Virus record (IMG/VR): IMGVR_UViG_3300025886_000011
Span: 10,357 to 74,356 of that record
From: a virus
DNA length: 64,000 nucleotides
Reading direction: 5' to 3' (one strand)
In this document: positions 1-64,000 of the stretch, piece by piece
Position numbering within the stretch: position 1 is the first letter of the stretch
Layout: each line of letters starts with the position of its first letter
Made by a program: the position numbers and the translations under genes
Notes under the pieces: generated by a model
Seen by the model: only the letters and a program-made list of their open reading frames with translations
Told to the model about the DNA's origin: nothing
The model's database searches: none

Positions 1-243
1 TTTAAAGAAATAAATCAATTAGAATTAGTAAAACAAGCAGGCGTAAGACAACAATATGTTGACCAAGCTGTAAGTTTAAATTTAGCATTTCCTAAAGAAG
101 CTACACCTAAATGGATTAACCAAGTCCATTTAGAAGCATGGAAACAAGGTATTAAAACTTTATACTATATGAGAACCGAATCTGTACTAAGAGGTGATAT
201 TGCACAAAAGGCAATGGAAGACTGTATTAGCTGTGACGGATAA
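1..243 (+). CDS. nrdA: Ribonucleotide reductase class Ia alpha subunit, C-terminal fragment (5' truncated by window)
   Basis: Frame 1 translates ...RQQYVDQAVSLNL...WKQGIKTLYYMRT...EDCISCDG*, giving the DQ.S.NL, G.KTLYY.R and terminal CxxC motifs of NrdA. Confidence 0.93.
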   Translation, partial: FKEINQLELVKQAGVRQQYVDQAVSLNLAFPKEATPKWINQVHLEAWKQGIKTLYYMRTESVLRGDIAQKAMEDCISCDG

Positions 244-254
244 AAAATTAAATT

Positions 255-1001
255 ATGAAAGACTATACTTATATACTTGGTCCTTGTAGTATTGAAAACG
301 AGGATAACTTTTTAGAAGTAGCCAAAGCATTAGATGCCTATATGGGCGATAAAAACTGGTACTTAAAAGGATCCTTTGATAAAGCGAATAGAACTTCTAT
401 ACATTCCAATAGAGGTCCTGGTTTAGAAGAGGGAATGGAAATTATGAGAACCGTTAAGCATCATTATCCTAATATTAGAATTGTAACAGATATCCACGAA
501 CCTAGTCAAGCATTACCTTTATCAGAAGTAGTGGATGTTATCCAAATACCTGCATTCTTATGTAGACAAACTGACCTTTTAGTAGCATGTGCAAAAAACT
601 TTAATGTTATTAATATTAAGAAAGGGCAGTGGTTATCAGCTGAAGCAATGAAACATGCAGTTGCTAAGATTAAAGAAGTAGATCCAACTTGTGAAGTATG
701 GGTAACTGAAAGAGGATCTAATTTCGGATATGATAGACTTATTGTAGATTTTAGAGGAGTTGATGTAATGAAAGAATTTGCAGATAAAGTTATTTTAGAT
801 TGTACTCATTCAACACAAATGGCTGGTGAAGGTATAACTGGAGGTAGTCGTAAGTTAGCAAAACAGTATTCACAAGCTGCGAGGATTTTTGAATATGATG
901 GTTCATTTATTGAAACTCACCCAGATCCAGACAATGCAATATCAGATGCAGGGAGTCAAGTAGAATTAGATTGGTTAATATCTAATATTACAAATATATG
1001 A
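255..1001 (+). CDS. kdsA: KDO-8-phosphate synthase
   Basis: GPCSIE, KGSFDKANRTS, QIPAFLCRQTDL, NIKKGQ, ERG, DCTHS and ETHPDP motifs. Confidence 0.92.
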   Translation: MKDYTYILGPCSIENEDNFLEVAKALDAYMGDKNWYLKGSFDKANRTSIHSNRGPGLEEGMEIMRTVKHHYPNIRIVTDIHEPSQALPLSEVVDVIQIPAFLCRQTDLLVACAKNFNVINIKKGQWLSAEAMKHAVAKIKEVDPTCEVWVTERGSNFGYDRLIVDFRGVDVMKEFADKVILDCTHSTQMAGEGITGGSRKLAKQYSQAARIFEYDGSFIETHPDPDNAISDAGSQVELDWLISNITNI

Positions 1002-2068
1002 ATTTAGTAAACATATTATCAGAAAGTCTTAAATCTGAGAATAATGTTTATTTTCATATTGAAGATTTAGTTGAATGGTCTAAGAAGGTTATATCTAAAG
1101 GGCACGTTGAATATACTACAAATAAAGAAGGTCAAGTAATTTCATATGTAGCTTATTACAAAAATAAAGAAAGTTATTTTATTACAATGGTTTGGACTCA
1201 CTCTGATTATAGAGGTAAGGGTCTTTCTAAAAAAATCATTAAAGATATTGTAAATTCTACCGAATTACCTATAGACCTAGAAGTTCATAAAGATAACCCT
1301 GCTTATAATTTATATAGGTTATTAAAATTTGAAGCTATTAATTTTTGTGATGATCAAATAACAATGAGGAGATGTAAGAAGTTAGCTATAATGCAACCTT
1401 ATATCTTTCCTTATGTAGGTTACTTTAGTTTAATTAATTCATCTGATAAAATTTTATTTTATGATGATGTTAACTTTATTAAAAAGGGATGGATTCATAG
1501 GCAAAGAATTCTTATAAACGGTAAGGATCATTTATTTACCATTCCTTTAAATAAACCATCACAAAATAAAAAGATAAATCAAATAGAAATATCTGAAAAT
1601 GAAAGCAGGTTAAAAATCATAAAGAGTATTGAAAACGCATATAAAAAGGCACCATACTTTAAAGAAGTTTTTCCAATTATTAAAAAAGTCATATTAGGCA
1701 AGTATACTCATATTGATGAAATGGCTATATCTTCTTTAGTGGCAGTATGTAAATATTTAAACTTAGAGATTAATTATGATAGGACATCAAAGGCTGATCC
1801 CGGTTCTCAAGGTCAAGAAAAATGTGAAAGGTTAGCATCTATAACAAAAACATTAGGTTTTTCTAATTATGTAAATGTAATAAATGACATGTATGATAAA
1901 GAAACTTTTAAATCAAAGGATGTTAATTTATTTTTTAATGATCATAAAATAAAATCATACAATCAATTCGGTAAACCTTTCGTATCTCATCTATCAATTA
2001 TTGATGTTTTAATGTTTAATTCAATAAGAGACACTAAGAAATTAATATTATCATATCATATCATTTAA
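998..2068 (+). CDS. GNAT acetyltransferase domain fused to a WbqC-family domain
   Basis: N-terminal YRGKGLSK acetyl-CoA motif and NPAYNLY; from aa ~131 MQPYIFPYVGYF..YDDVNF.K.GW..R and SIIDVLMF (WbqC). Confidence 0.8.
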   Translation: MNLVNILSESLKSENNVYFHIEDLVEWSKKVISKGHVEYTTNKEGQVISYVAYYKNKESYFITMVWTHSDYRGKGLSKKIIKDIVNSTELPIDLEVHKDNPAYNLYRLLKFEAINFCDDQITMRRCKKLAIMQPYIFPYVGYFSLINSSDKILFYDDVNFIKKGWIHRQRILINGKDHLFTIPLNKPSQNKKINQIEISENESRLKIIKSIENAYKKAPYFKEVFPIIKKVILGKYTHIDEMAISSLVAVCKYLNLEINYDRTSKADPGSQGQEKCERLASITKTLGFSNYVNVINDMYDKETFKSKDVNLFFNDHKIKSYNQFGKPFVSHLSIIDVLMFNSIRDTKKLILSYHII

Positions 2069-2070
2069 TG

Positions 2071-2078
2071 AATATATA
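2071..2078 (+). promoter_or_regulatory. Late-type promoter (GT2)
   Basis: AATATATA 19 nt before the ATG. Confidence 0.55.
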
Positions 2079-2097
2079 ATAAAATTAGAAAACCAAT

Positions 2098-2985
2098 ATG
2101 TTACAGTCATATGATACTTACTTATTACTAGAATCTTTTATTGATGATAAAAACTTTGAAATCTTAAATGAAAAGAATCTCTCTAGTAAAATTAACAATG
2201 ATATAAAATTTGCTGTAGTTATGCCAACTTATAAAATTAAGAGTGATGCAGGTGTACATAAGACAAGAGCAAATCATATGTCTTCGGTTGATGTTCTTAA
2301 GGATTCTTTAGGATCTATTAAAAATCAAAAATTTAAAAATTGGAAATTATTTATAGTCGGGGATAAGTATGAAGAAGACCAAGAATTAAAAGATTTGCTA
2401 TCTTCTATGTTTAAGCCTGGCCAATATGAATATTTTAATTTACCTAAACCTGGTGAAAGAGAATCTAATATATCTTCAGAAGAAAAGAGATTAACTGGAG
2501 GAATTAAAGCAGTTAATAAAGGATTAGATATGGCAGCATCTGCAGGTTTTGATTATGTTACAAGATTAGATCATGATGACAAATGGGCACCTAATCATTT
2601 AGAGCTTTTAGCAAAAGCATATTCGCAATTTCCTAACCTAGGATTTGTATTTACACAAGGTAAGAAAAAGATAGATGCTACTAATTCTTCTGGTGGTTAT
2701 ATGATGATGCCTGACGCGACACCTGAATTAGATGTTAATAATAAAGGTTATGCAACTGGTCAAACTGCTGCTAGTTCTGTTTCATGGTGTCCTAAGCTAA
2801 TAGGTAAATTTAAATACCGAGATGCATCAGCACAAAAAGGAACTGAGCCAAAACAAAAGAAAACTATTGCTGGTGATGTTGATTTATTTCAACGGATGAT
2901 GAAAGCAATAAAAGACAAAGAACATAAATACATGTTTATACCTAAGATGACTGTATATCACAGAAACAGAAAAGGTAAATTTTAA
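2098..2985 (+). CDS. GT2-family (GT-A) glycosyltransferase with late promoter and putative head-targeting leader
   Basis: VVMPTY, AVNKGL and RLDHDDKWAPNHLE (DxD) motifs; N-terminus MLQSYDTYLLLES. Confidence 0.8.
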   Translation: MLQSYDTYLLLESFIDDKNFEILNEKNLSSKINNDIKFAVVMPTYKIKSDAGVHKTRANHMSSVDVLKDSLGSIKNQKFKNWKLFIVGDKYEEDQELKDLLSSMFKPGQYEYFNLPKPGERESNISSEEKRLTGGIKAVNKGLDMAASAGFDYVTRLDHDDKWAPNHLELLAKAYSQFPNLGFVFTQGKKKIDATNSSGGYMMMPDATPELDVNNKGYATGQTAASSVSWCPKLIGKFKYRDASAQKGTEPKQKKTIAGDVDLFQRMMKAIKDKEHKYMFIPKMTVYHRNRKGKF

Positions 2986-2988
2986 GTG

Positions 2989-2996
2989 AATATATA
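2989..2996 (+). promoter_or_regulatory. Late-type promoter (Hc1-like)
   Basis: AATATATA. Confidence 0.55.
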
Positions 2997-3020
2997 TTAA
3001 AACAATAAAAAATAACTATT

Positions 3021-3197
3021 ATGGAAAAATTTGAAGAAATTAAAGCTCTTATTGAATCAGTAGGAGAAGACGTAGATAAATTCTATGTGAAGGGAAACAA
3101 GGCTGCAGCTGTGAGAATCAGAAAAGCAATGCAGGATGTTAAAAATTTAGCACAAGAAGTAAGATTACACGTTCAAGAAACTAAGAACAATATGTAA
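3021..3197 (+). CDS. Histone H1-like Hc1-family small basic protein (58 aa, absent from ORF track)
   Basis: MEKFEEIKALIESVGEDVDKFYVKGNKAAAVRIRKAMQDVKNLAQEVRLHVQETKNNM matches the KFY.KGN.AA..R.RK.MQ..K.LAQ..R..VQ pattern of the Bacteroidota Hc1-like family. Confidence 0.85.
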   Translation: MEKFEEIKALIESVGEDVDKFYVKGNKAAAVRIRKAMQDVKNLAQEVRLHVQETKNNM

Positions 3198-3215
3198 TCC
3201 CAACCAACCACCATT

Positions 3216-3249
3216 AAAAGGACTATCTTTAACTAGGTAGTCCTTTTTT
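3216..3249 (+). terminator. Rho-independent terminator
   Basis: AAAAGGACTATCT-ttaact-AGGTAGTCCTTTT(TT) hairpin with U-tract after the Hc1-like gene. Confidence 0.85.
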
Positions 3250-3273
3250 GTTTGTAATTTATCCTATTTTACT

Positions 3274-3301
3274 TGAAACCATTTTACATTCTTCTATATA
3301 A
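3274..3301 (+). promoter_or_regulatory. Middle-type promoter (DNA-modification operon)
   Basis: TGAAAC-N16-ATATAA(TAATAA). Confidence 0.7.
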
Positions 3302-3321
3302 TAATAAATCAATTAGATTAT

Positions 3322-3873
3322 ATGGAAAGGTGCTTAATATTAGATTTTGACGATACTTTAGTTTCTACTATAGATACTCATGCCGATTCTTGGAGGCGTG
3401 CATTAGAAAGAGTTCTTAATAGAGATATTCCAATAGAGACCATAATGGCTGATATTAATTATGGTATGGATGTTCTTTTAAAGAAATATCAATTAACAGA
3501 TAATGAATCAAAATTAGCACAAGACTATAAACGAGACATATTTTCAAAGAATCTTTACAAAACTAAAATTAATCAATTACTTTTATGGGTAATAAAAAAT
3601 TCTAATTTTGAAAAGGTTATTATGGCATCTAATTCATCTAGGGAAAATGTAGATAGAATTATGACTTATCATAATATTAGTACTGATTTATTTGATCTTA
3701 TTGTAACAAGAGATAGTGTTTTAAATAAAAAGCCGCATTCTGATATGGCAGATTTAATATTTAAAACATTTCCTGAATATGAACCAACTGATTTTTTAAT
3801 GGTTGGTGATTCAGAAGTAGATTCAACATTCGCACTTAAAAACAAAATGAAATGCATACTGGTAAAGTTTTAG
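3322..3873 (+). CDS. HAD-superfamily phosphatase
   Basis: Motif I ILDFDDTLV, KKPHSD and motif IV VGDSEVD. Confidence 0.88.
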   Translation: MERCLILDFDDTLVSTIDTHADSWRRALERVLNRDIPIETIMADINYGMDVLLKKYQLTDNESKLAQDYKRDIFSKNLYKTKINQLLLWVIKNSNFEKVIMASNSSRENVDRIMTYHNISTDLFDLIVTRDSVLNKKPHSDMADLIFKTFPEYEPTDFLMVGDSEVDSTFALKNKMKCILVKF

Positions 3874-4598
3874 TAGGAAATAGTGGAGATAGAGTATATC
3901 TTCAGGATAACAAAGTTATCAAAGAAGCAGGTGTTTATCCTATAAAGTTTAAACAACAAATGGATTGGTTACAAAACTGTACTCATCCTAATTTTATAAA
4001 GATTAAGCCTATTTCAGATACCTCATTTGAAATGAAAAAACACCCTACATGGTACGATAAAATCTGTGAACAGCCTTTAGTTAAATCAATTGAACAATTA
4101 GATGATCTTATTCATATAGTAAATGACTTTGATGGTTATGGTGCTGATGTAGATGTAAGATCTTATTTGGATAAATTAGAAGGGCGAACTGGTTATAAAT
4201 ATGAAGGTGAATTAAATGCAACATCTAGTTGGGGTTTTGTACACGGTGATTTAACAGTAAGTAATATCTTATATGATAATGATTTTATTTTTATTGATCC
4301 GCGAGGTACTGAAGAACAGAATTATTATGACTATGGAAAACTGATGCAATCCTTTGTAATGAAATATGAGGCCCATATATACAATGAAAGGAATTCTAAA
4401 TATCTTAAGTTCTGTAGAGAAGCAGAAAACATAATGTATGAATGGTATGATGAATATCAATTAAAATTCTTTTTAGCGGTCCACTTATTAGGAGCAGTAC
4501 CTTTCTTTGAATTAAATGAAAGATATGAATTAGCTGGGATGTTCCTTAAAAAAGGCCATGAATTATTTGACGAATTAGAAATTAAATATAGCAAATGA
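3852..4598 (+). CDS. APH/choline-kinase-like phosphotransferase (putative sugar kinase)
   Basis: Brenner motif HGDLTVSNIL followed by FIDPRG and YYDYGKL. Confidence 0.8.
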   Translation: MHTGKVLVGNSGDRVYLQDNKVIKEAGVYPIKFKQQMDWLQNCTHPNFIKIKPISDTSFEMKKHPTWYDKICEQPLVKSIEQLDDLIHIVNDFDGYGADVDVRSYLDKLEGRTGYKYEGELNATSSWGFVHGDLTVSNILYDNDFIFIDPRGTEEQNYYDYGKLMQSFVMKYEAHIYNERNSKYLKFCREAENIMYEWYDEYQLKFFLAVHLLGAVPFFELNERYELAGMFLKKGHELFDELEIKYSK

Positions 4599-5302
4599 GT
4601 AGAGTAAGAAAAGCAATTATCTTAGCAGCCGGGAGGTCTACTAGGTATGGATCAAATAAACTTATAGATCCAATTTTAGGAAAATCAACAATTCAGTACT
4701 GTATTGAATTCTGTATTGAAAATGGAATAGAGGATGCATATGTTACTATAAGTAAATCTGACTTCTTTTTTAAGAATAGAAATACAAAGTTATCTCATCC
4801 TATTATTGAAAGTTTATCAAAGTATAAAGAAAAGATAAACATTTGTTATGAATTCCAAAAGGATGATGAATATGGACCAGGTGCAGCAATTAAAGCATGG
4901 GAAGGTAAATTTTATGAACCTTTCTTATGTCTCTTTGGTGACAATTATTATCAAGGTAATATTGGTTTAGAATACCATGATCCGAACAATACTGTTGTTA
5001 CTTATAAGGATTACGAAACTAGAGCAAGAAATTTACAACTTGCTACTATCATAGAAGATGTGGTTATTGAAAAACCTCATGGCGTAGTAAACGGAAGATA
5101 CTTCTGCGGATATATGATATTTGCAAAAGAAGCGTTTGATAACTTAAGCAGTATTAAACTATCAAATAGAAATGAATATGAAATTACTCATCTTATAAAC
5201 TCGATGGATGTTTTAAAATTTGAAGAATTAAATATATGTTGGTATGACTTAACATACGAACAAGATAAACAAGTAATAGAAGATATTATTCAAAATTGTT
5301 AA
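4595..5302 (+). CDS. Sugar-phosphate nucleotidyltransferase
   Basis: AIILAAGRSTRY..NK, LFGDNYY, EKP and RNEYEIT motifs (RmlA/GlmU-like). Confidence 0.88.
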   Translation: MSRVRKAIILAAGRSTRYGSNKLIDPILGKSTIQYCIEFCIENGIEDAYVTISKSDFFFKNRNTKLSHPIIESLSKYKEKINICYEFQKDDEYGPGAAIKAWEGKFYEPFLCLFGDNYYQGNIGLEYHDPNNTVVTYKDYETRARNLQLATIIEDVVIEKPHGVVNGRYFCGYMIFAKEAFDNLSSIKLSNRNEYEITHLINSMDVLKFEELNICWYDLTYEQDKQVIEDIIQNC

Positions 5303-5303
5303 T

Positions 5304-6569
5304 ATGAAAGAGAATGTAAAAAAGATTGGCTTTTTTAAATTAGGTAAAGCCATAAAGTTTAATGAAAACAGCTGGAGCGCAATCGGTGGTGATTGTGAAC
5401 CTAAGCAATTAATTTGTTCAATTGCAAACCGAAATCCTAATATTGAATATTGGCTATTAAGCCCAAATGACTTAGGTAAGTTTAGAGCAAAACAAAAACC
5501 TAAAGTAAATTCTTTATTTGGCCCCCCTCCTACTGATGAACCTGTAGTTCCTAATAATATTAAGGAATTTCATTCAACTATGAAAGAGAGAAAATCTACT
5601 GATGAAACTGTTGAAATTATTCAAGGTTTAGATTTAGATTTTATTTTCTTTTATACTGGTCCAACAAGTACCGTTAATATTCCAGAGTATATTAATAAGA
5701 AGGATGGTACTGGTCAAGTTAAATCATTAGACTTCTTTAAGTATTATGCAGCTCCTATTATTAAATCAATGAATGAGTTGGAAAAGAAAGTTCCTATTGT
5801 TGGTTTACTTGTTGATAACCGTTATATACTTGCATGTAAAGATTGGGGAATTAATAATAGACCAACTTATTACTTAGCACAAAATACATTTACTAAAGAA
5901 GAACAATATTTCTGCAATCCACCCTTGCGAGATGTCAAGACTATCACATCAACATATGAATATTCAGGTATTGAAACAGTATTCTTATTAGATAAGAAAA
6001 GATATGATACTGATGAATTATTCAAAATGAAGAAAACTGATTCGTTTATGATGTTACAGAATCAAGGTAAAGGTTCTGGTGGAATGGACCGATGGGATCC
6101 GGTAAAAGAATATATTGTTGATCAAGAAATTGAGACTGATATCTATGGAAAATGGGATGATGAAATCAAGGAAAAATATCCTAAATGGTTTAAAGGAGAA
6201 ACTAGAATTGAAACAATGACTGATGAATTACTTGGTACTAAATATACATTCTGTGTACCTATTAAAGAAGGTATGGTAACATCTAAGTATGCTGAAATGC
6301 TACACTATGGTATTATACCATTCTTACATCCGTCTTACGACACTGACTTTAATGTCTTCCCTGAAGGTCATTTTATTCGATGTAAATCAGCAGAAGATTT
6401 AAAAAAGAAAATTGAATTCTTAAATGCAAACCCAGAGCATTACAAGAAATTATTTTATAACCTGCAAGAAAAGTATCTTAAGGATTCTTATTATACTGGA
6501 GAACATGTAGATAACAAGATCTGGGAATCTTATGAACACGTAACAAAAACTGAAACAATAGATGTATAA
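5304..6569 (+). CDS. GT-B glycosyltransferase resembling T4 beta-glucosyltransferase (putative DNA glycosyltransferase)
   Basis: C-terminal DIYGK..VTSKYAEMLHYGIIPFLHPSYDTDFNV..FIRCKSAEDLKKKIEFL aligns by eye with T4 BGT EFFG..ITLRVWETM..IDEEFDTKHRI..YVNNRAELIDRVNEL; LVDNRY resembles FTDIRL. Confidence 0.7.
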   Translation: MKENVKKIGFFKLGKAIKFNENSWSAIGGDCEPKQLICSIANRNPNIEYWLLSPNDLGKFRAKQKPKVNSLFGPPPTDEPVVPNNIKEFHSTMKERKSTDETVEIIQGLDLDFIFFYTGPTSTVNIPEYINKKDGTGQVKSLDFFKYYAAPIIKSMNELEKKVPIVGLLVDNRYILACKDWGINNRPTYYLAQNTFTKEEQYFCNPPLRDVKTITSTYEYSGIETVFLLDKKRYDTDELFKMKKTDSFMMLQNQGKGSGGMDRWDPVKEYIVDQEIETDIYGKWDDEIKEKYPKWFKGETRIETMTDELLGTKYTFCVPIKEGMVTSKYAEMLHYGIIPFLHPSYDTDFNVFPEGHFIRCKSAEDLKKKIEFLNANPEHYKKLFYNLQEKYLKDSYYTGEHVDNKIWESYEHVTKTETIDV

Positions 6570-7584
6570 TTCCGAAACAAAAATCCTAATCACCGGTGGT
6601 GCTGGGTTCGTTGGTACAAATTTTATTAACGATTTATTAAAAAGAGGGCACAACCCTAAATGTATTGCTGTAATTGATAATATGGAACATGGTACTTATA
6701 TACCTAAAGTCCATGATCAAATTGAAAATTTTCATAAAGTAGATATTAGAAATCAATATGTAGAAAATATAATTCAGGAATTTTCCCCTGATTATGTTTA
6801 CCACTTTGCAGGTTTAGTTTCTATTTATGATTGCCACGAAGACCCTTATGAAGCTGTAGATAATAATATCTTAGGAAGTATTAATGTAATGAACGGTTGT
6901 GTAAAGGCAGATGTAAAAAGAATTATCTTTAGTGAAACTTCTGCAGTATATGAAAATTGTGAAATGCCTAAAGAAGGATTTAATGAAAAGCAATCTGATC
7001 CTACTACAATTTATTCTACGACTAAAGCATGCCTTGCCTTATTAGCAGAATCATATCAGAGAACTAAAGGTTTAAATTATACTGCATTAAGATACTTTAA
7101 TGTTGCAGGGCCACTGCAAGATTATAATAGAACCATCCCTCCTGTATTTGCTGGATTTATTTTAAGAATTAAAGGTAATCATAACCCTATAGTATTTGGG
7201 GATTATATGAAAGCAAGAGATTATATTGATGTATCCGACGTTAACGCATTTCATATTCTTTGTATGGAAAATGAAGACACTGCAAATCAAACATTTAATT
7301 TAGGTACTGGTAAAATGACAAACCTAATGGATCTTAAAAATATGATTGGTGATATTATGGGAATAGATAAACCTGTGTTTGATCACTACGATCCGATTGC
7401 AGGTGAAGCTCTAAATATTAGAGGGGATATCTCTAAGGCTAAGTCAATGGGATGGGAACCTAAAAAAGATATCAGAGATACGATAAAAGAAACAATAGTT
7501 TACCTTGAAGAAGAAATTAACCAAGGGACCATTGATCCACTAACATTTATGGAAAATTTAGAAATTGAAAAAGTAAAAATTTAA
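6562..7584 (+). CDS. NAD-dependent NDP-sugar epimerase/dehydratase (GalE-like extended SDR)
   Basis: ILITGGAGFVG, HFAG, YSTTK (YxxxK), LRYFNVAGP, RDYIDV motifs. Confidence 0.92.
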   Translation: MYNSETKILITGGAGFVGTNFINDLLKRGHNPKCIAVIDNMEHGTYIPKVHDQIENFHKVDIRNQYVENIIQEFSPDYVYHFAGLVSIYDCHEDPYEAVDNNILGSINVMNGCVKADVKRIIFSETSAVYENCEMPKEGFNEKQSDPTTIYSTTKACLALLAESYQRTKGLNYTALRYFNVAGPLQDYNRTIPPVFAGFILRIKGNHNPIVFGDYMKARDYIDVSDVNAFHILCMENEDTANQTFNLGTGKMTNLMDLKNMIGDIMGIDKPVFDHYDPIAGEALNIRGDISKAKSMGWEPKKDIRDTIKETIVYLEEEINQGTIDPLTFMENLEIEKVKI

Positions 7585-7587
7585 TAT

Positions 7588-8850
7588 ATGGAAAAAGAAT
7601 TAAAATGGGGTACTATAATTCCACTAATTGGTGGTAGTGCTATAGGATGTAAAAAATCTGCAGGTAATGAACCGGCATTTCATTTAAGCTATGATGCATT
7701 TGCTGCTAACGAAAGTCATATCGAAAAATATTGGCCAGAAGTACCTATGTACAGATTGGATCATGAAGATTTAGATATACCTAAACAAACCTTTAATGAA
7801 GTTGATTATGTAAATTCAGTATGCCCGTGTGCAGGTTTATCACAATTAAATTCTGCAAAAGGTAGTGCTGCATCTCGAGGATCTGGTGCAACGCAGAACC
7901 AATGGATGTATAATTCATCAGAGTATATTTTAGAAAATGTAAAACCTAAAGTTCTTTGGGGTGAAAATGCACCTGGTCTTTTTACTAAGATGGGAGAAGG
8001 TGTAGTTGATAGGTTAAAGGCTATCGGTGAAAAATACGGATATAGTTTTTCGTTAATTAAAACTAATACTGAATTGCATGGAATTCCACAAAGGCGAATG
8101 AGAACATTTTATTTCTTTTGGAATACTCCAACCGTTCCTATGTTAAGTTGGAAGTTTAGAGAAAAGAAAAATCTTATTGATTATCTTAATGAAATACCGG
8201 AAGATGCTACTCATCAAGATATGTTTATGGTTGAAGGAAAGGTTACGGATCATTTTAAACCTTATGAATATGTTTTAGAAAAAGAAGGTTTAACTCATTC
8301 TGAATTTGCTGCTAAATTTAAGAAAGGTACTATTGCTCAATATTTAGAAAAAAATGAATTAATACCTGACTGCATTAAGTGGTTAGAGAAGCATTATCCA
8401 AAAAGAGGATTTTCAAATAAAAAATCTACTAAGACTTTTATTGATATGTTAGAACATCAGCAATATAAGACAAGTCAAGGATTAGGTTATTGGGATGCAT
8501 CACCACACTTCTTTCATGATTCTTTTTCTGCTCTTATTGGTAGAAATATGTTTAACGGAGTTCATCCTATAGAAAATAGATATCTCAATGTAAGAGAGAT
8601 GCTGCACTTAATGGGCCTACCTTTAGACTTTGGTATCGAAAATGCAAAGCAAGTAAATCATATCGCTCAAAATGTACCAGTAACTACTGCAATGGATATG
8701 GCTGATGAAGTAAAGAAATTTTGTAATGGAGAAGCTAAGATGACTAACTATACTTTTCTGAAGCAAGATAATACAAACCATAAAATTATTGACTCTACTG
8801 AAATTGGAGCTGAACCTAAAAAGAAGTATAAAGTAACAAATATAATTTAA
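7588..8850 (+). CDS. C5-cytosine methyltransferase-like protein with atypical SAM-binding motifs
   Basis: Motif IV CPCAGLS, VI ENAPGL, VIII GIPQRRMRTF, IX RYLNVREMLHLMGLP; motif I reads IPLIGG and motif X reads IAQNVP. Confidence 0.8.
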   Translation: MEKELKWGTIIPLIGGSAIGCKKSAGNEPAFHLSYDAFAANESHIEKYWPEVPMYRLDHEDLDIPKQTFNEVDYVNSVCPCAGLSQLNSAKGSAASRGSGATQNQWMYNSSEYILENVKPKVLWGENAPGLFTKMGEGVVDRLKAIGEKYGYSFSLIKTNTELHGIPQRRMRTFYFFWNTPTVPMLSWKFREKKNLIDYLNEIPEDATHQDMFMVEGKVTDHFKPYEYVLEKEGLTHSEFAAKFKKGTIAQYLEKNELIPDCIKWLEKHYPKRGFSNKKSTKTFIDMLEHQQYKTSQGLGYWDASPHFFHDSFSALIGRNMFNGVHPIENRYLNVREMLHLMGLPLDFGIENAKQVNHIAQNVPVTTAMDMADEVKKFCNGEAKMTNYTFLKQDNTNHKIIDSTEIGAEPKKKYKVTNII

Positions 8851-8861
8851 TTATAAAAACT

Positions 8862-9878
8862 ATGAAAGATAACGCGTTAGCAATAGGAATATCAAGCCTT
8901 GAGTTTACAAACATCTTATGTAGCTATTATCCTAAAGGAGTAAAAGAAAAGTTTGATATTTACCTATTTGTAGATGATAGTAAAATAGATTTAGATAAAC
9001 TACAAGGTATTTTTAAAGAGCATGATTTAGACATTTTTAAAAATGCAAAAATTATTATTTTAAATGACCTATATGATTACTATATAGAAAAACATGGATA
9101 TAAAGGTAAGGCGAGAGACTTCTTATTAAGCCATGGCTGTTTATTTAAAATCTTAATGCCTATATATCTAAAAGAAAAATTTGGAGTTAAGAGAACTCTT
9201 GTATCAGATGATGATGTATTCATTTTAAATGACATCAGCTATATGTGGGATGAGTACGAAGAGTTTGGTATTAAAAAAGAAAATTTATTCTATATTAGAA
9301 ATAAAGATAAGCATGAAGTAATGGCTGCCTTTAATGAAATATTTGAATCAGATTTTACTTTAGATGAAATGAATGCTCTTTCAATAAATGCAGGTAATAT
9401 AATTTATGGAGAAGATCCTAAATTAGAATATTACTTTGAAAGATTTATGAAGCACTCTTTTGTCCATCATCAGTATTTTAATTTTACCGGATATACCAGT
9501 TGGACTGTAGAACAAAGATTCCATCATTTTAATATTCATAGGTATTTATCAGAAGGGAGAAAGGTTAAATTTACAGAAAGTAAAGATTTAAGGTTAATGC
9601 AAAATAGAGATAAGATGATGAAAGCTGGTACGCCACCTGACAAATATCTTAAAGTAGTTGTACCATCAATTATTCATTATGCAATAGGAACCAAAAAACC
9701 TTTATGGTTAAATGATTTTTTGCCTGGACTAGAATGGAGGTATGGATTTGTATATGAAGCTAAGTACGAACTAAAAGGTATCCTATATAACAAATCATGG
9801 ACACCTCCACCTTTTAAAAGTGTACAGAAAACCGGATTTAATTTAAAATCAGATTTAAAAACAAATTCGGTGTTTTAG
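8862..9878 (+). CDS. GT8-like (GT-A) glycosyltransferase
   Basis: SDDDVFILNDI (DxD), INAG, EQ and IIHYAIGTKKPLW (GT8 H..g..KPW) motifs. Confidence 0.7.
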   Translation: MKDNALAIGISSLEFTNILCSYYPKGVKEKFDIYLFVDDSKIDLDKLQGIFKEHDLDIFKNAKIIILNDLYDYYIEKHGYKGKARDFLLSHGCLFKILMPIYLKEKFGVKRTLVSDDDVFILNDISYMWDEYEEFGIKKENLFYIRNKDKHEVMAAFNEIFESDFTLDEMNALSINAGNIIYGEDPKLEYYFERFMKHSFVHHQYFNFTGYTSWTVEQRFHHFNIHRYLSEGRKVKFTESKDLRLMQNRDKMMKAGTPPDKYLKVVVPSIIHYAIGTKKPLWLNDFLPGLEWRYGFVYEAKYELKGILYNKSWTPPPFKSVQKTGFNLKSDLKTNSVF

Positions 9879-9880
9879 CT

Positions 9881-9907
9881 TAAACTAAGTAACAATAATC
9901 AATATAA
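9881..9907 (+). promoter_or_regulatory. Middle-type promoter (clamp)
   Basis: TAAAC-N16-ATATAA(TAATAA). Confidence 0.7.
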
Positions 9908-9929
9908 TAATAAACAAATAATATTTTAA

Positions 9930-10679
9930 ATGGAAACAAAAATTAACAAAATTGACGGTTATGAATTAAGTTCATTCGTTCGCAAATTACTTCCAATTGA
10001 CAAATTCATTTTTATGAAAATCGCTAAAGAAGGTACTGTATCTTCTGTCTATTTTCCTGAGAGAGATGCCGTAAAATTGGTTAACACACCAACCTCTGAT
10101 ATCTTTGATGCTGACATTAAAGAACCAGTAAAGGTTAGTTTTTATAACGGTACTAAAGTTATTGATGCATTAAGTCATTTTAATGGAGATGTACAGGGTC
10201 GTATTAAATATACCGAGTATGATGGAGAATTAATGGCAAGTGATTTTATTTTAGAAAATGAAGATCTTCAAATTAATTTGGCATGTACAGATCCTTCATT
10301 ATCTTTTATGGAAATGAGCAAAGAAGAAACTGATAGAGCATTTGATGTTGAATCTAAAATGTTTGATTTTGATTTACTCACAACACATGTAGATAAAATG
10401 AAATCATTATTTAACCTTGATAAAGATGAGGATATCTTTACTCTTTACATTGGAGAGAAAGGAATCAATATCAAAGGTACTTCTTATGATGCTACATTAT
10501 GTCACTCTTATGATTCAAATGTAGAAAAAGGTGCTAAGGTTGTGATATACAAAAAGTATATTAATCTATTAGACAAAGAAAATTACAAGGTAAGTGTTTG
10601 TGAAAATAAAGTAGTATTTAAATCTCTTGATACTAATACACACTTAACTGTTGCTGTTGCTATAACAGACGAGGATTAA
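9930..10679 (+). CDS. gp45: Sliding clamp (gp45-like)
   Basis: 249 aa acidic alpha/beta protein with two-domain clamp-like pattern; replication context; middle-type promoter. Confidence 0.6.
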   Translation: METKINKIDGYELSSFVRKLLPIDKFIFMKIAKEGTVSSVYFPERDAVKLVNTPTSDIFDADIKEPVKVSFYNGTKVIDALSHFNGDVQGRIKYTEYDGELMASDFILENEDLQINLACTDPSLSFMEMSKEETDRAFDVESKMFDFDLLTTHVDKMKSLFNLDKDEDIFTLYIGEKGINIKGTSYDATLCHSYDSNVEKGAKVVIYKKYINLLDKENYKVSVCENKVVFKSLDTNTHLTVAVAITDED

Positions 10680-10692
10680 TACTACGTCGTTA

Positions 10693-11634
10693 ATGGAAAA
10701 AATTGACATTGTATTACAAGGACCTTATAATAATGATTTTGTTAATGAAATCGCATTACATTATTTAGCATTAGCCTTTGTCAATAATATAATTATTTCT
10801 CATCACACATCTGATACTAAAGAAAGACTATTACATAACAACATAAAATTCATCGCTACCGATAAAGTTAAACCTATCGGTAGTGGTAATGAAAATTTAC
10901 AAATAGTATCTTCTTTAGCAGGTATAAAAGCAACATCTACTAAGTTCATTGTAAAAATGAGAAATGATCAAAAGTATACATTAGATTCTATGAAGACAAT
11001 GTATGACTTTTATAATCAGAACTCTGAAAGAAAACTTTCTTTTACAAATGATGCATCTAAACCTTATAATAGAATATGTGTGGCAGGTAATTTTTCACAC
11101 TTACCTTTTCATCCTAGAGATCATATTTTTTGGGGAAATAAAAATGACCTAATTGATTTATTTAGTTTACCTTTAGATAATTATGATATTTACCAAAGGT
11201 TAGATAATCACGATGATGACATAGTTGATGTTATTAATAGGAAAGATGCTAATTGGATTTTAACTGATCCGCACCACTTACCTTCTGAAGTTGTAATGAA
11301 AAATAATTTATCATGGATATTTTATGAGCAGCCGCCAGAGGAAAATTATAGTATGCCGTTAATAAGAACTGAGGCAAGGATAGGTTTAAACTATATAGCT
11401 AAATTTAACCCAAAGGTGAATATGTTTTTATCTAATCCTAAAGAATATGTACACGATGGCGCTCCTAACTACCATGAAGCAGTAAACATAAGTACTGATT
11501 TAACACCTAAGATTTTTAAATCCTTCCCTAGGGCCGGTATTGATTTATCATGTCCAAAAAATAATTGGAGTAATTATCCATACGACCAGCAATATGAACA
11601 GTATGGCGAAAGATGGCATGAAAATAATGTTTAA
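10693..11634 (+). CDS. WavE-family LPS synthesis protein / GT-A-like
   Basis: DIVLQGP, NENLQIVSSLAGI, VKMRNDQ and FHPRDHIFWG motifs. Confidence 0.7.
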   Translation: MEKIDIVLQGPYNNDFVNEIALHYLALAFVNNIIISHHTSDTKERLLHNNIKFIATDKVKPIGSGNENLQIVSSLAGIKATSTKFIVKMRNDQKYTLDSMKTMYDFYNQNSERKLSFTNDASKPYNRICVAGNFSHLPFHPRDHIFWGNKNDLIDLFSLPLDNYDIYQRLDNHDDDIVDVINRKDANWILTDPHHLPSEVVMKNNLSWIFYEQPPEENYSMPLIRTEARIGLNYIAKFNPKVNMFLSNPKEYVHDGAPNYHEAVNISTDLTPKIFKSFPRAGIDLSCPKNNWSNYPYDQQYEQYGERWHENNV

Positions 11635-11659
11635 ACTAAGTATAAACTTTACCATATAA
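11632..11659 (+). promoter_or_regulatory. Middle-type promoter (PolB)
   Basis: TAAAC-N17-ATATAA(AAATAA). Confidence 0.7.
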
Positions 11660-11668
11660 AAATAAAAA

Positions 11669-12787
11669 ATGACAGAGGAATTACAAAAAATTAACGAGGA
11701 AGCTTCTAAATTTTACAATTATGAACAAGCTGTAAAATTAATGCTTAACTCTATTTATGGCGCATTTGGTAATCCTTACTTTTATTTCTTCAACGTTGAT
11801 ATTGCAGAAACTATTACACTCCAAGGTAAAGATGCAATTCTTTACACCGAAAACTTAGTTAACAAATATTTTAAAGAATATTGGCATAAAGATACTGCTG
11901 CCCACCAAGCTATGGGAATAACCGTAACTGGTAAAATTGAAAAACCTGTTGGTATTTATATTGACACGGATTCGGTATATGTAAAGTTTGAGGAACTAAT
12001 TAAAAAATCTGAAGGGTGGGAAGGTGATGAAAAAGAATTCATTTTAAAGTTATATGAAGTAAGGCTTAAAGCTTATATAGAAAAAATTCTACAAGTTTAT
12101 GCTGATAATAATAATGCAGAAAACTTTTTATCATTTGAATTAGAAAGTATTGCTAAGAATGCAATATGGTTGGCTAAGAAAAAATACATGCAGAATATTG
12201 TTTGGAAGGATCCGGATATTCATTATGACGATCTTTCTAAAATTAGTTCTAAAGGATTTGAAATTATACAGTCATCCACTCCAATTTTTGCTAGAGAAAA
12301 ACTAAAAGAATTGCTAACATATATATTTTCGGTTAGTGAATTAGATATGGGAGCCTTTGCTGCATTGCTTAAAGATATAAAAAGACAATTTAGATTAGCA
12401 AATGTTGATCAAATTTGTTTTTCACGAAAGGTTAATAATTATCAAAAGTACATTGTAAATGATTATGAACAATTTGAGATTGCATCAAAATGCCCAATCG
12501 GCGTAAGATCTGCAGGTTATCATAATTACCTTTTAAATAATTCTGGCCTTAAAGGAAAATATCAACCTTTAGGAAATGGCGAAAAATGTAAAATGTATTT
12601 TTCTACTGATAACTCGTGTGACGTGTTTGCATTTGCGCCTGGTGATTATCCTTATGAATTTGCCCCTAAGATTGATTATGATAGGCAATTTGAAAAAACT
12701 ATATTAGATCCTATTAATCGTGTAGTAACTGCGATGGGTTTTAAATCCTTTAATAGAAATCTGATTTATACAACAAGCTTATTTTAA
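11669..12787 (+). CDS. gp43B: Family B DNA polymerase, C-terminal subunit of a split gp43
   Basis: Motif B KLMLNSIYG, motif C YIDTDSVY and KKKY; exonuclease and motif A absent. Confidence 0.9.
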   Translation: MTEELQKINEEASKFYNYEQAVKLMLNSIYGAFGNPYFYFFNVDIAETITLQGKDAILYTENLVNKYFKEYWHKDTAAHQAMGITVTGKIEKPVGIYIDTDSVYVKFEELIKKSEGWEGDEKEFILKLYEVRLKAYIEKILQVYADNNNAENFLSFELESIAKNAIWLAKKKYMQNIVWKDPDIHYDDLSKISSKGFEIIQSSTPIFAREKLKELLTYIFSVSELDMGAFAALLKDIKRQFRLANVDQICFSRKVNNYQKYIVNDYEQFEIASKCPIGVRSAGYHNYLLNNSGLKGKYQPLGNGEKCKMYFSTDNSCDVFAFAPGDYPYEFAPKIDYDRQFEKTILDPINRVVTAMGFKSFNRNLIYTTSLF

Positions 12788-12803
12788 AAAAAATAATAAA
12801 ACG

Positions 12804-14426
12804 ATGGAAAAGAGATTAGAAAATCTAAATGAACAAACTGGTATAAAAAATATCTGTAAATTAGCACTTCAAGCCGGTGGTGATATTAGCCATCTTATTA
12901 TACCAACCGAAGAAACTGGTGGTGATGGATTAACCAACGGTACTATACTTAAAGTTAATGGTCAGTGGTTAATGAATATTAGAAGAGTTGCTTATGCGCT
13001 ATTTCATTCTGAGAATAATCAGAAGTTTCATTCTCCGTGGGGGCCACTTGTTTATTTTAATCCTGAGGATGATATTACATTAACTACCACTAATTACATG
13101 TGTGAGATAGATTCTGATAATTTAAAACTTAAAAAGTGGACAAAAACTGATACAAGTAAATTAGATGTTAAACCTATATGGGAATTCGTTGGACATGAAG
13201 ATGTTAGGTTAGCCCATTGGGATAACATTCTATATCAAACTGGAGTACGTAGAGATACCACACCTAACGGTGAAGGCCGCATGGAGCTCTCTACTATTGA
13301 AAAACGTGGATGCTGTGATTGGGTAGAAACTGAAAGACGGCGACTATCAACACCAGATGGTAAAACTCATGCAGAAGGTGGCAGTTACTGTGAAAAGAAT
13401 TGGATGCCTATTAATGATATGCCTTATCATTATGTTAAATGGTGTGTACCAACAGAAATAGTTAAAGTAAATCCTGCTGACGGTTCAGTTAAACAGATTG
13501 CTTTAGTAGATCAACCAAACTTTAATCCTCCTAGAGATATAAGAGGATCATCTAATGTAATTAAGTATAAAGATATGTGGGTTGCTATAATCCATGAATG
13601 TGATTTATGGTATGACATAGATAATAAAAAAGATGCAGTTTACCATCATAGAATATTATGCTGGGATAAGGATTGGAATTTAATTAAGACTAGTGAAACA
13701 TTTAATTTTATGACAGGTCAAATTGAATTTACTTGCGGCTTGGCATTAGATGGTGATAACTTCTTAATTCCGTTCGGTTTCCAGGACCATACTTCATTCT
13801 TATTAAAATTACCAACATCAGTATTTGATTTTTTAATTGAAGATGAGATTGTACATACTGAGATTGACAAAGATAACCATAGCGATACAGTTATTACTAG
13901 ATTTATTAAAGACCCTTATAATGGACAACGTGCATTTGACATGGCTGAATGGTATTTTAATAAAGGTCAATATGCTTCTGCATTAGGTTTTTATTCAAGA
14001 TGTGCTGAATATTCAGATGATGAAAATCTAATTTACCAATCAGTGTTTATGTTAGCTGGGTGTTTATCTGCAATGAAGCGTAGAGATAATGCTGAAGAAC
14101 TTATGTACCTAAAAGCAATTGAATTAGATAAAGATAGACCAGAAGCTTACTTGGCATTATCAAGATGGTACTCATGGAGAAATCAACCAAATAAAGCATA
14201 TAGTTTTGCAAGCATGGGTTGCCAATGTACCAAGAAAGATTTTAAAGTATCCCCTAGTTTAGGATATGACGAGAGTGAATTACAATTACAAAGAATTCTA
14301 TTTTCTAGCTTTGATGGCAAGTATGAAGAAAAGAAAAAAGTATTACAACAGGCAGTCAACGACGGTATAGATTATCCTTGGGTTAAGCACCATGCAAATA
14401 AGTGGAAGATAAAAAAGAATAATTAA
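12804..14426 (+). CDS. Beta-propeller glycosidase-like domain (GH130/DUF377-like) plus C-terminal TPR repeats
   Basis: GHEDVRL, CEKNWMP, RGSS, IEFTCGL and FGFQD blade motifs; helical A..YL.A...D.DRPEAY repeats. Confidence 0.6.
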   Translation: MEKRLENLNEQTGIKNICKLALQAGGDISHLIIPTEETGGDGLTNGTILKVNGQWLMNIRRVAYALFHSENNQKFHSPWGPLVYFNPEDDITLTTTNYMCEIDSDNLKLKKWTKTDTSKLDVKPIWEFVGHEDVRLAHWDNILYQTGVRRDTTPNGEGRMELSTIEKRGCCDWVETERRRLSTPDGKTHAEGGSYCEKNWMPINDMPYHYVKWCVPTEIVKVNPADGSVKQIALVDQPNFNPPRDIRGSSNVIKYKDMWVAIIHECDLWYDIDNKKDAVYHHRILCWDKDWNLIKTSETFNFMTGQIEFTCGLALDGDNFLIPFGFQDHTSFLLKLPTSVFDFLIEDEIVHTEIDKDNHSDTVITRFIKDPYNGQRAFDMAEWYFNKGQYASALGFYSRCAEYSDDENLIYQSVFMLAGCLSAMKRRDNAEELMYLKAIELDKDRPEAYLALSRWYSWRNQPNKAYSFASMGCQCTKKDFKVSPSLGYDESELQLQRILFSSFDGKYEEKKKVLQQAVNDGIDYPWVKHHANKWKIKKNN

Positions 14427-14450
14427 ACAAACCTTATATTTTCTATATAA
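14424..14450 (+). promoter_or_regulatory. Middle-type promoter (uvsX)
   Basis: TAAAC-N16-ATATAA(TAATAA). Confidence 0.7.
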
Positions 14451-14469
14451 TAATAAAATAAAAACAAAT

Positions 14470-15666
14470 ATGGCAAAAGAATTTTCATTCGCAGATTTAA
14501 ACAAGGAAATGTCTAAACACTCCACATACGGAGAGACTTTAGATAAATCAACTATCTCAGAGATAGATCACTATATACCAACAGGTAATTGGCATCTTAA
14601 CGCTTGTTTAACAGGTTCTTTATTTGGAGGTTATCCTAATAATAGAGCAGTTGCATTAGCTGGGCCTTCTGGTACGGGTAAAACTTATCTTATCTTAAAT
14701 GCAATTAAACAAGCCCAACAACAAGGCTATAGTATTGTATTTTATGATTCTGAAAATGCTGTAGATAAAGCACTAGTTGAAAAATTTGGAATTGATCCAA
14801 CAAAATTTCGTTATGAGCCATGTAATACGGTTCAAGAGTTTAGAACTTCAGTAACTGCTATTACTGATGTATTAGTTGAACAAAAGGCAAAAGGAATTAC
14901 TTTACCTAAAATTATGGTGGTATTAGATTCTGCAGGTAACTTGGCAACTCAAAAAGAAATTGATGATGCTAAGACTGGGAGTTCTAAAGCTGATATGACA
15001 AGAGCTAAATTGCTAAAATCTACCTTTAGAATTATTATGACGCAATTCGGTATTTGTAAAATTCCTTTCTTATTTACAAATCATACTTACCAAACACAAG
15101 ATCTTTTCTCAAGGCAAGTAGGTGGTGGTGGAACTGGTCCAGAATACGCAGCTTCTATTATTCTATTCTTAGGCAAAGCTAAACTTAAAGAAGGTATAGA
15201 ACAAACTGGAATTATTGTAACCGCTAAACCAAATAAAAATAGATTTGCAAAACCTACAAATATTAAATTCCATATTTCCTTTAATAAAGGTATGAATCCT
15301 TATATCGGTTTAGAGGAATATATTAGCTGGGATACCTGTGGAGTTGAAAGAGGAAGGTTTATAAATGAAAATGCATTCAATAAATTAACTGATATAGGTA
15401 AGGCTGAGTGTAGAGAGCATTCTTTTACAAAAGATAAAAAAGAAGTTACCTGGTATTTTCAACCTGCTGCAACTGCAAGAAAGATTTGTGTTAAACATCT
15501 AAATGATACCGTTGACCTTAATCAATTATTTACACCGCAAGTAATGACCGATGATGTGTTAAAAGCATTAGAACCAATCGTTGCCGCTAAATTTAAATAT
15601 GGTGAAGAACTTGATGTTGAAAATTTAACCGAAATGCTAGAAGCTGATGTTACCGAAAAATCTTAA
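14470..15666 (+). CDS. uvsX: RecA-like recombinase UvsX
   Basis: Walker A GPSGTGKT, FYDSE, VLDSAGNL, FTNHTY, GGGTG. Confidence 0.93.
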   Translation: MAKEFSFADLNKEMSKHSTYGETLDKSTISEIDHYIPTGNWHLNACLTGSLFGGYPNNRAVALAGPSGTGKTYLILNAIKQAQQQGYSIVFYDSENAVDKALVEKFGIDPTKFRYEPCNTVQEFRTSVTAITDVLVEQKAKGITLPKIMVVLDSAGNLATQKEIDDAKTGSSKADMTRAKLLKSTFRIIMTQFGICKIPFLFTNHTYQTQDLFSRQVGGGGTGPEYAASIILFLGKAKLKEGIEQTGIIVTAKPNKNRFAKPTNIKFHISFNKGMNPYIGLEEYISWDTCGVERGRFINENAFNKLTDIGKAECREHSFTKDKKEVTWYFQPAATARKICVKHLNDTVDLNQLFTPQVMTDDVLKALEPIVAAKFKYGEELDVENLTEMLEADVTEKS

Positions 15667-15946
15667 TACTGCAAAACTTAAAGTAAAGCACGTATTAGGA
15701 AATCATACAACCTTGTCCAACTATCCAGACGCTGAGGATATTATATATGAACTAATACGAGATTATTGTGGAAAAGTTGCAAAGGAAATTAAATTTACTA
15801 ATGTATCCTTAAAGAAAAAGTATAGCCTAGATGATGAAAAGGCTAATTCTATAATTATGCAACTTAGAAACGATAAGATAATTAAAGTATCATTATCTAA
15901 TTCTGCTTATACCACATATGAAGTTATTACAAACCCATATGAGTAA
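15647..15946 (+). CDS. Hypothetical protein, possible winged helix
   Basis: 99 aa ORF overlapping the uvsX end; helix-turn-helix plus beta-hairpin pattern. Confidence 0.5.
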   Translation: MLPKNLNTAKLKVKHVLGNHTTLSNYPDAEDIIYELIRDYCGKVAKEIKFTNVSLKKKYSLDDEKANSIIMQLRNDKIIKVSLSNSAYTTYEVITNPYE

Positions 15947-15971
15947 ACTAAATATAGTTTTTGCTATATAA
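15944..15971 (+). promoter_or_regulatory. Middle-type promoter (helicase)
   Basis: TAAAC-N17-ATATAA(AAATAA). Confidence 0.7.
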
Positions 15972-15982
15972 AAATAAACAAG

Positions 15983-17266
15983 ATGAACTCAAGTACAGAC
16001 CACGAAAAAATATTTTTTAATTATTTTCTTAAGAAGCCACATTATCTAAAAAGTACTGGTCCAGGATTCTTTTCAAACAATGATTTAGATCATATAGCAA
16101 AATTATCAAAAAAGTTTTATACTGATTTTGGTGAAAGTCCTTCAAGAGAACAAATGAAGGCACTCATTAAAGATGATTCTAATGAAATTCCTGTAAATAT
16201 AGTATCCAGTATTTATGATATTAATATTAATGAATATGACCAAGATTGGTTAAAGAGAACTGGTGAAGCATGGGTTAAATGGAAACACTTTGATAAACAA
16301 TTAGTAAGAACTATTGAATATGTAAAGACTCAAGATGTTTCCCCAGAGAATGTCGAAGATGTAGTAACTCGCGCAATCGGTATGATCTCAACAGAAGGAT
16401 CCTTAAACTTTGATACTGATATTGGATTAGACTTTTTTAAACCAGAAGATCACGTACAAAGAACATCAAAGAAAATTGAAACAGGATGGTCTTTTGTAGA
16501 TAATGTATCAGGCGGTGGATATGATACAAAATCTTTAATAGTTTATGCAGGAGAACAGAACATTGGTAAATCTATATGGTTAGCCAATGATGCTGCAAAC
16601 TTTGTTAGGATGGGTCATAATGTTGTTTTTATAACAGCGGAGATGTCAGCACAAAAGGTATTAAAAAGAATAGGTGCAAATCTTCTTCAAATTCCTATGC
16701 CACAATATGATGAGAAAACTGGCAATAGAGATTTTATGAAAAGGCGTTTAGAGAAAATATCTCGAGGCCTACTACCACCTGGTAAACTTTTTGTAAAAGA
16801 AATGCCAACTTCACAAGGTACTGTTTTAGATATAGAAGCATACTTAAAAGATTTAGAAGAAGTACAAGATCATAAAGTAAATGTATTAGTTGTTGATTAT
16901 ATTAACATTCTTGCAAATTATAGAAATCCTAATACTGAAAATACTTATATGAAAATAAAACAAATTGCTGAAGATCTCAGGGCATTAGCCGTTAAGAGAG
17001 ATATGTTAGTAATTTCAGCCACACAGATTAACCGTGGTGCATGGGATGCTACGGAAGTAAGAATGGAAAACATTGCAGAATCTGCTGGTCTTGCGCATAC
17101 TGCTGATGTTATGTATGCACTTATTCAAGATTCTATGATGCATGCAAATAGAGAATACTGGTTAAAGGTATTAAAAATTAGAGATGGTCAAGGTAAAGGT
17201 ACTCGATGCCGGTTTAATATTGATTACGATCATATGAGACTTACTGAGACTGATGATATAAATTAA
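15983..17266 (+). CDS. gp41: Replicative DnaB-like helicase
   Basis: AGEQNIGKS, FITAEMS, VVDYINIL, SATQINR, ESAGL, KIRDG. Confidence 0.93.
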   Translation: MNSSTDHEKIFFNYFLKKPHYLKSTGPGFFSNNDLDHIAKLSKKFYTDFGESPSREQMKALIKDDSNEIPVNIVSSIYDININEYDQDWLKRTGEAWVKWKHFDKQLVRTIEYVKTQDVSPENVEDVVTRAIGMISTEGSLNFDTDIGLDFFKPEDHVQRTSKKIETGWSFVDNVSGGGYDTKSLIVYAGEQNIGKSIWLANDAANFVRMGHNVVFITAEMSAQKVLKRIGANLLQIPMPQYDEKTGNRDFMKRRLEKISRGLLPPGKLFVKEMPTSQGTVLDIEAYLKDLEEVQDHKVNVLVVDYINILANYRNPNTENTYMKIKQIAEDLRALAVKRDMLVISATQINRGAWDATEVRMENIAESAGLAHTADVMYALIQDSMMHANREYWLKVLKIRDGQGKGTRCRFNIDYDHMRLTETDDIN

Positions 17267-17281
17267 AATAAAAAAATATAT

Positions 17282-17779
17282 ATGTGGGGCAAAAAGAAAA
17301 AACCAAAATTAGACGAGAATGGAAAACCTATTCCAGTTAAGTTAGCCGATAAAGATAAAATCTTTAACAATACATACGGTGACCAAGATGTAACCGAGAA
17401 TAAAGTAAACTTTACTGTTGCCGCTACTTATGGTGATAGTATGGATCCGGATGATAGGATGCATTATGAATTGTTAATTAAAAAGATTGATAAGATTATT
17501 AAAGGTAGTGAATATGAACACTTAAATGAAGCAACACCAGAAGGTGTTATTAAAAAATTAAACAAGGTTCAAATCAACAGAGTATATTCTTTCGTAATAG
17601 AAAATTTAGGTGACGGATATACAAGGGTAGATTTATTTAGTGTCATATCAGATTACTTTGATGTATTTCCTAATAAATTTTATAATTCACTTTCCAATAA
17701 ATTTAAGGATGAACTTATTAAAGAATTAGACGATAAGTATAATATCCTTGAAAAAAGGAAAATCAGAAAATTATTTTAA
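17282..17779 (+). CDS. Hypothetical protein, C-terminus resembling the gp33 late-transcription co-activator
   Basis: VDLFSVISDYFDVFPNKFYNSLSNKFKDELIKELDDKYNIL resembles the gp33 helical core by eye only. Confidence 0.4.
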   Translation: MWGKKKKPKLDENGKPIPVKLADKDKIFNNTYGDQDVTENKVNFTVAATYGDSMDPDDRMHYELLIKKIDKIIKGSEYEHLNEATPEGVIKKLNKVQINRVYSFVIENLGDGYTRVDLFSVISDYFDVFPNKFYNSLSNKFKDELIKELDDKYNILEKRKIRKLF

Positions 17780-17780
17780 T

Positions 17781-18866
17781 ATGGCAAGAGTATGGATGGT
17801 AAGTGATTCTCATTTAGGATGTAGGTCAAATTCTGTATTATGGTTAAGCATTATCGAAGATTACTTTTTTGAATTTTTTATACCTCTAGTTAAAAAGGAA
17901 TATAAAGAAGGTGATGTTCTTTATCATTTAGGAGATGTGTTTGATAATCGTCAGAGTGTTAATTTAGCTGCACAGGATTTAGCAATAAGAGTGTTTGAAG
18001 AATTAGGTAAAATATTTCCAGATATACATATCATAGTTGGTAATCATGATATTATGAGAAAGAACTCCAATGATATAGCATCTGTTGATTGTTTAAAATA
18101 TTTACCTAATGTTACTGTTCATAAGCAGCCTAAGATTTTAAAGTATGGTGATGCTAAATGTTTACTTATGCCTTGGCGCAGAGACCATGCTCATGAAAAG
18201 GAAACTTTAGATTCTATTAAAGAAAACATTGATTATATGTTTTGTCATACTGAAACACGAGGTGTACAAACTTCTCCTAGCACAAAACATTTACATGAAG
18301 GTGGTAATGACGTAGGAATATTTAAAAGATTTAAAAGAGTTTACTCTGGTCATATTCATTATAGACAAGATAAACAAAACTTTGTGCTTGTAGGTAACCC
18401 TTACCAAATGACAAGATCTGATAGAGGAAACCAAAAAGGTATTTATGTATTAGATTTAGAGACAGGTAAGCATGAATTCTTTATGAATAAGAGGAGTCCA
18501 GAATTTATAAGGTATTATATTAATGATATCTTAGAGATGCGTATGGAGGATATAAAGAAAGAAATAAAGGATAATTTTGTAGATGTTTTTATACCATCAA
18601 ATGTACTAGGTAAATATAACATTAATATGTTTATGGATTATTTAGATGGTGTTGCTAGAAAATTAGAACCTAGGATTTATGATGAAGAAAATCCTTATGA
18701 TAGAGAAGATGGCGAAATGTCTGATTTTAATGGAGAACTAAACTTAATGAATATTGCAGCAGAATATATTAATTCTTTAGAATATGAAGAAGATTTAAAA
18801 GAAAGGCTAAAGGCATCAGTGCAGGATTTATATAAAAGAACATTATCACCTAACTATGAAGATTAA
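17781..18866 (+). CDS. gp47: Mre11/SbcD-like recombination nuclease
   Basis: SDSHLG, LGDVFD, GNHD, SGHIH motifs; start moved to ATG 17781. Confidence 0.92.
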   Translation: MARVWMVSDSHLGCRSNSVLWLSIIEDYFFEFFIPLVKKEYKEGDVLYHLGDVFDNRQSVNLAAQDLAIRVFEELGKIFPDIHIIVGNHDIMRKNSNDIASVDCLKYLPNVTVHKQPKILKYGDAKCLLMPWRRDHAHEKETLDSIKENIDYMFCHTETRGVQTSPSTKHLHEGGNDVGIFKRFKRVYSGHIHYRQDKQNFVLVGNPYQMTRSDRGNQKGIYVLDLETGKHEFFMNKRSPEFIRYYINDILEMRMEDIKKEIKDNFVDVFIPSNVLGKYNINMFMDYLDGVARKLEPRIYDEENPYDREDGEMSDFNGELNLMNIAAEYINSLEYEEDLKERLKASVQDLYKRTLSPNYED

Positions 18867-20526
18867 AAAGGTAGAATTTAAAAACTTTGCAAGCTACGGC
18901 AACCGTACACAAGTAATAGAATTTGACAAAGATAAAAGTGATCTTTATTTAGTACTAGGTGGAAATGGCGCAGGTAAAAGTACATTAGCAAAAGTTATAA
19001 CTTACTTATGTTATGGTAAAGTAGAAGGATCAACATTAAAAGATTTACCGAATAGAGTAAACGGTGCTCTTTGGGGTAAGATCCATTTAGAATCTAAAAA
19101 CAATACCGTTGAAATAGAAAGAGGAATTAATCCTGGTATTTTTAATGTTAAAATAAATGGATCTGAATATGATGTTGCAGGTAAAGTAAACTTACAAGAT
19201 TTTCTAGAAACAGAAATTTATGAAATCCCTTATCATGTATTTAAGAATGTAATTATTTTATCTGTAAATGATTTTAAGTCTTTTATTACAATGTCTCCTT
19301 ATGATAAGAAAAGAATCATTGATAAGATATTTGGATTTTCTATTATTAATGAAATGGCTGAAGCCGTCAAAGAAAAGAGAAGATCTATTATTGAGGAGAT
19401 CCGAACATATGACGATGAAATAAGAACTCTTAATGAATCAATAGAATCTGTAATCGATAAGATAAAGCATTTTGAAAAGGTTAGTAAAAATAAAGATGCT
19501 AAAAAGATTAAAGTTCTTAAAGAAAAGCTATTGCAGTTAAATGAAAATAGAAAAAAGTTAAAAGAGCTTACATCTGCAACAAAAATTAACTTAGAAAAAT
19601 TAGATGAAAATTCAAGAAAGCAAAACAATAAAAAATCAACATTAAACTCTAAGATTAACACTGTTAAGAAAGAACTTAAGCTATATGAAAACAATGAATG
19701 TCCTACTTGTACAGCCCCTCTTAATTCTGATTTTCATTTAGATATTAAAAAAGAAAAACAAGATTCTTTAGATTTATTATTTACTGAATGGAATCAAATA
19801 AAAGACGATGCAGAAAAAGCAGAGACTGAATTAACTGATCTTAGACAAAAAGGTAGAAAGATACATGTTAAAGTTGGTCAGTTAGAAACTCAGATGGAAG
19901 CCATTAAAGATAAGTTAATTGAAATGGCTGATAAAGATGAATCAGAATCTGGATCTCATCTTAAGCAATTAGTAAAAGATTTTAAAACTAGAAAGGACGA
20001 TAAATCTACCGGTAAACTAAAGAGTGAAGGCCAGGATTATTACTTAACTATCTTAGAAAACATTATGGGTGAAAATGGAATTAAGAACTTAGCAGTAAGA
20101 TCTATACTCCCCTCCTTTAATAACCACATCCAATTAATGGGGAGAGAGATGGGAATACCGTTTGGTATTAGATTTAATGAAAAGTTTTATTGTTCTCTCC
20201 ATCATTTAGGAACGGAGATTAGTCCTAAGACACTAAGTACAGGTGAAAAGAAAAAGGTTGATTTTGTAATTATCATGGCTTTAATAAAAATGATTAAGGT
20301 TAGATTCCCATCACTAAACATTTTATTTTTAGATGAAATCTTCTCTTCTATTGACTCTGATGGTGTACACCATATAATTAACATACTTCATAATACAATA
20401 CAAGATATCGGCCTCAATACCTTTGTTATCAATCATACGGTTTTACCAAGTGAATATTTTGATAAAAAGATTGAAATAACTAAAGATGGTGGCTTTAGTG
20501 AATTTAACATTGAATCTATTGGATAA
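18856..20526 (+). CDS. gp46: Rad50/SbcC-like ATPase
   Basis: GGNGAGKST, coiled coil with CPTC zinc hook, LSTGE signature, LDEIFSSID. Confidence 0.93.
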   Translation: MKIKKVEFKNFASYGNRTQVIEFDKDKSDLYLVLGGNGAGKSTLAKVITYLCYGKVEGSTLKDLPNRVNGALWGKIHLESKNNTVEIERGINPGIFNVKINGSEYDVAGKVNLQDFLETEIYEIPYHVFKNVIILSVNDFKSFITMSPYDKKRIIDKIFGFSIINEMAEAVKEKRRSIIEEIRTYDDEIRTLNESIESVIDKIKHFEKVSKNKDAKKIKVLKEKLLQLNENRKKLKELTSATKINLEKLDENSRKQNNKKSTLNSKINTVKKELKLYENNECPTCTAPLNSDFHLDIKKEKQDSLDLLFTEWNQIKDDAEKAETELTDLRQKGRKIHVKVGQLETQMEAIKDKLIEMADKDESESGSHLKQLVKDFKTRKDDKSTGKLKSEGQDYYLTILENIMGENGIKNLAVRSILPSFNNHIQLMGREMGIPFGIRFNEKFYCSLHHLGTEISPKTLSTGEKKKVDFVIIMALIKMIKVRFPSLNILFLDEIFSSIDSDGVHHIINILHNTIQDIGLNTFVINHTVLPSEYFDKKIEITKDGGFSEFNIESIG

Positions 20527-20529
20527 ATA
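20522..20529 (+). promoter_or_regulatory. Late-type promoter (gp15)
   Basis: GATAAATA. Confidence 0.55.
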
Positions 20530-20551
20530 GAATATAAACAAAGTCTAATAG

Positions 20552-21508
20552 ATGTCAGCATATAACCAAGAATTTAATAAAGATAATACTATACTTCGGT
20601 ATCTAACCGTAGGTATGCTAGCCGAGCTTAGTAAAAAGGTATATTATTATAATCAAATAGATGAAGATACCTTAAAGAAAATTGAAGTACCTTTCTTCTA
20701 TTCTATATCTGGTAACGAAAGATTTCTTTTAGATAATTTTATGTTTGACGCAGAAAAGGAAGGTAAGGCTATTGGCGATTATGAAGTAGTACCTCGTGGT
20801 ATTATACAGATGAATTCAATGTCGATTAACGCAGATGAACAAACTAATAAATTTACAAGAGCTGAATTTGTAAGAGAATGGGATGGTATGCTAAAGACAT
20901 TTTCTTTAATGACCAATTTTTTACCAATTACTATAGGATTTGGTGTAACTATAATATGTTCTAATAATTTAGAAATGTTAAAGGTTACTGATTCTATTAT
21001 GAGTAAATTATATAAAGGTACTTTATTTAATGTAGATTTAGGTATGTTTAGAGTTAATGCCTCAATGTCAGTACCAGAAGACTTTTCACAGGATAGGTTA
21101 TTTGAATGGGGATTAAATGACAAGAAAGAATTTCAAGTTACTTTTGATATGGAACTAAAATCGTTTATGCCAGTATTTGAAAGTGGTATATTATTACCTG
21201 AAATTGATTTTATTACTAAACAGGCCATAAAATCAAATCCTAACGCTTCAGGCGTTGGTCAATTAAGATCTGATAGTAATGGAAATATGGGAATTTATTT
21301 TGGAGGTGTATTTCAAGAGTTTAAATTTACTGATGATAATATAAAAGTTGCACCAGACACGGCGGTTATGAGCAACGAATCATATAATAATATCTCAAGT
21401 AAAGAAGTAGGTGGGCCTTATGATGAAAGAACTATTGATACGTCACCACCATCAGAAGAATCCCAATCTAGTAAGTCTTACAGAAATGCTAATAATGATG
21501 AAGGATAA
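20552..21508 (+). CDS. gp15: Tail sheath stabilizer / tail terminator (gp15-like)
   Basis: IEVPFFYS..ERFL and VPRG..MNSM motifs; late promoter. Confidence 0.65.
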   Translation: MSAYNQEFNKDNTILRYLTVGMLAELSKKVYYYNQIDEDTLKKIEVPFFYSISGNERFLLDNFMFDAEKEGKAIGDYEVVPRGIIQMNSMSINADEQTNKFTRAEFVREWDGMLKTFSLMTNFLPITIGFGVTIICSNNLEMLKVTDSIMSKLYKGTLFNVDLGMFRVNASMSVPEDFSQDRLFEWGLNDKKEFQVTFDMELKSFMPVFESGILLPEIDFITKQAIKSNPNASGVGQLRSDSNGNMGIYFGGVFQEFKFTDDNIKVAPDTAVMSNESYNNISSKEVGGPYDERTIDTSPPSEESQSSKSYRNANNDEG

Positions 21509-21526
21509 TTAACTCTAAGTTCTTAG

Positions 21527-21534
21527 AATATATA
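21527..21534 (+). promoter_or_regulatory. Late-type promoter (658-aa protein)
   Basis: AATATATA. Confidence 0.6.
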
Positions 21535-21555
21535 AAACAAATCAAATTCTATAAT

Positions 21556-23532
21556 ATGGAAAAAGTTATTAAAGAAGGACAAACACAAGTTTACTCAGGT
21601 GGTTCAATAGACCGTCAATATGGTGTTAATACTGATGCTCCTTACCTTAATATGCCACCTCAGCAATTAATTGATATTGTTGGTGTTTTATTTGCACAAA
21701 GCGGTAAAACTAAACTAGATGGTAAAAACGGTAAAGTAGTTGAAAGTGGACCAATGACGGATTCACAAGTACTTGCAATTCTTGTAGGTATGGGAACTCC
21801 TCAACAATTAGCAATGAGTGCTATCAACGCCTTCAAAGGAAATCAACCAGAAATTACAGAAAATAATAATAAACAAAAAAATCATAACGAAATGAAATTT
21901 ACAATTGCTGAACTGCATGAAAATGTTATGAAGAGTATTGAAGCTTTAAAGGTAATGAATTCGGATAATTCCAGAGTTTCCTATTCTGCTAAAAACGCTC
22001 TTGACATTTTACAAGAATCTTTAAAGGCATTCCCTATGAGATTCAACAACGAAGAAACTGAAGTTATCAGTGAAGAAATAGAAAACAGTGTTAACCCTAT
22101 GTTAAAGTTTAACATTGCTAAGAACCTTCATAAAAGCTTGGCATCTTCAGATTGGTTAAATCCAATACACGAATTAAGATCTTATATCACAGGAGCTTAT
22201 GCCGATACTAAATGGTCATTCAGGGTAACTGAAGCGATCGCTCGTACACAAACACAAAAAGGTAAGATGTTTGAAGGATTAGTAAATGACCTAGAAGGTT
22301 TATTAAATGAATCTTCTGATACTATTAAATCTAAGTTTTCTGCTGTGGCTGCAAAAAATCCATGGTCAATGGATTGTAAAGCTATTTTAAATGAAATGAA
22401 AGCTGAAGATAATAAAGCTTCTGAAAATGGAAGTGGAACTATTTCTACAATTCTTTCACCAGTTTTAGAATCAGAAAATGGATTAACATTCCACTTACAT
22501 GGAAAGAATTATAATTTTGATGGAAAAACAATTACTGAAGCTGAAGTTAAAGATGCTAGATTCTTCGATGTATTAGAAGGACTAGGAATGTTTAAGAACA
22601 TGAATAATACTTTAGTTACTTTCGGTGAAGGTAATGATAGAACGTTAGAATACAATTTAACTGAAGGTACTATTAAATTAGGAAAGACTGATTTATCAAA
22701 TGCTAGTATAATTGAATTAAAAGAATCTTTAATGGCTCTTAACTTTTTCGGTTACAGAAATCAATGGAAAATTGATAAAGTATGTAAATTCTTTGAATCT
22801 GTTGATCTTCTTGCTGAAATGGATAACTTTACAAACATTACTTCAAATGAATTTGCAAATTTATTCTTAACTATGATTAATGTAAACGAAGGAGTTTATG
22901 TAAACAAAGTTAATTCTGCAATGCACGTAAATGAAATGGTATTTGTATCATCTGCAACAGAGACAGTTAAATTAGTTAAAGAATTTATTAATTATGATCC
23001 TTCTCCAATATTATCAGAAAAATTAATTGCTGAAAATAATGAAGTTGCTAAAGTTGAAAAATCAAGATCTGATATCTCAGATAAAATTTCATTTTTAGAA
23101 GAAAAGAAAGCAAAAGTAAAAGAAGCTATTAATAAGCTTGGTGAAACTGAAGAACTTACAGAAGCAATGAATCTTTTAGAAGAAGAAATTTCTAAGTTTG
23201 AAAAATCTTTACAAGAAACTTATGATAAGGTTGTATTAGGTGGTAATAAAGGCGATAAGTCTAAAACACATGATGGCGAAGATTTTGAAGAAGAAGATGA
23301 AAAGAAAGAAGAAGCAGTAACAGAAAAAAAAAGTCGTAACGATTATTTAAACGACGGTTTTGTTGAAGCTGAAATTAATAAAAACGGTAATGGTCTTAGA
23401 AAAGGCCAGGAAGTTATGGTAAGTGCCGAGGATTATACTTCTCTTGGTGATGATGATTCATTAGAATGTATTGATCCAAAAAATGGAAAAACTACAATCT
23501 GTCCTAAAGGTCAACTTAATGTTAAGATTTAA
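21556..23532 (+). CDS. Late acidic helical protein, possible prohead core component
   Basis: Late promoter; E/N-rich with repeated (I/L)xE motifs (LQES, LNES, VLES, LKES). Confidence 0.45.
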   Translation: MEKVIKEGQTQVYSGGSIDRQYGVNTDAPYLNMPPQQLIDIVGVLFAQSGKTKLDGKNGKVVESGPMTDSQVLAILVGMGTPQQLAMSAINAFKGNQPEITENNNKQKNHNEMKFTIAELHENVMKSIEALKVMNSDNSRVSYSAKNALDILQESLKAFPMRFNNEETEVISEEIENSVNPMLKFNIAKNLHKSLASSDWLNPIHELRSYITGAYADTKWSFRVTEAIARTQTQKGKMFEGLVNDLEGLLNESSDTIKSKFSAVAAKNPWSMDCKAILNEMKAEDNKASENGSGTISTILSPVLESENGLTFHLHGKNYNFDGKTITEAEVKDARFFDVLEGLGMFKNMNNTLVTFGEGNDRTLEYNLTEGTIKLGKTDLSNASIIELKESLMALNFFGYRNQWKIDKVCKFFESVDLLAEMDNFTNITSNEFANLFLTMINVNEGVYVNKVNSAMHVNEMVFVSSATETVKLVKEFINYDPSPILSEKLIAENNEVAKVEKSRSDISDKISFLEEKKAKVKEAINKLGETEELTEAMNLLEEEISKFEKSLQETYDKVVLGGNKGDKSKTHDGEDFEEEDEKKEEAVTEKKSRNDYLNDGFVEAEINKNGNGLRKGQEVMVSAEDYTSLGDDDSLECIDPKNGKTTICPKGQLNVKI

Positions 23533-23550
23533 TTAACTTTCACTTTATAG

Positions 23551-23587
23551 AAAAGCCGGTAGTAATAATAAACTATCGGCTTTTTTT
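23551..23587 (+). terminator. Rho-independent terminator overlapping the gp55 promoter
   Basis: AAAAGCCGGTAGT-aataataa-ACTATCGGCTTTT(TTT). Confidence 0.85.
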
Positions 23588-23595
23588 GTATATAA
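23569..23595 (+). promoter_or_regulatory. Middle-type promoter (gp55), embedded in a terminator
   Basis: TAAAC-N16-ATATAA(TAATAA). Confidence 0.7.
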
Positions 23596-23615
23596 TAATA
23601 AATAAACATTATGAA

Positions 23616-23981
23616 ATGGCAAGAAAAAGAAATTATTTAAACAATAGAGATCTTTTAGAAGAAATAGTTAAATCTAAAGAATTAGATGAACTAACACCAA
23701 AAGCATTAGAATTCCTAATGTTATTAGCAGACAAATGTTCTAGAAAATTATCATACGCAAACCCTGACGATAGACAAGACTGTATAGCATCTGCTTATAT
23801 GGATTTGTTTAAATATTGGAGAAATTTTAATCCAGAAAAATCAACTAACGCATTTGCGTATTTTACTGAAATATGTAAAAGAGGTTTTGCAAAAGGTTGG
23901 AATAAATTACATCCTAGAAAATATGCAGGTACTGTTTCTATTAACGGTAGTGCTGATAGTGACGGTATTTATACAATATAA
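23616..23981 (+). CDS. gp55: Late-transcription sigma factor (gp55-like)
   Basis: NYLNNRDLL, DCIASA, NFNPEKSTNAFAYFTEI motifs; start moved to ATG 23616. Confidence 0.88.
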   Translation: MARKRNYLNNRDLLEEIVKSKELDELTPKALEFLMLLADKCSRKLSYANPDDRQDCIASAYMDLFKYWRNFNPEKSTNAFAYFTEICKRGFAKGWNKLHPRKYAGTVSINGSADSDGIYTI

Positions 23982-23988
23982 ATTTTAA

Positions 23989-24465
23989 ATGAGCATTAAA
24001 AAGGTAAAGCCTACTTCTAAGTCTGGATTTAAGCAAGGGTATTATAATCCTATTAATCCAAGAAAGTACATTGGGGAGCATCCAATCATATATAGAAGTA
24101 GCTGGGAGCGAAAGTTCTGCCATTGGTGCGATCATAATGAAGAAGTAATAAAATGGGCATCTGAGCCGTTTTCGGTAAAATATTTTAATATGTTGGATAA
24201 AAAGTTTCATAACTATTATCCAGACTTTTATATGAAAATGGATAAAGGTGGAATAATGGAAGAATTTGTTGTAGAGATAAAACCAAAGGCCCAGTTACAA
24301 AAACCAAAAGCACCAAAAAGAAAAACCGCAAAGGCATTAAAAAACTTTCAACATGGATATGAAACATATGTTAGAAACCTTTGTAAAACCGAAGCATTAA
24401 ATAAAATGGCTAAACTAAGAAATTTTAAAGTAATGCTTTTAACAGAAGACTCAAAATTATTCTAA
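23989..24465 (+). CDS. gp4: Head completion nuclease (gp4, TnsA-like)
   Basis: YRSSWERKFCHWCD, WASE, YYPDFY, VEIKP. Confidence 0.9.
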   Translation: MSIKKVKPTSKSGFKQGYYNPINPRKYIGEHPIIYRSSWERKFCHWCDHNEEVIKWASEPFSVKYFNMLDKKFHNYYPDFYMKMDKGGIMEEFVVEIKPKAQLQKPKAPKRKTAKALKNFQHGYETYVRNLCKTEALNKMAKLRNFKVMLLTEDSKLF

Positions 24466-25040
24466 TGGCAATAGTAGGATCCTTTCAAGAAGACTTAGAT
24501 ATTTACCTTGCAGATTATAAAGGTAGAGCTGGTGCATCAAAGCAATCAGATAAAGATCTCAAAAAAATTGGTAATAAAGCAAAAGGTATATTGGATAATG
24601 GTAAAATGTATTCATTTGAATATTTTACCCCAGATGAAACTTTTTATGATACTTACCCTTTAGTGTTAGGTTTAGGAAAAAGTGATAATGATCATCAGTT
24701 AGGTTTAAATTTACATTACATCCCGTATGATGCTAGATTACCTTTTTTATCTGATGTATTTAAATCATTCAAAAGTACTATAAGTTCTGCAATAAATAAG
24801 TCACCAGGTAATCCTGATGCACAGCCTAGATTAAGTGAATTTACTTATGACAATTTAAAAAAATCATTAGGTAGAAAATATAATGTTACTTATGCTATTA
24901 GACAATATAGATTAGATAGAATAAGAAAACCGAGGATGTTAGGTTATGAAGATTGGTATATAGGTGCTGTTAACAATCAAAATCATTTCTTTGGAGGAAA
25001 CATTAACGAGGCACAAGCATTATATTACAAGAATATATAA
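24465..25040 (+). CDS. gp2: DNA end protector (gp2-like)
   Basis: MYSFEY, YDTYPLV, GLNLHYIP motifs; adjacent to gp4. Confidence 0.8.
   Translation: MAIVGSFQEDLDIYLADYKGRAGASKQSDKDLKKIGNKAKGILDNGKMYSFEYFTPDETFYDTYPLVLGLGKSDNDHQLGLNLHYIPYDARLPFLSDVFKSFKSTISSAINKSPGNPDAQPRLSEFTYDNLKKSLGRKYNVTYAIRQYRLDRIRKPRMLGYEDWYIGAVNNQNHFFGGNINEAQALYYKNI
25032..25039 (+). promoter_or_regulatory. Late-type promoter (portal)
   Basis: AATATATA. Confidence 0.6.
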
Positions 25041-25060
25041 ACAATAAAAGATAAAACAAT

Positions 25061-26707
25061 ATGGCAGGTTTTACTGATAGAAGAGGACCCTTAAGTACAG
25101 GCAATCCAGTAAGGAAGATTTTAAAAGATCTTTCTAATTTAGGTATGGCTTACGATGATATGATCATTCGTAATTCCCGTGCAGTAGGGTTTACAGAAAA
25201 TCAAATGGGTTATACATTTAATCCAATGGGTTCTGATGCTGATGATATATATAGCGCATTTGCTGCATTATCATTAACGGATACTACAATGAAAAAGAAT
25301 ATCTCTATATTTGATAGAGATTATGAAAGAAAGCGAGATCAACTTAGAGAATACGCAGTACAAGATGAGATAGAAGATATCTTAGATGTAATTACAGATG
25401 AGGCTATTGTATTTGATGAATCTAATTTTATGGCATACTCTGATTTTCATGGACATATTGCAAGTTCTATTGAAGATGAAATTGGTGATGTATATAATAA
25501 CCTTTATAATTATTTTGGTTTTAATGATTCGGTTCAGCCTTGGAATTATTTTAGAAAATTTTTAGTAGATGGATTCCTTGCTTTTGAAATAGTATATAAT
25601 GATAAGCAGACAGAGATTATAGGATTTAAGGAATTAGACCCTATTTCCTTAATGCCAGGTATTGATACTGACACTGGAAAGAAGCAATGGGTACAATATA
25701 AAGGACAAGGTGCAAAGGAAAGAAAGTTATGGGATTCACAAATCATATACCTTTCATATTCACAAGTTAATTCACCAATGAGAATATCTTATGTAGAAAG
25801 ATTAATAAGATCATTTAACCTTTTAAGAATTATGGAAACAACTAGAATTATCTGGGCTGTTTCAAATTCTTCATTTAAAACTCAGTTTATTATACCTGTT
25901 GGTGGTAAATCAAAAACTAGAGCAAAGCAATCACTTGCACAGTTAATGAATTCATACAGAGAAGTAGTAGATTTTAATCAAGAGAGCGGTGAAATTCAAA
26001 CTAATGGAAAACCAATGATGCCATTTAATAAGGAATATTGGTTACCTTCTAAAGATGGTGAATCTCCAGAGATTAGTACAATTGGTGGTGATGGACCAGA
26101 TCTTGGTGATACAGAATCTCTTAAGTATTTTGCAGATAGATTAAAATTAGCATCTAAGATACCATTTTCTAGGTTTGATAAAGAAGGTGGTAATACTTAT
26201 GATATGGATGCTAGCGGAATGTTAAGAGATGAAATTAAATTTTCTAAATTCGTTGATAGGTTAAGATCTATATTTCAAGAGATATTAGTTAAACCTATGT
26301 ATCTTCAAATGTGTATTAATCATCCTGAATTAACAAATGATATTTCTTTTAAATCTGGATTAGGACTTAATTTTGTTAAGGATAACGTGTTTGAGGAAAT
26401 GAAAGAAATGGAATTACAAACAAAACGAGTCGATTTTATAGGTAACCTAAAAACTCAGTTAAGTACTATGACAGCAGAAATGGAAGAAATTCCATACTTC
26501 GATTTAGGATTCTTGGTTAAGAGATATGGCGGCTTTACTCGTGAAGATTTAAAGGCTAATGCCAGAGCAAAAGAAAGAGCTGATTTAGAGAAAGAGAATT
26601 ATTCAGAAAAGGATATTGAAAAGATCCTTTTAGGTGCTGATAAGGCAGATTTTAAACCGGAAAAGAAAGAAGGTGCAGCAGATGAGGATCCATTAGCAGA
26701 CCTCTAA
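25061..26707 (+). CDS. gp20: Portal protein
   Basis: EIEDILD.ITDEAIV, F.VDG, SYVER.IR.FNLLR..E, EYWLP..DG, LPGG-like IGGDG, DE.KF.KFV.RLR..F. Confidence 0.93.
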   Translation: MAGFTDRRGPLSTGNPVRKILKDLSNLGMAYDDMIIRNSRAVGFTENQMGYTFNPMGSDADDIYSAFAALSLTDTTMKKNISIFDRDYERKRDQLREYAVQDEIEDILDVITDEAIVFDESNFMAYSDFHGHIASSIEDEIGDVYNNLYNYFGFNDSVQPWNYFRKFLVDGFLAFEIVYNDKQTEIIGFKELDPISLMPGIDTDTGKKQWVQYKGQGAKERKLWDSQIIYLSYSQVNSPMRISYVERLIRSFNLLRIMETTRIIWAVSNSSFKTQFIIPVGGKSKTRAKQSLAQLMNSYREVVDFNQESGEIQTNGKPMMPFNKEYWLPSKDGESPEISTIGGDGPDLGDTESLKYFADRLKLASKIPFSRFDKEGGNTYDMDASGMLRDEIKFSKFVDRLRSIFQEILVKPMYLQMCINHPELTNDISFKSGLGLNFVKDNVFEEMKEMELQTKRVDFIGNLKTQLSTMTAEMEEIPYFDLGFLVKRYGGFTREDLKANARAKERADLEKENYSEKDIEKILLGADKADFKPEKKEGAADEDPLADL

Positions 26708-26728
26708 TAAAAACTCTACAGAGATTGT

Positions 26729-26736
26729 AATATATA
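26729..26736 (+). promoter_or_regulatory. Late-type promoter (protease and MCP)
   Basis: AATATATA. Confidence 0.6.
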
Positions 26737-26756
26737 AATCAAATAACTACTAGAAA

Positions 26757-28562
26757 ATGTCAGGAAAAAAATTATTAATTCTTGAAAGGCAAAAATCAAA
26801 TTTAGATATAACGACCGGAGATGACGGTTCTGTTGTATTGGAAGGTGTATTTACCGAGTTTGATGTCAAGAACAAGAATAACCGAATTTATGAGGAGAAG
26901 GAAGTAATGCCTCACATTAATGAATTACAAGAAAAGGTTAAGACCAATAAACTTCTAGGTGAATTAGACCACCCAAAAGATTTTGATGTTAGTTTAGCTA
27001 ATGTATCACATGTAGTAGAATCTTTAGACTATGATAAAGATAAGAAGCAAGTTATTGGTAAAATAAGATTACTAAATACTTCTAAAGGTAAAGAAGCTCA
27101 GGCTCTTATCAAAGATGGTATTCCTTTACATATTTCAAGTAGAGCTGCTGGTACAGTAGATGAAAATGGTAAAGTTAAAATTAAAAAGTTTTTTACTTAT
27201 GATCTGGTTGCAGATCCTGGTTTCGAGAATGCTGAACTATCCAGAGTAAATGAATCTTTTGGCCTAAGTAATGATGATGGAATATTGATTTACGAAATGG
27301 AAGAAACTGAAAATAACAACGATAATAAAAAAGATCTAACAATGGAAAATAAAAACTATGTATCCGTCGAAGATTTTCAAAAGTATACTGAATATGTATC
27401 TGGAGTTCTAAGTAATGTTAAAGAATCTACTAATTCTAACAATGATGAGGTAATGGAAAAACTTATTAAGTACACCGAGCATATTGCAGAGAAAGTAAAT
27501 CAGGTTACTGATTATGCTGAATACTTATCAGAAAATTTAGACAAAAATATTTCTTACTCTGACTACTTAGCAGAGAATGTAAATTCAATTAAAGATTATG
27601 CTACATACTTAGCTGAAGAGCTTGATGGTAGTATTCAATATGCAGAGCATGTTGCTGAGATGGCTGACAAAGGAATTCAATATTCTAACTATGTTGCTGA
27701 AAATGTAGAAAAGAGTATTGATTATTCAGAATATGTAGCTGAAAAGGTTGATCAGAATATTGCTTATTCTGAATATCTTGGAGAAAATGTAGATAAGAGT
27801 ATTAAGTATTCTGAATACATTGCCGAAAACATTAATACCCCAAATGCTAATTCAATCAACGAAGGAACTGTTAATGAATACGGTAAAATGGAAGGTGCAA
27901 CTCCAACAATGGAAGAAGTTTCAAAATGCATGGACGAAGGTATGACTTATGAACAAGTATGTGAAAAGTATCCAGATGCTGATAAAGGCAAATTAAAAGA
28001 AATGTGTGAATCATGTGGTAAAACTCATGAGACTGTAGATTATAAAAATTCTATTGAAGAAAAATTAGAAAAGTTAATTGCAGCTGCTGAAGTTAAGAAT
28101 GTATCTGAAATGCACTTTATGAACTTCTTAGGAGAATCTAAAAAGAATGAATTTAATTCTTTATCAACAGAGAAGCAAGCTATGATTGTAGAATCAATGA
28201 ATGCTAAACCAATTATGTCAACTATACAAGCTGAAAATATTTGGGAATCTAATTTTATTGAAAAGAAAAGAGAATTAGATGTTGTTTCTGATATGCCAGA
28301 AAAATTCCAAGAAAAATGGAATAACCTTTCTGAAAATAGAAAAAACCAAATTATTTCTGAATCAAGGTTCCATCCTGTAAATAATCAATATGGAATTAAT
28401 AACTTCTGGTCAACAAGAGATCTAAGAGATACTCAAATTGTAACAGAATCTATTAATGAAAGTAAAACTGCTGCTGAGTCTGCAGCTACTAAAGAGCCAT
28501 TAATAAATGAATCTTTTAGAAGTGACTTAGTAGAAAAAATGAAATTCAGATTAGGTAGATAA
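26757..28562 (+). CDS. gp21: Prohead protease fused to a scaffold/core domain with nine 14-aa repeats
   Basis: LEGVF..KNKNNRIY, LGELDHP, VSH and ISSRAAG.V (gp21); C-terminal Y.EY(L/V)AE repeats. Confidence 0.9.
   Translation: MSGKKLLILERQKSNLDITTGDDGSVVLEGVFTEFDVKNKNNRIYEEKEVMPHINELQEKVKTNKLLGELDHPKDFDVSLANVSHVVESLDYDKDKKQVIGKIRLLNTSKGKEAQALIKDGIPLHISSRAAGTVDENGKVKIKKFFTYDLVADPGFENAELSRVNESFGLSNDDGILIYEMEETENNNDNKKDLTMENKNYVSVEDFQKYTEYVSGVLSNVKESTNSNNDEVMEKLIKYTEHIAEKVNQVTDYAEYLSENLDKNISYSDYLAENVNSIKDYATYLAEELDGSIQYAEHVAEMADKGIQYSNYVAENVEKSIDYSEYVAEKVDQNIAYSEYLGENVDKSIKYSEYIAENINTPNANSINEGTVNEYGKMEGATPTMEEVSKCMDEGMTYEQVCEKYPDADKGKLKEMCESCGKTHETVDYKNSIEEKLEKLIAAAEVKNVSEMHFMNFLGESKKNEFNSLSTEKQAMIVESMNAKPIMSTIQAENIWESNFIEKKRELDVVSDMPEKFQEKWNNLSENRKNQIISESRFHPVNNQYGINNFWSTRDLRDTQIVTESINESKTAAESAATKEPLINESFRSDLVEKMKFRLGR
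27468..27830 (+). repeat. Nine tandem 42-nt / 14-aa coding repeats (YxEY[LVI]AE)
   Basis: First repeat Tyr at 27471 and last at 27807, a span of exactly 8x42 nt. Confidence 0.85.
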
Positions 28563-28578
28563 TCTAATCTAAAAGATA

Positions 28579-28640
28579 TTAATCGAATGGTTAAGAAGAA
28601 AAGAACCGAGGCGATTAAATAAACGGAATTGAAAGATTCC
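28579..28640 (+). promoter_or_regulatory. Structured leader upstream of the major capsid gene
   Basis: TTAATCG..GGTT/AACC..CGATTAA interrupted stem (28579-28618) and GGAATT-GAAA-GATTCC GNRA hairpin (28625-28640). Confidence 0.5.
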
Positions 28641-28669
28641 ACAATAATGCGAAAAATAATTTTTAAAAA

Positions 28670-30418
28670 ATGTACGCAAATCAATTAATCAACGAGGCCG
28701 AGGTTCAAAAGACCTGGGGCCCTATCATTGAGGAAAGTACTGGTATTACTGAAAAGTCTAAGTTATCTTGGATGTCTAAGTACTGTCACTACCACAATCT
28801 TAATGAGAGTGTATATAATACTGTACACTTAAATCCTAACATGAATACTCAAGGTATGGGTGCAACTGCTTTCCCAAGCAATCCTACTACCATGAATAAC
28901 TTCAATGACACTAGTGCTGCTGGTATGACTGCCGGATCTGGAGACAGACCTTTTTCTTTGTTACCACTTGCTATGCAAGTTGCTGCTCAGACTGTAGGTT
29001 TAGACTTAGTACCTGTTGTACCAATGCAAGGCCCTATGGGAGTATTAACTTACCTAGACTTTGTATATGGTGGAGGTAGAACTACTGATGCAGGTGGAAA
29101 AGTAACTGATTCTGCACCATTACTAATTAAAGCTGATTTAACTTTAGCTTCAGGTGTTGCTGCTTTAGCAGTTGACCAATTAGTATATGCTGCTTCAACT
29201 GCTGCTAACAATGCTGCTTACGAATTAACTTACGTAGGAAAATCTAGAATCGATGGTTATTCTATATTCCGTGTAAGAGGTAACGGTGTTGCTACTGATA
29301 CTAACTTTGCACAAGGTGAAGAAGGATATGAAGCTATTTACCAAGCTATTGCTAACGGTGTAGATTTCTATTCTGATATCGCTACTGCTGTTGTTATCGG
29401 TGCATGGGGAGATACTCCTGAATATGTAAAAGCTTTGGAAGACCATATTACTGGTTTCTCAGGTAACGCATTTGAGGATAACAACCCACTACCTGGTGCT
29501 GCTAATGTACCTGGATTCTTAACTGAATCTATCGACGGTAATGATCCATACCAAAGAGGTGTTGGTGAATCTACCCCAGATAACATTATGGGACTAAGCT
29601 TATTCAATAAGTCTGTTGCTGCTAAAACTTTCCAAGTTGCTGCTGCTGTGACTAGAGAACAAGTTCAGGATTTGAAACAATTCGGAATCGACGCAGTTGC
29701 TCAAGTAGAAGCTGTATTGGTAAATGAATTAACTCAATCTATCAACAAATACATCTTGGATAGAATCTTCAGAAATGGAGCTCAAAATGCAGGAAATATT
29801 AATACTGTTGATGGCTTACAGTTATCTGCTTCTTACGGAACAACTGCAGCTCCTGCTGTTGTAATTCCATTAGGACCTGGAAACGATTCTAATACTAATA
29901 TTAATGCAACTGTTGCAAGAACATTAGTTAATGCAGGTGGTGAAACACAAGGAACTTTACAACGTAGGTTGTATACTAAAGTACTTGCTGCTTCTAACCT
30001 AATTGCAACAAGAGGAAGAAGAGGACCTGCTACTTTCGCAGTAACTTCTGGAGAAATTGCTACGGCACTTCAGGATGTTGCAGGATTCGTACCTTACCCA
30101 CTATCAAATACAATCAACCAAGCTGGTGGATCTTTATATCCAATCGGTGCTTTGGCTGGTGTAACTATTTATGTTGATCCAAACATGGCTTGGACTGACT
30201 ATAGAGTTGCTGTAGGTAGAAAAGGTGATGGTAATTCTCCTGGTTTAGTATTCATGCCTTACTTAATGGCTGAATCTGTTGAGACAATCGCAGAAGGAAC
30301 TATGGCTCCTAAAATCGCGGTTAAATCTAGATTCGCTTTAGTAGACGCTGGATTCCACCCAGAAACAATGTATTACACATTAGGTTTTGAATTCCAAGCT
30401 GGTACTAGTATCATCTAA
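28670..30418 (+). CDS. gp23: Major capsid protein
   Basis: KTWGPIIEE, VVPMQGPMG.L.Y, AVTREQ.QDL, EL.Q.IN..I, YMPY-like FMPY, SRFAL. Confidence 0.95.
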   Translation: MYANQLINEAEVQKTWGPIIEESTGITEKSKLSWMSKYCHYHNLNESVYNTVHLNPNMNTQGMGATAFPSNPTTMNNFNDTSAAGMTAGSGDRPFSLLPLAMQVAAQTVGLDLVPVVPMQGPMGVLTYLDFVYGGGRTTDAGGKVTDSAPLLIKADLTLASGVAALAVDQLVYAASTAANNAAYELTYVGKSRIDGYSIFRVRGNGVATDTNFAQGEEGYEAIYQAIANGVDFYSDIATAVVIGAWGDTPEYVKALEDHITGFSGNAFEDNNPLPGAANVPGFLTESIDGNDPYQRGVGESTPDNIMGLSLFNKSVAAKTFQVAAAVTREQVQDLKQFGIDAVAQVEAVLVNELTQSINKYILDRIFRNGAQNAGNINTVDGLQLSASYGTTAAPAVVIPLGPGNDSNTNINATVARTLVNAGGETQGTLQRRLYTKVLAASNLIATRGRRGPATFAVTSGEIATALQDVAGFVPYPLSNTINQAGGSLYPIGALAGVTIYVDPNMAWTDYRVAVGRKGDGNSPGLVFMPYLMAESVETIAEGTMAPKIAVKSRFALVDAGFHPETMYYTLGFEFQAGTSII

Positions 30419-30443
30419 GAATAAAAACTTATAATACAGTTTT

Positions 30444-30474
30444 AAAAGGTTCGCTTAACGGCGGACCTTTTTTT
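30444..30474 (+). terminator. Rho-independent terminator after MCP
   Basis: AAAAGGTTCGC-ttaacg-GCGGACCTTTT(TTT). Confidence 0.88.
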
Positions 30475-30489
30475 GTCTTATATCAGTTG

Positions 30490-30497
30490 AATATATA
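30490..30497 (+). promoter_or_regulatory. Late-type promoter (389-aa protein and metallothionein-like peptide)
   Basis: AATATATA just after the MCP terminator. Confidence 0.6.
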
Positions 30498-30516
30498 AAA
30501 AAATCAATAACTAGAT

Positions 30517-31686
30517 ATGAAAAGAGTAAAATCATACAATCAATTTATAGCTGAATCTAATAAAGGTGTAGATGAAGGTATCACCGATATTAAAGGTATT
30601 GCGTCTAATCCTATAAAATGGAAAAAGATTAAAAATAATGCTAAGAAGTATCAACAGACTAAAGTTCAGGTAGCTTTAAATAATGTTGATTACGAAAAGA
30701 AGAAACAGGCATCTAAAGGAGAATTAGATAAAAAGACTAATGATACATTAAAAGCTGCAAACGCCGCTAAGAATCAGGCGCTTAAAGATAAGGCTTCTGC
30801 AATAGGTCAAAGAATGAAAGATCTTGCTACAACCGATCCACTAAAAAAGGTTGTAACTATTGCAACAACTAAAGCTAACCTAGCAGCAGCTGAAACTGCG
30901 CTTAAAGCAGCAGACGGTGAAGAATCAAAACAACTTAAGATAAGAATTAAAAAATTAGCAGCAACAGCGGCTGATGCTAAAAAGGATCTTCAAGATTATG
31001 AATCTGATAGTGGAGATAAAGAACAGGTTGAATTACCAGGAGAAAAAGAAAGGGCAGCAGCTGCAGAAAAAGAAAAACTTGAAAAAGAAAAAGCTAAGGT
31101 TGCTAAAGAAGCAGTTGAAGGCGAGATTACTAAAGCTAAAGCTGCATATGATAAAGTAAAAGATGGGGAAGATGAAAAGGCTAAATTACAAGCAGAGATT
31201 AAATTTAAACAAGCTCAACAGAAAAAAGCTAAGTTAGATGCTAATGATGAATTATTTCAAGGGCTAGGAGATGACATTGGAGAAATAATGAAAAAGATAA
31301 AGGCACTTGATCCAGATAGTAATACTGAAACAGAGACCGATACTGATACCGATGTTGATGATAATACTCCTGATGATCCAGGTGCAAAATTAGAAGCTGA
31401 TATTAAAGACTTTAATGATAAAGTAGAGGATGAGAGAACTGCAATGAATAAAGCTATTAAAGATTTAGATCAGGCTAAAAGAGATTTAAAAACCGGTAGA
31501 GGTTCTGATGAAAAGGTTCAAAAATTACAAAAGGCAATTGAAGATAGTAAAGAAGACATTGCTGAACTTAGAAAAAAGGAAGCAGATGCTAAAAAGAAAT
31601 TAGCTGCATTACCAGAATCATTCCAACCGCTTGAAGAAACAGTTTCTGAAAAGTTTAGAAGGTTAATGAATAATGTACAAAAATAA
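30517..31686 (+). CDS. Late K/A/E-rich coiled-coil protein, putative internal head protein
   Basis: Late promoter; N-terminal MKRVKSYNQFIAES leader; highly charged helical sequence. Confidence 0.55.
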   Translation: MKRVKSYNQFIAESNKGVDEGITDIKGIASNPIKWKKIKNNAKKYQQTKVQVALNNVDYEKKKQASKGELDKKTNDTLKAANAAKNQALKDKASAIGQRMKDLATTDPLKKVVTIATTKANLAAAETALKAADGEESKQLKIRIKKLAATAADAKKDLQDYESDSGDKEQVELPGEKERAAAAEKEKLEKEKAKVAKEAVEGEITKAKAAYDKVKDGEDEKAKLQAEIKFKQAQQKKAKLDANDELFQGLGDDIGEIMKKIKALDPDSNTETETDTDTDVDDNTPDDPGAKLEADIKDFNDKVEDERTAMNKAIKDLDQAKRDLKTGRGSDEKVQKLQKAIEDSKEDIAELRKKEADAKKKLAALPESFQPLEETVSEKFRRLMNNVQK

Positions 31687-31694
31687 TTATTAAT

Positions 31695-31760
31695 ATGAAA
31701 TGTGATTGTAAAGTATGTAAATGTGGAACATCATGTAGTTGTGAATGTTGCAACTGTTAA
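31695..31760 (+). CDS. 21-aa, 9-Cys metallothionein-like peptide (absent from ORF track)
   Basis: MKCDCKVCKCGTSCSCECCNC*; fills the gap between two genes (8 nt and 9 nt spacers) with an A/T-rich start context. Confidence 0.75.
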   Translation: MKCDCKVCKCGTSCSCECCNC

Positions 31761-31769
31761 ATAGACACT

Positions 31770-32261
31770 ATGTATAAAGTTCGTAAGATAAACTTTGGAT
31801 GGTATAAAAGGAGGCATGGAATTCTATTGGAGAATCTGCCTCCTTTGAAGCGAAAACTTTTACTAGAAAATAATCATATGAAATGGTTAGATTCTGATGT
31901 AGATGCTTTTGAAATTATATTTAAGGTCGAGGATATGAATGAACATGAAAAGAATCCTAACCGTATACTTTGGAATCCTTTTAGAGAAACTTTTACAAAT
32001 ATTAAAGAATTAGAAAAAGACTCTGATCTTGTTGATTGGAATTGTGGTATTTGTAAAACTGAGATTAAATCAAGAATGGACTCTAAGAAGGTTGAAAATT
32101 TTGTTTGTAATAAGTGTTCTGAATCACATAACTCATCAAATAAAAGAGTTGATCAAAGAATAATAGATTCATCAATCAACTTTACTAAACGCTGTAAAAC
32201 CTTATTAAAAGGTGAACAGAGGGAGTTCATGACTTACATAAGAAGATCATCTAAGGGATAG
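31770..32261 (+). CDS. Hypothetical protein with zinc ribbon
   Basis: CGIC...CNKC. Confidence 0.6.
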   Translation: MYKVRKINFGWYKRRHGILLENLPPLKRKLLLENNHMKWLDSDVDAFEIIFKVEDMNEHEKNPNRILWNPFRETFTNIKELEKDSDLVDWNCGICKTEIKSRMDSKKVENFVCNKCSESHNSSNKRVDQRIIDSSINFTKRCKTLLKGEQREFMTYIRRSSKG

Positions 32262-33041
32262 AGCTTCTTCTATGGTTATTTTTTTAAATGAATCTAATTT
32301 GCTTGTAGGGCATGCATTAAAAATCTCTATACCTTTACCTTTAATATGTTCTTTTAGAATATTAAAACCTGGTAAGAAATGTTTGTTGTAAATGTTATCG
32401 GATGTTGCGTTAATTGGATATCCATCATGATAATGACTAGAGCTTCCAACATTTCCCATATCATAACCTAATAAAACTATTCTTTTGGATCCTAGATGTA
32501 ATGCTAAGTTAATAGCAGCATAACCACTATTCATACCATGGGATAAGGTATTTAAGGAAGTACTTAGTCCATATTTTTCACCTCTCTTTAGTAAGTGAAT
32601 ATCCTCACTCATTTCTCGTCTAGGTGCAATTGTATATTTTAAACCTTTGAAACTATCAATATCTTTTTTATGCCAATTATAAAATCTGCCATCGGTCCAA
32701 TAGACAGCATCTGCGTTTGGATAACTTAAAAGAGATTTATTTATAGCTATGGTTTTTTTATTATTTAGCTCAGACCATTTAAAATTCTTTAATGAAGGAC
32801 CTCCTCCAATAATATACACAGTATCGCTAGCATTCCATATTTTAGTTATTGGTTTAAAAACCGTAGGCTGTTTAAATTTAGGTTGTACATTACTTCTACG
32901 AATAGCTGCAACACTAGCAGGTTTTGAAGGTTTATTTACATGGACTTGTACAGGGCCTCTAGTTATATTACTTTTAACATTACTAGATACAGCCGGGTCT
33001 ACTTTAACCTTTATAACCTTTCGTATTTTTCTAGGACTCAT
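32247..33041 (-). CDS. DUF115/Maf-like (GT29-fold) putative ulosonic-acid transferase with basic N-terminal extension
   Basis: YIIGGGPSL, TIAINKS, NSGYAAINLALHLG.KRIVLLGYDM and IFNAC motifs. Confidence 0.75.
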   Translation of the reverse strand: MSPRKIRKVIKVKVDPAVSSNVKSNITRGPVQVHVNKPSKPASVAAIRRSNVQPKFKQPTVFKPITKIWNASDTVYIIGGGPSLKNFKWSELNNKKTIAINKSLLSYPNADAVYWTDGRFYNWHKKDIDSFKGLKYTIAPRREMSEDIHLLKRGEKYGLSTSLNTLSHGMNSGYAAINLALHLGSKRIVLLGYDMGNVGSSSHYHDGYPINATSDNIYNKHFLPGFNILKEHIKGKGIEIFNACPTSKLDSFKKITIEEALSLR

Positions 33042-33056
33042 TAAATAGATTTTTTT

Positions 33057-33064
33057 TATTTATT
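33057..33064 (-). promoter_or_regulatory. Late-type promoter for the inverted DUF115-like gene
   Basis: AATAAATA on the minus strand, 15 nt before the ATG. Confidence 0.45.
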
Positions 33065-33069
33065 TACAT

Positions 33070-33097
33070 TGAAACAAATGCTATTTTTTCCATATAA
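33070..33097 (+). promoter_or_regulatory. Middle-type promoter (clamp loader)
   Basis: TGAAAC-N16-ATATAA(AAATAA). Confidence 0.7.
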
Positions 33098-33115
33098 AAA
33101 TAAATCAAACTAAAT

Positions 33116-34078
33116 ATGAAGAATATCCAAAATGTACTATTAACAGAGAAGTACAGACCACAATCCTTAGATGATTTAATTACGCCACAGAGAGTTGGGG
33201 AAAAGCTAAGCAAAGGAGTTTATCAACATCTATTACTTCATGGTAGTCCAGGTACTGGTAAAACATCTGCTGCTAAGGTACTGGTAAAACATTTTAAGCA
33301 TCCATACCTTTATATTAATGCGTCAACAGATACTTCAGTAGATGTTGTAAGAAATAGAATTACTGATTTTTGCGCTAATCGTTCTATAATGGATGAGCCA
33401 GGAAAAATGAAAGTAATTATACTTGATGAGATTGATGGTGTATCTGATCAATTCTTTAAAGCACTAAGAGCTACTATGGATCAATTTGCTGTAAACGCAA
33501 GATTCGTTGCAACATGTAATTATATTAATAAAGTACCAGATCCAATTCAATCAAGATTTGAAATGATTGATTTTGATTTTAGTAAAGAAGAAGAAACTGA
33601 AATAATGAAAAGTTACATTATGAGGATTTTTCAAATATGCAAAGAAGAAGGTATTGGGATTGATAAACACGCGGCGGTTGAATTAGTAAAAAGAAAATTT
33701 CCTGATTTGCGAAATATGTTAAATCAGTTACAAGGATTTAAATCACAAGGTGTAGAAACTATAACAGTTGAAAACATTAAACAATTCAGTTCAGTATATA
33801 AAGATATTTATGATCTTGTTATTGATGGAGAAGATCCTGTAAAAAATTATCAATATATGTTATCTAATTATGCAAATAGAACTGATGATGTTTTATCTTC
33901 TTTAGGCGCAGAATTTATAGATTTTATAAAACAAGATAGACAATCATATACACAATTTATTCCACAGATAATTGTAACGGTTGCAAAATATCAGGCACAA
34001 CGGCAACAGGTAATTGATCCTGCAGTATCAATGCTCGCTTGTATATATGAATTACAAACAATAGTAAACGGGGCATAA
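33116..34078 (+). CDS. gp44: Clamp loader large subunit
   Basis: EKYRPQSL, GSPGTGKT, ILDEID, ATCNY and SRF (RFC boxes). Confidence 0.93.
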   Translation: MKNIQNVLLTEKYRPQSLDDLITPQRVGEKLSKGVYQHLLLHGSPGTGKTSAAKVLVKHFKHPYLYINASTDTSVDVVRNRITDFCANRSIMDEPGKMKVIILDEIDGVSDQFFKALRATMDQFAVNARFVATCNYINKVPDPIQSRFEMIDFDFSKEEETEIMKSYIMRIFQICKEEGIGIDKHAAVELVKRKFPDLRNMLNQLQGFKSQGVETITVENIKQFSSVYKDIYDLVIDGEDPVKNYQYMLSNYANRTDDVLSSLGAEFIDFIKQDRQSYTQFIPQIIVTVAKYQAQRQQVIDPAVSMLACIYELQTIVNGA

Positions 34079-34734
34079 TGGCATACGGAGTATATAAAAA
34101 TACGGAAGAGTTCGAAGAGCAGTTAGCACAATACACTGGTTCTAAATATGCAGTGACATTAGATAATATGAGTAACGGTTTATTCCTTGCTTTATATTAT
34201 GAGAATCATGTTAATAAATCTATAGTAGGTGATTCTATAATAATTCCGAATAGAACTTACCCATCAGTCCCTTGTGAAATAATCCATGCAGGGTTAAAGG
34301 TTAAGTGGAATAAAAAACACCCACAGGTTTTAAAGGGTAAATTAACTGGTGCATATCAATTAAAAGGATCTAATGTTTGGGATTCAGCATTAACATTTAC
34401 TGCAGATATGTATAAACCTTCTACTCATATGTGTGTATCGTTTACTGGACCTTTTAAACATTTTAAATTATCTAAAGGCGGTGCAATACTAACTGATAGT
34501 TTAAAAGCATACCATTGGTTTAAAAGAGCAAGGTATTCAGGTCGTAGGGAATGTTCTTATCATGATGATAATTTTGATATGATTGGTTGGAATTTTTATA
34601 TGATGCCAGAATTAGCAGCAAGAGGATTATTATTAATGAACCAATTTTATAACCAGGACGGTACTAAAAAGCATCAAGAAGATTTAACATTACCTTATCC
34701 TGATTTATCAAAATTTAAAATATACGAAAAATGA
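34078..34734 (+). CDS. DegT/DnrJ/EryC1/StrS PLP-dependent sugar aminotransferase (short form)
   Basis: FEEQLAQYTG.KYAV, WDSA, SF..KH..GGAILTD. Confidence 0.85.
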   Translation: MAYGVYKNTEEFEEQLAQYTGSKYAVTLDNMSNGLFLALYYENHVNKSIVGDSIIIPNRTYPSVPCEIIHAGLKVKWNKKHPQVLKGKLTGAYQLKGSNVWDSALTFTADMYKPSTHMCVSFTGPFKHFKLSKGGAILTDSLKAYHWFKRARYSGRRECSYHDDNFDMIGWNFYMMPELAARGLLLMNQFYNQDGTKKHQEDLTLPYPDLSKFKIYEK

Positions 34735-34886
34735 CAGAAGAATTTTTAGAAAAACTTATAATTAAATATCCTAATTTCATGGAGCTAGGTGCAGCTGTTA
34801 CCAGATATAAGTCACTTCTTAATGATGGAATAGATATAAAAGAAATTGAAAAACAAACTTTATCAGGTTCTTTCAGAACTCTGTAA
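34731..34886 (+). CDS. Small hypothetical protein (51 aa)
   Basis: ATG overlaps the upstream stop (ATGA); MTEEFLEKLIIKYPNF...; fills the intergenic gap. Confidence 0.55.
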   Translation: MTEEFLEKLIIKYPNFMELGAAVTRYKSLLNDGIDIKEIEKQTLSGSFRTL

Positions 34887-34919
34887 AACTTGTTATATTT
34901 TAATTAAACACTACATAAT

Positions 34920-36143
34920 ATGAAGAAAACTGGCAGACATACATTTGTAATAGATGGTAATTATTTTCTATTTAGAACATTATATGTAATACCTACAAGA
35001 TCTAAAGAAAAAGGTTTATTAGGTACAGAAGAAGATGTACAGGCTTTTGTTAAAAAATTGGCAACTGACTTTGCATATCAAATTAGATTATTTGAAGGTC
35101 TTATCGATAAGGTTGTTTGGACGGTAGATTCAAGATCATGGAGAAAAGACTTTTACCCAGAGGCAGAATATAAAGGTAATCGTAAACAAAACGATGCTCT
35201 TAACTGGGAGAACTTTTCAAAAGCAACAGCTGACTTTATTTCTATTTTGTCTAAGCAAGGTGTTATCATTTCAAAAATTGACGGAGCCGAAGGTGACGAT
35301 TTAATGTATGCATGGAATACTGAATGTCTTGCAAATGACAAATCAGTTATTATGTTTACTGGAGATAGAGACTTAGTTCAATTAGTAGATAAGAGCAAAA
35401 GCAATCATACTCATACTATTCTATTTTCACCAGCCCATAAAAAATTATATACTTACCAAGGTTTTTCTGAATGGATGGATTCTCAAACTGAAGAAGAACA
35501 ATCTGATGATATATTTGATGTACTAAAAACTTCTGTATCACCAGAGAATCAGGCTAAGAAATTACTTAAAGCATTGGTCGCAAAGAAAAAGGTTTCTATT
35601 ATAGAGGTTGATCCTGAAGACTTCCGTTTCCGTAAAGTCCTCACAGGAGATGCTGGTGATAATGTACCACCTGCTTACTATTATAAAAAAGGTAATAGGA
35701 GATATGGTATCAGTGAAAACAAGGCAACTGCTATCATCGCTGAGTTCAAAGAAAAACATGGCCACTTGTCTCATATGTATCTTTATAATGATGAGTATAT
35801 TACTGACCTTGCAAATATGACCGTAAGAGTTATGAATGCAAAACATATGAGCAGAGAACAGATTATTACTAATCTAAAATCTAATGTTAATCTTATGGTA
35901 CTTGCTGCTGAATCAATACCAGAAGGTATCCTAGATGAAATGTTTAAATCAGTAGAATCAAAAATGAATGTAAAAGGTTTGCAATTAAAAACGATCTCTA
36001 CAATGAAATCTATTTTAGAGAATACTGAATACTCAAAAGAAACTGATAGTTCTTTTAAGGCTGCATTCTTTAAAGATGATGATAGTGATTCTGATGATAT
36101 GTCTTTTATAAAAGGTGGTAAAAAACAAGATAAGATTTTTTAA
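34920..36143 (+). CDS. rnh: RNase H / 5'-3' flap exonuclease
   Basis: VIDGN, SWRK..Y..YKGNR, EGDD, GDRD..QL, GDAGDNVP. Confidence 0.9.
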   Translation: MKKTGRHTFVIDGNYFLFRTLYVIPTRSKEKGLLGTEEDVQAFVKKLATDFAYQIRLFEGLIDKVVWTVDSRSWRKDFYPEAEYKGNRKQNDALNWENFSKATADFISILSKQGVIISKIDGAEGDDLMYAWNTECLANDKSVIMFTGDRDLVQLVDKSKSNHTHTILFSPAHKKLYTYQGFSEWMDSQTEEEQSDDIFDVLKTSVSPENQAKKLLKALVAKKKVSIIEVDPEDFRFRKVLTGDAGDNVPPAYYYKKGNRRYGISENKATAIIAEFKEKHGHLSHMYLYNDEYITDLANMTVRVMNAKHMSREQIITNLKSNVNLMVLAAESIPEGILDEMFKSVESKMNVKGLQLKTISTMKSILENTEYSKETDSSFKAAFFKDDDSDSDDMSFIKGGKKQDKIF

Positions 36144-36167
36144 ACTTTTTACTTTTTCTTCATATAA
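36141..36167 (+). promoter_or_regulatory. Middle-type promoter (gp62-like)
   Basis: TAAAC-N16-ATATAA. Confidence 0.65.
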
Positions 36168-36182
36168 ATATAAAATAACTCA

Positions 36183-36599
36183 ATGAAATTATTTGACTAT
36201 ATAAAAGTACTTTTCGGTAAAGATGTTAATTGGGATAAGGTATCTAATTATGATAAATCTAAAAATTCATTTATGACTAATAGGTTTATGAGTATTAAGT
36301 TCCCTATCCAAGCGAATATGTTTAATACATTAAAAATAGATCCTGTTGGTCAAGCTGAATCATGGAGATTAATATCTTCTAAATTTAATAGAGTACCAGG
36401 CTTTATTTATACAAAAGTAAAAAAGACACCTAAACAAAAAGCAAAAGAATGGAATCCTAATCCAGCTGCAAAAGAGATGTATATGAAATTTAACGAAATA
36501 GGTGAAAGAGAATATAGAGAAGCTCTAAAACATAACCCATCACTAATTAAGTCCTCGATAGATACATTAGAAAAACAAATGGGTAAAGATGTTAATTGA
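36183..36599 (+). CDS. gp62: Clamp loader small subunit (gp62-like)
   Basis: FMTNRFMS..ANMFN pattern; size; middle-type promoter. Confidence 0.55.
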   Translation: MKLFDYIKVLFGKDVNWDKVSNYDKSKNSFMTNRFMSIKFPIQANMFNTLKIDPVGQAESWRLISSKFNRVPGFIYTKVKKTPKQKAKEWNPNPAAKEMYMKFNEIGEREYREALKHNPSLIKSSIDTLEKQMGKDVN

Positions 36600-37254
36600 T
36601 AATAAATTTGAGTTAGGCATCCCTACACATATTATGTTTACTTTGTATAAGTATGATTACTTTGATAGTATTATTATAAACAGAGTAAAAAAGGAATGCA
36701 AAAATCTATCAAAGATAGACGGCGAAATTACTGTTAAGCTATCATCTTTCTTAACTGCTGTTAAAACTAGTAAGAGACTTAGCGGTGAAATCAAAAAAGC
36801 AGAAGACTTTGGGTATATTCCAAACCCTAATATTAAACCTAATTCAATTTATTTTCTATTCTCTATTTTTAACAGGCTTGAGAATTTAGATTTTTTAACA
36901 TTTAAAGTTAATGATGATAAACACTTTAGTAGGTTAATTAAAGGTGAAAGAGGTGCTCCTATTTTAAGTTTTCATTTTAATATAATTGAAGGTATCTTTG
37001 ATTTAACTAGGCTAATGGATAGAACAGAGTTAGACACCTTTAATAAAACACTGATTGATTTTAAGATATTAAAAAATAAATATCTAGAGAGAAAGCCATA
37101 TTTCTATATGAAAGCTACTGCAATTATTGATATTTTGACATCAATGGATATAGAAGGCAAATTAAGTACCTTCAGCATATTGGATAGAATTGATCAAAAG
37201 CTTGAAGAAGACGATCCTATCTTAATCGTAAAGACAGACTATACTCCATATTAG
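36589..37254 (+). CDS. Hypothetical protein
   Basis: 221 aa ORF overlapping the upstream stop. Confidence 0.6.
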   Translation: MLIDNKFELGIPTHIMFTLYKYDYFDSIIINRVKKECKNLSKIDGEITVKLSSFLTAVKTSKRLSGEIKKAEDFGYIPNPNIKPNSIYFLFSIFNRLENLDFLTFKVNDDKHFSRLIKGERGAPILSFHFNIIEGIFDLTRLMDRTELDTFNKTLIDFKILKNKYLERKPYFYMKATAIIDILTSMDIEGKLSTFSILDRIDQKLEEDDPILIVKTDYTPY

Positions 37255-37260
37255 TAGCTG

Positions 37261-37268
37261 AATATATA
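37261..37268 (+). promoter_or_regulatory. Late-type promoter (membrane protein and neck)
   Basis: AATATATA. Confidence 0.6.
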
Positions 37269-37287
37269 AACAAATAATGTTTGTATT

Positions 37288-37713
37288 ATGAAATCATTTA
37301 TTAATCGCTGTTGTGAATCAAAGCGTGAATGCGTTACATACTTAGTAGTCTTTTTATGGGTTGCTGTTGGTGTTACTGCTACATATTTTGATACTGACTT
37401 TACTCAATTAGCCGGATATTTTATTTCTTTAACAGGATTTGTAGCATCATACATCTTTGGTGAAAGTATGAGACCTAGTGAAGATAGTTCTATTTTTAGA
37501 AAAGGAAAAAATAGCAAGAGAGAAAATCTTATGTATATTACAATTGCTTTATGGACTATTATAGGAGTATGGGTAATTGTTAAGAATGCTGATCTTATGG
37601 GTGCAGCGGCATACTTTGCAGCACTAACACCTTTTGTAGGTTCTTATATAATTGGAGAAACTTTTAAAAAGGAAGGTAATTCAAAAAGTTCATACGAACA
37701 AATAAACTCTTAA
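37288..37713 (+). CDS. Four-TM membrane protein with internal duplication (holin candidate)
   Basis: KRE..Y..LW..G...A.YF..LT.FV.SYI.GE repeated with a 65-aa offset; late promoter. Confidence 0.6.
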   Translation: MKSFINRCCESKRECVTYLVVFLWVAVGVTATYFDTDFTQLAGYFISLTGFVASYIFGESMRPSEDSSIFRKGKNSKRENLMYITIALWTIIGVWVIVKNADLMGAAAYFAALTPFVGSYIIGETFKKEGNSKSSYEQINS

Positions 37714-37716
37714 TCA

Positions 37717-39678
37717 ATGGCAGTTAACGGAAGAACAACAGATGCTAATGGCGATGCTATATTAATTAGTCTCCAAGAACCTTATTTAAATGTAGTTGAA
37801 GTTTTAGGATATACTGATGAAACTAAAGGTGAAGCATCAGGTCTTTATTATAATAAACAGTTTAGATGGGGAACGGATGGTGTGACATATTCTGATTATA
37901 TTGATCTTACTAATGCGAATCTAGAGGCTTTATTATTAAATCCTAATAAACCTTTTTGGATTCAGTATAGATATGAACAAGTAGGTGATGGCACATTAGA
38001 ATTTGAATCTATCGCACTGGAATTAGTAACAGACGGCGGTGTAATCTGTAGAATACCTCAAGTTGAGTGTGGATCTGAAGGATGTATTGGCGTACCTAAC
38101 CTTGTTGTAGATTGCTGTGGTGATACATGGAATCCTTATGATTTATCTAGAGCATCTTCAATGTATAATCAGTTATCTGCAATCACTTCTAATATGTTTG
38201 GGTTTTGTGTTGATTACTTTAAGACAAAGGCAGACCAAAGAAGCAAGGATGTTATATTAAAAGAATATTCTTTATTTGATGTTATTAAAGAAGGAGAAGT
38301 AAAAATCCTAATACCTGATAACGAATTACCAACAAGAGAAATACAGTTTAATCCTATGATGATGGATTTTCCTGTTCAATTTGAAATACATATTGTCAAA
38401 TCTGCATTCGAGGCAATATTCGGATTAGGCGCCAAACCTGAAATGAGAGACTATTTATATTTTAAAGATTATATGAATAGGATGTATGAAGTAGATGCAA
38501 TTGCACAAGCCGATGATTTTTTATATGCAGGATCTTATTGGAGGGTTAGTTTAGTACCATACCAAAAGAGGACCGCTGTTGGGTACGAAAATACTACAGC
38601 AGGAATACAGGCTGAAGCTAACACAGATGCATTAATCTCAAATGTAGAAGATAAGTTTAGAGTTGAGAGAGAAAATGAATTTAAGGATGTAAGAAAAGAT
38701 AATCAGTATAAAACAATAGGAACATTAGGTAATGATTATGTTAGGAGGAGTTTAAACAAAAAACTAATTATAAAAGAGGAGAATGTTTATAATGAGTGGA
38801 CTATAATTTCTAAGTACCATTATAGATTAGCCTCTATGGGAACTACGAATGAAGCTATTAAGTATCAATATGAAAAAGGATGGAGTAGCGAAGAAGATCG
38901 TGCATTTACGTTTTGGATAAGACCACAGTATAAAACACCACTAGGTAATAATGTACTTATTTTATCAATAGCAGACAATAATGGGAAGGTACAATTTAAT
39001 ACAGGAGGTTTACCTAAATTCGGTAATTCTATTAATATAGGGGATTGGGTGGAGATAAGAGGAACACAGTCATACAACGGTATAGGAAAGGTTATTGAAA
39101 TAATTGGTGAATCTATTGTTATTGATGAACAGTTCATAGATGATGTAACTACTACAGGATCACCTAGTTTTAATAAGGAAGCAACTAATAATTTTATGGT
39201 TTATGAAAATTCATTATTGCCACCAACTCAGCATGTTTCTTTTACTTATACACCTAATTGGTTTATTATGAAAATTAATGAGGTTTATTATAAATGGAAA
39301 ATAGGCCAGTCTTTTGCTAAAGATAAATGGTATGCCATAGTAATTAATTTAAATGCTACTGCTAGGCAATTAGGATTATTCGTATATAATACCGTAGAAA
39401 CATCTGGTGCTATTAATCCAAACCTAACAGCATCATTAAATTTAATTTATAATAAAACGCAAACAGCAACACCACAAACTGTAATAGATGATCAATCATG
39501 GAAATTATTTGGATGTGAAACTGATTTAACAAACATAAGAATTTGGAAAAAACCAATAGAAGAAGAATTACAATCTTTAATACTTAGTCAATATGTAGTA
39601 AAGGATACTCATTTGACTTTACTATTGGATAATGCTTCACCTGAATTAATGCTACAGGATGTAACCGATGCCAGATAA
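37717..39678 (+). CDS. Neck protein (gp14-like) with extra N- and C-terminal domains
   Basis: VDYF..D.ILKEY..FEIHI.K..FE..KP..DYLYF..NRMYEV core; C-terminal beta-rich, possibly LamG-like domain. Confidence 0.55.
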   Translation: MAVNGRTTDANGDAILISLQEPYLNVVEVLGYTDETKGEASGLYYNKQFRWGTDGVTYSDYIDLTNANLEALLLNPNKPFWIQYRYEQVGDGTLEFESIALELVTDGGVICRIPQVECGSEGCIGVPNLVVDCCGDTWNPYDLSRASSMYNQLSAITSNMFGFCVDYFKTKADQRSKDVILKEYSLFDVIKEGEVKILIPDNELPTREIQFNPMMMDFPVQFEIHIVKSAFEAIFGLGAKPEMRDYLYFKDYMNRMYEVDAIAQADDFLYAGSYWRVSLVPYQKRTAVGYENTTAGIQAEANTDALISNVEDKFRVERENEFKDVRKDNQYKTIGTLGNDYVRRSLNKKLIIKEENVYNEWTIISKYHYRLASMGTTNEAIKYQYEKGWSSEEDRAFTFWIRPQYKTPLGNNVLILSIADNNGKVQFNTGGLPKFGNSINIGDWVEIRGTQSYNGIGKVIEIIGESIVIDEQFIDDVTTTGSPSFNKEATNNFMVYENSLLPPTQHVSFTYTPNWFIMKINEVYYKWKIGQSFAKDKWYAIVINLNATARQLGLFVYNTVETSGAINPNLTASLNLIYNKTQTATPQTVIDDQSWKLFGCETDLTNIRIWKKPIEEELQSLILSQYVVKDTHLTLLLDNASPELMLQDVTDAR

Positions 39679-39683
39679 CCTGG

Positions 39684-39691
39684 AATATATA
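39684..39691 (+). promoter_or_regulatory. Late-type promoter (terminase operon)
   Basis: AATATATA. Confidence 0.6.
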
Positions 39692-39708
39692 TTACAAATA
39701 ACTTACTA

Positions 39709-40317
39709 ATGGAAGATAATTCAAAAGATAAATTTAGAGATAGTATCGGAGATTTACTTAATGACTTACCAGATGAAGTACCTGGTTTAGATGAAACTCC
39801 AGAATTATCAAGAGTAAAGATTGAAAGTACACAGGCAGTTGCCTTAACAAAGGCTAAAGGAAAGGCAAAGAAGGTAATGTCCAGTTTACTTAAGTTTTAT
39901 TTAAGTGAAGAGATTATTGCTGAACATGAATATATTCAAGCAAAATCTAATTTAGATGAATATGCTTTAGGTATGCTCATTAGACAAATGGAGAACAGTG
40001 AAATTGCTATTTCTCAATTGATGGATATTATTAATGAGGGTGATGTATCACCAAGAATGTTTGAAGTACTTAGTGATTTACAAAGAACTTTATTGGATAT
40101 TATTAAGAGCCAAACTATGTACATGGTGGCTATTGAAGAAAATGCTAAAAAGACTTCCAGAGATATTGATGTTTATCATGGAAATTCAGAGAGTAGTAAT
40201 AATAAAAAACAAAGTGGTGTTAAGTCAAGGGGTACTAAAGATTTAATGCGAGCATTACAAGAAACAATTAACGAAGAAGATATACAAGATGTCGATAGCG
40301 ATGAAAATGAAGAATAG
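39709..40317 (+). CDS. gp16: Terminase small subunit (gp16-like)
   Basis: SPRMFEVL (compare PRAYEV) and GTKDLMRAL tail; lies upstream of gp17. Confidence 0.7.
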   Translation: MEDNSKDKFRDSIGDLLNDLPDEVPGLDETPELSRVKIESTQAVALTKAKGKAKKVMSSLLKFYLSEEIIAEHEYIQAKSNLDEYALGMLIRQMENSEIAISQLMDIINEGDVSPRMFEVLSDLQRTLLDIIKSQTMYMVAIEENAKKTSRDIDVYHGNSESSNNKKQSGVKSRGTKDLMRALQETINEEDIQDVDSDENEE

Positions 40318-40576
40318 TTATATTCTTACACAAGAAATAGTAAAAGGTGAAAGAAGAACTGATAGCGGCTTAATACTCCCTGATGAAAAATATAATAGGG
40401 TAGCTTTAGTGATTGAAGCAGCCGATGGCCTAGAAGTAAAGAAAGGCGATAAAATAGTAAAAACAATAGGTAAGGGTACTGAATATACATTGGATGGAGA
40501 TAAGTTTGAAATCCTTCATATAAATCATGTTCTTGCCGTAATAGAAGAAGATGGCACAGAAACCGCAAGCGCCTAG
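40301..40576 (+). CDS. GroES/gp31-like co-chaperonin
   Basis: TDSGLILP mobile loop, VKKGDKI, GTEY.LDG.KF.IL..VLAVIE; start may be 40301 or 40307. Confidence 0.8.
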   Translation: MKMKNSYILTQEIVKGERRTDSGLILPDEKYNRVALVIEAADGLEVKKGDKIVKTIGKGTEYTLDGDKFEILHINHVLAVIEEDGTETASA

Positions 40577-42368
40577 CGCAGGATTTGATTTTAATGTTGG
40601 TAAAGCTAAGCAAGCATTTTCATGGTCAAGTGAAAGTGTAGAACAGTTAATGTTTGCAATAGAAGAAGGTTATAAGCCTGCGTCTACTCCATTCTATGAA
40701 GGTAATCCTAATTTAAGAAAAGGTAATATTGTATTTAATTATACGTCTGATGAAATAAAGGAAATTAAAAAGTGTGCAAAAGATATTGTATACTTTGCAA
40801 ATACATACTGTACTGTAATGACCGATCATGGTTTACAGACAATTAATTTAAGACCTTATCAGGAAGAGATGCTAAGGCAATTCCAAGCAGAGCGATTTAA
40901 TGTATGCTTAGCAAGTAGACAGGTAGGTAAAACAATTTGCTCATCTATTTTTATTGCTTGGTATTCATTATTTAATTTTGATAAGAATTCTTTAATACTT
41001 TCAAACAAAGGTGCAACCACAAGAGAGATCATTGATAAAGGTAAAACTATATTAGAACACTTACCTTTCTTTTTAAAACCTGGTACACTTAAATGGGATG
41101 TATTTAATTCTAAGTTTGATAATGGTTGTAGAATAATTGGTCAGACTACTACAAAGAAAGCAGCAATCGGTTTTACTATTCATTTATTATTTATGGATGA
41201 GTTTGCGCATATACCTGCAAATTTTGTTGATACTTTTTATGAAAACGTGTATCCTACAGTATCTGCATCAACAAATTCAAAAGTAATAATAACAAGTACA
41301 CCTAATGGTTTTAATAAGTTCTATGACATCTATACGGCTGCTGATAAAGGGCTAAGTGAATATACACCATTCCGAGTTGATTGGTGGGATGTACCAGGTA
41401 GAGATGACGCATGGATGAAGCAAGAGGTTGCCAACTTAGGTAGTGATGAGGCATTTAATAGACAATATGGAAATCAGTTTATAGCAGGCTCATCATTATT
41501 ATTAGGTGCTGATAGCCTTAAAAAATTAACAACGAATCAAATAGATTTTGTGCATAGAGAAATAATTGAGTTTGATGATGAGGATGTAGATTATTCTGGT
41601 TTACTATGGGATCCTGAATTTAACTTGGATGATGCTGAAGAAGATGAAAATTACTGGGTATTCTCTGTAGATATTGCAGAAGGTACTGGTGGTGACTATT
41701 CTATTATAAATATTTTTAAAGTAGAAATCATGGAAGAGGTGGACTGGAAAAAGGTAACTTCCCCAGGTAGCTTTATTGATTTTTATAGAATTAGACAAGT
41801 TGGAAGATTTAGAAGTAATAATCATACAATAGAAGAATTTGCAAAATCTCTTTATATTTTAGCTTATGATGTTTTTTACTCTGAAAATGTAAAACTAATT
41901 ATAGAATGGAATTTATTTGGTGGCGAGTTAATAAAAAGAATGGAAACAGTTTTTCCACAAAGAAATGATTTTGATGAAGAATCTGTTGTTAAGTTTAAAC
42001 ATAGGATAGATGCTAAAACGAAACAATTTGGATTAAAGGTTAAAAAAGATAATAAACCTATATTTTGTCAAAACTTTAAAAAATATATTACACAAAATAA
42101 AATTATAATAAAAGATAAGCAGACTGTTTATGAAGCAGCAACATTTGGTAAATTACCGAATGGAACTTATGCTGGTCAATTAGGTCATGATGATTTAATA
42201 ATGACATGTATAAATAGTTCTGAAATCTTTTTTACTTTAGACTTCTCTGATTTTGCTGAAGAGCTTCATGATGTTGCTGAACAGACTATTCAAGATAAAA
42301 TTGATGTCATCTTAGATAGGGATGCAAAAGGAGGTCAACTTAATTTTGATATCTACGACCTGGTATAA
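40551..42368 (+). CDS. gp17: Terminase large subunit
   Basis: LRPYQ, ASRQVGKT, MDEFAHI, TSTPNG, VDIAEG.GGDYS, HDDL. Confidence 0.95.
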   Translation: MAQKPQAPSAGFDFNVGKAKQAFSWSSESVEQLMFAIEEGYKPASTPFYEGNPNLRKGNIVFNYTSDEIKEIKKCAKDIVYFANTYCTVMTDHGLQTINLRPYQEEMLRQFQAERFNVCLASRQVGKTICSSIFIAWYSLFNFDKNSLILSNKGATTREIIDKGKTILEHLPFFLKPGTLKWDVFNSKFDNGCRIIGQTTTKKAAIGFTIHLLFMDEFAHIPANFVDTFYENVYPTVSASTNSKVIITSTPNGFNKFYDIYTAADKGLSEYTPFRVDWWDVPGRDDAWMKQEVANLGSDEAFNRQYGNQFIAGSSLLLGADSLKKLTTNQIDFVHREIIEFDDEDVDYSGLLWDPEFNLDDAEEDENYWVFSVDIAEGTGGDYSIINIFKVEIMEEVDWKKVTSPGSFIDFYRIRQVGRFRSNNHTIEEFAKSLYILAYDVFYSENVKLIIEWNLFGGELIKRMETVFPQRNDFDEESVVKFKHRIDAKTKQFGLKVKKDNKPIFCQNFKKYITQNKIIIKDKQTVYEAATFGKLPNGTYAGQLGHDDLIMTCINSSEIFFTLDFSDFAEELHDVAEQTIQDKIDVILDRDAKGGQLNFDIYDLV

Positions 42369-42385
42369 AAAGTTATAGGTTAGTG

Positions 42386-42393
42386 GATATATA
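42386..42393 (+). promoter_or_regulatory. Late-type promoter (sheath)
   Basis: GATATATA. Confidence 0.6.
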
Positions 42394-42422
42394 AAAAAAG
42401 CAAATAAAAAAAATAATATAAG

Positions 42423-45400
42423 ATGGCACTAGATCCGAAAATCGCTTCGATTAAAGCTGCAGGAACATACAGATTTGAATTTGACAAATCACAAGTAGTT
42501 AGTATTCCTGCTAATCAGACAAGATTAATTGTTGGTTTCTCCAAAACGGGACCTTTCAATACTCCGGTATTTGTACCTGACACCGCATTCTTTAAACAAG
42601 TTTATGGTGACATTGACAGAAACCTAGAAAGAAAGGATTCATTTTTCCACAGAAGCTGTTTAGCAGCATTGGAAAGAGGACCGATTCTTGCACTTAATCT
42701 ATTAAACTTAACTGCTGCCGATAAGGTAGAGTATATTAAATTTGGTACGGCTGCTACCCCTGACATTCAGGATAATGCCGGCGCCTTAGGAGAATATCAA
42801 AAAATGTACAACAGAGATAAATTCTTTTATCCTGACTCAGATGCATTCTTAGACAATGTAAATGCAAATAAACTTGACTTTAATTCAGGTACTACAAATG
42901 ATTTATTAGATTTTACCAATTTAGGTCAAAATCCAGTTTCAGTTATTGTAAGAAAGGCATCTGCCGCAAACTCTACAGGATTTAATGTAACTGCTGAAGA
43001 ATGGTATGGTGCTGCAAATGTACCAGGATTTTTAGATAAAGATAGTTTAGTATCCGACTTTTTAGTAGATGTATTTTTAATAGAAGGTAACTTTGGTGGA
43101 GACTTTGGTTCTGCAACACCGTATGAAAGGTTTGTAGCAGATCCAATTTACCAACAATATTTTGATAAAGTACAAGGATTGAAAAGAAGAGTTTTTGATT
43201 CGGATTCATCTGATACAAAAATTGCACAATTCTTTAATGAATCAGAAGTTAATGTAGTTGCAACTTATACTGCATCACTGCTTCCTAATTTTACAGACCT
43301 ATTAGGTAATAACCTTTTTATTGAAAAAGTTATTAATGCTGATACGGCAAGCACTGGTATATTCGTCGCAGTAAATGAAGATTTATTTGACGGTGATACA
43401 TTAATTGATGGTGTTGCTGGCGGAATTGATATGATAGGTCATAACCTTGAATATACTCAAGCTAATTCATTCCAGGAAGATGTTAATTTCTTATCTTACA
43501 GTGGAGCTGTTGTTTCAGATGTAAGTTATGCTGGTACAGGAACAACTCCTAATACAGTATCTGCAACAACTGAAGCTATTAATGTAACACAGTTAACAAG
43601 TGGAGATATACAAATACAAGTAGTAGGTTCTGCTGGTGATCCATTATGGGATGCATTTTCAGGCTTTACTAAAAACTCTGCTACTGCTGTAGGAACTTAC
43701 ATATTAGCAAATACTGGTACAGGAGCTAAATATGTTCCGGTAATATCAGTACAGATCGTAGGAAATACAATTACCTTATTATTATCAAGTGTTGGTGGTA
43801 TTATACCTGCTGATTTTAGTAATGTAACTGGAGCATCATATACTTATATTAACGAAAGTGACTTTGGGTTTGTAACAGATGAGGCTATATTAGCCGATAA
43901 TGCAAATGCAAATATTATAGGTGGATATGGTTCAACCTTATATAGCCAATTCTCAAACGGTACTCTTACTGATGGAGATGAAGCGGTATATGAAAATACA
44001 ATTGGTGGAATTACTACACAAGATACTTCATATTTAGTATTCAATGCTGTAGATTATCCTGCGATTCATACTGCAAGCCCAACAACGGCATTAACAACAG
44101 TTCCAATCTCAGATCCGGCTTATTACTTACCATCTGTTCAGATAACTCCTTATGAAGAAGATGGTTTTAATAATTTAACACCACATGATCAATTTACTTT
44201 AGATCCTGCTAATGGAGGTTTCTTTTTAGATACTGATGCTGATCCTTATGCTGCAGGTACATTAGGAATACAAACACTAAAAGGTGCAAACAATGTTTCT
44301 ATAGATATTATCTCAAACTCAGTTACTGAAACTGGGCTAAAGCCTAACCAAGTATTAATAGCATCTGATAATCCTGATGCTGCTGCTATAGTTGTAGGAA
44401 ACTATTTAGTACATTCTGAAGGCTCTCCTTCTGGTGTAGCTCACTCAAGGTTAACAAGAATTAATGTTGTACAAGGTGGATTAACAAATGCTGAGTTTAG
44501 TACTATTCCTGCGAACAAATCTGCATTATTAGTAACATGCCAAAGCGAAATATCAACAACAACCGCTGCAGGTATTGTTAAAGTAGAGTTATATTACCCA
44601 ATAGATAAGTGGATTGATTATTTAAATATCTTTACATTGGATGGATTTAAGTTAACTTCAACTCATGTACCTAATGGAACTAATGATAGACAAGTTGAAA
44701 TCTTAAACGGTACTTTAAATGGAACTAATCTATTTAAGGCATTAACTGATAGAGATGTAATTAACTTTAGATATATTGTAGATACATTTGGAAACGGTAT
44801 TGAAAGTGGATCTAAAGCGATCTATACAATATTGGCTTCTACTAGAAAGAATGCATTCGCAATATTAAATGCACCGTCGGCTAAAGACTTTAAGAGTAAT
44901 ACAGATCCTTCATTTAAAGATCTAACTGGAAGTTTATCATCTAGGTTTATTTCAACTGGTGGTGATCTTTCATTGAATCCTACTGTTAGATACTCATTAC
45001 CATCTCAAACACAAGGTGCGAGTTGGGGAGCATTCTATTATCCTTTTATTACTATTAGGGATTTAGGTAGAAATGTAAATGTTGTACCAGCTGCATACGT
45101 TTCAAATAACTTTATTGCAAAATATGAAAACGCTTTACCGTGGTCATTAGTTGCCGGAGTTCGTCGAGGTGTTGTAGGTGGAACTGGAGTTGTAGGATTA
45201 GAAATTAATCTTGGAAAAGAGGACAGAGAATACTTAGAACCATTTGGATTGAATCCGATTGTATTCCAAAGTGGAACTGGTCCAACAATCTTTGCAAATA
45301 AAACTGCACAGCAGACTACAAAATCTGCATTAAGTTCTATTAACTGTAGAGAGGTTGTAATTTACATCCAAGACGGTATCGAAGCAATCCTTAGAAACTA

Positions 45401-45659
45401 TCTGTTTGAATTTAATACAGCACAAACTAGATTGGAAATTAAAACACTTGCTGATAACTTCTTAGCAACGGTTCAAAATGATGATGGTGTTTATGATTAT
45501 AAAAACGTAATGGACGAAACTAATAATACTCCAGAAGTTATTGATCAAAATGTAGGTATCCTAGATACATATATTGAACCAGTAAGAGGAATGGAAATTC
45601 TCGTACAGAGAACAACCATTTTGAAAACAGGAGCTATTAGTTCAGGAAACTTCCAATAA
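42423..45659 (+). CDS. gp18: Tail sheath protein with large central insertion
   Basis: N-terminal G.YRFEFD.S and C-terminal AG.RRG, LNPIV, LS.IN.R, F..FEFN...TR, D..V.DE.NNTPEVID.N. Confidence 0.92.
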   Translation: MALDPKIASIKAAGTYRFEFDKSQVVSIPANQTRLIVGFSKTGPFNTPVFVPDTAFFKQVYGDIDRNLERKDSFFHRSCLAALERGPILALNLLNLTAADKVEYIKFGTAATPDIQDNAGALGEYQKMYNRDKFFYPDSDAFLDNVNANKLDFNSGTTNDLLDFTNLGQNPVSVIVRKASAANSTGFNVTAEEWYGAANVPGFLDKDSLVSDFLVDVFLIEGNFGGDFGSATPYERFVADPIYQQYFDKVQGLKRRVFDSDSSDTKIAQFFNESEVNVVATYTASLLPNFTDLLGNNLFIEKVINADTASTGIFVAVNEDLFDGDTLIDGVAGGIDMIGHNLEYTQANSFQEDVNFLSYSGAVVSDVSYAGTGTTPNTVSATTEAINVTQLTSGDIQIQVVGSAGDPLWDAFSGFTKNSATAVGTYILANTGTGAKYVPVISVQIVGNTITLLLSSVGGIIPADFSNVTGASYTYINESDFGFVTDEAILADNANANIIGGYGSTLYSQFSNGTLTDGDEAVYENTIGGITTQDTSYLVFNAVDYPAIHTASPTTALTTVPISDPAYYLPSVQITPYEEDGFNNLTPHDQFTLDPANGGFFLDTDADPYAAGTLGIQTLKGANNVSIDIISNSVTETGLKPNQVLIASDNPDAAAIVVGNYLVHSEGSPSGVAHSRLTRINVVQGGLTNAEFSTIPANKSALLVTCQSEISTTTAAGIVKVELYYPIDKWIDYLNIFTLDGFKLTSTHVPNGTNDRQVEILNGTLNGTNLFKALTDRDVINFRYIVDTFGNGIESGSKAIYTILASTRKNAFAILNAPSAKDFKSNTDPSFKDLTGSLSSRFISTGGDLSLNPTVRYSLPSQTQGASWGAFYYPFITIRDLGRNVNVVPAAYVSNNFIAKYENALPWSLVAGVRRGVVGGTGVVGLEINLGKEDREYLEPFGLNPIVFQSGTGPTIFANKTAQQTTKSALSSINCREVVIYIQDGIEAILRNYLFEFNTAQTRLEIKTLADNFLATVQNDDGVYDYKNVMDETNNTPEVIDQNVGILDTYIEPVRGMEILVQRTTILKTGAISSGNFQ

Positions 45660-45675
45660 GAGGAAACTAAATAAG

Positions 45676-45683
45676 AATATATA
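45676..45683 (+). promoter_or_regulatory. Late-type promoter (tube)
   Basis: AATATATA. Confidence 0.6.
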
Positions 45684-45701
45684 AAAAAAATAAAATAAAC
45701 T

Positions 45702-46259
45702 ATGCCACTACCACATTATACCCAATCAAGGGCCAGTAGCCAAAGGTACGAACCTGTTCAGCCTAACTTATTCGAGGTGACTGTATTTTCACCACTAGGG
45801 GATGATACGGGTTTAATCTTGGAGCAAGTTAAAACTATTGGAGGTTTAAATAACTTAAACCCTTCTGTAGATGCAATCGGACAGAAATACAAATTTGCTG
45901 ATCGTTCATTTGCAAGTATGCCAGGTCAAACATTTATGGATCTGACTGTTAACTTTAGTCTTAACTTAAACGAAGCTAACGAAAATTACATTTACAATAC
46001 ATTCCGTAATTGGTACAAATTAATCTATGATCCATTGACTGGTGAAATGGGATTAAAGAAAGACTATGTAGGAAGTATGATCATTGTACAATATAACAGA
46101 GCAGGTGATATCTTTAGAAAGATTACTTGTAAAGATGTATTCCCTACTGGTCAACCTGATTTTGTAGATGAATTAAGTTATGAAACTCCAGACGCAGTTG
46201 ATTTAACAATGACTTATCGTTGTGATCACTGGGTTGAAGAAAATGTTGGGGCTGCATAA
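45702..46259 (+). CDS. gp19: Tail tube protein
   Basis: Follows sheath; PNLFEV, WYKLIYDP.TG, VFPT motifs. Confidence 0.88.
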   Translation: MPLPHYTQSRASSQRYEPVQPNLFEVTVFSPLGDDTGLILEQVKTIGGLNNLNPSVDAIGQKYKFADRSFASMPGQTFMDLTVNFSLNLNEANENYIYNTFRNWYKLIYDPLTGEMGLKKDYVGSMIIVQYNRAGDIFRKITCKDVFPTGQPDFVDELSYETPDAVDLTMTYRCDHWVEENVGAA

Positions 46260-46283
46260 TAGCTTTTTAAATATTTTAAATAG

Positions 46284-46310
46284 AAAACTGGCTCTAGGGC
46301 CAGTTTTTTT
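46284..46310 (+). terminator. Rho-independent terminator
   Basis: AAAACTGGC-tctagg-GCCAGTTTT(TTT). Confidence 0.88.
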
Positions 46311-46321
46311 ATCTTCACTCT

Positions 46322-46329
46322 GATATATA
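46322..46329 (+). promoter_or_regulatory. Late-type promoter (GIY-YIG/RHH and gp26)
   Basis: GATATATA after a terminator. Confidence 0.55.
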
Positions 46330-46353
46330 TTATAAATTATATAATCTAAACAT

Positions 46354-46824
46354 ATGACAATCTTTAAAGTAGTTAATGAAACCGATGGAAAAGTTTATGT
46401 AGGTTATTCGATTAATGATAACCCTAACAATTTAGGGGCAGGTAAATATATTAAAAGAGCAGTTAAAGATTTTGGAACAAGATCTTTTCAAAAAACTATT
46501 CTTGAAGAATTTGAATCTGAAGAATCATTAAGTCATATAATGGACAGGCTAGAATTTTGGATAAAAAATTATAAAGCCGATAATCCTAAATATGGATATA
46601 ACGAAAGCGTACAAGAATTAATTCCACAAAAAAAGAGACTTACTAAAAAACTACAAGTTCTCTTAACACCAGAAGATGAAGATAATTTAAATTCAATCAT
46701 CATCGAAAAATCAATGGAAAATAAAACAAAACCGTTGCCAGTATCCAAATATGTAAGACAGTTAATAGTTAAACATATAGTAGAGGAAACTGCACCTGAA
46801 AAACAATTAATAAAAACTAAATAA
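46354..46824 (+). CDS. Seg-like GIY-YIG domain fused to a ribbon-helix-helix-like domain
   Basis: TIF..N..DGKVYVG, LGAG..I.RA.KDFG..F, E.WI..GYN; C-terminal KKLQVLL-helix-VSKYVRQLI. Confidence 0.7.
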   Translation: MTIFKVVNETDGKVYVGYSINDNPNNLGAGKYIKRAVKDFGTRSFQKTILEEFESEESLSHIMDRLEFWIKNYKADNPKYGYNESVQELIPQKKRLTKKLQVLLTPEDEDNLNSIIIEKSMENKTKPLPVSKYVRQLIVKHIVEETAPEKQLIKTK

Positions 46825-46826
46825 TT

Positions 46827-47831
46827 ATGAGTAGTCACGAAGACAATATTAAAAAAGAATTTGAGGCAGCTGAAGGTATAGTAGATACTAAAGCCGAGGT
46901 AAAAACAAATGAAGATGGTAAAATTACCGAGTTAGGTAAAGTAGATACTAGTAGAGGATCTGGTGTAACATCCATTGATGATCCAGAAATACAAAGAATA
47001 CAAGCATTAACAGGTTATGTTAAATTAGACTTAATAAACTTTCCTTCTGGTGGACAATTTTATAGAGAAGATTTTGAAATTCATATTAGAGCCGCGAGAG
47101 TTGGTGAGATTAGAGAATTCTCTACATTAGATGAAGAAAATATTTTAGATGTAGATGAAAAGCTAAACTCGCTTCTAGTGAACTGTACAAAAGTTATGTA
47201 TGGTAACCAAAGGGGATCCTACAGGGATGTATTAGAAGAGGATAGAATATACTTAATCTTATCTATTAGAGAGTTAACATTCAAAGAAGGTGAAAATAAA
47301 CTGATGATGCCAGTTGGAAAAAAGAATTGTAAAACAGGGACTTGTAAATCTCAAGAATCTATGGAGCTAAGAACAGGCAATCTTCAATTTAATGATAAAG
47401 ATGATTTATTAGAAAAGTATTATGACCATGAAAATAAATGTTTTACTGTTACAACTAAAAGCCACGGGTCATTAACTATTGCACCACCAACAATTGGTGT
47501 TATGAGATCTATTACCGATTGGATACGAAAAAGAGAAGAAGAAAATAAACCCTGGGATAAATCATCCTTAGCTATCTTACCTTACATTCAAAGAGAATGG
47601 AGAGGATTTAATGATAAAGAAATATTTTCAGCCGTTACAAATTTTCAAGGTTGGGATGCTAGCAAATACTCAATTATTTATAGATTGGTAGAGAAAGCAA
47701 AAATAGGAGTAAAACCGGAATTTGTATTTCCGTGTGATAGCTGTGGTGAGGAGGTCGCAGTTCCGCTCACGTTTCCCGGCGGGATCAAAGCTCTCTTTAT
47801 TATTCAAGATATCTCTTCTGAACTTTTATAA
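46827..47831 (+). CDS. gp26: Baseplate hub / tail assembly chaperone (gp26-like)
   Basis: FPSGG.FY..IRAARV.E; two Cys pairs (C..GTC, CDSC); lies between tube and tape measure. Confidence 0.65.
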   Translation: MSSHEDNIKKEFEAAEGIVDTKAEVKTNEDGKITELGKVDTSRGSGVTSIDDPEIQRIQALTGYVKLDLINFPSGGQFYREDFEIHIRAARVGEIREFSTLDEENILDVDEKLNSLLVNCTKVMYGNQRGSYRDVLEEDRIYLILSIRELTFKEGENKLMMPVGKKNCKTGTCKSQESMELRTGNLQFNDKDDLLEKYYDHENKCFTVTTKSHGSLTIAPPTIGVMRSITDWIRKREEENKPWDKSSLAILPYIQREWRGFNDKEIFSAVTNFQGWDASKYSIIYRLVEKAKIGVKPEFVFPCDSCGEEVAVPLTFPGGIKALFIIQDISSELL

Positions 47832-48081
47832 AGTACGAGTACTATTATTAGAAAAGTTGCATCTCCAGCCTTCAGAGCTGGATTTGCTTCCTTTCTATGA
47901 GTATGAATATACTTTAGAAATGTTTAATGAGATTCTCAAGGATCGTAATGACGAGGATAAACAGAATACTCAATCCTATTCGGATAAATATAATACGGAC
48001 AGCATGTCTAAGTCTATGAGCAAACAGATGAGTTCTTTTAAAGCACCATCTATGCCTAATATTAGTATGCCAAAGTTCTGA
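47773..48081 (+). CDS. gp51-like ORF with no ATG near its start, probably reached by +1 frameshift from gp26
   Basis: ISLLNFYK..LQPSEL..LPFYEYEY..L pattern in the +1 frame overlapping the gp26 end; start shown at the putative shift site. Confidence 0.6.
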   Translation, partial: FPAGSKLSLLFKISLLNFYKVRVLLLEKLHLQPSELDLLPFYEYEYTLEMFNEILKDRNDEDKQNTQSYSDKYNTDSMSKSMSKQMSSFKAPSMPNISMPKF

Positions 48082-48087
48082 TAAATA
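48080..48087 (+). promoter_or_regulatory. Late-type promoter (tape measure)
   Basis: GATAAATA. Confidence 0.5.
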
Positions 48088-48097
48088 AATAGATTGA

Positions 48098-51000
48098 ATG
48101 GCCGCTGTAACTCTTAAAGATTTAATGGACCCTCTAACAAAAATAGAGGCTGCTGCACAGAGCACTAATGAAAAATTAGATGCTCTTATTGCAGTTTCTA
48201 CTGGTGGAGGTGGAGGTGGTGATTTTACAAAGGAGGTTGTTAATCAGTTAGAAAAACAAACTGACTTACTTAGGGTAATAGCAAATTCTGGAAGTGATTC
48301 ATCTAATTCAAATCAAGTAGGTTTATTAATAGACGAAGCATTTGCTCAGACTCAATTACTAAGTGCCATTGAAGCAAACACATCCAGAAATCCATTAGGA
48401 GGAATGTTTAGTAAAAAGGGTGGTAAGGCTAAGAAAAGTAATGCCGGGGCTACATTAGAAGATTTAGGTCTTGGTGCAAAACTAACAGCAAAAGCAATGA
48501 TGCTGTGGTTATTAGTACCAAAGAAAGCTTTAAGTAAATTTAAAGGTTTTGTAACTTCTACACTAGACTCTTTTGAAAGTGTAAAACCTAAAAGAGTAGA
48601 AGCTGGGGCAAAGGCAGTGTCTTTAGTATCAGCAGCAGCAATGATATCGGCAAAGGCAATGATGAAGTGGCTGTTTGTACCTGAAAAGGCTGTTGATAAA
48701 TTTACAAATTACATAATTAAGTTAGATAAAGCTTTATCTAAAACTCAACCAAAGAATGCAAAGAAAGGTGCGAAAGCCTTAGGTGCAATGGGAGATTCCA
48801 TAATGAAATTCTCAAAAGCATTAGCTCTATCAGCAATATTACTTATACCTGGTATGTTAGCAATACCATTCTTAATATTATCTATGACGGTTGTAGGTGG
48901 GGCAATTGCATTATTAGGAGGTAAGAAACTTTCTCAAAGAATTGGTAGAGGAGCAAGGACTTTAGATAAAGTAGGAGATGCATTAAAATCTTTTGCAATA
49001 GGAATCGGTTTATTTGCACTTTCTACAATGTTTATTATATTAGCTCCACCTATTTTAATAGGAATGGTTGCTTCGTTGGTATTAATACCTGGTGCGATTG
49101 CAATCTTAGGTGGTAAGAAAATGTCTAAAAGAATCAGAAGAGGTGCATTAGGTCTTGCAATTTTAGGTGTAGCATTAATACCTTTTGCTTTAGGTTTAGC
49201 AATCTTTTCAATGGCTACAAAAGGTAATGGTATTGGTGATGTTCTTATTCAAGGTGCTACAATATTAGCAATTGGCGCCTCTGCTGCTTTAGTTGGAAAA
49301 TTTGGAATATCTAATATTTTACAAGGTGCATTAGCATTAGCAGTTAATGGTTTAGGATTAATGGTATTTAGTTTAGGATATGTACCATTTGCAAAAGCTA
49401 CTAAAGGATTAGGCTTAGGTGATGTATTAGTACAGTCTGGAATATTAATTGCAATAGGTGGAATTATGGCATTAGCAGGATTAGCTGTTGCTGCAACTGC
49501 AGGTGCTGCTCTCTTAGGACCTGTTTTATATGGAGCTGCCGGTTTAGCATTACAAGAATTGGCGCCTGGTTTACTTGACATGAAAAAGGTAGACTATTCG
49601 AAAAAAGATGCTGAAAATTTATCATTTACATTAGGTGCTGTTGCTGCTGCGTTTTCAGGTGTGGATCCTGAGGCAGGTTTCTTATCCAATGTAGGTAATG
49701 TATTTAGTAGAGTTGTACAAAGTGGTGCAGGTGTAGCCGCCGCTGCTATGTATGGTGCTGCTGGTTTAGCATTACAAGAATTATCAGTAGGTCTTACTAA
49801 ATTTAAGGCAGTAGGATTTACTGAAGCAGATTCACAAGAGCTTGCTGTTGCTTTAGGTTCTGTTAGCGGAGCATTCGCACAAGCAGGTGGAGAACCTGCA
49901 AGTCCTGGTGGATTATTTGGTGCAGTATTTGGAAATACATTTAGCCCTAATGCTACCGAGAGAGGTATTGATTCTGTAATGGATTCTGGTAAAGCTCTTG
50001 CTGAAATTACAAAAGGGTTGGCTGCTTTCTTAGATCTTAAGAAGAAATATAAATTAGATGCAGCTGCATTTCAAGAAGGTGGATTCTTAGCTGTATCAAT
50101 TGCAGATACTTTAGGATTCTTAAGTAAAGCGTTTGCTTCTATTGGAGGAATGGAAACTGAAGATTCTTGGGGTCCATTTAAATGGGACGAGAATAAAGTT
50201 GAAAAAGGTATTGATGCCGTTAAAGGTTCAGGTAGAGCTCTATCGGATATTACAGGTGGATTAAAGGCGTTCTTAGATTTACAAAAAAATTATGGATTAA
50301 CTACTGAATCTTTCCAAGAAGGTGGATTCTTAGCAACAGCAGTGAAAGATACATTAGGATTTGTTAGTAAAGCTTTTGGTACAATTGGAGGAATGGAAGT
50401 AGAAGATGGTTGGGGTCCGTTTAGTTGGGATGAGAATGTAGTGGAGAAAGGTGTTGATGCTGTTAAAGGTGCAGGGCAAGAACTTACTAATATTGCAACA
50501 GGATTAAAAACATTCCAAGAACTAGTAGAAAAAGAAATTGACTTTAAACCTGGCGGTAAACTTGCAAACGCTGTTACTAATTCCTTATCATTTGTATCAA
50601 CTGCATTTAGTGCGATTGGGGGAATGGAAGAAACGGATGGATGGTTTATATTTTCATGGGATGAAAACTCTGTAGAGAAAGGAATTGATGCCGTAAAAGG
50701 AGCTGGTGCAGAACTTAGTAATATTGCAAACGGGTTAAAAACATTTGCGGATATGTCTACAACAGTTGACTTCAGTAAAAAAGGTAAACTTGCCACTGCG
50801 GTTAAAAATGCCTTATCATTCGTAGGTAGTGCATTTATGAAAATTGGTGGAATGGAAGAGACTGATGGTAATTGGTTATTTTCTTGGGATGAAAACTTAG
50901 TCCAAAAAGGTATTGAAAATGTAGATGGTGCTGGTACTGCATTAACTGATATTGCTAAAGGCTTACAATCATTTGCAGATTTAGAAAATCCAGCTGCTAT

Positions 51001-51511
51001 TGCACAAAGTATAGAAACGATATTTACTTCTATAGGTGATACTTTTGTTAAGTATTATAAAGATCCTACATTTAGAAATGATTTGGATCATATGCAAGGA
51101 TTTATAACAGAACTATCCACTTATGCACAAGACGGTTCATTAGCAAAGGCTGCAACAGATATTCAATCAATCTCTAATGCTGTGAATTCTATTGATTCTA
51201 TGAAAGCTGATTCTTTTGCAAAACTATTTAAAGGTGCAGGTGAATTAAGCTCTAATGCAAAAGCATATCAACAATTAGCAGAGGCTGTTGAAGAGATAAA
51301 AGATATTATGAGTGGGCAAGGTGAAAGTTTTGGAGAGTCAGTAGGTAGAAGTATATCAGATGTATTCGGTGGCGGTGATGATAAGAAGAAAGAATCTGGT
51401 GGTATGGGTAAAACACTTGCAAGAATGAATTCTACTTTAGGAAGACTTAATTCAACTATGGGACAATTACCTGCATCAATTCAATCAATCAAAATCATAG
51501 TAGAAGATTAA
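48098..51511 (+). CDS. Tape measure protein
   Basis: 1137 aa A/G/L-rich helical protein with a central hydrophobic block and periodic W/F repeats, directly after the tail chaperones. Confidence 0.85.
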   Translation: MAAVTLKDLMDPLTKIEAAAQSTNEKLDALIAVSTGGGGGGDFTKEVVNQLEKQTDLLRVIANSGSDSSNSNQVGLLIDEAFAQTQLLSAIEANTSRNPLGGMFSKKGGKAKKSNAGATLEDLGLGAKLTAKAMMLWLLVPKKALSKFKGFVTSTLDSFESVKPKRVEAGAKAVSLVSAAAMISAKAMMKWLFVPEKAVDKFTNYIIKLDKALSKTQPKNAKKGAKALGAMGDSIMKFSKALALSAILLIPGMLAIPFLILSMTVVGGAIALLGGKKLSQRIGRGARTLDKVGDALKSFAIGIGLFALSTMFIILAPPILIGMVASLVLIPGAIAILGGKKMSKRIRRGALGLAILGVALIPFALGLAIFSMATKGNGIGDVLIQGATILAIGASAALVGKFGISNILQGALALAVNGLGLMVFSLGYVPFAKATKGLGLGDVLVQSGILIAIGGIMALAGLAVAATAGAALLGPVLYGAAGLALQELAPGLLDMKKVDYSKKDAENLSFTLGAVAAAFSGVDPEAGFLSNVGNVFSRVVQSGAGVAAAAMYGAAGLALQELSVGLTKFKAVGFTEADSQELAVALGSVSGAFAQAGGEPASPGGLFGAVFGNTFSPNATERGIDSVMDSGKALAEITKGLAAFLDLKKKYKLDAAAFQEGGFLAVSIADTLGFLSKAFASIGGMETEDSWGPFKWDENKVEKGIDAVKGSGRALSDITGGLKAFLDLQKNYGLTTESFQEGGFLATAVKDTLGFVSKAFGTIGGMEVEDGWGPFSWDENVVEKGVDAVKGAGQELTNIATGLKTFQELVEKEIDFKPGGKLANAVTNSLSFVSTAFSAIGGMEETDGWFIFSWDENSVEKGIDAVKGAGAELSNIANGLKTFADMSTTVDFSKKGKLATAVKNALSFVGSAFMKIGGMEETDGNWLFSWDENLVQKGIENVDGAGTALTDIAKGLQSFADLENPAAIAQSIETIFTSIGDTFVKYYKDPTFRNDLDHMQGFITELSTYAQDGSLAKAATDIQSISNAVNSIDSMKADSFAKLFKGAGELSSNAKAYQQLAEAVEEIKDIMSGQGESFGESVGRSISDVFGGGDDKKKESGGMGKTLARMNSTLGRLNSTMGQLPASIQSIKIIVED

Positions 51512-51523
51512 TTTCTAAAATCT

Positions 51524-51552
51524 TAAAACCTTTTTACATTTTAGCTATATAA
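51524..51552 (+). promoter_or_regulatory. Middle-type promoter (DnaQ-like exonuclease)
   Basis: TAAAAC-N17-ATATAA. Confidence 0.55.
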
Positions 51553-51598
51553 AATTTAACAGAGAGAGTCTGGAAATAGTATAGTTTAAAAGTATAAT

Positions 51599-52396
51599 AT
51601 GGAAAATGTAAAAAACATAGTTTGGTTTGACTTAGAAACCACAGGAGTTAACACAAGTAGCGATAGAATTATCGAGATCGCAATGATAAAAACCGATTCT
51701 GAAGGAAATGAAATAGATTCTTTTCAGTCATTAGTTAATCCCGGCCCAAATGCAGTTATGAGAGAAGAAGCTCAGGACAAGCATGGCATATCACCAGAAC
51801 AATTAAAAGATGCACCACAATTTGATTTAATAGCAAAAGAAGTTTTAGACTTTATTGATGATAGTGACTTAGGTGGATATAACGCGCTTTACTTTGATGT
51901 ACCAATGCTCGTAGAGGAATTTATGAGAAGTGGTATTGCATTCTCGCATCGCCAAAGAGCTGTAGTAGATCCTTTTTTAATTTATTCAAAATATGAACGT
52001 AGAGATTTAAGTACTGCATATAAAAAATATACAGGAAAGGATTTAGAAGGCGCTCATAGAGCTGACGTTGATATTCGTGCAACAATGGAAATATTCCAAA
52101 AGCAAAAAGAACTTTATGATATGCCTACAACAGCAAAAGAAATTGATGATGTTGTAAATGAATCAAGAAAAGATCAAGTAGACCTTAGTGGTAAATATAA
52201 ATTTGCTGAAATAAACGGTAAACGAGAAATTGTATTTAACTTTGGTAAAAACAAAGGTAAACCGTTTAAAGAAGTTTATGAAACGGATGCAAGGTATATT
52301 CAATGGATTATTGATAAGGGTGAATTCTCAAAAGAGGTAAAAATCATATCTCGTAAACTCTTAGAAAAAATGAGAGCTGAAAACCCTGTTATTTAA
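51599..52396 (+). CDS. DnaQ-like DEDDh 3'-5' exonuclease with C-terminal FGK-x-KG domain
   Basis: FDLETTG, YNA..FD, HRA..D, FNFGKNKGK. Confidence 0.9.
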   Translation: MENVKNIVWFDLETTGVNTSSDRIIEIAMIKTDSEGNEIDSFQSLVNPGPNAVMREEAQDKHGISPEQLKDAPQFDLIAKEVLDFIDDSDLGGYNALYFDVPMLVEEFMRSGIAFSHRQRAVVDPFLIYSKYERRDLSTAYKKYTGKDLEGAHRADVDIRATMEIFQKQKELYDMPTTAKEIDDVVNESRKDQVDLSGKYKFAEINGKREIVFNFGKNKGKPFKEVYETDARYIQWIIDKGEFSKEVKIISRKLLEKMRAENPVI

Positions 52397-52432
52397 ATTG
52401 TTAATAACTTTTAGAAAAAAGATCTCATTTTA

Positions 52433-52472
52433 TTTTCAATTCCCAATTAAATTGATTATATTTATAATATAA
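52433..52472 (+). promoter_or_regulatory. Putative early promoter, copy 1
   Basis: TTTTCAATTCCCAATTA-N5-ATTATATTTATAATATAA; 34/40 identical to 62160-62199. Confidence 0.65.
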
Positions 52473-52487
52473 TTAAACAAACGGAAT

Positions 52488-52784
52488 ATGTCTAAATATC
52501 AAGAACTACTACAAAATCCTCCACGGTTAACCGTAAAGAAAGAAGCAAGAGAGGTAATTATTAAGACGGTAAGTTGTATGTGTGACAATGTACATTACCT
52601 TAAACTTAAGAAAAATTCAGAGGGTGATTTTAAAATGTCAGGTGGCGGATTTGCTTTATCTAATTGGCAAATGAAACATACATCACATGACATCGAATGG
52701 ATCGCTGATGAAGGTAAGTGGAATCAGGTATTTAGAATGATTAATACCGGGACAGAAAAAATTGAATCTTTAAAAAGTAGATAA
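52488..52784 (+). CDS. Hypothetical early protein
   Basis: 98 aa ORF directly after the putative early promoter. Confidence 0.65.
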   Translation: MSKYQELLQNPPRLTVKKEAREVIIKTVSCMCDNVHYLKLKKNSEGDFKMSGGGFALSNWQMKHTSHDIEWIADEGKWNQVFRMINTGTEKIESLKSR

Positions 52785-53017
52785 TGGCAATAACAACAAA
52801 ACCAATGCCTGGATCTGAAAGAATCCATGTAGACTTAAGCGGACCAGACGGTAATGCATTTGCATTAATTGGATTGGCTCAAAAATTAGCAAAACAACTT
52901 CACTATCAACCTGATGAAAGAGGAGAACTCACAACAGAAATGATGGGTGGAGATTACGATAACCTGTTAGAAATCTTTGATAAGCATTTCGGAGAATTTG
53001 TAACATTACATAAATAA
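52784..53017 (+). CDS. Hypothetical phage protein (DLSGPDGNAF type)
   Basis: 77 aa ORF; stop/start coupled. Confidence 0.7.
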   Translation: MAITTKPMPGSERIHVDLSGPDGNAFALIGLAQKLAKQLHYQPDERGELTTEMMGGDYDNLLEIFDKHFGEFVTLHK

Positions 53018-53018
53018 T

Positions 53019-53204
53019 ATGAAAGAACCGACACCATACCGAATGATCACCGAAGAAGAACACATTGAAGAAATTCTAACAGAAGCATCTGCTTTTGGCT
53101 TAAGAGCCGAAGTAAAACAGTATGCTGAAAACTTATTAGATGAATCTCCAGAGATGGATCCAATTGATGCCTATACTCATGGGTTTGAGGAGTGGATTAA
53201 ATAA
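53019..53204 (+). CDS. Hypothetical acidic protein
   Basis: 61 aa ORF in a tightly packed operon. Confidence 0.6.
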   Translation: MKEPTPYRMITEEEHIEEILTEASAFGLRAEVKQYAENLLDESPEMDPIDAYTHGFEEWIK

Positions 53205-53207
53205 ACT

Positions 53208-53351
53208 ATGGAAAAAGACAACGAAGGCAAAAAACTGAAAGAAGTTAAGTTAACTCAACAAGAATGGTTTGATGCTCTTCGTGTTCCAACACCTATAAGA
53301 AATAAAAAAAAGTATAGGAGAAAGAAAAAACATAAAGGTAAAGATGATTAA
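53208..53351 (+). CDS. 47-aa protein with ArfA-like basic tail (absent from ORF track)
   Basis: MEKDNEGKKLKEVKLTQQEWFDALRVPTPIRNKKKYRRKKKHKGKDD*. Confidence 0.65.
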   Translation: MEKDNEGKKLKEVKLTQQEWFDALRVPTPIRNKKKYRRKKKHKGKDD

Positions 53352-53610
53352 TAGCGGTAAAGAATGGGCTTGGATGGATAACAATCAAAAGTTAAAAAAA
53401 TCAATGGAGTTAGAAGAAAGAAGAGATGAGATGAAATGGGTAGAAAAAGTTTTAACTCACAAAGATAATAAAGGTATACATTATCCGGCGCTCAAACAGC
53501 TTATTAATCTTTATCATAACAAATGGGCAAATAAAACTAAAGAGTCAAGGCTCGTGGATATTTACCGTCAATATCTTAAGTCAATTTTAAGGAGTGAATT
53601 TGGTAGGTAA
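53344..53610 (+). CDS. Hypothetical protein
   Basis: 88 aa ORF. Confidence 0.6.
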   Translation: MINSGKEWAWMDNNQKLKKSMELEERRDEMKWVEKVLTHKDNKGIHYPALKQLINLYHNKWANKTKESRLVDIYRQYLKSILRSEFGR

Positions 53611-53611
53611 T

Positions 53612-53638
53612 TAAACCTTTTAAAATTTTTCAATATAA
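53612..53638 (+). promoter_or_regulatory. Middle-type promoter (topoisomerase)
   Basis: TAAAC-N16-ATATAA(AAATAA). Confidence 0.7.
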
Positions 53639-53653
53639 AAATAAATCTAAAGA

Positions 53654-55531
53654 ATGGCAGTAAGCATTGAAAAGAAATATCAGAAACTTACAGATACAGA
53701 ACATGTATTACTTAGACCAGGTATGTACATTGGTTCTGTTAAACCTCATACTGAAGAAGTTTATCTTTTAGATAGAAGGAGTTGGAAATTGGTACCTAAA
53801 GAACTTACCTATAATCCAGGTTTCTTAAAACTCTTTGATGAGATCGTATCCAATTCGGTTGATGAACATAAAAGAAATCCTAAGCTTAATCAAGTAAAAG
53901 TTACTATTGATATTTCTACAAATAAAATATCCATTTGGGATAACGGTGGAATTCCTGTAGAAATTCATAAAAAGTATAATGAGTGGGTACCTGAAATGAT
54001 TTTCAGTAATTTGAAAACTGGAAGTAATTTTGACGATACTGAAGAAAGAACCGTCGTAGGAACAAATGGCGTAGGTAGTACATTAACAAATATTTTTAGT
54101 AAAGAATTTACAATTGACACATGTGATAAGAAGAAAAGATTTACCCAAACCTTTTCAAATAATATGGCAAAGAAAACTAAACCTGCCATAAAATCACAGA
54201 AGAAAGGATTTACTGAAATTTCATACATTGCAGATTTTAAAAGATTTGGTATGAGTAAGATTGACAAAGCTTCAATTCAAATGATTGAAAAAAGGCTCTA
54301 TGATATTGCTGCATGTAATCCTAAATTAAAAATCTGGTTAAATGAAGATCCTATTACTTTTAAATCTTTTAAAGAATACTCTGAATTATATACCACTCCA
54401 GTATTTTATGAGCAATCAGAAAATTGGCAAATAGGTATAGGTCATTCTACTTCAGGATTTAAAGCAATCTCATTTGTAAATTCTGTTGAAACAAAAGATG
54501 GCGGTAAGCATGTAGATAACATTACTTGGCAAATTACACAATTCCTTAGGGATAAGATTAAAAGAAAGCATAGAGTTGATGTAAAGCCATCAGAACTAAA
54601 AAATCACTTATACCTTTTTATTAATAGTACAATTATTAACCCAGCCTTTTCGTCTCAAACAAAAGAGAAGCTTATTACTGAACCTAAAGACTTCGGTAGT
54701 ATTCATGTACTTTCTGATAAGACATTAAGACAAGTTTTAAATTCAGAAATAATTCAATCAGTATTAGATTGGATTAAACAGAAGCAAGCTGCTGATGAAA
54801 GATCTAAACTTAGAAAATTAAATAAAGGTTTAGATAAGAAAAAGGTTGTAAAATTAATTGATGCAAAAAAGAGAGGTGATAGAAGCAACTGTACTCTTGC
54901 AATCTTTGAAGGGGATTCTGCATCATCTGCATTTAGGCAATATAGAAATCCTAATATGCAAGGCGCATTTCCACTTAGAGGTAAATTTGTAAATGTAAGA
55001 GAATCTATTCCTTCTAAGGTTGTACAAAACAAAGAAGTACAATCTCTTATGGCTGCATTAGGTTTAAAGATAGGTCATGAACCTAAAGATTTAAGATACG
55101 GTAAAATATTATTGTATACTGATGCTGATGTAGATGGTAATTCTATTTCTGCTTTGTTAATTAATTTCTTAGGTAAATATTGGCCAGAATTATTTGAACA
55201 AGGTAGAGTCTTAAAGGTAGAAACTCCTCTTATGGTTGCTAAGAAAGGTAAAGAGACATTGAGTTTTTATTCTGATGATAATTATAAAGAATGGGAATCT
55301 AAACAAAGATCATTATCATCTTGGTCAATTGAATATAAGAAAGGTCTTGCTGCCCTGGAGAATGAAGAGTACCAGGAAATCATTAGTAATCCTAAAACCT
55401 TTACTTTAACTAAAGGCAAAGATTTTGATAATACATTAGATACATGGTTCTCCAAAGATTCTGAACCAAGAAAGAAAAAGATTCTAGGAGAAGAATTAAT
55501 TTATAAGACAAGCGATAAATCATTATTTTAA
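53654..55531 (+). CDS. gp39: Type IIA topoisomerase ATPase/TOPRIM subunit (gp39+gp60 in one ORF)
   Basis: HVLLRPGMYIG, EI..NSVD, DNG.GIP, GTNGVG, EGDSA, PLRGK, DADVDG. Confidence 0.93.
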   Translation: MAVSIEKKYQKLTDTEHVLLRPGMYIGSVKPHTEEVYLLDRRSWKLVPKELTYNPGFLKLFDEIVSNSVDEHKRNPKLNQVKVTIDISTNKISIWDNGGIPVEIHKKYNEWVPEMIFSNLKTGSNFDDTEERTVVGTNGVGSTLTNIFSKEFTIDTCDKKKRFTQTFSNNMAKKTKPAIKSQKKGFTEISYIADFKRFGMSKIDKASIQMIEKRLYDIAACNPKLKIWLNEDPITFKSFKEYSELYTTPVFYEQSENWQIGIGHSTSGFKAISFVNSVETKDGGKHVDNITWQITQFLRDKIKRKHRVDVKPSELKNHLYLFINSTIINPAFSSQTKEKLITEPKDFGSIHVLSDKTLRQVLNSEIIQSVLDWIKQKQAADERSKLRKLNKGLDKKKVVKLIDAKKRGDRSNCTLAIFEGDSASSAFRQYRNPNMQGAFPLRGKFVNVRESIPSKVVQNKEVQSLMAALGLKIGHEPKDLRYGKILLYTDADVDGNSISALLINFLGKYWPELFEQGRVLKVETPLMVAKKGKETLSFYSDDNYKEWESKQRSLSSWSIEYKKGLAALENEEYQEIISNPKTFTLTKGKDFDNTLDTWFSKDSEPRKKKILGEELIYKTSDKSLF

Positions 55532-55533
55532 AT

Positions 55534-56877
55534 ATGAGTAAGAGAACAGTAACAGATTTTTTTGATAAGGAGTATCTTGAATATGCTAAGTATGTTGTAG
55601 AGAATAGAGCTATACCTAGTTGCATTGATGGATTAAAGCCTACACAAAGAAAGGTAGTTTATATTGCAAACAAAATTTGGAAAAGCGGTAATGAAAAACC
55701 TATGAAACTTTTTCAACTTGCAGGTAGAGTAGCGGCTGAGGCATATTACCACCATGGTAATACATCTTTGGAATCTTCTATGGTAGGTATGGCACAAGGT
55801 TTTAAAAACTCATTACCTCTTTTAGATGGGATAGGTCAATTCGGTTCTTTAAGATCTCCATCCGCAGGTGCACCTCGTTATATTAGTGGAAAGTTACACC
55901 CTAACTTTAGATTACTTTATAAGGATTTTGAATTATTAGAAAATAAAATAGAAGAAGGTGAAAAAATTGAACCTGAGTATTTCTTACCTATTATACCAAC
56001 TGTAATTTTAAACGGTTCATCCGGTATTGCTGTAGGTTTTGCTACAAATATTTTAAATAGAAATCCTAACGATGTTGTTAATGCATGCATCGCTGTTCTT
56101 AAAGGTAAAAAGATGCCAGTCTTAGCACCTTGGTTAAAAGAGTTTAGCGGCACTTTTACCAGAGATACGGTTAATCCAAAAACATGGAAGATAAGTGGTT
56201 TATATGAGGTGCTAAACACAACAACCGTCAAAGTAACTGAAATTCCTCCAGGTTTTACATACGAAAGATATGAAGAGCATTTAAATAACTTAACTGAAAA
56301 AAGAATCATATCAGGATACGATGATAATTCATCAGGACAAGTAGAATATGTACTTAAGTTCCAAAGGGCTATTCTTAAGGATTATGTAAGTAGAAATAAA
56401 TTAGAAGCATTATTAAAAATTAATACACAAGAAACTGAAAATCTTACAACAATAGATGAAAACGGTAAACTTAAAATTTTTAATAAAGTAGAAGAAATAG
56501 TTAACCACTTCGTAGAAGTAAGATTAAAATGGTATGATGCAAGAAAGGCTTATCTGATTGCAAAGTTAGAGAGAGAATTACTTATCATTTCAAATAAAGC
56601 AAGATTCATAAAAGATATTATTGATGGTAAACTTAAAGTAAACAACATCCCTAAGAAAACTATTATTCTTTACTTGCAAACTGCAGATTATGATGAAGTA
56701 GATGGTTCTTATAATTACCTTCTTAATATGCCTATCTATTCATTAACTAAAGAAAGATTTGAAGATTTATTAAGACAAGAAGCAGAAAAGAAAGCAGAGA
56801 AGAAAATCATTGAAGGTACTAATCCTAAAGACATGTATCTTTCTGATTTAGAAACTTTAAAGAAAGCAATAAAATAA
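55534..56877 (+). CDS. gp52: Type IIA topoisomerase cleavage subunit
   Basis: DGLKPTQRK, YHHG..S, APRYI (catalytic Tyr), NG..GIAVGFAT. Confidence 0.93.
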   Translation: MSKRTVTDFFDKEYLEYAKYVVENRAIPSCIDGLKPTQRKVVYIANKIWKSGNEKPMKLFQLAGRVAAEAYYHHGNTSLESSMVGMAQGFKNSLPLLDGIGQFGSLRSPSAGAPRYISGKLHPNFRLLYKDFELLENKIEEGEKIEPEYFLPIIPTVILNGSSGIAVGFATNILNRNPNDVVNACIAVLKGKKMPVLAPWLKEFSGTFTRDTVNPKTWKISGLYEVLNTTTVKVTEIPPGFTYERYEEHLNNLTEKRIISGYDDNSSGQVEYVLKFQRAILKDYVSRNKLEALLKINTQETENLTTIDENGKLKIFNKVEEIVNHFVEVRLKWYDARKAYLIAKLERELLIISNKARFIKDIIDGKLKVNNIPKKTIILYLQTADYDEVDGSYNYLLNMPIYSLTKERFEDLLRQEAEKKAEKKIIEGTNPKDMYLSDLETLKKAIK

Positions 56878-56879
56878 AT

Positions 56880-56906
56880 TAAACCTTTTAAGAAATAACA
56901 ATATAA
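56880..56906 (+). promoter_or_regulatory. Middle-type promoter (KTSC/NMP kinase operon)
   Basis: TAAAC-N16-ATATAA(AAATAA). Confidence 0.7.
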
Positions 56907-56920
56907 AAATAAACAATATT

Positions 56921-57076
56921 ATGACTAAATTTAAGTTCACAACAAAGGGCGGTGCTCAAGTAATAGCATGTGAAACCGATAGTGAAAATAAAGCATGGGA
57001 ATGGATATCGCAAACTAAGCAGTTAACAGTAAAGCAAGCTAAAGATCTTTATAATATTATAAAAATAAAAAAATGA
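56921..57076 (+). CDS. Small hypothetical protein (51 aa)
   Basis: ATG 14 nt after a middle-type promoter; stop overlaps the next ATG. Confidence 0.6.
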   Translation: MTKFKFTTKGGAQVIACETDSENKAWEWISQTKQLTVKQAKDLYNIIKIKK

Positions 57077-57300
57077 TGATAGAACAAAACTCCTCAGTAG
57101 ACTCTTCAATGATAAACAGAGTCATTTACAATTTTCCTAACAAGTCTTTAAAGATTGAATTTAATTCTGGTGCACTTTATGAATATAATAACGTAGAACC
57201 GGATGTTTATGACAATTTATGTAAAGCCGAATCTCAAGGTAAATTCTTTAACGAGCAAATAAAAAATAATTACGATCACACTCAACTTTTAATAAATTAA
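57073..57300 (+). CDS. KTSC-domain protein
   Basis: VDSSMI..Y..L.IEF.SG..YEY..V..Y..L..AES.GKFFN..IK..Y. Confidence 0.9.
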   Translation: MMIEQNSSVDSSMINRVIYNFPNKSLKIEFNSGALYEYNNVEPDVYDNLCKAESQGKFFNEQIKNNYDHTQLLIN

Positions 57301-57302
57301 AT

Positions 57303-57533
57303 ATGGAAACACCAAACATTATGTATGATGCCCTTAAGGCACAGTTCGTAGCACAGAAACAAAAAGCAATTGCTACAATCACAGTATATTTAACCAGCCC
57401 AGTAGGAATTGGGGAACACCCACAGCTTATCGATGAAATGGTTGAACAAACTAAACTCTTAGCAGAAGCTAATGATTGTATTGAAACTTTACAAAAAACC
57501 TTTGAAGTAAAAGATAAAGAAAAGGTGGATTAA
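57303..57533 (+). CDS. Hypothetical helical-hairpin protein
   Basis: 76 aa; GIGEHPQ turn. Confidence 0.65.
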   Translation: METPNIMYDALKAQFVAQKQKAIATITVYLTSPVGIGEHPQLIDEMVEQTKLLAEANDCIETLQKTFEVKDKEKVD

Positions 57534-57535
57534 CT

Positions 57536-57649
57536 ATGATGGAATTTTTAGAGTTCACATTTAGTTCTATTTGGCATTTTCTTGGTATCCTAATTTTAAT
57601 AGGAGTAGTCGGTAGCATAATTCCTAATATTAACATTAATAAAAAATGA
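57536..57649 (+). CDS. 37-aa single-pass membrane peptide
   Basis: MMEFLEFTFSSIWHFLGILILIGVVGSIIPNININKK*; stop overlaps the next ATG. Confidence 0.55.
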   Translation: MMEFLEFTFSSIWHFLGILILIGVVGSIIPNININKK

Positions 57650-58125
57650 ATAAAATAATTTTAGTAGGTAAAGGTGCTGCTGGTAAAGATCATATGAGAA
57701 AAATTCTTAGTGGTAGAGGTTTTCAGTATGGTATTTCATACACGACTCGACCTCCTAGGGATGGTGAAATTGATGGTAAGGATTATTTCTTTTTAACAGA
57801 AGAAGATTTTAAAAGAAAAATCAATCAAGGGTATTGGTATGAATGGATAGAATTTAATGGATGGTATTATGGTACAAGCCAAAGACAGTTTACTATAAGC
57901 TGTAACCTTTTTATTATGACACCTAAAGGTATAAGTCATATTGACCCTGTAGATAGAAAAGAATGTACAATAATCTATCTTAATGTAGATGAAAAGATTA
58001 GGCGTAATCGATTAATTAAAAGAGAAATGCCTGGTGATTCAATAGACAGGAGAATGATTGCAGATGCAAAAGACTTTAAAGATTTTACAGATTTTGATAT
58101 TGAAATAAACAATTCTACTTTTTAA
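57646..58125 (+). CDS. Guanylate kinase-like NMP kinase
   Basis: GKGAAGKD, YTTRPPR.GE.DG.DY.F, FNGWYYGT. Confidence 0.88.
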   Translation: MNKIILVGKGAAGKDHMRKILSGRGFQYGISYTTRPPRDGEIDGKDYFFLTEEDFKRKINQGYWYEWIEFNGWYYGTSQRQFTISCNLFIMTPKGISHIDPVDRKECTIIYLNVDEKIRRNRLIKREMPGDSIDRRMIADAKDFKDFTDFDIEINNSTF

Positions 58126-58133
58126 CTATATAA
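58106..58133 (+). promoter_or_regulatory. Middle-type promoter (dNMP kinase and dCMP hydroxymethylase)
   Basis: TAAAC-N17-ATATAA(AAATAA). Confidence 0.7.
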
Positions 58134-58143
58134 AAATAAACAC

Positions 58144-58743
58144 ATGAGCAAATTTATTATCATTGAAGGTACAGATAATACAGGTAAAGATACCCAGCAA
58201 AATCTAATTATTGAAAAATTACATAACCTAGTCTTTCATAAGCTTCACTATTCTTCATTACCTTTTAAAGATGATGTAGAAAAACATGTTAATTATTCTA
58301 CTAAAATGTATAATGATATGTTTAAAATGATGGTAAATAATAAAGATGCTGATATTAATATGATTTTTAATAGATCTCATTTAGGTGAATCTGTTTACTC
58401 TCCTCTTTATAGAAATTATTCAGGTGATTATATTTTTAATATTGAAAAAGAGTATGTTAATCAACTAAGAAAAGAATTATATTTAATTACCTTAACTAAT
58501 GATCCTCATACAATTTTAAAACGAGATGATGGCAAATCATTCTATGGTAATGAAGAAGAAGTTAAAGCCGAAGTTGATGGATTTAACAGAGCTCATAGAT
58601 TAAGTAAGATTAAAAATAAACTAAATATTAATATAGGTACAATGAGCGCAGATGAAGTATCTCATATCATAATTGATTTTCTAAAACATGAAAATTCTAT
58701 TAGTGGTGTTGCTGAACAACTAAATATGTTTACTGATGTGTAA
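58144..58743 (+). CDS. Thymidylate-kinase-like dNMP kinase (probable hm-dCMP kinase)
   Basis: IIEGTDNTGKDT, FNRSHLGE.VY; co-transcribed with the dCMP hydroxymethylase. Confidence 0.8.
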   Translation: MSKFIIIEGTDNTGKDTQQNLIIEKLHNLVFHKLHYSSLPFKDDVEKHVNYSTKMYNDMFKMMVNNKDADINMIFNRSHLGESVYSPLYRNYSGDYIFNIEKEYVNQLRKELYLITLTNDPHTILKRDDGKSFYGNEEEVKAEVDGFNRAHRLSKIKNKLNINIGTMSADEVSHIIIDFLKHENSISGVAEQLNMFTDV

Positions 58744-58921
58744 AGCAGAAGATTTATTATACGAGGCTCACCATGAAGGTATTAGAGATGAGGTTCTTGC
58801 TGAGAGCCGTCGATTATATCAGGATAAAAAGAAGTATGAACACATGGAGTTTGGTGATAGAATAGAAATAGCACTAAGAAATGTTAGAGAGAATAAATTA
58901 CAAAGTAAATTAAAAAAATGA
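58736..58921 (+). CDS. Hypothetical protein
   Basis: 61 aa ORF coupled to both neighbours. Confidence 0.55.
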   Translation: MCKAEDLLYEAHHEGIRDEVLAESRRLYQDKKKYEHMEFGDRIEIALRNVRENKLQSKLKK

Positions 58922-59829
58922 GAGTATTTAAAGGAGAGACTTTTGCAGAAGCATACAACTATGCTCTAAGTAGTATTATACATAATCCTACATACATATC
59001 ATCCCCTAGAGGTATGAAGATATTTGAAATGACTGATGCAGCGATCGTTGTAGAAGATCCTACATATTGTCTTTATGAAAATGATCGTAGGAGTAGTCAA
59101 TTTAAATATATTGCAGCAGAATTGGTTTGGTATTTTACTGGCCGTAATGATGCTGACTTTATTACACCGTATGCAAAGTTCTGGGATCAAATTAAAAATA
59201 AAGACGGTACTGTTAACTCTGCTTATGGTAATCTTATCTTTACCGAAGAATTAGAAGATGGTCGTAATCAATATCGATGGGCATTAGATTCCTTAATTCA
59301 AGATAAAGATTCAAGGCAAGCAATTATACATTTTAATAAGCCCTCTCATCAATGGAATGGAAATAGAGATTTTGTTTGTACTCTTAATGGCATATTTCAA
59401 ATAAGAGATAATAAATTAAACTTTACTATTGATATGAGATCTAACGATCTTATATTAGGTACTCCTACTGATGTTGCATTCTTTTGTCTTTTACAAATTC
59501 AAATGTTAGAGCATCTTCGTAATCATTACCCTGAATTAGAATTAGGTACATATACTCATATTGCACATTCGCTTCATTTATATGAAAGGCACTTCGATCT
59601 TGCAAGCGAGATGTTAATGAAATCGTTTAATCCTCAATCATTTCCAAATATGACAGAGTTTTTAATTGATCCTAACGGTAAATCATTAGATGGTTTAAAA
59701 CAATTAGAAGATGAAATGATTCAGAGTAATGATGTTGTATTTAAAGGAAAATCTAATTTTGAACCACAACCTCATGATGATCTTTTACATCAGTGGATAT
59801 CCGACGCAATTTTTAATAAAGCCCTTTAA
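58918..59829 (+). CDS. gp42: dCMP hydroxymethylase (T4 gp42-like thymidylate synthase superfamily member)
   Basis: ELVWY, NSAYG, DSRQA, DFVCT (catalytic Cys) and MRSNDLILGTPTD, with Asp at the position that is Asn in dUMP-specific TS (T4 gp42: DFMCT, MRSNDVVFGFRND). Confidence 0.85.
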   Translation: MRVFKGETFAEAYNYALSSIIHNPTYISSPRGMKIFEMTDAAIVVEDPTYCLYENDRRSSQFKYIAAELVWYFTGRNDADFITPYAKFWDQIKNKDGTVNSAYGNLIFTEELEDGRNQYRWALDSLIQDKDSRQAIIHFNKPSHQWNGNRDFVCTLNGIFQIRDNKLNFTIDMRSNDLILGTPTDVAFFCLLQIQMLEHLRNHYPELELGTYTHIAHSLHLYERHFDLASEMLMKSFNPQSFPNMTEFLIDPNGKSLDGLKQLEDEMIQSNDVVFKGKSNFEPQPHDDLLHQWISDAIFNKAL

Positions 59830-59832
59830 AAG

Positions 59833-60705
59833 ATGGTAATAGATACCTTTTTATATTATAATGAAATAGAATTACTTGAATTAAGACTCAAGGTTCTCTA
59901 TGACTACGTTGATCGCTTTGTAATAGTAGAAGGTGATCATACACACAAGGGGGATCCTATCCCCTTTAGGGCTAAAAATGATCTTAAGAAACTAGGATAT
60001 GAAAATGATAGAAAGATACATGTCATCGAAGTAAACCTTAAATCTTTTGATGAAGAACCGGATCCTTGGAAAAGATCGGATCGTGCTAGGAATGCACAAG
60101 CTAGCATATATTCTGACGATGATGATATAGTTATTATTGCAGATATAGATGAATTATGGCATCCTCATTATTTACAACAGCATGTAAGATATTTAAACGA
60201 AAACCCAACTCATGTTTTAATTAATAGATGTTGGGATTTACAAGGCCAAGTTGATTTAGGACTATATGCCAAACATAATAATGAATGTAATTCTAATGCA
60301 CCTTTATTTGCCAAAGGTTCTTTTTGGAAAAAACATTCACCAGCTTCTGCTAGGTGGATATGCGGTTGGGGTGGTAATAAAAAAGATTTTCCTTTTGAAG
60401 TTAATTGGTTTACTGATGTTAAGAAGGGGTGGCATCTTTCTTATATGGGAAATGTTGAAAGAAAGTTATCTAAAATTAATACATCATGTCATTGGGATGA
60501 TGAATGGGTTCCAGGTATTTCTTTCGAATCAGATTATACAAAGAACCGCTTTAAGAATTTTAATGGTAAACCTTTAACAGATGGTAGAGATTTATTAGGT
60601 AGAGAAAATTTTTATATTAAGCCATTTGATTACACTGATCTTTTTGATACGATTGGTGACGGCTCAGATCATTTAAAAGATTGGTTATTAGGTAGAAATA
60701 TATAA
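59833..60705 (+). CDS. GT17-like glycosyltransferase
   Basis: F..YNE.ELLELRL..L..VD.FVIVE..T..G, ADIDEL, GWHLSY. Confidence 0.8.
   Translation: MVIDTFLYYNEIELLELRLKVLYDYVDRFVIVEGDHTHKGDPIPFRAKNDLKKLGYENDRKIHVIEVNLKSFDEEPDPWKRSDRARNAQASIYSDDDDIVIIADIDELWHPHYLQQHVRYLNENPTHVLINRCWDLQGQVDLGLYAKHNNECNSNAPLFAKGSFWKKHSPASARWICGWGGNKKDFPFEVNWFTDVKKGWHLSYMGNVERKLSKINTSCHWDDEWVPGISFESDYTKNRFKNFNGKPLTDGRDLLGRENFYIKPFDYTDLFDTIGDGSDHLKDWLLGRNI
60697..60704 (+). promoter_or_regulatory. Late-type promoter (ATP-grasp protein)
   Basis: AATATATA. Confidence 0.55.
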
Positions 60706-60722
60706 ACAAAATAAAACTTGTT

Positions 60723-62141
60723 TTGAAGTATCTAAAATTATTTGAACAATTCCTAAATGAAAAGAAACCTAAAGGAGCACCAGACTTCCATCATTCTGAT
60801 GCACCTGATGCTGAAGGTAGATTTAAAGATCTTTCTATAAAAGATTTAGCCGCATGGTTAATTAAAACTAGAAAGAAAGATGTTAAAAAAATTAGTGGTT
60901 CTTTAACTCAGCAAATAGTTTTTAACAGAAAGAGTGACCCTAAGTATGCTGAAAAGATGGAGAAAACCAGAAAAGAAGTATATAAACAATTAGGCAGAGA
61001 AGATTTATTAAAAGAATATGTTGTAGAGGTAAAGAAACCTATCGATATTACTGTTGGTGGTAAAGAATATAAGCTTACTAAAAAAGGAAGTAAGATTACT
61101 CTAACTAATACTAAGTTATCCGCTGATAAGTTTATATTTAGAAATGAAAAAGAATTTAAAGAATGGGCTGATGATCAGGTAGAACCTATTGGTGGAACTC
61201 AATCATCTCATTTTGGTATCAGTGAATCAAAGGATAGTGAAAATGGTCTAGGTAAAGTTTATTTAGCATTAAGAGAAGATAGTGGACATAGATGGTGGAC
61301 TTATAAAGGTTTTGCTGGGGATAAGTTTTTTACACAAGTTCATGAAAACAATATGAATGACATTGATATTAATCCAGACTATCCAGTTTTAACCTATCAT
61401 TCAGATACAGTTAATAAACTAATAAAGGCTGGTAAGATTAAAAAAGAAAATGTTTATAATCACCCAGACCACATATCAAAATCTGGATCTAAGGAAGAAT
61501 TCCATAAACTGGTTGGAGAAGATGAAAATATACCTAAGACAGTATATTCTAAGAATGATGCATTAGAGCAATTAGAATTTCCTATTATTGCAAAACCTGC
61601 AGAAGGTCATAGTGGAGAAGGTATTCAAATAATAGAAAAGCCAGATTTAATGGAAGAGGTGGACGAAAAGATTTTTGATACCTTTTCAGAATACATTGAC
61701 AAGGCAGAAGAACATAGGTTTATAAACTTTAAAGGAAAGCCGATTTTTTGGATGGAGAGAACTCCTATAAATGAAAAGGCTAAGTCCGGTAAAGGTAGTG
61801 CTAAAGAAGCTATGGAGTTTGGATATGCTAAAAGAAATATTAAAGATTTACCTAAAGATTATAAAAAAGTATTAGAGAAGTTTTGTAAGATTTATGAAGA
61901 TTTGCCTTATATGTGTTTTGATGTTATGAAAGGTAAAAATGGAAAGGTCTATATTATTGAATCCAATGCTCAGCCTGGAGTACCTTTTGATTCTACTATT
62001 GAAGCTTATAAACATATCTATGAAGATTTTTATAAGAAATCTCTTGACGAAGAAAGTTTAACTAAATTAAATGAATATGCTAAAACTATGATTGAAAAGA
62101 CTCTTAAAAAAGATGGGGGCAAAAGATTTTCAATTAAATAG
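60723..62141 (+). CDS. Late protein with putative head-targeting leader and C-terminal RimK-like ATP-grasp domain (TTG start)
   Basis: MKYLKLFEQFLNE leader; IPKT..PII.KP..GHSGEGI, EYID..EHR, FDV, IESNAQPG. Confidence 0.78.
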   Translation: MKYLKLFEQFLNEKKPKGAPDFHHSDAPDAEGRFKDLSIKDLAAWLIKTRKKDVKKISGSLTQQIVFNRKSDPKYAEKMEKTRKEVYKQLGREDLLKEYVVEVKKPIDITVGGKEYKLTKKGSKITLTNTKLSADKFIFRNEKEFKEWADDQVEPIGGTQSSHFGISESKDSENGLGKVYLALREDSGHRWWTYKGFAGDKFFTQVHENNMNDIDINPDYPVLTYHSDTVNKLIKAGKIKKENVYNHPDHISKSGSKEEFHKLVGEDENIPKTVYSKNDALEQLEFPIIAKPAEGHSGEGIQIIEKPDLMEEVDEKIFDTFSEYIDKAEEHRFINFKGKPIFWMERTPINEKAKSGKGSAKEAMEFGYAKRNIKDLPKDYKKVLEKFCKIYEDLPYMCFDVMKGKNGKVYIIESNAQPGVPFDSTIEAYKHIYEDFYKKSLDEESLTKLNEYAKTMIEKTLKKDGGKRFSIK

Positions 62142-62159
62142 AAAAAAGTTATTCAATAA

Positions 62160-62199
62160 TTTTCAGTTCCCAATTATTTGTATTATATTTATACTATAA
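62160..62199 (+). promoter_or_regulatory. Putative early promoter, copy 2
   Basis: TTTTCAGTTCCCAATTA-N5-ATTATATTTATACTATAA. Confidence 0.65.
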
Positions 62200-62223
62200 C
62201 AGTTAATCTGTAAATAAAAACAT

Positions 62224-62757
62224 ATGCTTAACGATTTAGATATTCCTAAAGATTTTTATATAACTTCTGATACGTGGTTCGGTAGGCCGCAAATACTCCA
62301 AATAGCAAATAGGAGATTTAATGATATAGAAGAAATGAATGCTACTCTCATTAAAAATTGGAATAAAACGATAGGAAAGAATGATATTGTATTTCATCTA
62401 GGTAATTTTGCATGGGATCCACAAACTGCTAGGCAAGTTTTAAAGAAGCTTAATGGTCAAATCTATTTTATGATAGGAAATTCTGATGATGCATTTTTAG
62501 ATGTTCATCATGAATTTGATAATGTATCTGTTTTAGATGATCAAATTCTAGAAATGCCACAATTTGATTCTGTTATTTGCCATTATCCATTAGATGTATG
62601 GAATGGTAAGGATTCCGGTACTATTCATTTTCACGGTCACACTGTATTTTCTCACAAGACAGATTTATCTAAAATGAATAGAGTAAATGTATGTACAGAT
62701 TTTTGGAATTATACACCAGTAAATTATTTAACTATTAAAGATTTTATAAATGAGTAA
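62224..62757 (+). CDS. Calcineurin-like metallophosphoesterase fold, catalytically degenerate
   Basis: SDTW (for SDxH), LGNF (for LGDF), GNSD (for GNHD), HGHTV (for HGHxH); scaffold otherwise typical (EEMN..LI.NWN, CHYP..WN). Confidence 0.8.
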   Translation: MLNDLDIPKDFYITSDTWFGRPQILQIANRRFNDIEEMNATLIKNWNKTIGKNDIVFHLGNFAWDPQTARQVLKKLNGQIYFMIGNSDDAFLDVHHEFDNVSVLDDQILEMPQFDSVICHYPLDVWNGKDSGTIHFHGHTVFSHKTDLSKMNRVNVCTDFWNYTPVNYLTIKDFINE

Positions 62758-63391
62758 AACAAAAAAGAAAACCTACAAAGAATTAGCGATTGAATTTAAA
62801 AAGACTAGAAAAGAAAGTACTTACAATGAACTTTATCACAAGATGAGACCAGGACTATGGTCTTATGTAAATAATATTGTAAAAGATCCAACGATTGCTG
62901 ATGATATTGTATCTACAACTCTTACTACAGTATATTTAAAAATTGATCAATATAATGAAGACTATCAAATAACAACATGGGCGTATCGCATTGCTTATAA
63001 TGAAAGTATAGGATGGATTAGGTTTAGAAATAAAAAAGTAAGTATGAATGTATTTACTGATGCTGGAATAGAACCACCAATGGAATCTTCGATGCCTTCT
63101 ATGAAAGATGGTTTACATTTACCTAAAACTGAATCTGATTGGGAAGAAGAACAATCAACACTTGATGAACAGGTTAGAATGACTCATGAGGCAATAAATG
63201 CATTACCTCCAATGTATAAAAGATTTATGGTAGAAAGATTCTTAAATCATAAATCATATTCTGATATATTGGATATAATGAAAGAGTTTGAAAAAGGAAT
63301 AAACTTACAGACAGTAAAGAATCGAATATTTAGAGGAAGGAAAATAGTTAAAAAACAGCTTCAAGGAATGAAACTGTTTGCCGAAGCCTAA
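62750..63391 (+). CDS. ECF-type sigma-70 factor
   Basis: Region 2 ADDIV...VY.KIDQYN...TTWAYRIAYN and region 4 INALPP.Y..KSY.DI...TVKNRIFRGR. Confidence 0.9.
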   Translation: MSKTKKKTYKELAIEFKKTRKESTYNELYHKMRPGLWSYVNNIVKDPTIADDIVSTTLTTVYLKIDQYNEDYQITTWAYRIAYNESIGWIRFRNKKVSMNVFTDAGIEPPMESSMPSMKDGLHLPKTESDWEEEQSTLDEQVRMTHEAINALPPMYKRFMVERFLNHKSYSDILDIMKEFEKGINLQTVKNRIFRGRKIVKKQLQGMKLFAEA

Positions 63392-63415
63392 ATAGATAAT
63401 AAACAAAATAAAATT

Positions 63416-63868
63416 ATGTACATAAGTAAACTATATAACGAAATTAACATCTGGAAAAAAATAAGAAAGATAGTTAAATCGGAAGAAAAAGCATTAAACG
63501 AAAAAGGCTTTAGGATAGATTGGGTTGGCAGAGTTTATACTGTCATTAATTTACCTGAAGAGGTTGCAACTGCTCCAATTTCACAAGAAGGATATGTTTT
63601 AATGAAGTTAAGAGAACATGATCAATTTTTATTACAATTAGGTATTGCTGATTATGTATCACCTGAGTTTGAAAAAATCGAAGGTACTGATTCATTTCTT
63701 TTGGTACTATCCCCTGATCGTGATTATATGAAGCTTTGGCCTTTTTTAGTATCTGCATTTAAAACTACTGGTTTAATATTAATTCTACGATTACTTTATG
63801 TAATCTTAGAACATAACCATGAAAAAAGTATGGAATTATGGAACAAGTTAACGACCCTAATATTCTAA
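63416..63868 (+). CDS. Hypothetical protein with C-terminal hydrophobic segment
   Basis: 150 aa ORF. Confidence 0.6.
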   Translation: MYISKLYNEINIWKKIRKIVKSEEKALNEKGFRIDWVGRVYTVINLPEEVATAPISQEGYVLMKLREHDQFLLQLGIADYVSPEFEKIEGTDSFLLVLSPDRDYMKLWPFLVSAFKTTGLILILRLLYVILEHNHEKSMELWNKLTTLIF

Positions 63869-64000
63869 GAAAGCAAGTTGATAAAATTGACAAAGAACTT
63901 GATCAATTAGAAAAAGAAAAAGAAATAATTCAAAATGATTGCAAACACAAGGGAGAAACTTTTGTGCAATTTGATAAATCAAACTCTATGAAAAAGTATT
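63838..64000 (+). CDS. Hypothetical protein, 3' truncated by window
   Basis: MEQVNDPNILRKQVDKIDKELDQLEKEKEIIQNDCKH... open to the window end. Confidence 0.55.
   Translation, partial: MEQVNDPNILRKQVDKIDKELDQLEKEKEIIQNDCKHKGETFVQFDKSNSMKKY

Follow-up and report, generated by a model that had tools for sequence, protein, structure and literature searches.

The window analysed here, a 64,000-nucleotide stretch of a 77-kb viral record (29% complete), contains seven abutting plus-strand open reading frames (ORFs) at 3322-9878 that ORF calling resolved into a tightly packed operon with junctions of -22, -4, +1, -8, +3 and +11 nt. They encode, in order, a HAD-IA type phosphatase or phosphomutase (3322-3873), a putative anomeric sugar kinase of the protein-kinase-like APH/choline-kinase type (3852-4598), a sugar-1-phosphate nucleotidylyltransferase (NT) of the RmlA/GlmU/GalU type (4595-5302), a BGT-like GT-B glycosyltransferase (GT; 5304-6569), a GalE-type NDP-sugar 4-epimerase of the SDR type (6562-7584), an enzyme resembling C5 cytosine DNA methyltransferases but belonging to a distinct family (7588-8850), and a GT8-like GT-A glycosyltransferase (8862-9878). 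An intrinsic terminator with a 13-pair stem and a T tail (3216-3247, plus strand) closes the upstream Hc1 gene and is followed by a replication-class ("middle") promoter-like site (3273-3307, plus strand), composed of the hexamers TTGAAA-N18-TATAAT (3273-3302, 11 of 12 matches) and the motif AAAC-N15-18-ATATAAWAATAA. This motif occurs ten times in the window, always on the plus strand, against none expected from 100 shuffles: at 3276 (sugar operon), 9882, 11633 (C-half of PolB), 14425 (UvsX), 15945 (gp41-type helicase), 23570, 33072, 53613 (topo II), 56881 and 58107 (Tmk-like gene and TS homolog). Two further copies are located upstream of the window in the record, one of them preceding a gp56 homolog, and no copy was found inside 3322-9878. 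The operon's end is marked by the next promoter-like site (9882-9913, plus strand), which lies ahead of a gene for a gp45 clamp-like protein (9930-10679). An earlier sequence-only reading of this DNA had described seven overlapping or abutting ORFs between two promoters, which agrees with the ORFs at 3322-9878 and the sites at 3276 and 9882. It had also proposed the same promoter type before the polymerase, helicase and dCMP hydroxymethylase genes, and the motif was indeed present at 11633, 15945 and 58107. The motif places the operon in one promoter class with the replication genes.

The operon occupies the slot between gene 43 and uvsX, the location of beta-gt/42 in T4 and of the arabinosylation genes in RB69. 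The gene order Hc1-HAD-kinase-NT-GT-SDR-MTase was collinear in all 39 relatives.

In a single-sequence domain search, the transferase at 5304-6569 matched only PF13524 (0.0036). When a profile of its family (100 sequences) was compared with the whole PDB, T4 BGT was the sole significant match (2.1e-8 and 1.2e-7), and hhalign gave 94.2% for the pair (E 1.2e-7). The AF2 model (pLDDT 93.7) retrieved BGT at ranks 1-4 in Foldseek (best 6e-10) and at Z scores of 22.1-22.9 in VIA, where the next family reached 20.4 and the match at Z 22.9 covered 317 of 344 residues. The second-ranked match in BFVD bears the name DNA beta-glucosyltransferase. D171, invariant across 100 family members, aligned with the BGT catalytic base D100, and R263, K328 and E331 aligned in hhalign with the UDP-binding R195, R269 and E272 of BGT, the invariant K328 being a Lys in place of the BGT Arg. 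The BGT likeness suspected earlier was thus borne out, as BGT outperformed any LPS or capsule GT by both profile and fold and the catalytic Asp is kept. The profile and model together indicate that the protein is a remote homolog of T4 BGT (glucosyl-hmC; CAZy GT63) and belongs to the T4 beta-glucosyltransferase lineage, sharing its GT-B fold, sequence homology and catalytic Asp. It differs from T4 BGT in having only about 12% identity and 70 additional residues, in staying below the Pfam PF09198 threshold as a single sequence, and in the loss of R191, which is not conserved in its family; the last two points count against a hypermodification role. From its context, namely the TS homologs, the DNA methyltransferase-like partner and the promoter class, we predict that it transfers a sugar to hmC in duplex DNA.

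The hmC acceptor would be supplied by a gp42-type dCMP hydroxymethylase encoded at 58918-59829 on the plus strand. Its top PDB matches were MilA (1e-22) and T4 dCMP hydroxymethylase (4e-22). Enzymes of the gp42 type are distinguished, in ThyA numbering, by N177 changed to D, L143 changed to D or E, and C146 and D169 (not N) kept; the window protein has D143, C146, D169 and D177, whereas the RB69 TS homolog, used as a control, has N169. A 5-hydroxycytosine-type TS homolog was rejected because D169 is kept. The earlier assignment as dCMP hydroxymethylase can therefore be specified as the gp42 (hmC) type. The same operon includes a Tmk-like nucleotide kinase (58144-58743, plus strand; weak PF02223 match, promoter motif at 58107), and thymidylate-kinase-like nucleotide kinases are also part of the modification clusters of RB69 and DLP3 (PMC13326640). 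The record additionally encodes a gp56 dCTPase homolog (36% identity, 9e-26). Because a gp56-type dCTPase, a gp42-type hydroxymethylase and companion kinases are all present, as in T4 for the first two, hmC probably replaces cytosine during replication, as judged from the gene content. The TS homolog lies 50 kb away from the sugar operon, which counts against a hypermodification reading.

The C5-MTase-like protein (7588-8850) matched PF00145 at 1.2e-19 (71 bits, cut-off 22), and alignment with M.HhaI and M.HaeIII was possible across motifs IV-VIII and IX-X (CPCAG in CPCAGLS, GENAP in GENAPGL, PQRRMRTF, QNVPV). The motif IV Pro-Cys, the motif VI Glu, the motif VIII QxRxR and motifs IX and X are present, so that the predicted protein retains the residues needed to attack C6 covalently. 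In motif I (IIPLIGG), the first Gly of FxGxG is replaced throughout the family, including the homologs in eukaryote transcripts. The motifs were kept in all 39 relatives. The BGT-like GT travels with the C5-MTase-like protein in 11 of the 12 lineages examined, which makes the two a near-constant pair across lineages, a new observation.

A C5-MT-fold gene adjoining GTs and an epimerase is also the architecture of published C5-MT/5mYOX(TET)/GT clusters (PMC8256090; 10.1101/2023.12.21.572611). A post-replicative route is conceivable on this ground, in which site-specific 5mC would be converted to 5hmC by an unrecognised oxygenase and only those sites glycosylated. We consider it very improbable. 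Neither the 77-kb record nor any of three relatives of 91-182 kb gave a Tet_JBP (PF12851) match at E ≤ 1, the phage has genes of the gp42 and gp56 types, and a TS homolog and 5mYOX occur together in only six contigs (Pyle et al., 10.1101/2023.12.21.572611). Unlike the published clusters, the window has no dioxygenase, and hmC would be supplied before replication by the gp42-type enzyme.

The operon could alternatively produce a glycan for a non-DNA target, such as virion proteins or host LPS or capsule, with the likeness to BGT reflecting shared GT-B ancestry. Many GT-B enzymes reached Z 17-20 against the model in VIA, marine and giant viruses have other sugar genes that provide a precedent, and 65% of phage GT contigs have no base-modification neighbour (Pyle survey, 10.1101/2023.12.21.572611). 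The neighbouring KdsA, GNAT-WbqC, GT2 and WavE-like genes also favour this alternative, as do API and KdsB in a relative. Together with a GT17-like gene of the window, these genes suggest a second, non-DNA glycan, which counts against the hypermodification reading. We regard a non-DNA target for the operon as quite unlikely, since BGT was the sole significant profile match in the whole PDB with the catalytic Asp kept, the operon shares its promoter class with the replication genes, the slot is that of beta-gt/42 in T4, the constant partner has the C5-MTase fold of DNA-acting enzymes, and TS homologs of the hmC type are repeatedly found close by. Members of the GT family usually have PolB or an hmC-type TS homolog as a neighbour, the latter in five lineages (XG4, Planchet, L014, L059 and L062). 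The operon is probably a module with which a T4-like phage hypermodifies its DNA.

T4 uses only host UDP-glucose for the glucosylation of hmC, whereas the window GT has sugar-activation genes of its own alongside it, together with genes for an epimerase, a second transferase (GT-A) and the C5-MTase-like protein. The HAD protein (motif I DFDDT, motif IV GDSEVD) is of the HAD_2 type (PF13419, 3.5e-20) with matches to the beta-PGM/PGP family. The kinase identity of 3852-4598 is weakly suggested by a weak match to PF01636 (0.009) and by the catalytic loop HGDLxxSN...FIDPRG, which also occurs in AfhE-like fusions, in their kinase half (4e-6 to 6e-4), and was kept in all 34 relatives covering that region; no match was found among PDB sequences, and the weakness of this assignment counts against the hypermodification reading. 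The NT matched TIGR03992 (8e-16), TIGR01208 (9e-13), PF12804 (1.7e-6) and PDB 2ggo (1.4e-6), with 38% identity to the NT of the sugar island L060. The SDR protein has the motifs GGAGFVG and S..YSTTK and matched PF01370 (4e-46) and the UDP-glucose 4-epimerase 4zrm (2e-41); the TDE dehydratase motif was absent from it.

The kinase/phosphatase/nucleotidyltransferase logic proposed earlier corresponds exactly to the published Afh route by which RB69 and HY126 make UDP-arabinose, in which phage enzymes of these three types provide an NDP-sugar for DNA glycosylation (RB69/DLP3/HY126, PMC13326640). As in the window phage, the cluster of the Afh phages lies beside gene 43, and a Tmk-like kinase adjoins their TS homolog. 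However, their TS homolog carries D169N and yields 5-hydroxycytosine, and their transferases are GT4-like (PMC13326640), whereas the window phage keeps D169 and has a BGT-like transferase. We also examined the window trio as possible AfhE/AfhF orthologs and rejected this, as the window encodes its kinase and NT separately, unlike the fused NT and kinase of AfhE, the NT and HAD belong to families other than those of AfhE and the small HAD AfhF, and an epimerase is added. The NT shares only the N-terminal glycine-rich loop with the AfhE-like fusion of XG4 and with RB69 gp53. Among the comparison loci with AfhF-like HADs, BLASTP at E ≤ 1e-3 linked none of the ORFs to the HAD protein. Neither an API nor an SIS domain was found in the 77-kb record; the 182-kb relative encodes a KdsD-type SIS protein (35% identity to RB69 gp55) adjoining KdsB. 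Arabinose-5-phosphate had been guessed as the starting sugar. This origin is unsupported for the window phage because the trio is non-orthologous and a GalE-type epimerase suits a pyranose NDP-sugar better than arabinofuranose, but it fits sister lineages of the window's GT family, where true AfhE/AfhF homologs adjoin family members in six cases (XG4, L011, L012, L056, L057 and Planchet). Sugar-supply genes vary by lineage, being of the AfhE/AfhF arabinose type, the NeuB/CMP type, or the HAD/kinase/NT/epimerase set of the window.

It is also possible that the BGT-like enzyme uses host UDP-glucose or UDP-galactose made by the epimerase, with the trio serving another acceptor or the second transferase alone; an ordinary hexose would then be the first sugar attached and would require no new NDP-sugar pathway. 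T4 BGT works without a sugar pathway, the SDR is of plain GalE type, the lineage L014 has an epimerase-GT pair with no NT in its visible 8.6 kb, and GT and epimerase pairs run on the E. coli metabolome (Pyle et al., 10.1101/2023.12.21.572611). Nevertheless, we judge this unlikely, because the trio and the GT keep the same gene order in 39 of 39 relatives, including a clade that lacks the GT8-like gene, and a sugar-activating cassette directly adjoins the GT family in most other lineages.

Most likely, this uncultured marine T4-like phage makes its own activated sugar and then attaches it to hmC in DNA. The kinase would phosphorylate C1 of a sugar or sugar phosphate, the HAD enzyme would remove or shift a second phosphate, and the NT would form an NDP-sugar, probably a UDP-sugar. 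The SDR would invert C4, acting either on what the NT makes or on a UDP-hexose or UDP-pentose of the host. The BGT-like enzyme would then act as an inverting transferase, with the hydroxymethyl group of flipped-out hmC as acceptor. In phages that have it, the retaining GT8 enzyme may attach a second sugar.

The role of the C5-MTase-like protein would differ from the published one, as it cannot make a 5mC precursor when hmC is supplied before replication by the gp42-type enzyme. Tentatively, and with considerable doubt, we propose that it is not a plain cytosine methylase and acts on hmC or glycosyl-hmC in DNA. Covalent attack at C6 might then exchange or extend the 5-substituent, or the base might be flipped and handed to the transferase. 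If true, this would create an undescribed cytosine derivative on an island with swappable sugar cassettes, and the arabinose-type, nonulosonic-acid-type and hexose/epimerase-type cassettes would render hmC "glycodiverse". Separately, full replacement of C by hmC would leave a C5-MTase without an obvious substrate, an observation that counts against the hypermodification reading.

The novelty is lower than first estimated because arabinosylation pathways and large GT surveys have been published. This variant of phage hmC glycosylation is new, but the earlier claim was overrated given PMC13326640 and 10.1101/2023.12.21.572611, the latter a bioRxiv survey reporting GT-B clusters that are associated with TS homologs and flanked by epimerase, APH and methyltransferase genes. 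Pentosyl-cytosine of the Shewanella phage Thanatos is likewise a cytosine sugar modification of a T4-like phage with a phage-encoded UDP-sugar pyrophosphorylase (PMC12838424), although a 5-hydroxycytosine-type TS homolog was demonstrated for this phage (PMC13326640) and a C5-MTase-like partner was not reported there.

Finally, the assignment of the last ORF (8862-9878) to GT8 holds by fold and not by Pfam, where its sequence gave no match, PF01501 included. Its AF2 model (pLDDT 87) matched XXYLT1 (3.5e-8), LARGE1, glycogenin and LgtC in Foldseek, and D117 and D118 of the DxD motif were invariant in 33 sequences. The gene is missing from one clade of relatives (the clade of about 85% identity), which makes this second transferase accessory.

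As a single sequence, the transferase encoded at 5304-6569 (+) yielded only a sub-threshold PF13524 match, nothing against the PDB and nothing against T4 BGT by BLASTP; the family profile alone gave a match. The family comprises 377 clusters at 50% identity in an exhaustive search. A profile of 100 members recovered T4 BGT from the PDB (2.1e-8 and 1.2e-7), with no other E-value better than 7e-4, and hhalign gave a probability of 94.2% for the match to BGT. The 100-sequence alignment contains no conserved 7-mer, and the search for related loci was run from the single protein. With the AlphaFold model (pLDDT 93.7), Foldseek placed BGT at ranks 1-4, and the VIA-align Z scores were 22.1-22.9 for BGT as opposed to 20.4 for 6eji, 19.9 for BshA, 18.6 for T4 AGT and 17.0 for the HY126 arabinosyltransferase. 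The only acidic position that is invariant across the family is D171, within D(N/P)RY; it aligns with the catalytic base D100 of BGT (LFTDIRLPF), and R195, R269 and E272 of BGT are matched by R263, K328 and E331. A match to LPS or capsule enzymes instead of DNA glycosyltransferases would have counted against the sequence-only reading; both profile and fold decide for BGT. Within the BGT lineage, the locus marks an uncharacterised branch that is widespread and abundant in marine metagenomes.

The predicted acceptor of the BGT-like enzyme is 5-hydroxymethylcytosine (hmC). The thymidylate synthase (TS) homolog at 58918-59829 best matched MilA (1e-22) and T4 dCMP hydroxymethylase (4e-22), and alignment with E. 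coli ThyA, T4 gp42 and RB69 gp48 assigned it D143, C146, D169 and D177 in ThyA numbering. In this numbering, N177D confers cytosine specificity, and an acidic residue at 143 accompanies hydroxymethylation. D169N is the signature of flavin-dependent 5-hydroxy-dCMP synthases (PMC13326640); RB69 gp48 has N169 in the same alignment, whereas our phage does not, and its D169 rules out a reading of the TS homolog as a source of 5-hydroxycytosine. The gene is flanked by guanylate-kinase and Tmk-like kinases, and a homolog of the gp56 dCTPase (36% identity to T4 gp56, 9e-26) lies upstream of the window. Thus, with the gp42-type enzyme, the gp56 homolog and the flanking kinases, a T4-style route to hmC-DNA is present. 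The linked TS homologs of other lineages were of the hmC type in every one aligned, and no Tet_JBP domain was found in the phage's own record or in three large relatives. Starting 4 nt 3' of the TS homolog, a GT17-like gene (PF04724, 3e-15) and an ATP-grasp gene behind it occupy 59833-62141; the former may encode another transferase acting on DNA or on a glycan, and searching with it gave no informative phage relatives.

The sequence-only reading had proposed that the phage makes its own NDP-sugar with a kinase, phosphatase and nucleotidyltransferase trio. The HAD protein (3322-3873), a HAD-IA member resembling beta-PGM/PGP, has both its DxDxT and its GDSxxD motif intact, and the nucleotidyltransferase (4595-5302) is of the RmlA/GlmU/GalU type. 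The kinase (3852-4598) is the weakest assignment among the operon genes: it had no useful sequence match in the PDB, and its protein-kinase-like catalytic loop, HGDL..SN...FIDPRG, is common to the kinase half of AfhE-like proteins. In the published Afh arabinose route, a sugar-5-phosphate is converted via the 1,5-bisphosphate and the sugar-1-phosphate to the UDP-sugar (PMC13326640). The trio follows the same logic, and to that extent the proposal stands, although its genes are not orthologs of AfhE and AfhF. The SDR protein (6562-7584) is GalE-like (GGAGFVG, Ser and YSTTK present) and lacks the TDE motif of dehydratases; such a 4-epimerase suits a pyranose NDP-sugar, not arabinofuranose, so that the suggested origin from arabinose-5-phosphate is not supported for this phage. 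We also considered a Kdo pathway running from KdsA through the HAD protein as KdsC to the nucleotidyltransferase as KdsB. It was rejected because the HAD protein is HAD-IA and the nucleotidyltransferase RmlA/GlmU-like, and also because a real KdsB lies elsewhere in a relative.

KdsA itself (255-1001) is found with a GNAT-WbqC fusion and a GT2 just upstream of the operon (255-2985), and it apparently shares a transcript with the gp56 homolog, the N-terminal polymerase gene and RNR. In the 182-kb relative G001, a single-domain KdsD-type arabinose-5-phosphate isomerase is directly followed by KdsB (L054:1387-2759), with fragments of a sugar aminotransferase and an acyltransferase nearby. The isomerase beside KdsB, together with KdsA, suggests a separate branch for CMP-Kdo or a modified sugar.

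The last gene of the operon (8862-9878) had been labelled GT8, and its fold bears this out: the protein is GT-A with an invariant DD, and its nearest structures are the GT8 members XXYLT1, LARGE1, glycogenin and LgtC. Whereas the order Hc1-HAD-kinase-nucleotidyltransferase-transferase-SDR-MTase was collinear in 39 of 39 related viral contigs, one clade, about 85% identical, lacks the GT8 gene, which is therefore accessory. In seven relatives (L020, L023-L025, L027, L035 and L037), approximately 0.65-0.7 kb of additional sequence, which may be a mobile endonuclease insertion, separates the SDR gene from the MTase-like gene.

The MTase-like protein (7588-8850) matched PF00145 at 71 bits and could be aligned to M.HhaI and M.HaeIII over motifs IV, VI, VIII, IX and X; no PDB entry matched at E<=1e-3. 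Its motifs are variant (CPCAG, GENAP, QNVPV and, as motif I, IIPLIGG), and every one of them is kept in 39 of 39 orthologs. The family exceeds 2,000 matches, among them proteins from eukaryote-derived transcripts (P0314, P0348 and P0356; alignment A5) that are 50-55% identical to the phage protein. These carry the same CPCAG/GENAP/QNVP motifs and long C-terminal tails that contain Cys-rich stretches resembling zinc fingers, one of which scored as zf-CXXC. Because they share the motif variants, the odd motifs are a trait of the family and not local decay. The presence of a C5-MTase fold is puzzling in a genome whose cytosines should already carry a 5-substituent. Its possible roles are methylation of residual or host cytosines, chemistry at the 5-substituent of hmC, or presentation of the base to the transferase.

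A wider comparison took in members of the transferase and MTase families on unrelated contigs, and the two occurred together in 11 of the 12 lineages with enough context. Cultured carriers of the transferase family include Pseudoalteromonas phage vB_Psh_XG4 and Enterococcus phages 9183 and Planchet. In phage XG4, a TS homolog, an AfhF-like HAD, an AfhE-like nucleotidyltransferase-kinase fusion, a second GT-B and the MTase-like gene lie near the transferase. Four loci (L011, L012, L056 and L057) combine transferase and MTase-like genes with AfhE/AfhF homologs, and L014 combines them with an epimerase and a TS homolog. Locus L059, in the T4-like slot from PolB to UvsX, holds a TS homolog, dCMP deaminase, the transferase, a phosphatase, NeuB, a CMP-sugar synthetase and the MTase-like gene. 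Loci L060, L061 and L062, chosen from the MTase side, each contain, among sugar genes, a transferase that matches the family profile at 9e-94 to 6e-151; in L062 the sugar genes (SIS, Ru5P 3-epimerase and a small HAD) adjoin a TS homolog and PolB. The sole exception is Enterococcus phage Planchet, where the transferase occurs with a TS homolog and AfhE/AfhF homologs. In this genome (OX422066, L006:6018-7990), the product annotated as glycosyltransferase (PLANC_62) is an AfhE-like nucleotidyltransferase-kinase fusion, and that annotated as polynucleotide kinase (PLANC_63) is a small HAD resembling AfhF (RB69 gp51). For an hmC-type base, these Denvervirus phages probably produce a UDP-pentose or a similar sugar. 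Cyanophage S-TIM5 has an MTase-like homolog (gp080) 2.4 kb from gp076 (L005:4763-5599), with no BGT-like transferase nearby. Annotated as thymidylate synthase, gp076 has the cytosine-specific Asp at ThyA 177, Cys at 143 and a PCH motif, and S-TIM5 may make another cytosine modification.

In the best-supported reading, hmC would be built in at replication, the BGT-like inverting enzyme would transfer to it an NDP-sugar made or epimerised by the phage, and in some strains only, the GT8 enzyme would add a second sugar. Phage hmC glycosylation, phage NDP-sugar supply and clusters of C5-MT, TET and GT genes have been published, and a survey has pointed out GT-B clusters that are linked to TS homologs and have epimerase, APH and methyltransferase genes as neighbours (PMC13326640; PMC8256090; 10.1101/2023.12.21.572611). 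We found no literature on DNA modification in Enterococcus Denvervirus or on the gene combination of this operon. New are the BGT-related family itself, its near-obligate pairing with the C5-MTase-like protein in dioxygenase-free, gp42-type phages, and a single locus at which sugar cassettes are exchanged, joining a conserved transferase and a conserved partner to swappable sugar supply. Decorating cytosines with sugars protects phage DNA against CRISPR nucleases as well as restriction enzymes, and foils standard sequencing and cloning. The locus could serve to predict hypermodified DNA in uncultured phages and offers candidate enzymes for labelling hmC site-specifically with new sugars.

The seven genes form an operon (3322-9878) as first described, with junctions of -22 to +11 nt. 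A terminator with a 13-bp stem (3216-3247) lies 3' of the Hc1 gene and is directly followed by a near-consensus promoter-like site (3273-3302). The extended motif AAAC-N15-18-ATATAAWAATAA occurs 10 times in the window, on the + strand only, and never in 100 shuffles. Its sites precede the sugar operon, a clamp-like gene, the C-terminal half of PolB, UvsX, the helicase, topoisomerase II and the Tmk-like/TS-homolog operon, as well as the gp56 homolog upstream of the window. The operon therefore belongs to the regulon of the replication genes. The TS homolog, the unusual MTase and the promoter classes, which the sequence-only reading of this window had noted separately, all stood up to renewed testing. 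The clamp-like gene (9930-10679) has no Pfam match and resembles a gp45-type sliding clamp by language-model features; a reading of it as a hidden oxygenase was rejected.

The parent IMG/VR virus record (76,973 bp, of which the window is bases 10357-74356; GC about 30%) was estimated by CheckV to be 29% complete. Pfam scans identified a distant T4-like myovirus with a T4-type portal, gp15-like protein, UvsX, gp41-type helicase, gp46/47, topoisomerase II, RNR and a family B polymerase (PolB) in two genes. The portal is closest to those of uncultured huge phages (62% identity), of Sphingomonas phage PAU and of the Lak phages, and marine metagenomes commonly contain close relatives, with contigs reaching about 219 kb. 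A blastn comparison of the operon DNA with 50,697 phage records returned a single 86-bp match.

The PolB halves are about 14 kb apart, the exonuclease/N-terminal gene at 6327-7742 of L002 (the record's DNA upstream of the window) and the C-terminal gene at 11669-12787 of the window, whereas in L061, a related contig, PolB is interrupted by an intein instead. Between the halves lie both RNR subunits, small and large, KdsA, GNAT-WbqC, GT2, Hc1, the sugar operon, the clamp-like gene and a WavE-like gene. Ahead of the N-terminal gene, L002:4356-6336 encodes in a row an Fpg/Nei-type DNA glycosylase, the gp56-type dCTPase homolog and a class I O-methyltransferase (Methyltransf_24/_3) that could methylate a sugar. 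Directly 5' of the operon stands the Hc1 gene (3021-3197, 58 aa), chlamydial histone H1-like (PF07432, 6e-23), a position that is conserved in L061 and in every relative; its product may compact the modified genome.

What the first reader, a model, noticed from the sequence alone, without database searches (positions are those of the whole stretch)
7588..8850. C5-methyltransferase fold with remodelled SAM site in a phage whose C5 should already be occupied
Seen: the catalytic motifs are intact (PC, ENxxG, QxRxR), but motif I is IPLIGG rather than FxGxGG and motif X is IAQNVP rather than GNAV. The gene sits between an epimerase and a GT8. Established: C5-MTases attack C6, can add or remove aldehydes and couple nucleophiles to hmC in vitro without SAM, and a phage homolog using carboxy-SAM has been reported. 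Inference: if hmC replaces C, ordinary methylation has no substrate. The enzyme may instead use another cofactor, activate hmC for conjugation, modify residual C, or target host DNA.
Basis: partly seen in the sequence, partly recalled or inferred. Interest (0 to 1): 0.75.

Follow-up and report, generated by a model that had tools for sequence, protein, structure and literature searches.

The report
Cytosine methylase relative in hmC phages
This phage gene encodes an intact but unusual relative of DNA cytosine-5 methylases that, across many unrelated phages, sits inside the gene sets that replace cytosine with sugar-coated hydroxymethylcytosine, so its usual target position should already be filled and its real job is unknown and testable.

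Summary
ORF 7588-8850 (+, 420 aa) is a C5-cytosine methyltransferase homologue (Pfam 1e-19; AF2 pLDDT 90; best folds MET1, HaeIII, HhaI, CmoX). It keeps the catalytic Cys81, ENA and QxRxR. Motif I is IPLIGG and motif X is AQNVP.

These changes are the signature of a large family (at least 450 clusters at 50% identity) found almost only in viruses.

- This phage encodes a T4 gp42-type dCMP hydroxymethylase, a gp56-type dCTPase, kinases and a BGT-fold glycosyltransferase.
- Of 31 non-redundant homologue groups, 22 have a gp42-type enzyme on the same contig. The other nine are fragments.
- All six complete or near-complete genomes have one, including the cultured phages S-TIM5, vB_Psh_XG4 and Bacillus phage G.
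- 11 of 14 further metagenome-bin contigs have one too.
- The gene next to the homologue is a DNA glycosyltransferase (AGT, BGT-like or TAGT) or an hmU-DNA-kinase homologue.
- No TET and no CmoA were found.

The function is unresolved. My best guess (0.4) is Cys-C6 chemistry on hmC in phage DNA. The close rival (0.35) is ordinary SAM methylation of leftover cytosine. I found no publication on this linkage. It is a new variant of a known kind.

The parts
7588..8850 (+). C5-cytosine methyltransferase homologue, 420 aa, of the IPLIGG / xQNVP subfamily
   Evidence: ORF. PF00145 1.2e-19. AF2 model pLDDT 90.5, pTM 0.88. Foldseek best hits MET1, M.HaeIII, DIM2, M.HhaI and CmoX, E about 1e-12.
7618..7635 (+). 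Motif I variant I-P-L-I-G-G (residues 11-16) where canonical enzymes have F-x-G-x-G-G
   Evidence: Read from the translation. I11, P12, G15 invariant and L13, G16 at least 90% conserved in 50 homologues. The N-terminal 83-residue profile finds no C5-MTase in the PDB.
7822..7830 (+). Motif IV C-P-C with the catalytic Cys81
   Evidence: C81 invariant. Aligned to the PC motif of HhaI.
7963..7977 (+). Motif VI E-N-A-P-G (E126 is the Glu that protonates cytosine N3 in canonical enzymes)
   Evidence: E126 invariant. Aligned to ENV of HhaI and HaeIII.
8089..8103 (+). Motif VIII Q-R-R-M-R
   Evidence: Q168, R170 and R172 invariant. Aligned to QxRxR of HhaI and HaeIII.
8662..8679 (+). Motif X variant I-A-Q-N-V-P; Gln361 takes the place of the canonical Asn (Arg in CmoX)
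   Evidence: HaeIII alignment. xQNVP in most family representatives. CmoX residue from PMC12783734.
8818..8847 (+). C-terminal tail KKKYKVTNII, a possible sliding-clamp-binding peptide (inferred only)
   Evidence: Similar hydrophobic tails on the DNA polymerase C-part (IYTTSLF), topoisomerase II (KTSDKSLF) and the 338-aa neighbour (LKTNSVF). Homologues end in QTSLF, SKSLF, QLKLF or xLF. Binding was not shown.
5304..6569 (+). T4 beta-glucosyltransferase-like (GT-B) candidate DNA hmC glycosyltransferase
   Evidence: AF2 pLDDT 76. The six best PDB folds are T4 BGT, E 1e-9. Homologues sit next to the MTase homologue in 12 of 31 groups, median 905 bp away.
6562..7584 (+). NAD-dependent sugar-nucleotide epimerase/dehydratase
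   Evidence: PF01370 4.4e-46. GalE-like. An SDR gene abuts the MTase homologue in 10 of 31 groups.
8862..9878 (+). 338-aa protein, possibly a GT8-like (GT-A) glycosyltransferase
   Evidence: No Pfam or PHROG hit. Language-model neighbours carry Glyco_transf_8; this is a lead only.
3852..5302 (+). APH-like kinase (3852-4598) and sugar-1-phosphate nucleotidyltransferase (4595-5302), a probable NDP-sugar supply
   Evidence: The two are fused in one protein in L004 and in phage XG4.
3273..3302 (+). Sigma-70-like promoter candidate (TTGAAA-18-TATAAT) heading the tightly packed operon 3322-12787, just after a terminator at 3216-3247
   Evidence: Placement is suggestive, but such matches are no more frequent than in shuffled sequence.
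9930..10679 (+). 249-aa protein, probably the gp45-type sliding clamp
   Evidence: Language-model neighbours carry gp45-slide_C; lead only. It lies before the polymerase gene and is conserved in L007.
58918..59829 (+). gp42-type dCMP hydroxymethylase (thymidylate synthase homologue)
   Evidence: Best PDB matches are MilA CMP hydroxymethylase 1e-22 and T4 gp42 4e-22, against ThyA 1e-11. RDFVCT...MRSNDLILGTPTD matches T4 SDFMCT...MRSNDVVFGFRND: Asp at ThyA N177, and D169 kept (criteria from PMC13326640).
57646..58743 (+). Guanylate-kinase-like and thymidylate-kinase-like genes next to the hydroxymethylase
   Evidence: phrog_1815 1.5e-32 and phrog_761 1.8e-16. The TMK-like gene travels with the gp42-type gene in 7 other loci.

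Best explanation
Shown: the gene encodes a folded member of the DNA cytosine-C5 methyltransferase superfamily with all catalytic residues present. It belongs to a large branch found almost only in viruses. That branch is defined by [I/V]PL[I/V]GG in motif I, QNxW in place of RGxL after motif IV, and xQNVP in motif X.

Shown: this branch is a fixed companion of T4-type hydroxymethylcytosine cassettes. These hold a gp42-type dCMP hydroxymethylase plus a DNA glycosyltransferase or an hmU-DNA-kinase homologue, often with a dCTPase and a dNMP kinase.

Inferred: in this phage cytosine enters DNA as hmC. The enzyme is made early with the sugar-nucleotide and glycosyltransferase genes and works on phage DNA, possibly tethered to the clamp. 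It flips out an hmC at its own recognition sequence, and Cys81 attacks C6 as in every C5-methyltransferase. In the adduct the hydroxymethyl group becomes labile.

The net result would be a sequence-specific replacement or remodelling of the 5-substituent. One outcome is loss of formaldehyde followed by methyl transfer, giving 5mC marks in an hmC genome. Another is coupling of the exocyclic methylene to another group held in the remodelled cofactor pocket. Which outcome occurs is not known.
For: 1. Catalytic residues are invariant and the fold is confident.

2. This phage has a T4-type replacement kit: a gp42-type enzyme, a gp56-type dCTPase 35-36% identical to T-even dCTP pyrophosphatases with E 1e-23, kinases and a BGT-fold glycosyltransferase.

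3. The linkage survives wide divergence and gene shuffling.
- A gp42-signature gene lies within 10 kb in 18 of 31 non-redundant groups and on the same contig or genome in 22 of 31. The other 9 are fragments.
- All six complete or near-complete genomes have it: S-TIM5, XG4, Bacillus phage G, G001, G002, G010.
- 11 of 14 independent metagenome-bin contigs have it.
- Any TS-like match occurs in only 3.4% of 50,697 phage records.

4. The adjacent gene changes type, yet is almost always an enzyme that acts on hydroxymethyl-pyrimidine DNA: AGT 3e-75 and 2e-11, TAGT 7e-18, BGT-like, or HMUDK_hel 1e-11 and 3e-7.

5. No TET/JBP above cut-off in 32 records, so the known methylase-then-oxidase route is not the reason for the linkage.

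6. The family is almost absent from cellular genomes: 14 loci in 185,579 species genomes, all metagenome bins. It was not seen beside restriction genes.

7. The cofactor-side motifs I, V and X are the ones that changed.

8. Ordinary C5-methyltransferases already attack hmC slowly. They lose formaldehyde and then methylate (PMC11347137).
Against: - No chemistry was measured, and the cofactor site could not be inspected at atomic level.
- The motif II acid (E42, always E or D) and mostly D58 are kept, so an adenosyl cofactor such as SAM probably still binds.
- The same motif set occurs in 600-700-aa eukaryote-like homologues (copepod transcriptome, some with zf-CXXC or C2H2), where an hmdCTP pathway is not expected. 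This argues that the fold can do plain methylation of C.
- A gp56-type dCTPase was not detected in S-TIM5, phage G, G001, G002 or G010, so some of these phages may keep unmodified C.
- T-even phages manage hmC without such an enzyme.
- Glycosyltransferases already use the hydroxyl, so a second hmC-directed enzyme is not obviously needed.
- Tandem paralogues (L057) look like ordinary multi-specificity protection.
Confidence: 0.4

Rival explanations
1. It is an ordinary SAM-dependent 5-methylcytosine methyltransferase. Replacement of C by hmC is incomplete or delayed in these phages. The enzyme methylates the cytosines that stay unmodified at its recognition sites, in phage DNA or possibly in host or competitor DNA. 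Every cytosine in those sites then carries some C5 group.
For: - All catalytic motifs and the ribose-binding acid are kept.
- Asn to Gln in motif X is a conservative change.
- Eukaryote-like homologues with zinc fingers share the motif set.
- A gp56-type dCTPase was not found in five other genomes with the enzyme.
- Tandem paralogues with different variable regions fit protection at several sequences.
Against: - This phage, XG4, G020 and G029 do have a gp56-type dCTPase, adjacent to the cassette in XG4. In T4 that enzyme leaves essentially no C.
- A general protective methylase should also spread to phages without gp42 and to cellular restriction-modification systems. Neither was seen.
- The linkage persists while every other cassette part is swapped.
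Confidence: 0.35
2. It is an alkyl transferase that uses a SAM analogue or another part of SAM (carboxymethyl from Cx-SAM, aminocarboxypropyl, or similar) on unmodified cytosine. This would be a CmoX-like route to a new base.
For: The changed residues line the methionine and transferable-group side of the cofactor: motif I Gly to Leu and motif X Asn to Gln. There is a precedent in which one motif X residue sets Cx-SAM use (PMC12783734).
Against: - Gln361 is not the Arg or Lys that binds the carboxylate, and SPPC is VCPC.
- No CmoA in the 77-kb record.
- It still needs a free C5-H, which the gp42 and dCTPase pathway removes.
Confidence: 0.08
3. It is an RNA (tRNA or rRNA) cytosine-5 methyltransferase that uses the DNA-methylase mechanism, as DNMT2 does. 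The absence of cytosine from phage DNA would then be irrelevant.
For: It resolves the substrate paradox without new chemistry. DNMT2 shows that the fold can switch to tRNA (established knowledge).
Against: - It is embedded in DNA-modification operons beside DNA glycosyltransferases, polymerase, clamp and UvsX.
- The variable domain is large and of DNA-methylase type, and the best fold matches are DNA-bound enzymes.
- Nothing links it to tRNA genes.
Confidence: 0.07
4. It is a hitch-hiking orphan methylase with no functional tie to hmC. It merely shares a mobile early-gene island with the modification genes.
For: Phage accessory genes often cluster in variable islands. This cluster sits between the two halves of a split DNA polymerase gene.
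Against: - Co-occurrence holds when the genes are 13 to about 87 kb apart: this window, phage G and G002.
- It holds across phage types with different polymerases (family B, Pol III alpha) and different glycosyltransferases.
- Strong purifying conservation of about 40 invariant residues.
Confidence: 0.05

Closest known systems
Canonical bacterial DNA C5-cytosine methyltransferases (M.HhaI, M.HaeIII; Pfam PF00145)
   Same: Same fold and domain order. Catalytic Cys in a PC motif, ENx Glu, QxRxR, and the motif IX RE...G.P..F.
   Different: - Motif I is IPLIGG, not FxGxGG.
- The RGxLF stretch after motif IV is QNxWM.
- Motif X is AQNVP, not GNAVP.
- The N-terminal third is too diverged for a profile to find any solved methylase.
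- The family is found almost only in viruses, not in restriction-modification systems.
- It is always found with a dCMP hydroxymethylase.
CmoX, phage DNA cytosine C5-carboxymethyltransferase (PDB 8YF3; PMC12783734)
   Same: A phage C5-methylase homologue whose cofactor choice is set at the motif X Asn position, and the first step of a hypermodification. It is a structural match (rank 10).
   Different: Gln, not Arg, at that position. VCPC, not SPPC. No CmoA or CmoY nearby. It is linked to gp42 and glycosyltransferases instead.
TET-coupled phage C5-methyltransferases (MT + 5mYOX + GT cassettes; PMC8256090, bioRxiv 10.1101/2023.12.21.572611)
   Same: A phage C5-methylase gene beside DNA glycosyltransferases, including a TAGT-family one in L083. 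The end product is a glycosylated hydroxymethylcytosine.
   Different: There, the methylase makes 5mC that a TET-like oxidase turns into hmC after replication. Here no TET/JBP reaches the cut-off in 32 records, and hmC comes before replication from a gp42-type enzyme. The methylase step is therefore not needed to make hmC.
T4 hmC pathway (gp42, gp56, gp1, alpha- and beta-glucosyltransferases)
   Same: Homologues of gp42, gp56 and BGT or AGT are present. In L078, L080 and L083 the order gp42 - GT - (MTase) - uvsX mirrors T4's 42 - beta-gt - uvsX.
   Different: T4 has no C5-methylase homologue. Here one is inserted into the cassette.
Thymidine hypermodification (5-hmdU DNA kinase plus aGPT-Pplase-type transferases)
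   Same: This is a 'works like' comparison only. In L048 and L060 an HMUDK-family kinase lies directly upstream of the methylase homologue. That suggests activation of the hydroxymethyl group followed by substitution.
   Different: The base would be cytosine, not uracil. The substituting enzyme would be a C5-methylase fold, not a glycosylase-like fold. This window itself has no such kinase. Nothing here was tested.

Membership tests
DNA C5-cytosine methyltransferase superfamily (PF00145) | Score over the curated family threshold and a class I methyltransferase fold with an inserted target-recognition domain | tested here: met
   71.4 bits against a cut-off of 22. Foldseek probability 1.00 to MET1, HaeIII and HhaI.
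DNA C5-cytosine methyltransferase superfamily (PF00145) | Catalytic motifs IV (PC), VI (ENV) and VIII (QxRxR) | tested here: met
   C79-P80-C81, E126-N127-A128 and Q168-x-R170-x-R172, invariant in 50 homologues.
DNA C5-cytosine methyltransferase superfamily (PF00145) | Canonical SAM-binding motifs I (FxGxGG) and X (GN[AS]V) | tested here: not met
   IPLIGG and AQNVP. This is family-wide.
DNA C5-cytosine methyltransferase superfamily (PF00145) | Binds SAM and transfers methyl to C5 of cytosine in DNA | not testable with these tools
   The motif II acid E42 is kept and D58 is mostly kept. No coordinates or docking were available.
CmoX carboxymethyltransferases | Arg at the position of HhaI N304, and an SPPC motif | tested here: not met
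   Gln361 and VCPC.
CmoX carboxymethyltransferases | A phage CmoA (Cx-SAM synthase) in the genome neighbourhood | tested here: not met
   No TIGR00740 match in the 76,973-bp record, which is only 29% complete.
TET-coupled phage C5-methyltransferases | An adjacent TET/JBP (5mYOX) dioxygenase | tested here: not met
   None in the own record. None over the cut-off in 32 records with homologues.
T4-type pre-replicative hmC pathway (property of the phage) | A dCMP hydroxymethylase with Asp at ThyA N177, D169 kept, and a T4-like D-x-x-C-T motif | tested here: met
   criteria from PMC13326640. The product (hydroxymethyl rather than methyl) is inferred.
T4-type pre-replicative hmC pathway (property of the phage) | A gp56-type dCTPase to exclude dCTP | tested here: met
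   L090:1294-1788 is 35-36% identical over 97% of its length to annotated T-even dCTP pyrophosphatases, E 1e-23 to 1e-25.
T4-type pre-replicative hmC pathway (property of the phage) | A DNA hmC glycosyltransferase | tested here: inconclusive
   The fold of 5304-6569 best matches T4 BGT, E 1e-9, TM 0.5-0.6, model pLDDT 76. The substrate was not tested.

The most novel reading that the evidence does not exclude
The IPLIGG/xQNVP enzymes are a new class of DNA hypermodification catalysts. They take 5-hydroxymethylcytosine, or its phosphorylated form made by HMUDK-like kinases, as substrate. They use the methylase Cys-C6 adduct to expel the oxygen leaving group. They then couple the exocyclic methylene to a co-substrate held in the remodelled former SAM pocket. 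This would be the cytosine counterpart of the substitution step in thymidine hypermodification, and it would yield bases not yet described in marine and soil phages.
Probability: 0.2. Interest if true: 0.9.

Novelty: new variant of a known kind. Interest (0 to 1): 0.72.

Why it matters
Phage DNA hypermodification is currently described as two separate routes. One is pre-replicative: a thymidylate-synthase homologue makes hmdCTP. The other is post-replicative: methylase, then TET. Here a methylase homologue is a constant member of the pre-replicative route, where its textbook substrate should not exist. It occurs in hundreds of sequence clusters from marine, freshwater and soil phages.

Either outcome is informative:
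- The enzymes may carry out new chemistry on hmC. C5-methylases show such chemistry only as a slow side reaction in vitro, and it would be useful for hmC mapping tools.
- Alternatively, these phages may keep a mosaic of C and hmC and need a second layer of protection. That would change how such genomes are read.

Three cultured phages carry the enzyme (S-TIM5, vB_Psh_XG4, Bacillus phage G), so the question can be settled at the bench.

The eukaryote-like fusions to CXXC and C2H2 fingers also hint that this viral methylase branch was taken up by marine eukaryotes.

Tried and rejected
- Single-sequence phmmer against the PDB found nothing. A family profile was needed.
- A profile of the N-terminal 83 residues (motifs I-III) found no methylase in the PDB even at E 10. 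Motif I to III residues could therefore only be mapped by eye and from the model's secondary structure.
- Model coordinates are not exposed, so no cofactor docking or pocket analysis was possible.
- Complex prediction with the 45-residue C-terminal tail of the enzyme and three copies of the putative clamp (9930-10679) gave no verdict: score 0.30, mark 0.34. It says nothing either way.
- TET/JBP: absent from the own record. One sub-threshold hit in 32 records (L061 contig, 13 bits) is a small generic 2OG-Fe(II) oxygenase. I rejected it as a TET.
- CmoA: absent.
- MazG and PRA-PH searches of the own record gave only the weak hit that led to the gp56-type dCTPase.
- I considered a second-cysteine (CPC) redox idea and dropped it. 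A quarter of the representatives have PPC.
- Literature: four searches and six papers read gave no report of a C5-methylase tied to gp42-type pathways. Iyer et al. 2013 (NAR) could not be fetched, so prior mention there cannot be excluded.
- I ran no matched control with canonical phage C5-methylases. The base rate used is the 3.4% of phage records with any TS-like match.
Full report
**The object**

The window is part of a 76,973-bp IMG/VR virus record that CheckV rates 29% complete. Its GC content is about 30%. It encodes T4-superfamily replication and virion genes: UvsX, a gp41-type helicase, gp46-like, portal, prohead protease, major head protein and clamp loader.

ORF 7588-8850 (+) encodes 420 aa. 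It matches Pfam DNA_methylase at 1.2e-19 and phrog_116. An AlphaFold2 model built on 50 homologues is confident (pLDDT 90.5, pTM 0.88). Its best structural matches are all DNA C5-methyltransferases: MET1, M.HaeIII, DIM2, M.HhaI, ZMET2, DNMT1 and CmoX.

**The motifs**

The catalytic residues are all present and invariant in 50 homologues: Cys81 in C-P-C, Glu126 in E-N-A-P-G, and Q168-x-R170-x-R172.

The cofactor side is different.
- Motif I is I-P-L-I-G-G.
- The canonical RGxLF stretch after motif IV is A-x-Q-N-x-W-M.
- Motif X is I-A-Q-N-V-P. It aligns to I-G-N-A-V-P of HaeIII, so Gln361 replaces the Asn. That Asn is Arg in the carboxy-SAM enzyme CmoX (PMC12783734).

A profile of the N-terminal 83 residues finds no solved methylase at all.

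An acidic residue after an invariant Asn (N41-E42, always E or D) and a mostly conserved Asp58 sit where motifs II and III would be. An adenosyl-type cofactor is therefore still plausible. 'Remodelled' is fair; 'lost' would not be.

**A family trait, almost confined to viruses**

There are 2,086 homologues at 90% clustering. In a library of 1.84 billion representatives there are 450 clusters at 50% identity with E at most 1e-30. The motif set holds across them.

Only 14 loci turned up in one genome for each of 185,579 prokaryotic species. All 14 are in metagenome bins.

Among 50,697 phage records only six phages have it: Pseudoalteromonas phage vB_Psh_XG4, cyanophages S-TIM5, S-TIM54, S-TIM61 and S-TIM66, and more distantly Bacillus phage G gp301.

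**Is C5 already occupied in this phage?**

The thymidylate-synthase homologue at 58918-59829 matches CMP and dCMP hydroxymethylases (MilA 1e-22, T4 gp42 4e-22) far better than thymidylate synthases (1e-11). It has three diagnostic features (criteria from PMC13326640):
- Asp where ThyA has Asn177.
- D169 is kept, the residue that 5-hydroxy-dCMP synthases change to Asn.
- The motif D-F-V-C-T, as in T4's D-F-M-C-T.

TMK- and GMK-like kinases flank it.

Just upstream of the window, next to the N-terminal half of a split family-B polymerase, lies a 164-aa protein. It is 35-36% identical over 97% of its length to T-even dCTP pyrophosphatases.

The 421-aa protein at 5304-6569 folds like T4 beta-glucosyltransferase; the six best PDB matches are all BGT. 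Around it sit genes for making a nucleotide sugar: a HAD phosphatase, an APH-like kinase, a nucleotidyltransferase and an epimerase.

This is a full T4-type kit for glycosylated hmC. That the DNA really lacks C is an inference.

I fetched 80 viral contigs, several contigs that encode exact homologues, and 14 genome-bin contigs.

After collapsing at 70% identity there are 31 groups.
- A gene with the gp42 signature lies within the 10-kb flanks in 18 groups.
- It lies on the same contig or genome in 22 groups.
- The other nine groups are all fragments of 4-76 kb.

All six complete or nearly complete genomes have one:
- S-TIM5, 2.4 kb away.
- XG4, in one compact cluster with a BGT-like gene and the dCTPase.
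- Bacillus phage G, 13 kb away and beside an annotated alpha-glucosyltransferase.
- Three jumbo-phage contigs of 293, 360 and 389 kb.

In the independent genome-bin set the figure is 11 of 14. For scale, any TS-like match occurs in 3.4% of phage records.

The gene next to the methylase homologue varies. It can be:
- BGT-like;
- T4 alpha-glucosyltransferase family (3e-75);
- TET-associated glycosyltransferase family;
- UDP-glucose dehydrogenase;
- a second paralogue of the methylase homologue;
- in two lineages, a homologue of the 5-hmdU DNA kinase.

An SDR epimerase abuts it in 10 groups. No TET/JBP enzyme reaches threshold in 32 records, and no CmoA is present.

The tie to the pre-replicative hmC pathway is therefore real. 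It is not explained by either known methylase-first route.

**What it may do**

The chemistry common to the fold is attack of the catalytic Cys on C6 of a flipped-out cytosine.

With C5 carrying CH2OH, ordinary methylases are known to lose formaldehyde slowly and then methylate (PMC11347137). From the same adduct they can exchange the hydroxyl for other nucleophiles in vitro (established knowledge; I did not verify it in a paper here).

A family that is always kept with gp42, never seen in cellular restriction systems, and changed exactly around the cofactor is most simply explained by work on hmC-DNA. The HMUDK-like kinases directly upstream in L048 and L060 suggest an activate-then-substitute scheme in those lineages.

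The counter-evidence is substantial.
- The ribose-binding acid is kept.
- 600-700-aa homologues from a copepod transcriptome and from marine samples, some fused to CXXC or C2H2 fingers, share the whole motif set. There, plain methylation of C is the natural reading.
- A gp56-type dCTPase was not found in five of the other genomes, though MazG or dUTPase genes lie near the hydroxymethylase in some. Some of these phages may therefore keep unmodified C for a normal methylase to cover.

I put hmC-directed chemistry at 0.40, ordinary methylation of leftover cytosine at 0.35, and the rest on other cofactors, RNA targets or hitch-hiking.

**Compared with what is known**

It is a member of the C5-methylase superfamily by fold and catalytic motifs. 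It fails the canonical motif I and X tests.

It is not a CmoX: wrong residue, wrong motif, no CmoA. It is not a TET-coupled methylase: no TET.

Searches of the paper library found the two-route picture of pyrimidine hypermodification. They found only a passing note that 'methyltransferases' occur near glycosyltransferases (bioRxiv 10.1101/2023.12.21.572611). Nothing on this linkage turned up. One relevant 2013 survey could not be read.

**Verdict**

It is a new variant of a known kind, and three cultured phages make it directly testable.

Noticed in passing
P0041, P0083, P0075, P0055, P0073 (homologues, not in the window): Homologues of 600-700 aa at about 55% identity come from the copepod Neocalanus flemingeri transcriptome (EukProt, several isoforms) and from many short marine contigs. 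Some are fused to zf-CXXC or C2H2 fingers, and all keep the IPLIGG/CQNVP motif set. A eukaryote, or something living in one, may have taken up this viral methylase branch.
   Followed up: partly
upstream of the window (L090:2385-3230) and window 11669-12787: The family-B DNA polymerase is split. The N-terminal (exonuclease) part lies upstream of the window. The C-terminal part lies about 15 kb downstream. The whole sugar and DNA-modification cluster sits between the two halves.
   Followed up: partly
window 8827-8847, 12767-12784, 55499-55528, 9855-9875: The methylase homologue (YKVTNII), polymerase C-part (YTTSLF), topoisomerase II large subunit (YKTSDKSLF) and the 338-aa neighbour (LKTNSVF) end in similar short hydrophobic tails. 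Many family members end in xLF. This may be a shared clamp-binding peptide. Not shown.
   Followed up: partly
L048:3612-14086 and L060:2551-14118: These hmC-type cassettes lack a recognisable glycosyltransferase. They hold an HMUDK-like DNA kinase directly upstream of the methylase homologue, a myo-inositol-1-phosphate-synthase-like gene, an FkbM-type methyltransferase, an SDR, a thymidine kinase and a DHH phosphoesterase. They may make an undescribed cytosine hypermodification.
   Followed up: partly
L057:9974-12410: Two tandem paralogues of the methylase homologue. Both are IPLIGG/xQNVP type, with different variable regions.
   Followed up: no
L090:414-1250 and L090:1792-2394 (same record, upstream of the window): An Fpg/Nei-type DNA glycosylase, and a class I Methyltransf_24 / O-methyltransferase-like gene that lies between the dCTPase and the polymerase N-part.
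   Followed up: no
window 3022-3196: A small ORF resembling the Hc1 histone-like protein, also called as PF07432 in the related contig L007. It is followed by a strong terminator hairpin at 3216-3247.
   Followed up: no
L070:12555-13457: One linked hydroxymethylase homologue reads MRSNC instead of MRSND at the position of ThyA D169. Changes at this residue mark a change of product in other phages.
   Followed up: no
L113 (Bacillus phage G, NC_023719.1 213465-226337): gp301 is a distant member (FIFGGS, AQGVP). It lies 3 kb from the annotated alpha-glucosyltransferase gp306 and near the glucose-1-phosphate thymidylyltransferase gp309. The genome also has a gp42-type second TS at 233481-234188. 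Phage G DNA may carry glycosylated hmC.
   Followed up: partly

Follow-up and report, generated by a model that had tools for sequence, protein, structure and literature searches.

Metallothioneins are recognised by a low mass, a very high cysteine content (about 15-35%) arranged in CxC, CxxC and CC motifs, and few or no aromatic residues. The beta-domain of the vertebrate proteins has 9 Cys that form an M(II)3Cys9 cluster, and the Neurospora metallothionein has a core resembling C-x-C-G-x-x-C-x-C. Plant-type metallothioneins (PF01439, wheat Ec-1) are 60-80 aa long and contain a Cys-free linker. The bacterial SmtA/BmtA proteins (PF02069) are small, Cys-rich metal buffers of the prokaryotic world; SmtA has ~55 aa, His ligands and a zinc-finger-like fold. 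Nearest in size to the peptide discussed here is the Cu(I) metallothionein type of the fungus Neurospora crassa, with 25 residues, 7 Cys and a Cu6 cluster (PMC7614390, citing Cobine et al. 2004).

We compare these systems with a very short gene found in a 64,000-nucleotide stretch of viral DNA (the window), which is part of an IMG/VR record of 76,973 bp, estimated by CheckV to be ~29% complete. The gene and its two neighbours are arranged as follows (positions are those of the window):

30517..31686, + strand, gene of a 389-aa Lys/Glu/Ala-rich, coiled-coil-like late protein; upstream neighbour, its stop lies 8 nt 5' of the peptide ATG
31695..31760, + strand, gene of the 9-Cys peptide; ATG, 21 codons, TAA; product MKCDCKVCKCGTSCSCECCNC
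31770..32261, + strand, gene of a 163-aa Zn-ribbon protein (CxxC...CxxC); downstream neighbour, its start lies 9 nt past the peptide stop

The product MKCDCKVCKCGTSCSCECCNC contains 9 Cys in 21 residues (43%) and neither aromatic residues nor His. Its cysteine skeleton is C-x-C-x2-C-x-C-G-x2-C-x-C-x-C-C-x-C followed directly by the stop, i.e. it consists of CxC, CxxC and CC motifs with small polar residues elsewhere. The first-pass annotation, made from the letters of the window alone, had described a peptide of 9 Cys in 21 aa with CxC and CC motifs and no aromatics, lodged between a 389-aa late gene and a Zn-ribbon gene; this description is exact at 31695-31760 (+), and the 83-nt gap between the two larger ORFs is filled by the peptide ORF. 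The downstream protein has a weak DUF4379 treble-clef match and is kept in all relatives examined. The upstream protein is a fast-evolving, low-complexity coiled-coil late protein; its homologues measure 286-389 aa and share 35-89% identity, while the capsid and clamp-loader genes of the same phages are 65-99% identical. A fusion of the peptide to the 389-aa protein by frameshift or read-through was considered and rejected: the frames differ and there is an in-frame stop 7 codons upstream. In other contexts such stops are found 3-7 codons upstream.

The small size, the cysteine content and the lack of aromatic residues are all those of a metallothionein, and the likeness can be followed through each of the described groups. 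The peptide shares with the vertebrate beta-domain the nine thiolate ligands and the spacer residues (K, S, T, N, D, E, G), but the beta-domain, one of the two domains of its protein, distributes its 9 Cys over ~30 residues, and there is no profile match between the two. Like the Neurospora peptide, it is a single, free-standing mini-domain with CxC motifs and no aromatics; unlike it, the phage peptide is shorter (20-24 aa in the family described below) and richer in cysteine (9 Cys, 43%), contains a CC pair, terminates in Cys and is phage-borne. No sequence relationship between these two is detectable. Two CxCGxxCxCxxC stretches of Ec-1 can be aligned with the family profile, although the plant proteins differ in length and in their linker. 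What the peptide shares with SmtA/BmtA is small size and richness in Cys; SmtA is longer and has the His ligands and the fold mentioned above.

Profile searches give a similar picture. Against Pfam PF01439 (Metallothio_2) the window peptide scores 10.4 bits (E 1.3), below the gathering cut-off of 23 bits; the C-terminal Cys domain of this family (positions 63-81) is aligned by 27 of 88 members of the phage family, with a best E of 0.33 that is also below threshold. None of the 88 members matches PF02069 (SmtA/BmtA) or any other Pfam metallothionein family at E up to 10. The only match in a profile search of the PDB is wheat Ec-1 (2kak; E 7.4, not significant). Resemblance in profile searches is thus confined to metallothioneins, namely Metallothio_2 and Ec-1 with the shared motif C-x-C-G-x-x-C-x-C, with the reservation that short Cys-rich sequences match one another easily. 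The initial label "metallothionein-like" therefore stands as far as Cys content, motifs and composition are concerned, but the threshold of a curated metallothionein family is nowhere reached.

The window belongs to a T4-like myovirus, with a Gp23-type major capsid protein (28670-30418), a prohead protease and a gp44-type clamp loader. It has ~30% GC, nearly all of its genes are on the + strand, no tRNA genes were found in it, and its source type is marine. Megablast of the region against GenBank phages gave no match; by capsid protein the nearest named relatives are an uncultured 462-kb phage (57% identical) and the Lak phages (~37%).

In order to keep the question of conservation free of circularity, relatives were gathered by the capsid protein alone. 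This yielded 80 loci, 54 of which also have the Zn-ribbon gene. In 35 of the 54 the spacer is at most 15 nt, the upstream gene running up to or into the Zn-ribbon gene. Another 15 have a spacer of 66-91 nt, and this always contains an intact 21-codon ORF with all 9 Cys; these loci represent 8 distinct DNA versions with capsid identities of 67-84%. The remaining four, all distant, have unrelated spacers of 43-140 nt. Decayed copies of the peptide gene were absent from the 54 loci. Synteny and conserved Cys spacing in related phages, the check proposed at the outset, thus came out in favour of the peptide, with 15 of 15 gene-sized spacers holding all nine cysteines. In the two distant relatives L063 and L064, the 140-nt spacer before the Zn-ribbon homologue holds a different ORF of ~40 codons starting MATGRF..., and the junction 5' of the Zn-ribbon gene may be a hotspot for micro-gene cargo.

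The pattern of substitutions is informative as to what is being conserved. Among the 8 versions, five of the nine Cys codons vary between TGT and TGC, but none of their 18 first and second positions varies, as opposed to 11 of 22 first and second positions in the non-Cys codons (Fisher p=3e-4). The predicted fold of the region is no more stable than that of shuffled sequence (z=0.42), the 8 relatives show no compensatory pairs, and there is no Rfam match. Since RNA structure above background, compensatory changes and an Rfam match are all lacking, selection acts on the peptide.

The density of cysteine is a separate question. Cys makes up 0.8% of the residues in the window's proteins and the peptide ORF is the most Cys-rich complete ORF of the window. 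When 200 windows of 64 kb were simulated with matching dinucleotide content, no ATG-ORF of 15-40 aa contained more than 7 Cys, and 7 was reached in only 2 of the 200, as compared with 9 in the real sequence. However, off-frame stretches within real genes reach 8-9 Cys per 21 codons, even though these contain stops and overlap genes. The original argument that such a density is hard to explain by chance holds against the simulations, none of which reaches 9, and is weakened by the off-frame stretches; because of the latter, cysteine density is suggestive and it is conservation that settles the matter. The peptide ORF is a real gene under selection.

The gene is part of a discrete segment that is present in some phages and absent from others:

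31673..31677, + strand, left ATGTA direct repeat (5 nt) flanking the 97-nt segment; from sequence and alignment
31678..31774, strand not applicable, presence/absence segment of 97 nt with the peptide gene; from alignment with peptide-less relatives and junction classes
31770..31774, + strand, right ATGTA repeat, which coincides with the opening 5 nt of the Zn-ribbon gene; from sequence and alignment

In relatives without the segment ...AATAATGTA is joined straight to TAAAG..., and the stop of the 389-aa gene then overlaps the Zn-ribbon ATG (AATAATGTATAA). A second absence junction, seen in L075 and L076, resembles a deletion between AACCTGTAA and AACTGTTAA. The capsid tree is well supported, and on it the distribution of the peptide gene needs at least five gains or losses. 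The window's sister L001 (98% capsid identity) lacks both the gene and the 97-nt segment, and L018, which has the gene, is sister to L015, which does not. Because of these at least five changes, and because closest relatives differ in its presence, we consider the gene accessory and mobile; it has been repeatedly lost, gained or recombined. It is also dispensable, as most close relatives are without the peptide.

This distribution bears on one of the functions proposed initially, i.e. the supply of metals to the neighbouring Zn-ribbon protein. As 35 of the 50 close syntenic relatives have the Zn-ribbon gene without the peptide, and most members of the wider family sit in unrelated phage contexts lacking a Zn-ribbon gene, the two distributions conflict and this function is unsupported.

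The wider family was found by scanning IMG/VR DNA. A first scan with the cysteine pattern alone was swamped by TGY simple repeats; with nine Cys codons, the Gly codon and a terminal stop all required, at least 117 stretches were recovered, with at least 97 distinct core DNAs and at least 86 distinct core peptides. Among the matches listed all are free-standing and 20-24 aa long, and the ATG stands 0-3 codons before the first Cys, a placement which was not imposed by the pattern and which gives peptides of 20-23 aa. The family can be written as M-x0-3-C-[ND]-C-x2-C-x-C-G-x2-C-x-C-x-C-C-x-C plus stop, and in an alignment of 88 sequences the window peptide fits every column. High Cys content in CxC, CxxC and CC motifs holds in all 86 distinct core peptides listed; the search pattern itself accounts in part for the invariance of Cys and Gly across the family, while the syntenic orthologues of the window peptide were recovered independently of the cysteine pattern. 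In a complete scan for copies lacking the stop after the last Cys, the peptide was extended by no more than 1-2 residues and was in no case part of a larger protein. The C-terminal residue is nearly always Cys.

The ten variable positions of each peptide are filled, among the matches listed, almost entirely with N, S, T, K, D, E, V, Q, G and I. Only 4 of 774 residues at these positions (0.5%) are F, Y, W, R, H, L or M, as opposed to 26% in the window proteome, and F, Y and W do not occur at all (0 of 774, vs. 10.6%). Core position 11, counted from the first Cys, favours Ser, and positions 2 and 18 favour N or D. Within these limits residue identity is weakly constrained, as indicated by a pN/pS of ~0.63 in the non-Cys codons.

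Few copies of the family were found in the cellular genomes searched, a result that applies to these genomes and does not amount to absence from cells. The same pattern gave 8 matches in 185,579 cellular species genomes, of which 7 are simple repeats and 1 is true; the true match lies on a Flavobacteriaceae MAG contig, in a context that matches a viral contig. With 2 mismatches allowed, 2 true copies were found in 401 Flavobacteriaceae genomes. One copy in a Flavobacteriaceae genome (L355, G245:C22:2351-2410) has the same nine-Cys spacing with Asn-Lys in place of the Gly-x pair (CNCSQCSCNKTCNCNCCDC), so Gly is not absolutely required outside the phage set. As far as sequence can tell, this is a family of metallothionein-like peptides of 20-24 residues, carried by many unrelated marine phages. 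The presence/absence cassette and this large phage-borne family are additions to what the first-pass annotation contained.

The genomic contexts of the family are diverse. In nearly all loci the neighbouring genes are on the same strand, with the upstream one usually within ~20 nt. About 30 of the listed loci belong to the window's lineage, 35 have an upstream small protein (holin-like in L226, the one locus tested) and a downstream FAD-binding protein, and further contexts differ again. The FAD-binding protein is highly conserved, 430-520 aa long (L226:6057-7355 (-) and 34 homologues), contains GAGVAG and GGWSDGKLTY motifs and corresponds to PHROG 12409 'dehydrogenase'; its matches to diverse FAD/NAD dehydrogenases are all below cut-off. 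We dropped it as a functional partner because a terminator separates it from the peptide gene, the CxxxxC redox motif is absent from it, and it has no counterpart in the window's record (~29% complete, see above). In ~30 loci of unrelated context (L226:7355-7475 (- strand), L201:3297-3414 and ~25 others) the peptide gene is followed by a hairpin, a strong intrinsic terminator and then CGTATATTAA before the next gene. The post-stop hairpin has 5 bp; its loop AUUCAUAGC is invariant and its stems covary (GACUG/CAGUC, GUCCG/CGGAC, GUUCG/CGAAC, GCCUG/CAGGC). This array of hairpin, terminator and CGTATATTAA may be an RNA processing or regulatory element.

In the window, the following signals lie upstream of the gene:

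30444..30471, + strand, intrinsic terminator after the major capsid gene; upstream boundary of the putative unit
30490..30499, + strand, promoter-like motif AATATATAAA, 18 nt ahead of the 389-aa gene

The motif AATATATAAA has 7 matches in the window (at 21527, 25032, 26729, 30490, 37261, 45676 and 60697) where 2.6 would be expected by chance; all are on the + strand and each lies 18-27 nt 5' of a gene's ATG. The terminator is the only terminator-like site within 30300-33200. From the AATATATAAA copy, the capsid-gene terminator and the gene spacings of 8 and 9 nt, we deduce a three-gene unit that probably starts at 30490 and likely has the order motif, 389-aa gene, peptide gene and Zn-ribbon gene. 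The early suggestion of a late operon is thus supported by motif, terminator and spacing alike. A Shine-Dalgarno motif was found in none of the 54 window genes, all of which have A/T-rich leaders like the peptide ORF; its absence from the peptide ORF is therefore normal here. Leaders of this kind, A/T-rich and free of Shine-Dalgarno motifs, are a known pattern for Bacteroidota hosts. Taken together, the missing Shine-Dalgarno motifs (0/54) and the AATATATAAA copies suggest a Bacteroidota-type host and a phage-specific late promoter.

In 2 marine RNA libraries there are contigs that run across all three genes, from the 389-aa gene through the peptide gene into the Zn-ribbon gene; one is 436 nt long with 1 difference, the other 1,902 nt with ~93% identity. 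They are compatible with co-transcription of the three genes, short of proof of transcription or translation. Contig depth in these libraries cannot rank expression, and the parts of the stretch left uncovered in X15 and X16 carry no meaning. Both libraries also contain contigs of 166 nt, with depths of 718 and 872 vs. ~7-10 for the window-like phage, that match the peptide ORF only (window 31698-31736). Their loose ends match the upstream region of L195, another phage with its own family member. These short contigs hint at an abundant homologue in the RNA libraries, their depth being no proof of expression.

The best explanation of the gene, to which we assign a probability of roughly 0.6, is that it encodes a metallothionein-like peptide with a single metal-thiolate cluster, made late in infection. 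It is the metallothionein make-up, the sole profile resemblance and the nine thiolates that lead to this reading. We infer translation, metal binding, the nature of the metal and a benefit to the phage in the following steps. Late transcription from the AATATATAAA motif would yield a message of three genes with the ORF in the middle, and translation of the ORF would start at an A/T-rich site free of Shine-Dalgarno motifs, like that of every other gene of the genome. The 21-residue product is too small and too Cys-dense to fold alone, and its nine invariant thiols most likely wrap one cluster instead, either trinuclear of the Zn/Cd type, M3(Cys)9, as in the vertebrate beta-domain, or with Cu(I)4-6, as in the 25-residue Neurospora peptide. 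The peptide would then buffer or scavenge metal in the cytoplasm, in soluble form, late in infection.

Other readings need to be considered. The most serious is that the peptide is translated but is a thiol-rich effector and not a metal buffer, i.e. a quencher of redox stress or electrophiles, an Fe-S or Zn-knuckle adaptor docking on a protein of phage or host, or a peptide that inhibits a host (defence) protein. What speaks for a translated, conserved and free-standing peptide serves this reading equally well. Moreover, an accessory, mobile and patchy gene (at least five gains or losses) is typical of phage host-interaction genes, and the family is placed beside late or lysis genes in two unrelated contexts. 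On the other hand, no partner gene is common to all contexts, the composition is like that of metallothioneins and unlike that of known peptide inhibitors, and with an odd number of Cys (nine in 19 residues) and no hydrophobic core or surface residues the thiolates would be nearly the sole interface. We regard an effector as unlikely, if still worth keeping in mind.

A cysteine-sensing leader is improbable. Here the short ORF would be regulatory, in that ribosomes pausing at the nine Cys codons when Cys-tRNA is scarce would alter expression of the downstream gene. Mycobacterial polycysteine leaderless sORFs, the 'Cys ribulon', lie at the 5' mRNA end and control cysteine metabolism through ribosome pausing and an RNA duplex (bioRxiv 10.1101/834739). 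Leaders of this type are recognised by a 5'-proximal or leaderless location, a duplex further downstream in which the next start site is sequestered, and cysteine-metabolism genes behind it. The window ORF is like them in being unannotated, very short, packed with Cys codons and immediately upstream of another gene, and the ~30 unrelated phage loci in which a hairpin and an intrinsic terminator precede the next gene have an attenuator-like layout. However, the 5' position, the RNA duplex and the cysteine-metabolism genes of the Cys ribulon are not found: the window ORF follows the 389-aa cistron, and as its stop is 9 nt from the next ATG there is no space for an attenuator. The folding, covariation and Rfam results given above also argue against a structured leader. 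The downstream genes vary with the context and none matched a cysteine-metabolism family, while the promoter-like CGTATATTAA after the terminator resembles the end of an operon. Finally, codon sensing has no need of an exact Cys spacing, an invariant Gly, a fixed length, a C-terminal Cys or a restriction in residue class.

A RiPP precursor, modified for example at the C-terminal Cys, is very improbable. The Cys end of nearly all members and the oxidoreductase-like FAD-binding protein downstream in 35 loci would fit, but no modifying enzyme is common to the contexts, the flavoprotein lies behind a terminator and has no counterpart in the window's record, and 20-24 residues show no leader/core architecture. 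It is hardly credible that the ORF is non-functional, be it a chance ORF or selfish DNA filler with an irrelevant peptide: it is indeed very short, unannotated and dispensable in most relatives, but the simulations, the purely synonymous variation of the Cys codons, the lack of decayed copies and the frame, start and stop kept by a wide family across unrelated phages speak against this, and the conservation pattern effectively refutes it.

Returning to the metal-thiolate peptide, metallothioneins as such are already known; what is new here, by its sequence features, is a virus-borne, extremely small metallothionein-like family. It had been suspected that the ORF is unannotated and falls far below ORF-caller cut-offs, and this is borne out, as 9 of 10 variants are absent from a collection of 15 billion proteins and the tenth has no name in it. 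Full-text literature searches turned up no paper describing such a peptide from a phage or another virus and returned generic virome mentions of 'metallothionein' only; two papers on viromes from metal-rich sites mention 'metallothionein' auxiliary genes (PMC12917443, PMC13317609). The family illustrates how conserved coding capacity is missed under 30 codons.

We tentatively speculate that unrelated marine phage lineages might exchange a ~66-nt gene for the smallest and most Cys-dense metallothionein-type peptide seen so far (20-24 aa, 9 Cys), which would alter the metal economy of the infected cell late in infection; this broader proposal we hold to be possible and no better than that. The natural presence/absence pairs, such as the window and its relative of 98% capsid identity without the gene, are ready-made controls. 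If the proposal is true, the outcome could be capture of Cu or Zn, detoxification, or metal withheld from the host, and the peptides would constitute a new class of auxiliary gene, nearly confined to viruses and invisible to current annotation. Chemists working on metal-thiolate clusters would also gain a minimal natural scaffold of 19 residues with 9 thiols. If the peptide binds metals, phages own a widely exchanged metal-handling micro-gene, and metal homeostasis would join the processes that marine phages reprogramme.

Follow-up and report, generated by a model that had tools for sequence, protein, structure and literature searches.

The window, by which we mean the whole stretch of 64,000 nucleotides analysed here, belongs to an uncultured T4-like phage of marine origin. 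In its late region the order is terminase, sheath, tube, a small HNH-like ORF, a 334-aa ORF and a 1137-aa ORF (Table 1). A second ORF in the +1 frame overlaps the 3' end of the 334-aa ORF, and this pair sits between the tube gene and the tape-measure-like ORF. The 1137-aa ORF weakly matches phrog_788 'tail protein' (2.8e-3) and none of the Pfam families. An earlier sequence-only reading of this DNA had described a gp51-like frame that overlaps the end of gp26 in +1; the overlap is borne out, and the sequence statements and all coordinates proved correct.

The 334-aa frame-0 ORF ends in CTT TTA TAA. The +1 frame is uninterrupted from 47713 to its own stop at 48079-48081, and between 47749 and 47856 it contains not a single ATG, GTG or TTG. 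Upstream of that interval the open +1 frame does hold a TTG at 47722 and the pair GTG GTG (47743-47748). The earlier statement that there is no ATG or GTG near the start is therefore true downstream of the SD-like motif, where no usable start is present, but does not hold upstream of it. When the sequence is translated with CCCG read as a single step, the predicted product has 417 aa as against the 334 aa of frame 0, the two lengths that had been given before. The junction in the window version of this putative product reads ..VPLTFP-AGSK...

Table 1. Overlapping gp26-like and gp51-like reading frames and neighbouring tail genes, with positions in the window.
Feature	Position	Strand	Remarks
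Tail sheath gene	42423..45659	+	PF17482; phrog_34521 2e-119
Tail tube gene	45702..46259	+	phrog_45 and phrog_3629 tail tube
gp26-like hub assembly chaperone gene	46827..47831	+	Frame 0, 334 aa; acidic-hydrophobic C-terminus ..SSELL conserved
SD-like AGGAGGT	47749..47755	+	Core GGAGG 47750-47754; encoded by rare GAG GAG GTC
Proposed +1 slip site TTT CCC G	47772..47778	+	Reads F-P in both frames
Dual-coding overlap	47773..47831	+	Final 19 gp26-like codons are the initial 19 codons of the +1 part
gp51-like coding part, +1 frame	47773..48081	+	102 codons from TTC, plus stop 48079-48081
Predicted trans-frame product P0002	46827..48081	+	46827-47777 (317 codons) plus 47779-48078 (100 codons), 417 aa
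Tape-measure-like gene	48098..51511	+	1137 aa, directly downstream; identity from size and position only

The two proteins were assigned to families through their relatives. The 334-aa protein of the window matches phrog_36717 (4.5e-26) and, weakly, phrog_150 'baseplate hub' (5.8e-3), and against Pfam it gives zero matches, even at E 10. Three relatives score above the cut-off (24.5 bits) of PF12322 T4_baseplate, the gp26 family. These are L101 (39.9 bits), L120 (36.4) and L115 (26.9), which are about 37-57% identical among themselves and to the window protein, L101 being 48% identical to it. A full profile search with the +1 product returns homologs in 369 clusters, 42-180 aa in length. Among 89 aligned homologs, 18 match phrog_634 'baseplate hub assembly catalyst' (best 1.1e-7), the gp51 family, and the window +1 product itself matches only phrog_8286 (9e-4). 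A comparison of the window-clade profiles with T4 gp26 and T4 gp51 by hhalign gives no match to either. Because this direct profile comparison with the T4 proteins is negative, the family assignment is transitive, and on such sequence-based, transitive homology the labels gp26-like and gp51-like hold. No homology to known tail assembly chaperone families emerged: Pfam gives no match, and phrog_9001 is touched by just two of the 89 homologs.

Structure prediction yields a good model for the gp51-like part (pLDDT 82), and +1 residues 7-19, encoded within the overlap, reach a pLDDT of about 90. The domain is predicted to be helical, with 100 residues and a basic MPKF-type tail. A BFVD fold search with this model finds nothing below E 0.09 except its own PTm5 ortholog. 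The model of the gp26-like protein is poor (pLDDT 54).

Relatives at 20-50% identity are found by tblastn in the Lak megaphages, five other huge uncultured phages, Sphingomonas phage PAU, and phages of Tenacibaculum, Chryseobacterium and Flavobacterium. The comparison set comprised about 150 related contigs from some 20 lineages, isolate genomes included, and distant homolog loci were sought by single-protein scans. In every overlapping locus retrieved from these contigs the second ORF lies in the +1 frame. The 14 GenBank-level loci all carry the gp51-like ORF in +1, open for 20-48 codons upstream of the frame-0 stop. The same layout recurs in 80 close IMG/VR relatives, the L095 group, the L101 and L004 clades, L192-L195, L197 and L198. 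All of the overlapping loci that were measured keep at least 19-20 open +1 codons before the frame-0 stop. Such openness exceeds chance, since +1-frame stops occur at 8.5% of codons in the 51 window ORFs and just 14% of these ORF ends show at least 20 open +1 codons.

Some relatives are arranged differently. L120-L126 and L196 have a separate gp51-like gene with its own ATG after the terminator, and they have neither the TTT/Phe codon nor GGAGG; their gp26-like proteins end in the same kind of C-terminal tail. In L193 the gp51-like ATG overlaps the final four codons of the gp26-like gene. L120-L126 and L196 thereby act as natural controls, and the absence of both signals where the genes are separate speaks for the frameshift.

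It is extremely improbable that the overlap involves no recoding at all and represents either an assembly or sequencing indel or an unexpressed, decaying +1 remnant. One protein, P0125, does read the gp26 tail and the gp51-like domain in a single frame. It is the sole protein of this kind, and it comes from an indel-rich contig labelled 4x in which the gp26-like gene itself is broken across frames. In-frame fusions were sought by a word-indexed search for proteins of 229-730 aa with the +1 domain, and there were none. Because the layout is retained in about 150 independent contigs and isolate genomes, assembly error is excluded, and the indel alternative raised by the earlier reading is contradicted. 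Clean third-position variation and conserved residues in the +1 ORF, together with the 369 homolog clusters and the confident predicted fold, also argue against a decaying remnant.

The pattern of variation indicates where the +1 frame begins to be read. Past the frame-0 stop, the 41 distinct sequences of the window clade vary in +1 phase, beginning with the first codon. Within the gp26-like gene of this clade, synonymous diversity is lowest over the final 13 codons (322-334), at 0.02 versus a mean of 0.29. In the L004 clade it is close to zero between TTT and the stop but at an ordinary level just upstream; the +1 peptide is conserved from F-P on, and the +1 residues before F-P are variable. 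The dual-coding signature starts at TTT and is sharpest in the L004 clade. In L001, L010, L095, L110 and L198 the +1 frame is closed by a stop one to four codons upstream of TTT, and no ATG, GTG or TTG occurs within ten codons after TTT in L001, L010, L011 and L095. Three other candidates for the site were discarded. A bypass from TTA to a downstream TTA was ruled out because the codons directly after the stop vary in +1 phase, and AAA G and GGG A were ruled out as slip sites because their third positions are freely variable.

It appears very unlikely that ribosomes enter the +1 frame close to or at the frame-0 stop, whether by a prfB-like CUU-U slip at CTT TTA TAA (47823-47831), by re-initiation, or by initiation at ATA 47809 or TTG 47857. 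The CTT at 47823 is invariant, and CTT CTT TAA, which resembles prfB in having CUU U plus a stop, is found in about one third to one half of the window-clade sequences and in L001, L095 and the L101 clade. In addition, gene callers often begin the ORF after the stop. Dual coding (L in frame 0, N-F in +1) accounts for the invariance of the CTT, and the last sense codons otherwise vary widely (GAA TAA, AAG TAA, TCT TAA, GAG TAA). The conserved N-terminal motif of the standalone gp51-like proteins aligns with residues 7-19 of the window +1 part (47791-47829) and includes F11, invariant in this alignment. Because this motif aligns with residues encoded within the overlap, the stop-proximal site, ATA 47809 and the later starts are rejected. 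The first two had been suggested by the sequence-only reading as a second possible slip site and an alternative start, and both fall because the conserved domain is encoded upstream of where they would begin. The synonymous suppression and the openness of the +1 frame likewise extend back to TTT.

We consider it likely, from the sequence comparisons, that the +1 frame is entered by a programmed +1 frameshift at UUU CCC G, which would yield both the 334-aa gp26-like protein and a 417-aa gp26-gp51 fusion. TTT CCC is invariant in all 41 distinct sequences of the window clade and all 35 of the independent L004 clade. An alignment of homologs across TTTCCCG had been proposed as one way to check this site, and its synonymous sites are indeed invariant in the two clades, with dual coding beginning at the very TTT that had been singled out. 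CCC accounts for 10 of the 632 Pro codons (1.6%) in the 51 window ORFs, and 47772 is the lone in-frame TTT CCC among their 18,811 codons. In the same ORFs ACG, CTC, GTC, GGC and GGG each make up 2-8% of their own codon families, which agrees with the unusual codons remarked on earlier. The surroundings of the slip site are GC-rich, in contrast to the A-rich, G-poor leaders of the start codons of this genome. Because the window genes contain 17 other in-frame TTT CCN pairs, the TTT-C tetranucleotide alone is insufficient.

In nearly all overlapping lineages the +1 ORF is open from an in-frame TTT with C as the next base; in L198 the next base is T. The codon after TTT is mostly CCC, and otherwise CCT, CCA, CAA or CAG. 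Five lineages have Arg at this place, encoded by CGC, CGG, CGT (two lineages) or CGA and never by AGA or AGG, although these two account for 85% of the Arg codons of the window. The following codon is a common one in some lineages (CAA in L001, Lak and L013; CCT in L095), and a rare next codon would help the proposed slip in many lineages, not all. The MA9V phages and L012 are without the motif at the aligned place. Because a tetranucleotide of the UUU_Ynn type is shared across lineages, the common event would be the re-pairing of tRNA-Phe from UUU to UUC. The Pro tRNA could do so only in lineages with CCN as the next codon. The earlier proposal that both tRNAs re-pair consequently stands across lineages for tRNA-Phe, but for the Pro tRNA it is confined to the CCN lineages. 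UUU_Ynn is an especially +1-prone tetranucleotide, and UCC_UUU_CGU is the influenza PA-X site (PMC5009743).

Other recoding signals were sought at the locus. The overlap is without an X XXY YYZ heptamer, and the second frame is never -1 in the overlapping loci examined. Rfam gives no match at the locus, and RNAalifold on three clades finds no downstream stimulator structure common to them. The window clade has a small hairpin with the slip site in its loop, which is not retained in the L004 clade. A search of the window and the 77-kb contig for special tRNAs found none.

Alternatively, the gp51-like ORF could be an ordinary overlapping gene with its own start inside the gp26-like gene and GGAGG as its ribosome binding site. 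In the window such a start would be GTG 47743 or 47746, or a non-canonical codon near F-P, and the window clade usually retains a GTG or ATG just before GGAGG in the open +1 frame. Relative to the SD-like motif, however, these GTGs are located upstream or inside, and not downstream. In phage PAU, GGGAGG and six further bases are followed by a +1-frame ATG, which stands four codons upstream of the site, and a second SD with an ATG comes after the frame-0 stop. The 'MES..' lineages have an ATG two codons past F-P, and L192 and L195 a GTG there, so some of these may simply initiate. It is also the case that gp51 is made separately in sister clades and in T4. Yet no start position is conserved across lineages, the +1 residues before F-P are unconstrained, and canonical starts upstream of the conserved domain are lacking in L001, L010, L011 and L095. 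Stops in +1 lie between GGAGG and TTT in L001, L010 and L095. Moreover, the genes of this genome do not use SD sites, and their A-rich, G-poor leaders differ from the GC-rich stretch here. We regard an own start as an unlikely explanation. Because PAU has an SD with an ATG and other lineages have an ATG or GTG two codons after F-P, mixed initiation and slippage is possible, and the family may mix the two. Since the gp51-like protein works separately in sister clades and T4, the fusion is not obligatory and may not be essential everywhere.

Under the frameshift interpretation the SD-like motif upstream of the slip site needs separate consideration. Its synonymous sites are maintained: GAG is found in 30 of 30 and GTC in 29 of 30 window-clade sequences, and the corresponding counts in the L004 clade are 35/35 and 33/35. 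GAG GAG GTC, or more generally xxG GAG GTx, is retained at the nucleotide level despite the rare codons. AGGAGGT lies 16 nt before TTT, as had been reported. For its core GGAGG the spacing to TTT is exactly 17 nt in most lineages, namely the window, L001, L095/L098, PAU and the lineages of L004, L005 and L010, as well as L197, Lak-C1 and the greater part of the L101 clade; pT24 has a spacing of 14 nt and MaF61 one of 22 nt. The genome had been described as otherwise lacking SD sites, and this too is confirmed, as an SD-like motif stands upstream of just 1 of 55 window ORFs, compared with 10% at random positions. The A-rich, G-poor ORF leaders are of the kind found in Bacteroidia-type translation. 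Bacteroidia ribosomes are reported to be blind to the SD, though their prfB keeps one (PMC10798248).

Because +1 stops fall between GGAGG and TTT in three lineages, GGAGG cannot be a general ribosome binding site of the +1 ORF. SD stimulators of frameshifting stand 3 nt from the slip site in prfB and about 10 nt in dnaX. To our knowledge the 17-nt spacing seen here matches no known +1 stimulator. That GGAGG acts as a working stimulator by pairing with the anti-SD of the elongating ribosome is possible but doubtful. If it does so, either SD-assisted +1 frameshifting would have a new geometry, or infection would free the anti-SD, for example through altered bS21 occupancy, and the ratio of gp26 to gp26-gp51 would respond to the state of the ribosome. 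The hosts of these phages have ribosomes that normally hide the anti-SD.

The proposed mechanism is as follows. Most ribosomes would read frame 0 to its end and make the 334-aa gp26-like chaperone, conserved C-terminal tail included. A fraction would stall with tRNA-Phe on UUU in the P site and the rare CCC in the A site. The tRNA-Phe would then re-pair one base forward on UUC, exchanging a G-U wobble for a G-C pair. After this slip, 19 codons before the end of the gp26-like gene, the +1 frame would be read to 48081. The fusion would consist of gp26-like residues 1-317 and the 100-residue gp51-like helical domain. The short and long forms would share their N-terminus and probably cooperate in the assembly of the hub and tape measure. 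The sequences themselves show the arrangement and its conservation, the signature of dual coding and the want of a usable start; the slip, its efficiency, any role of GGAGG and the function of the fusion we infer.

Programmed frameshifts in tail chaperones are a hallmark of long-tailed phages, and the T4-type phages have been treated as an exception. A literature search found no published report of a frameshift in gp26/gp51 or the baseplate hub. The arrangement seems to parallel lambda gpG/gpGT, P2 E/E+E' and the conserved tail assembly chaperone frameshift of many sipho- and myophages in that it lies between the tube and tape-measure-like genes and would give two products with a common N-terminus, and, as for lambda G/GT, neither product is expected in the virion (PMC5009743). 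By analogy the parallel to lambda G/GT would be a functional one, as the direction, the type of site and the protein families differ. Here the shift would be +1 at UUU_C, whereas in lambda it is -1 at a heptamer; the gp26-like and gp51-like proteins are without detectable homology to the G/T families, and the C-terminal part is free-standing in relatives.

The putative slip site itself resembles those of influenza A PA-X and Yersinia YopN-TyeA, which have the same tetranucleotide and a P-site tRNA-Phe that re-pairs on UUY; their slowly read next codon has a counterpart here in those lineages where a rare codon comes after TTT. UUU_CGN of the amalgaviruses is likewise a +1 site of the UUU_Ynn type. 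Several of the relatives studied here carry UUU_CGC, CGG, CGT or CGA. The present case differs from the UUU_Ynn systems in belonging to a bacterial virus with an SD-less type of host and in having mostly CCC as the next codon. It also has the added, conserved GGAGG 17 nt upstream, and the predicted product is a structural-assembly chaperone fusion.

Further systems invite comparison. The prfB (RF2) frameshift, which persists in Bacteroidia, is also a +1 slip with an SD-like element upstream (PMC10798248). There the slip occurs on CUU_UGA, the A site holds a stop codon and the SD is 3 nt upstream, whereas here a sense codon, CCC, would occupy the A site and the distance is 17 nt. Listeria phage PSA has +1 shifts in structural and assembly genes (capsid, tail shaft) in a Pro codon context. 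The PSA ribosome slips on CCC beside a stop codon or pseudoknot, whereas the universal slip codon here would be UUU. The hub assembly chaperones gp26 and gp51 of T4 belong to the same families by transitive HMM evidence, and their genes adjoin one another next to those for the hub and tape measure (Leiman et al. 2010, PMC3004832). In T4, however, genes 26 and 51 are divergent, on opposite strands, and separately translated, and gene 26 has an annotated nested product, 26', instead.

If the frameshift operates as proposed, the link between gp26 and gp51 would span a large and ecologically important family that includes the Lak megaphages and marine Flavobacteriia-type phages. It would provide a handle on the function of these proteins, as a G/GT-like ratio device at the hub and tape measure. 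It would also add a conserved case of UUU_C +1 slippage from bacterial viruses, and the GGAGG would provide a natural system in which to ask whether an elongating Bacteroidia ribosome responds to SD-like sequences.

The annotation of these loci is affected as well. The gp51-like ORF is mis-started in all annotated isolate genomes inspected (PAU, MA9V, pT24, PTm1 and MaF61). Many database gene calls mis-start it, often by placing the start after the frame-0 stop.

The gp51-like proteins of almost all lineages end in one to four copies of a basic motif, and these repeats look like a short docking peptide. The closest GenBank relative, LR756500.1 (L001), carries a second gp51-like paralog of 59 aa immediately 3' of the first copy, with its own ATG and an LPYYEFEY motif. 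In the clades where the gp26-like and gp51-like genes are separate (L120-L126 and L196), a strong intrinsic terminator lies 3' of the gp26-like gene, and the two genes are sometimes separated by one or two unrelated genes.

In Sphingomonas phage PAU (L003) the gp51-like ORF has two sites at which it could be initiated independently. The deposited start of gp94 is downstream of both. In the megaphage Lak-B5 (L006) the +1 ORF is interrupted by a TAG, and that of Lak-C1 is open at the same place. The interruption is consistent with decoding of TAG as a residue by Lak phages.

Within the window's gp51-like ORF, a hairpin is also present in the consensus fold of the window clade. Its distance to the slip site is too great for a classical frameshift stimulator. 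The second-lowest synonymous diversity of the gp26-like gene is found at codons 78-88 (0.05-0.08 versus a gene mean of 0.29). An overlapping ORF and promoter-like and terminator-like sites were looked for in this stretch, and none accounts for the dip.

Upstream of the gp26-like gene the window encodes an HNH homing-endonuclease-like ORF. Because relatives such as L101 carry only a 62-aa ORF at this position, the comparison suggests that the HNH-like ORF is a mobile insertion.

Coordinates of the features described in the window and in related loci
Feature	Position	Details
HNH-like ORF, 156 aa	window 46354-46824	between tube and gp26-like genes; phrog_314, 9.8e-10
Low-diversity stretch	window 47058-47090	gp26-like gene
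6-bp hairpin, T-rich tail	window 47864-47882	spans conserved QPSELD codons
M-P-K-(F/I/L) motif	window 48040-48078, and homologs	gp51-like C-terminal end
Second gp51-like paralog	L001 4128-4307	
PAU possible start 1	L003 3800-3900	GGGAGG, six bases, ATG; within gp93
PAU possible start 2	L003 3800-3900	TAAGGAG, three bases, ATGATG; past gp93 stop
TAG in +1 ORF	L006 2189-2347
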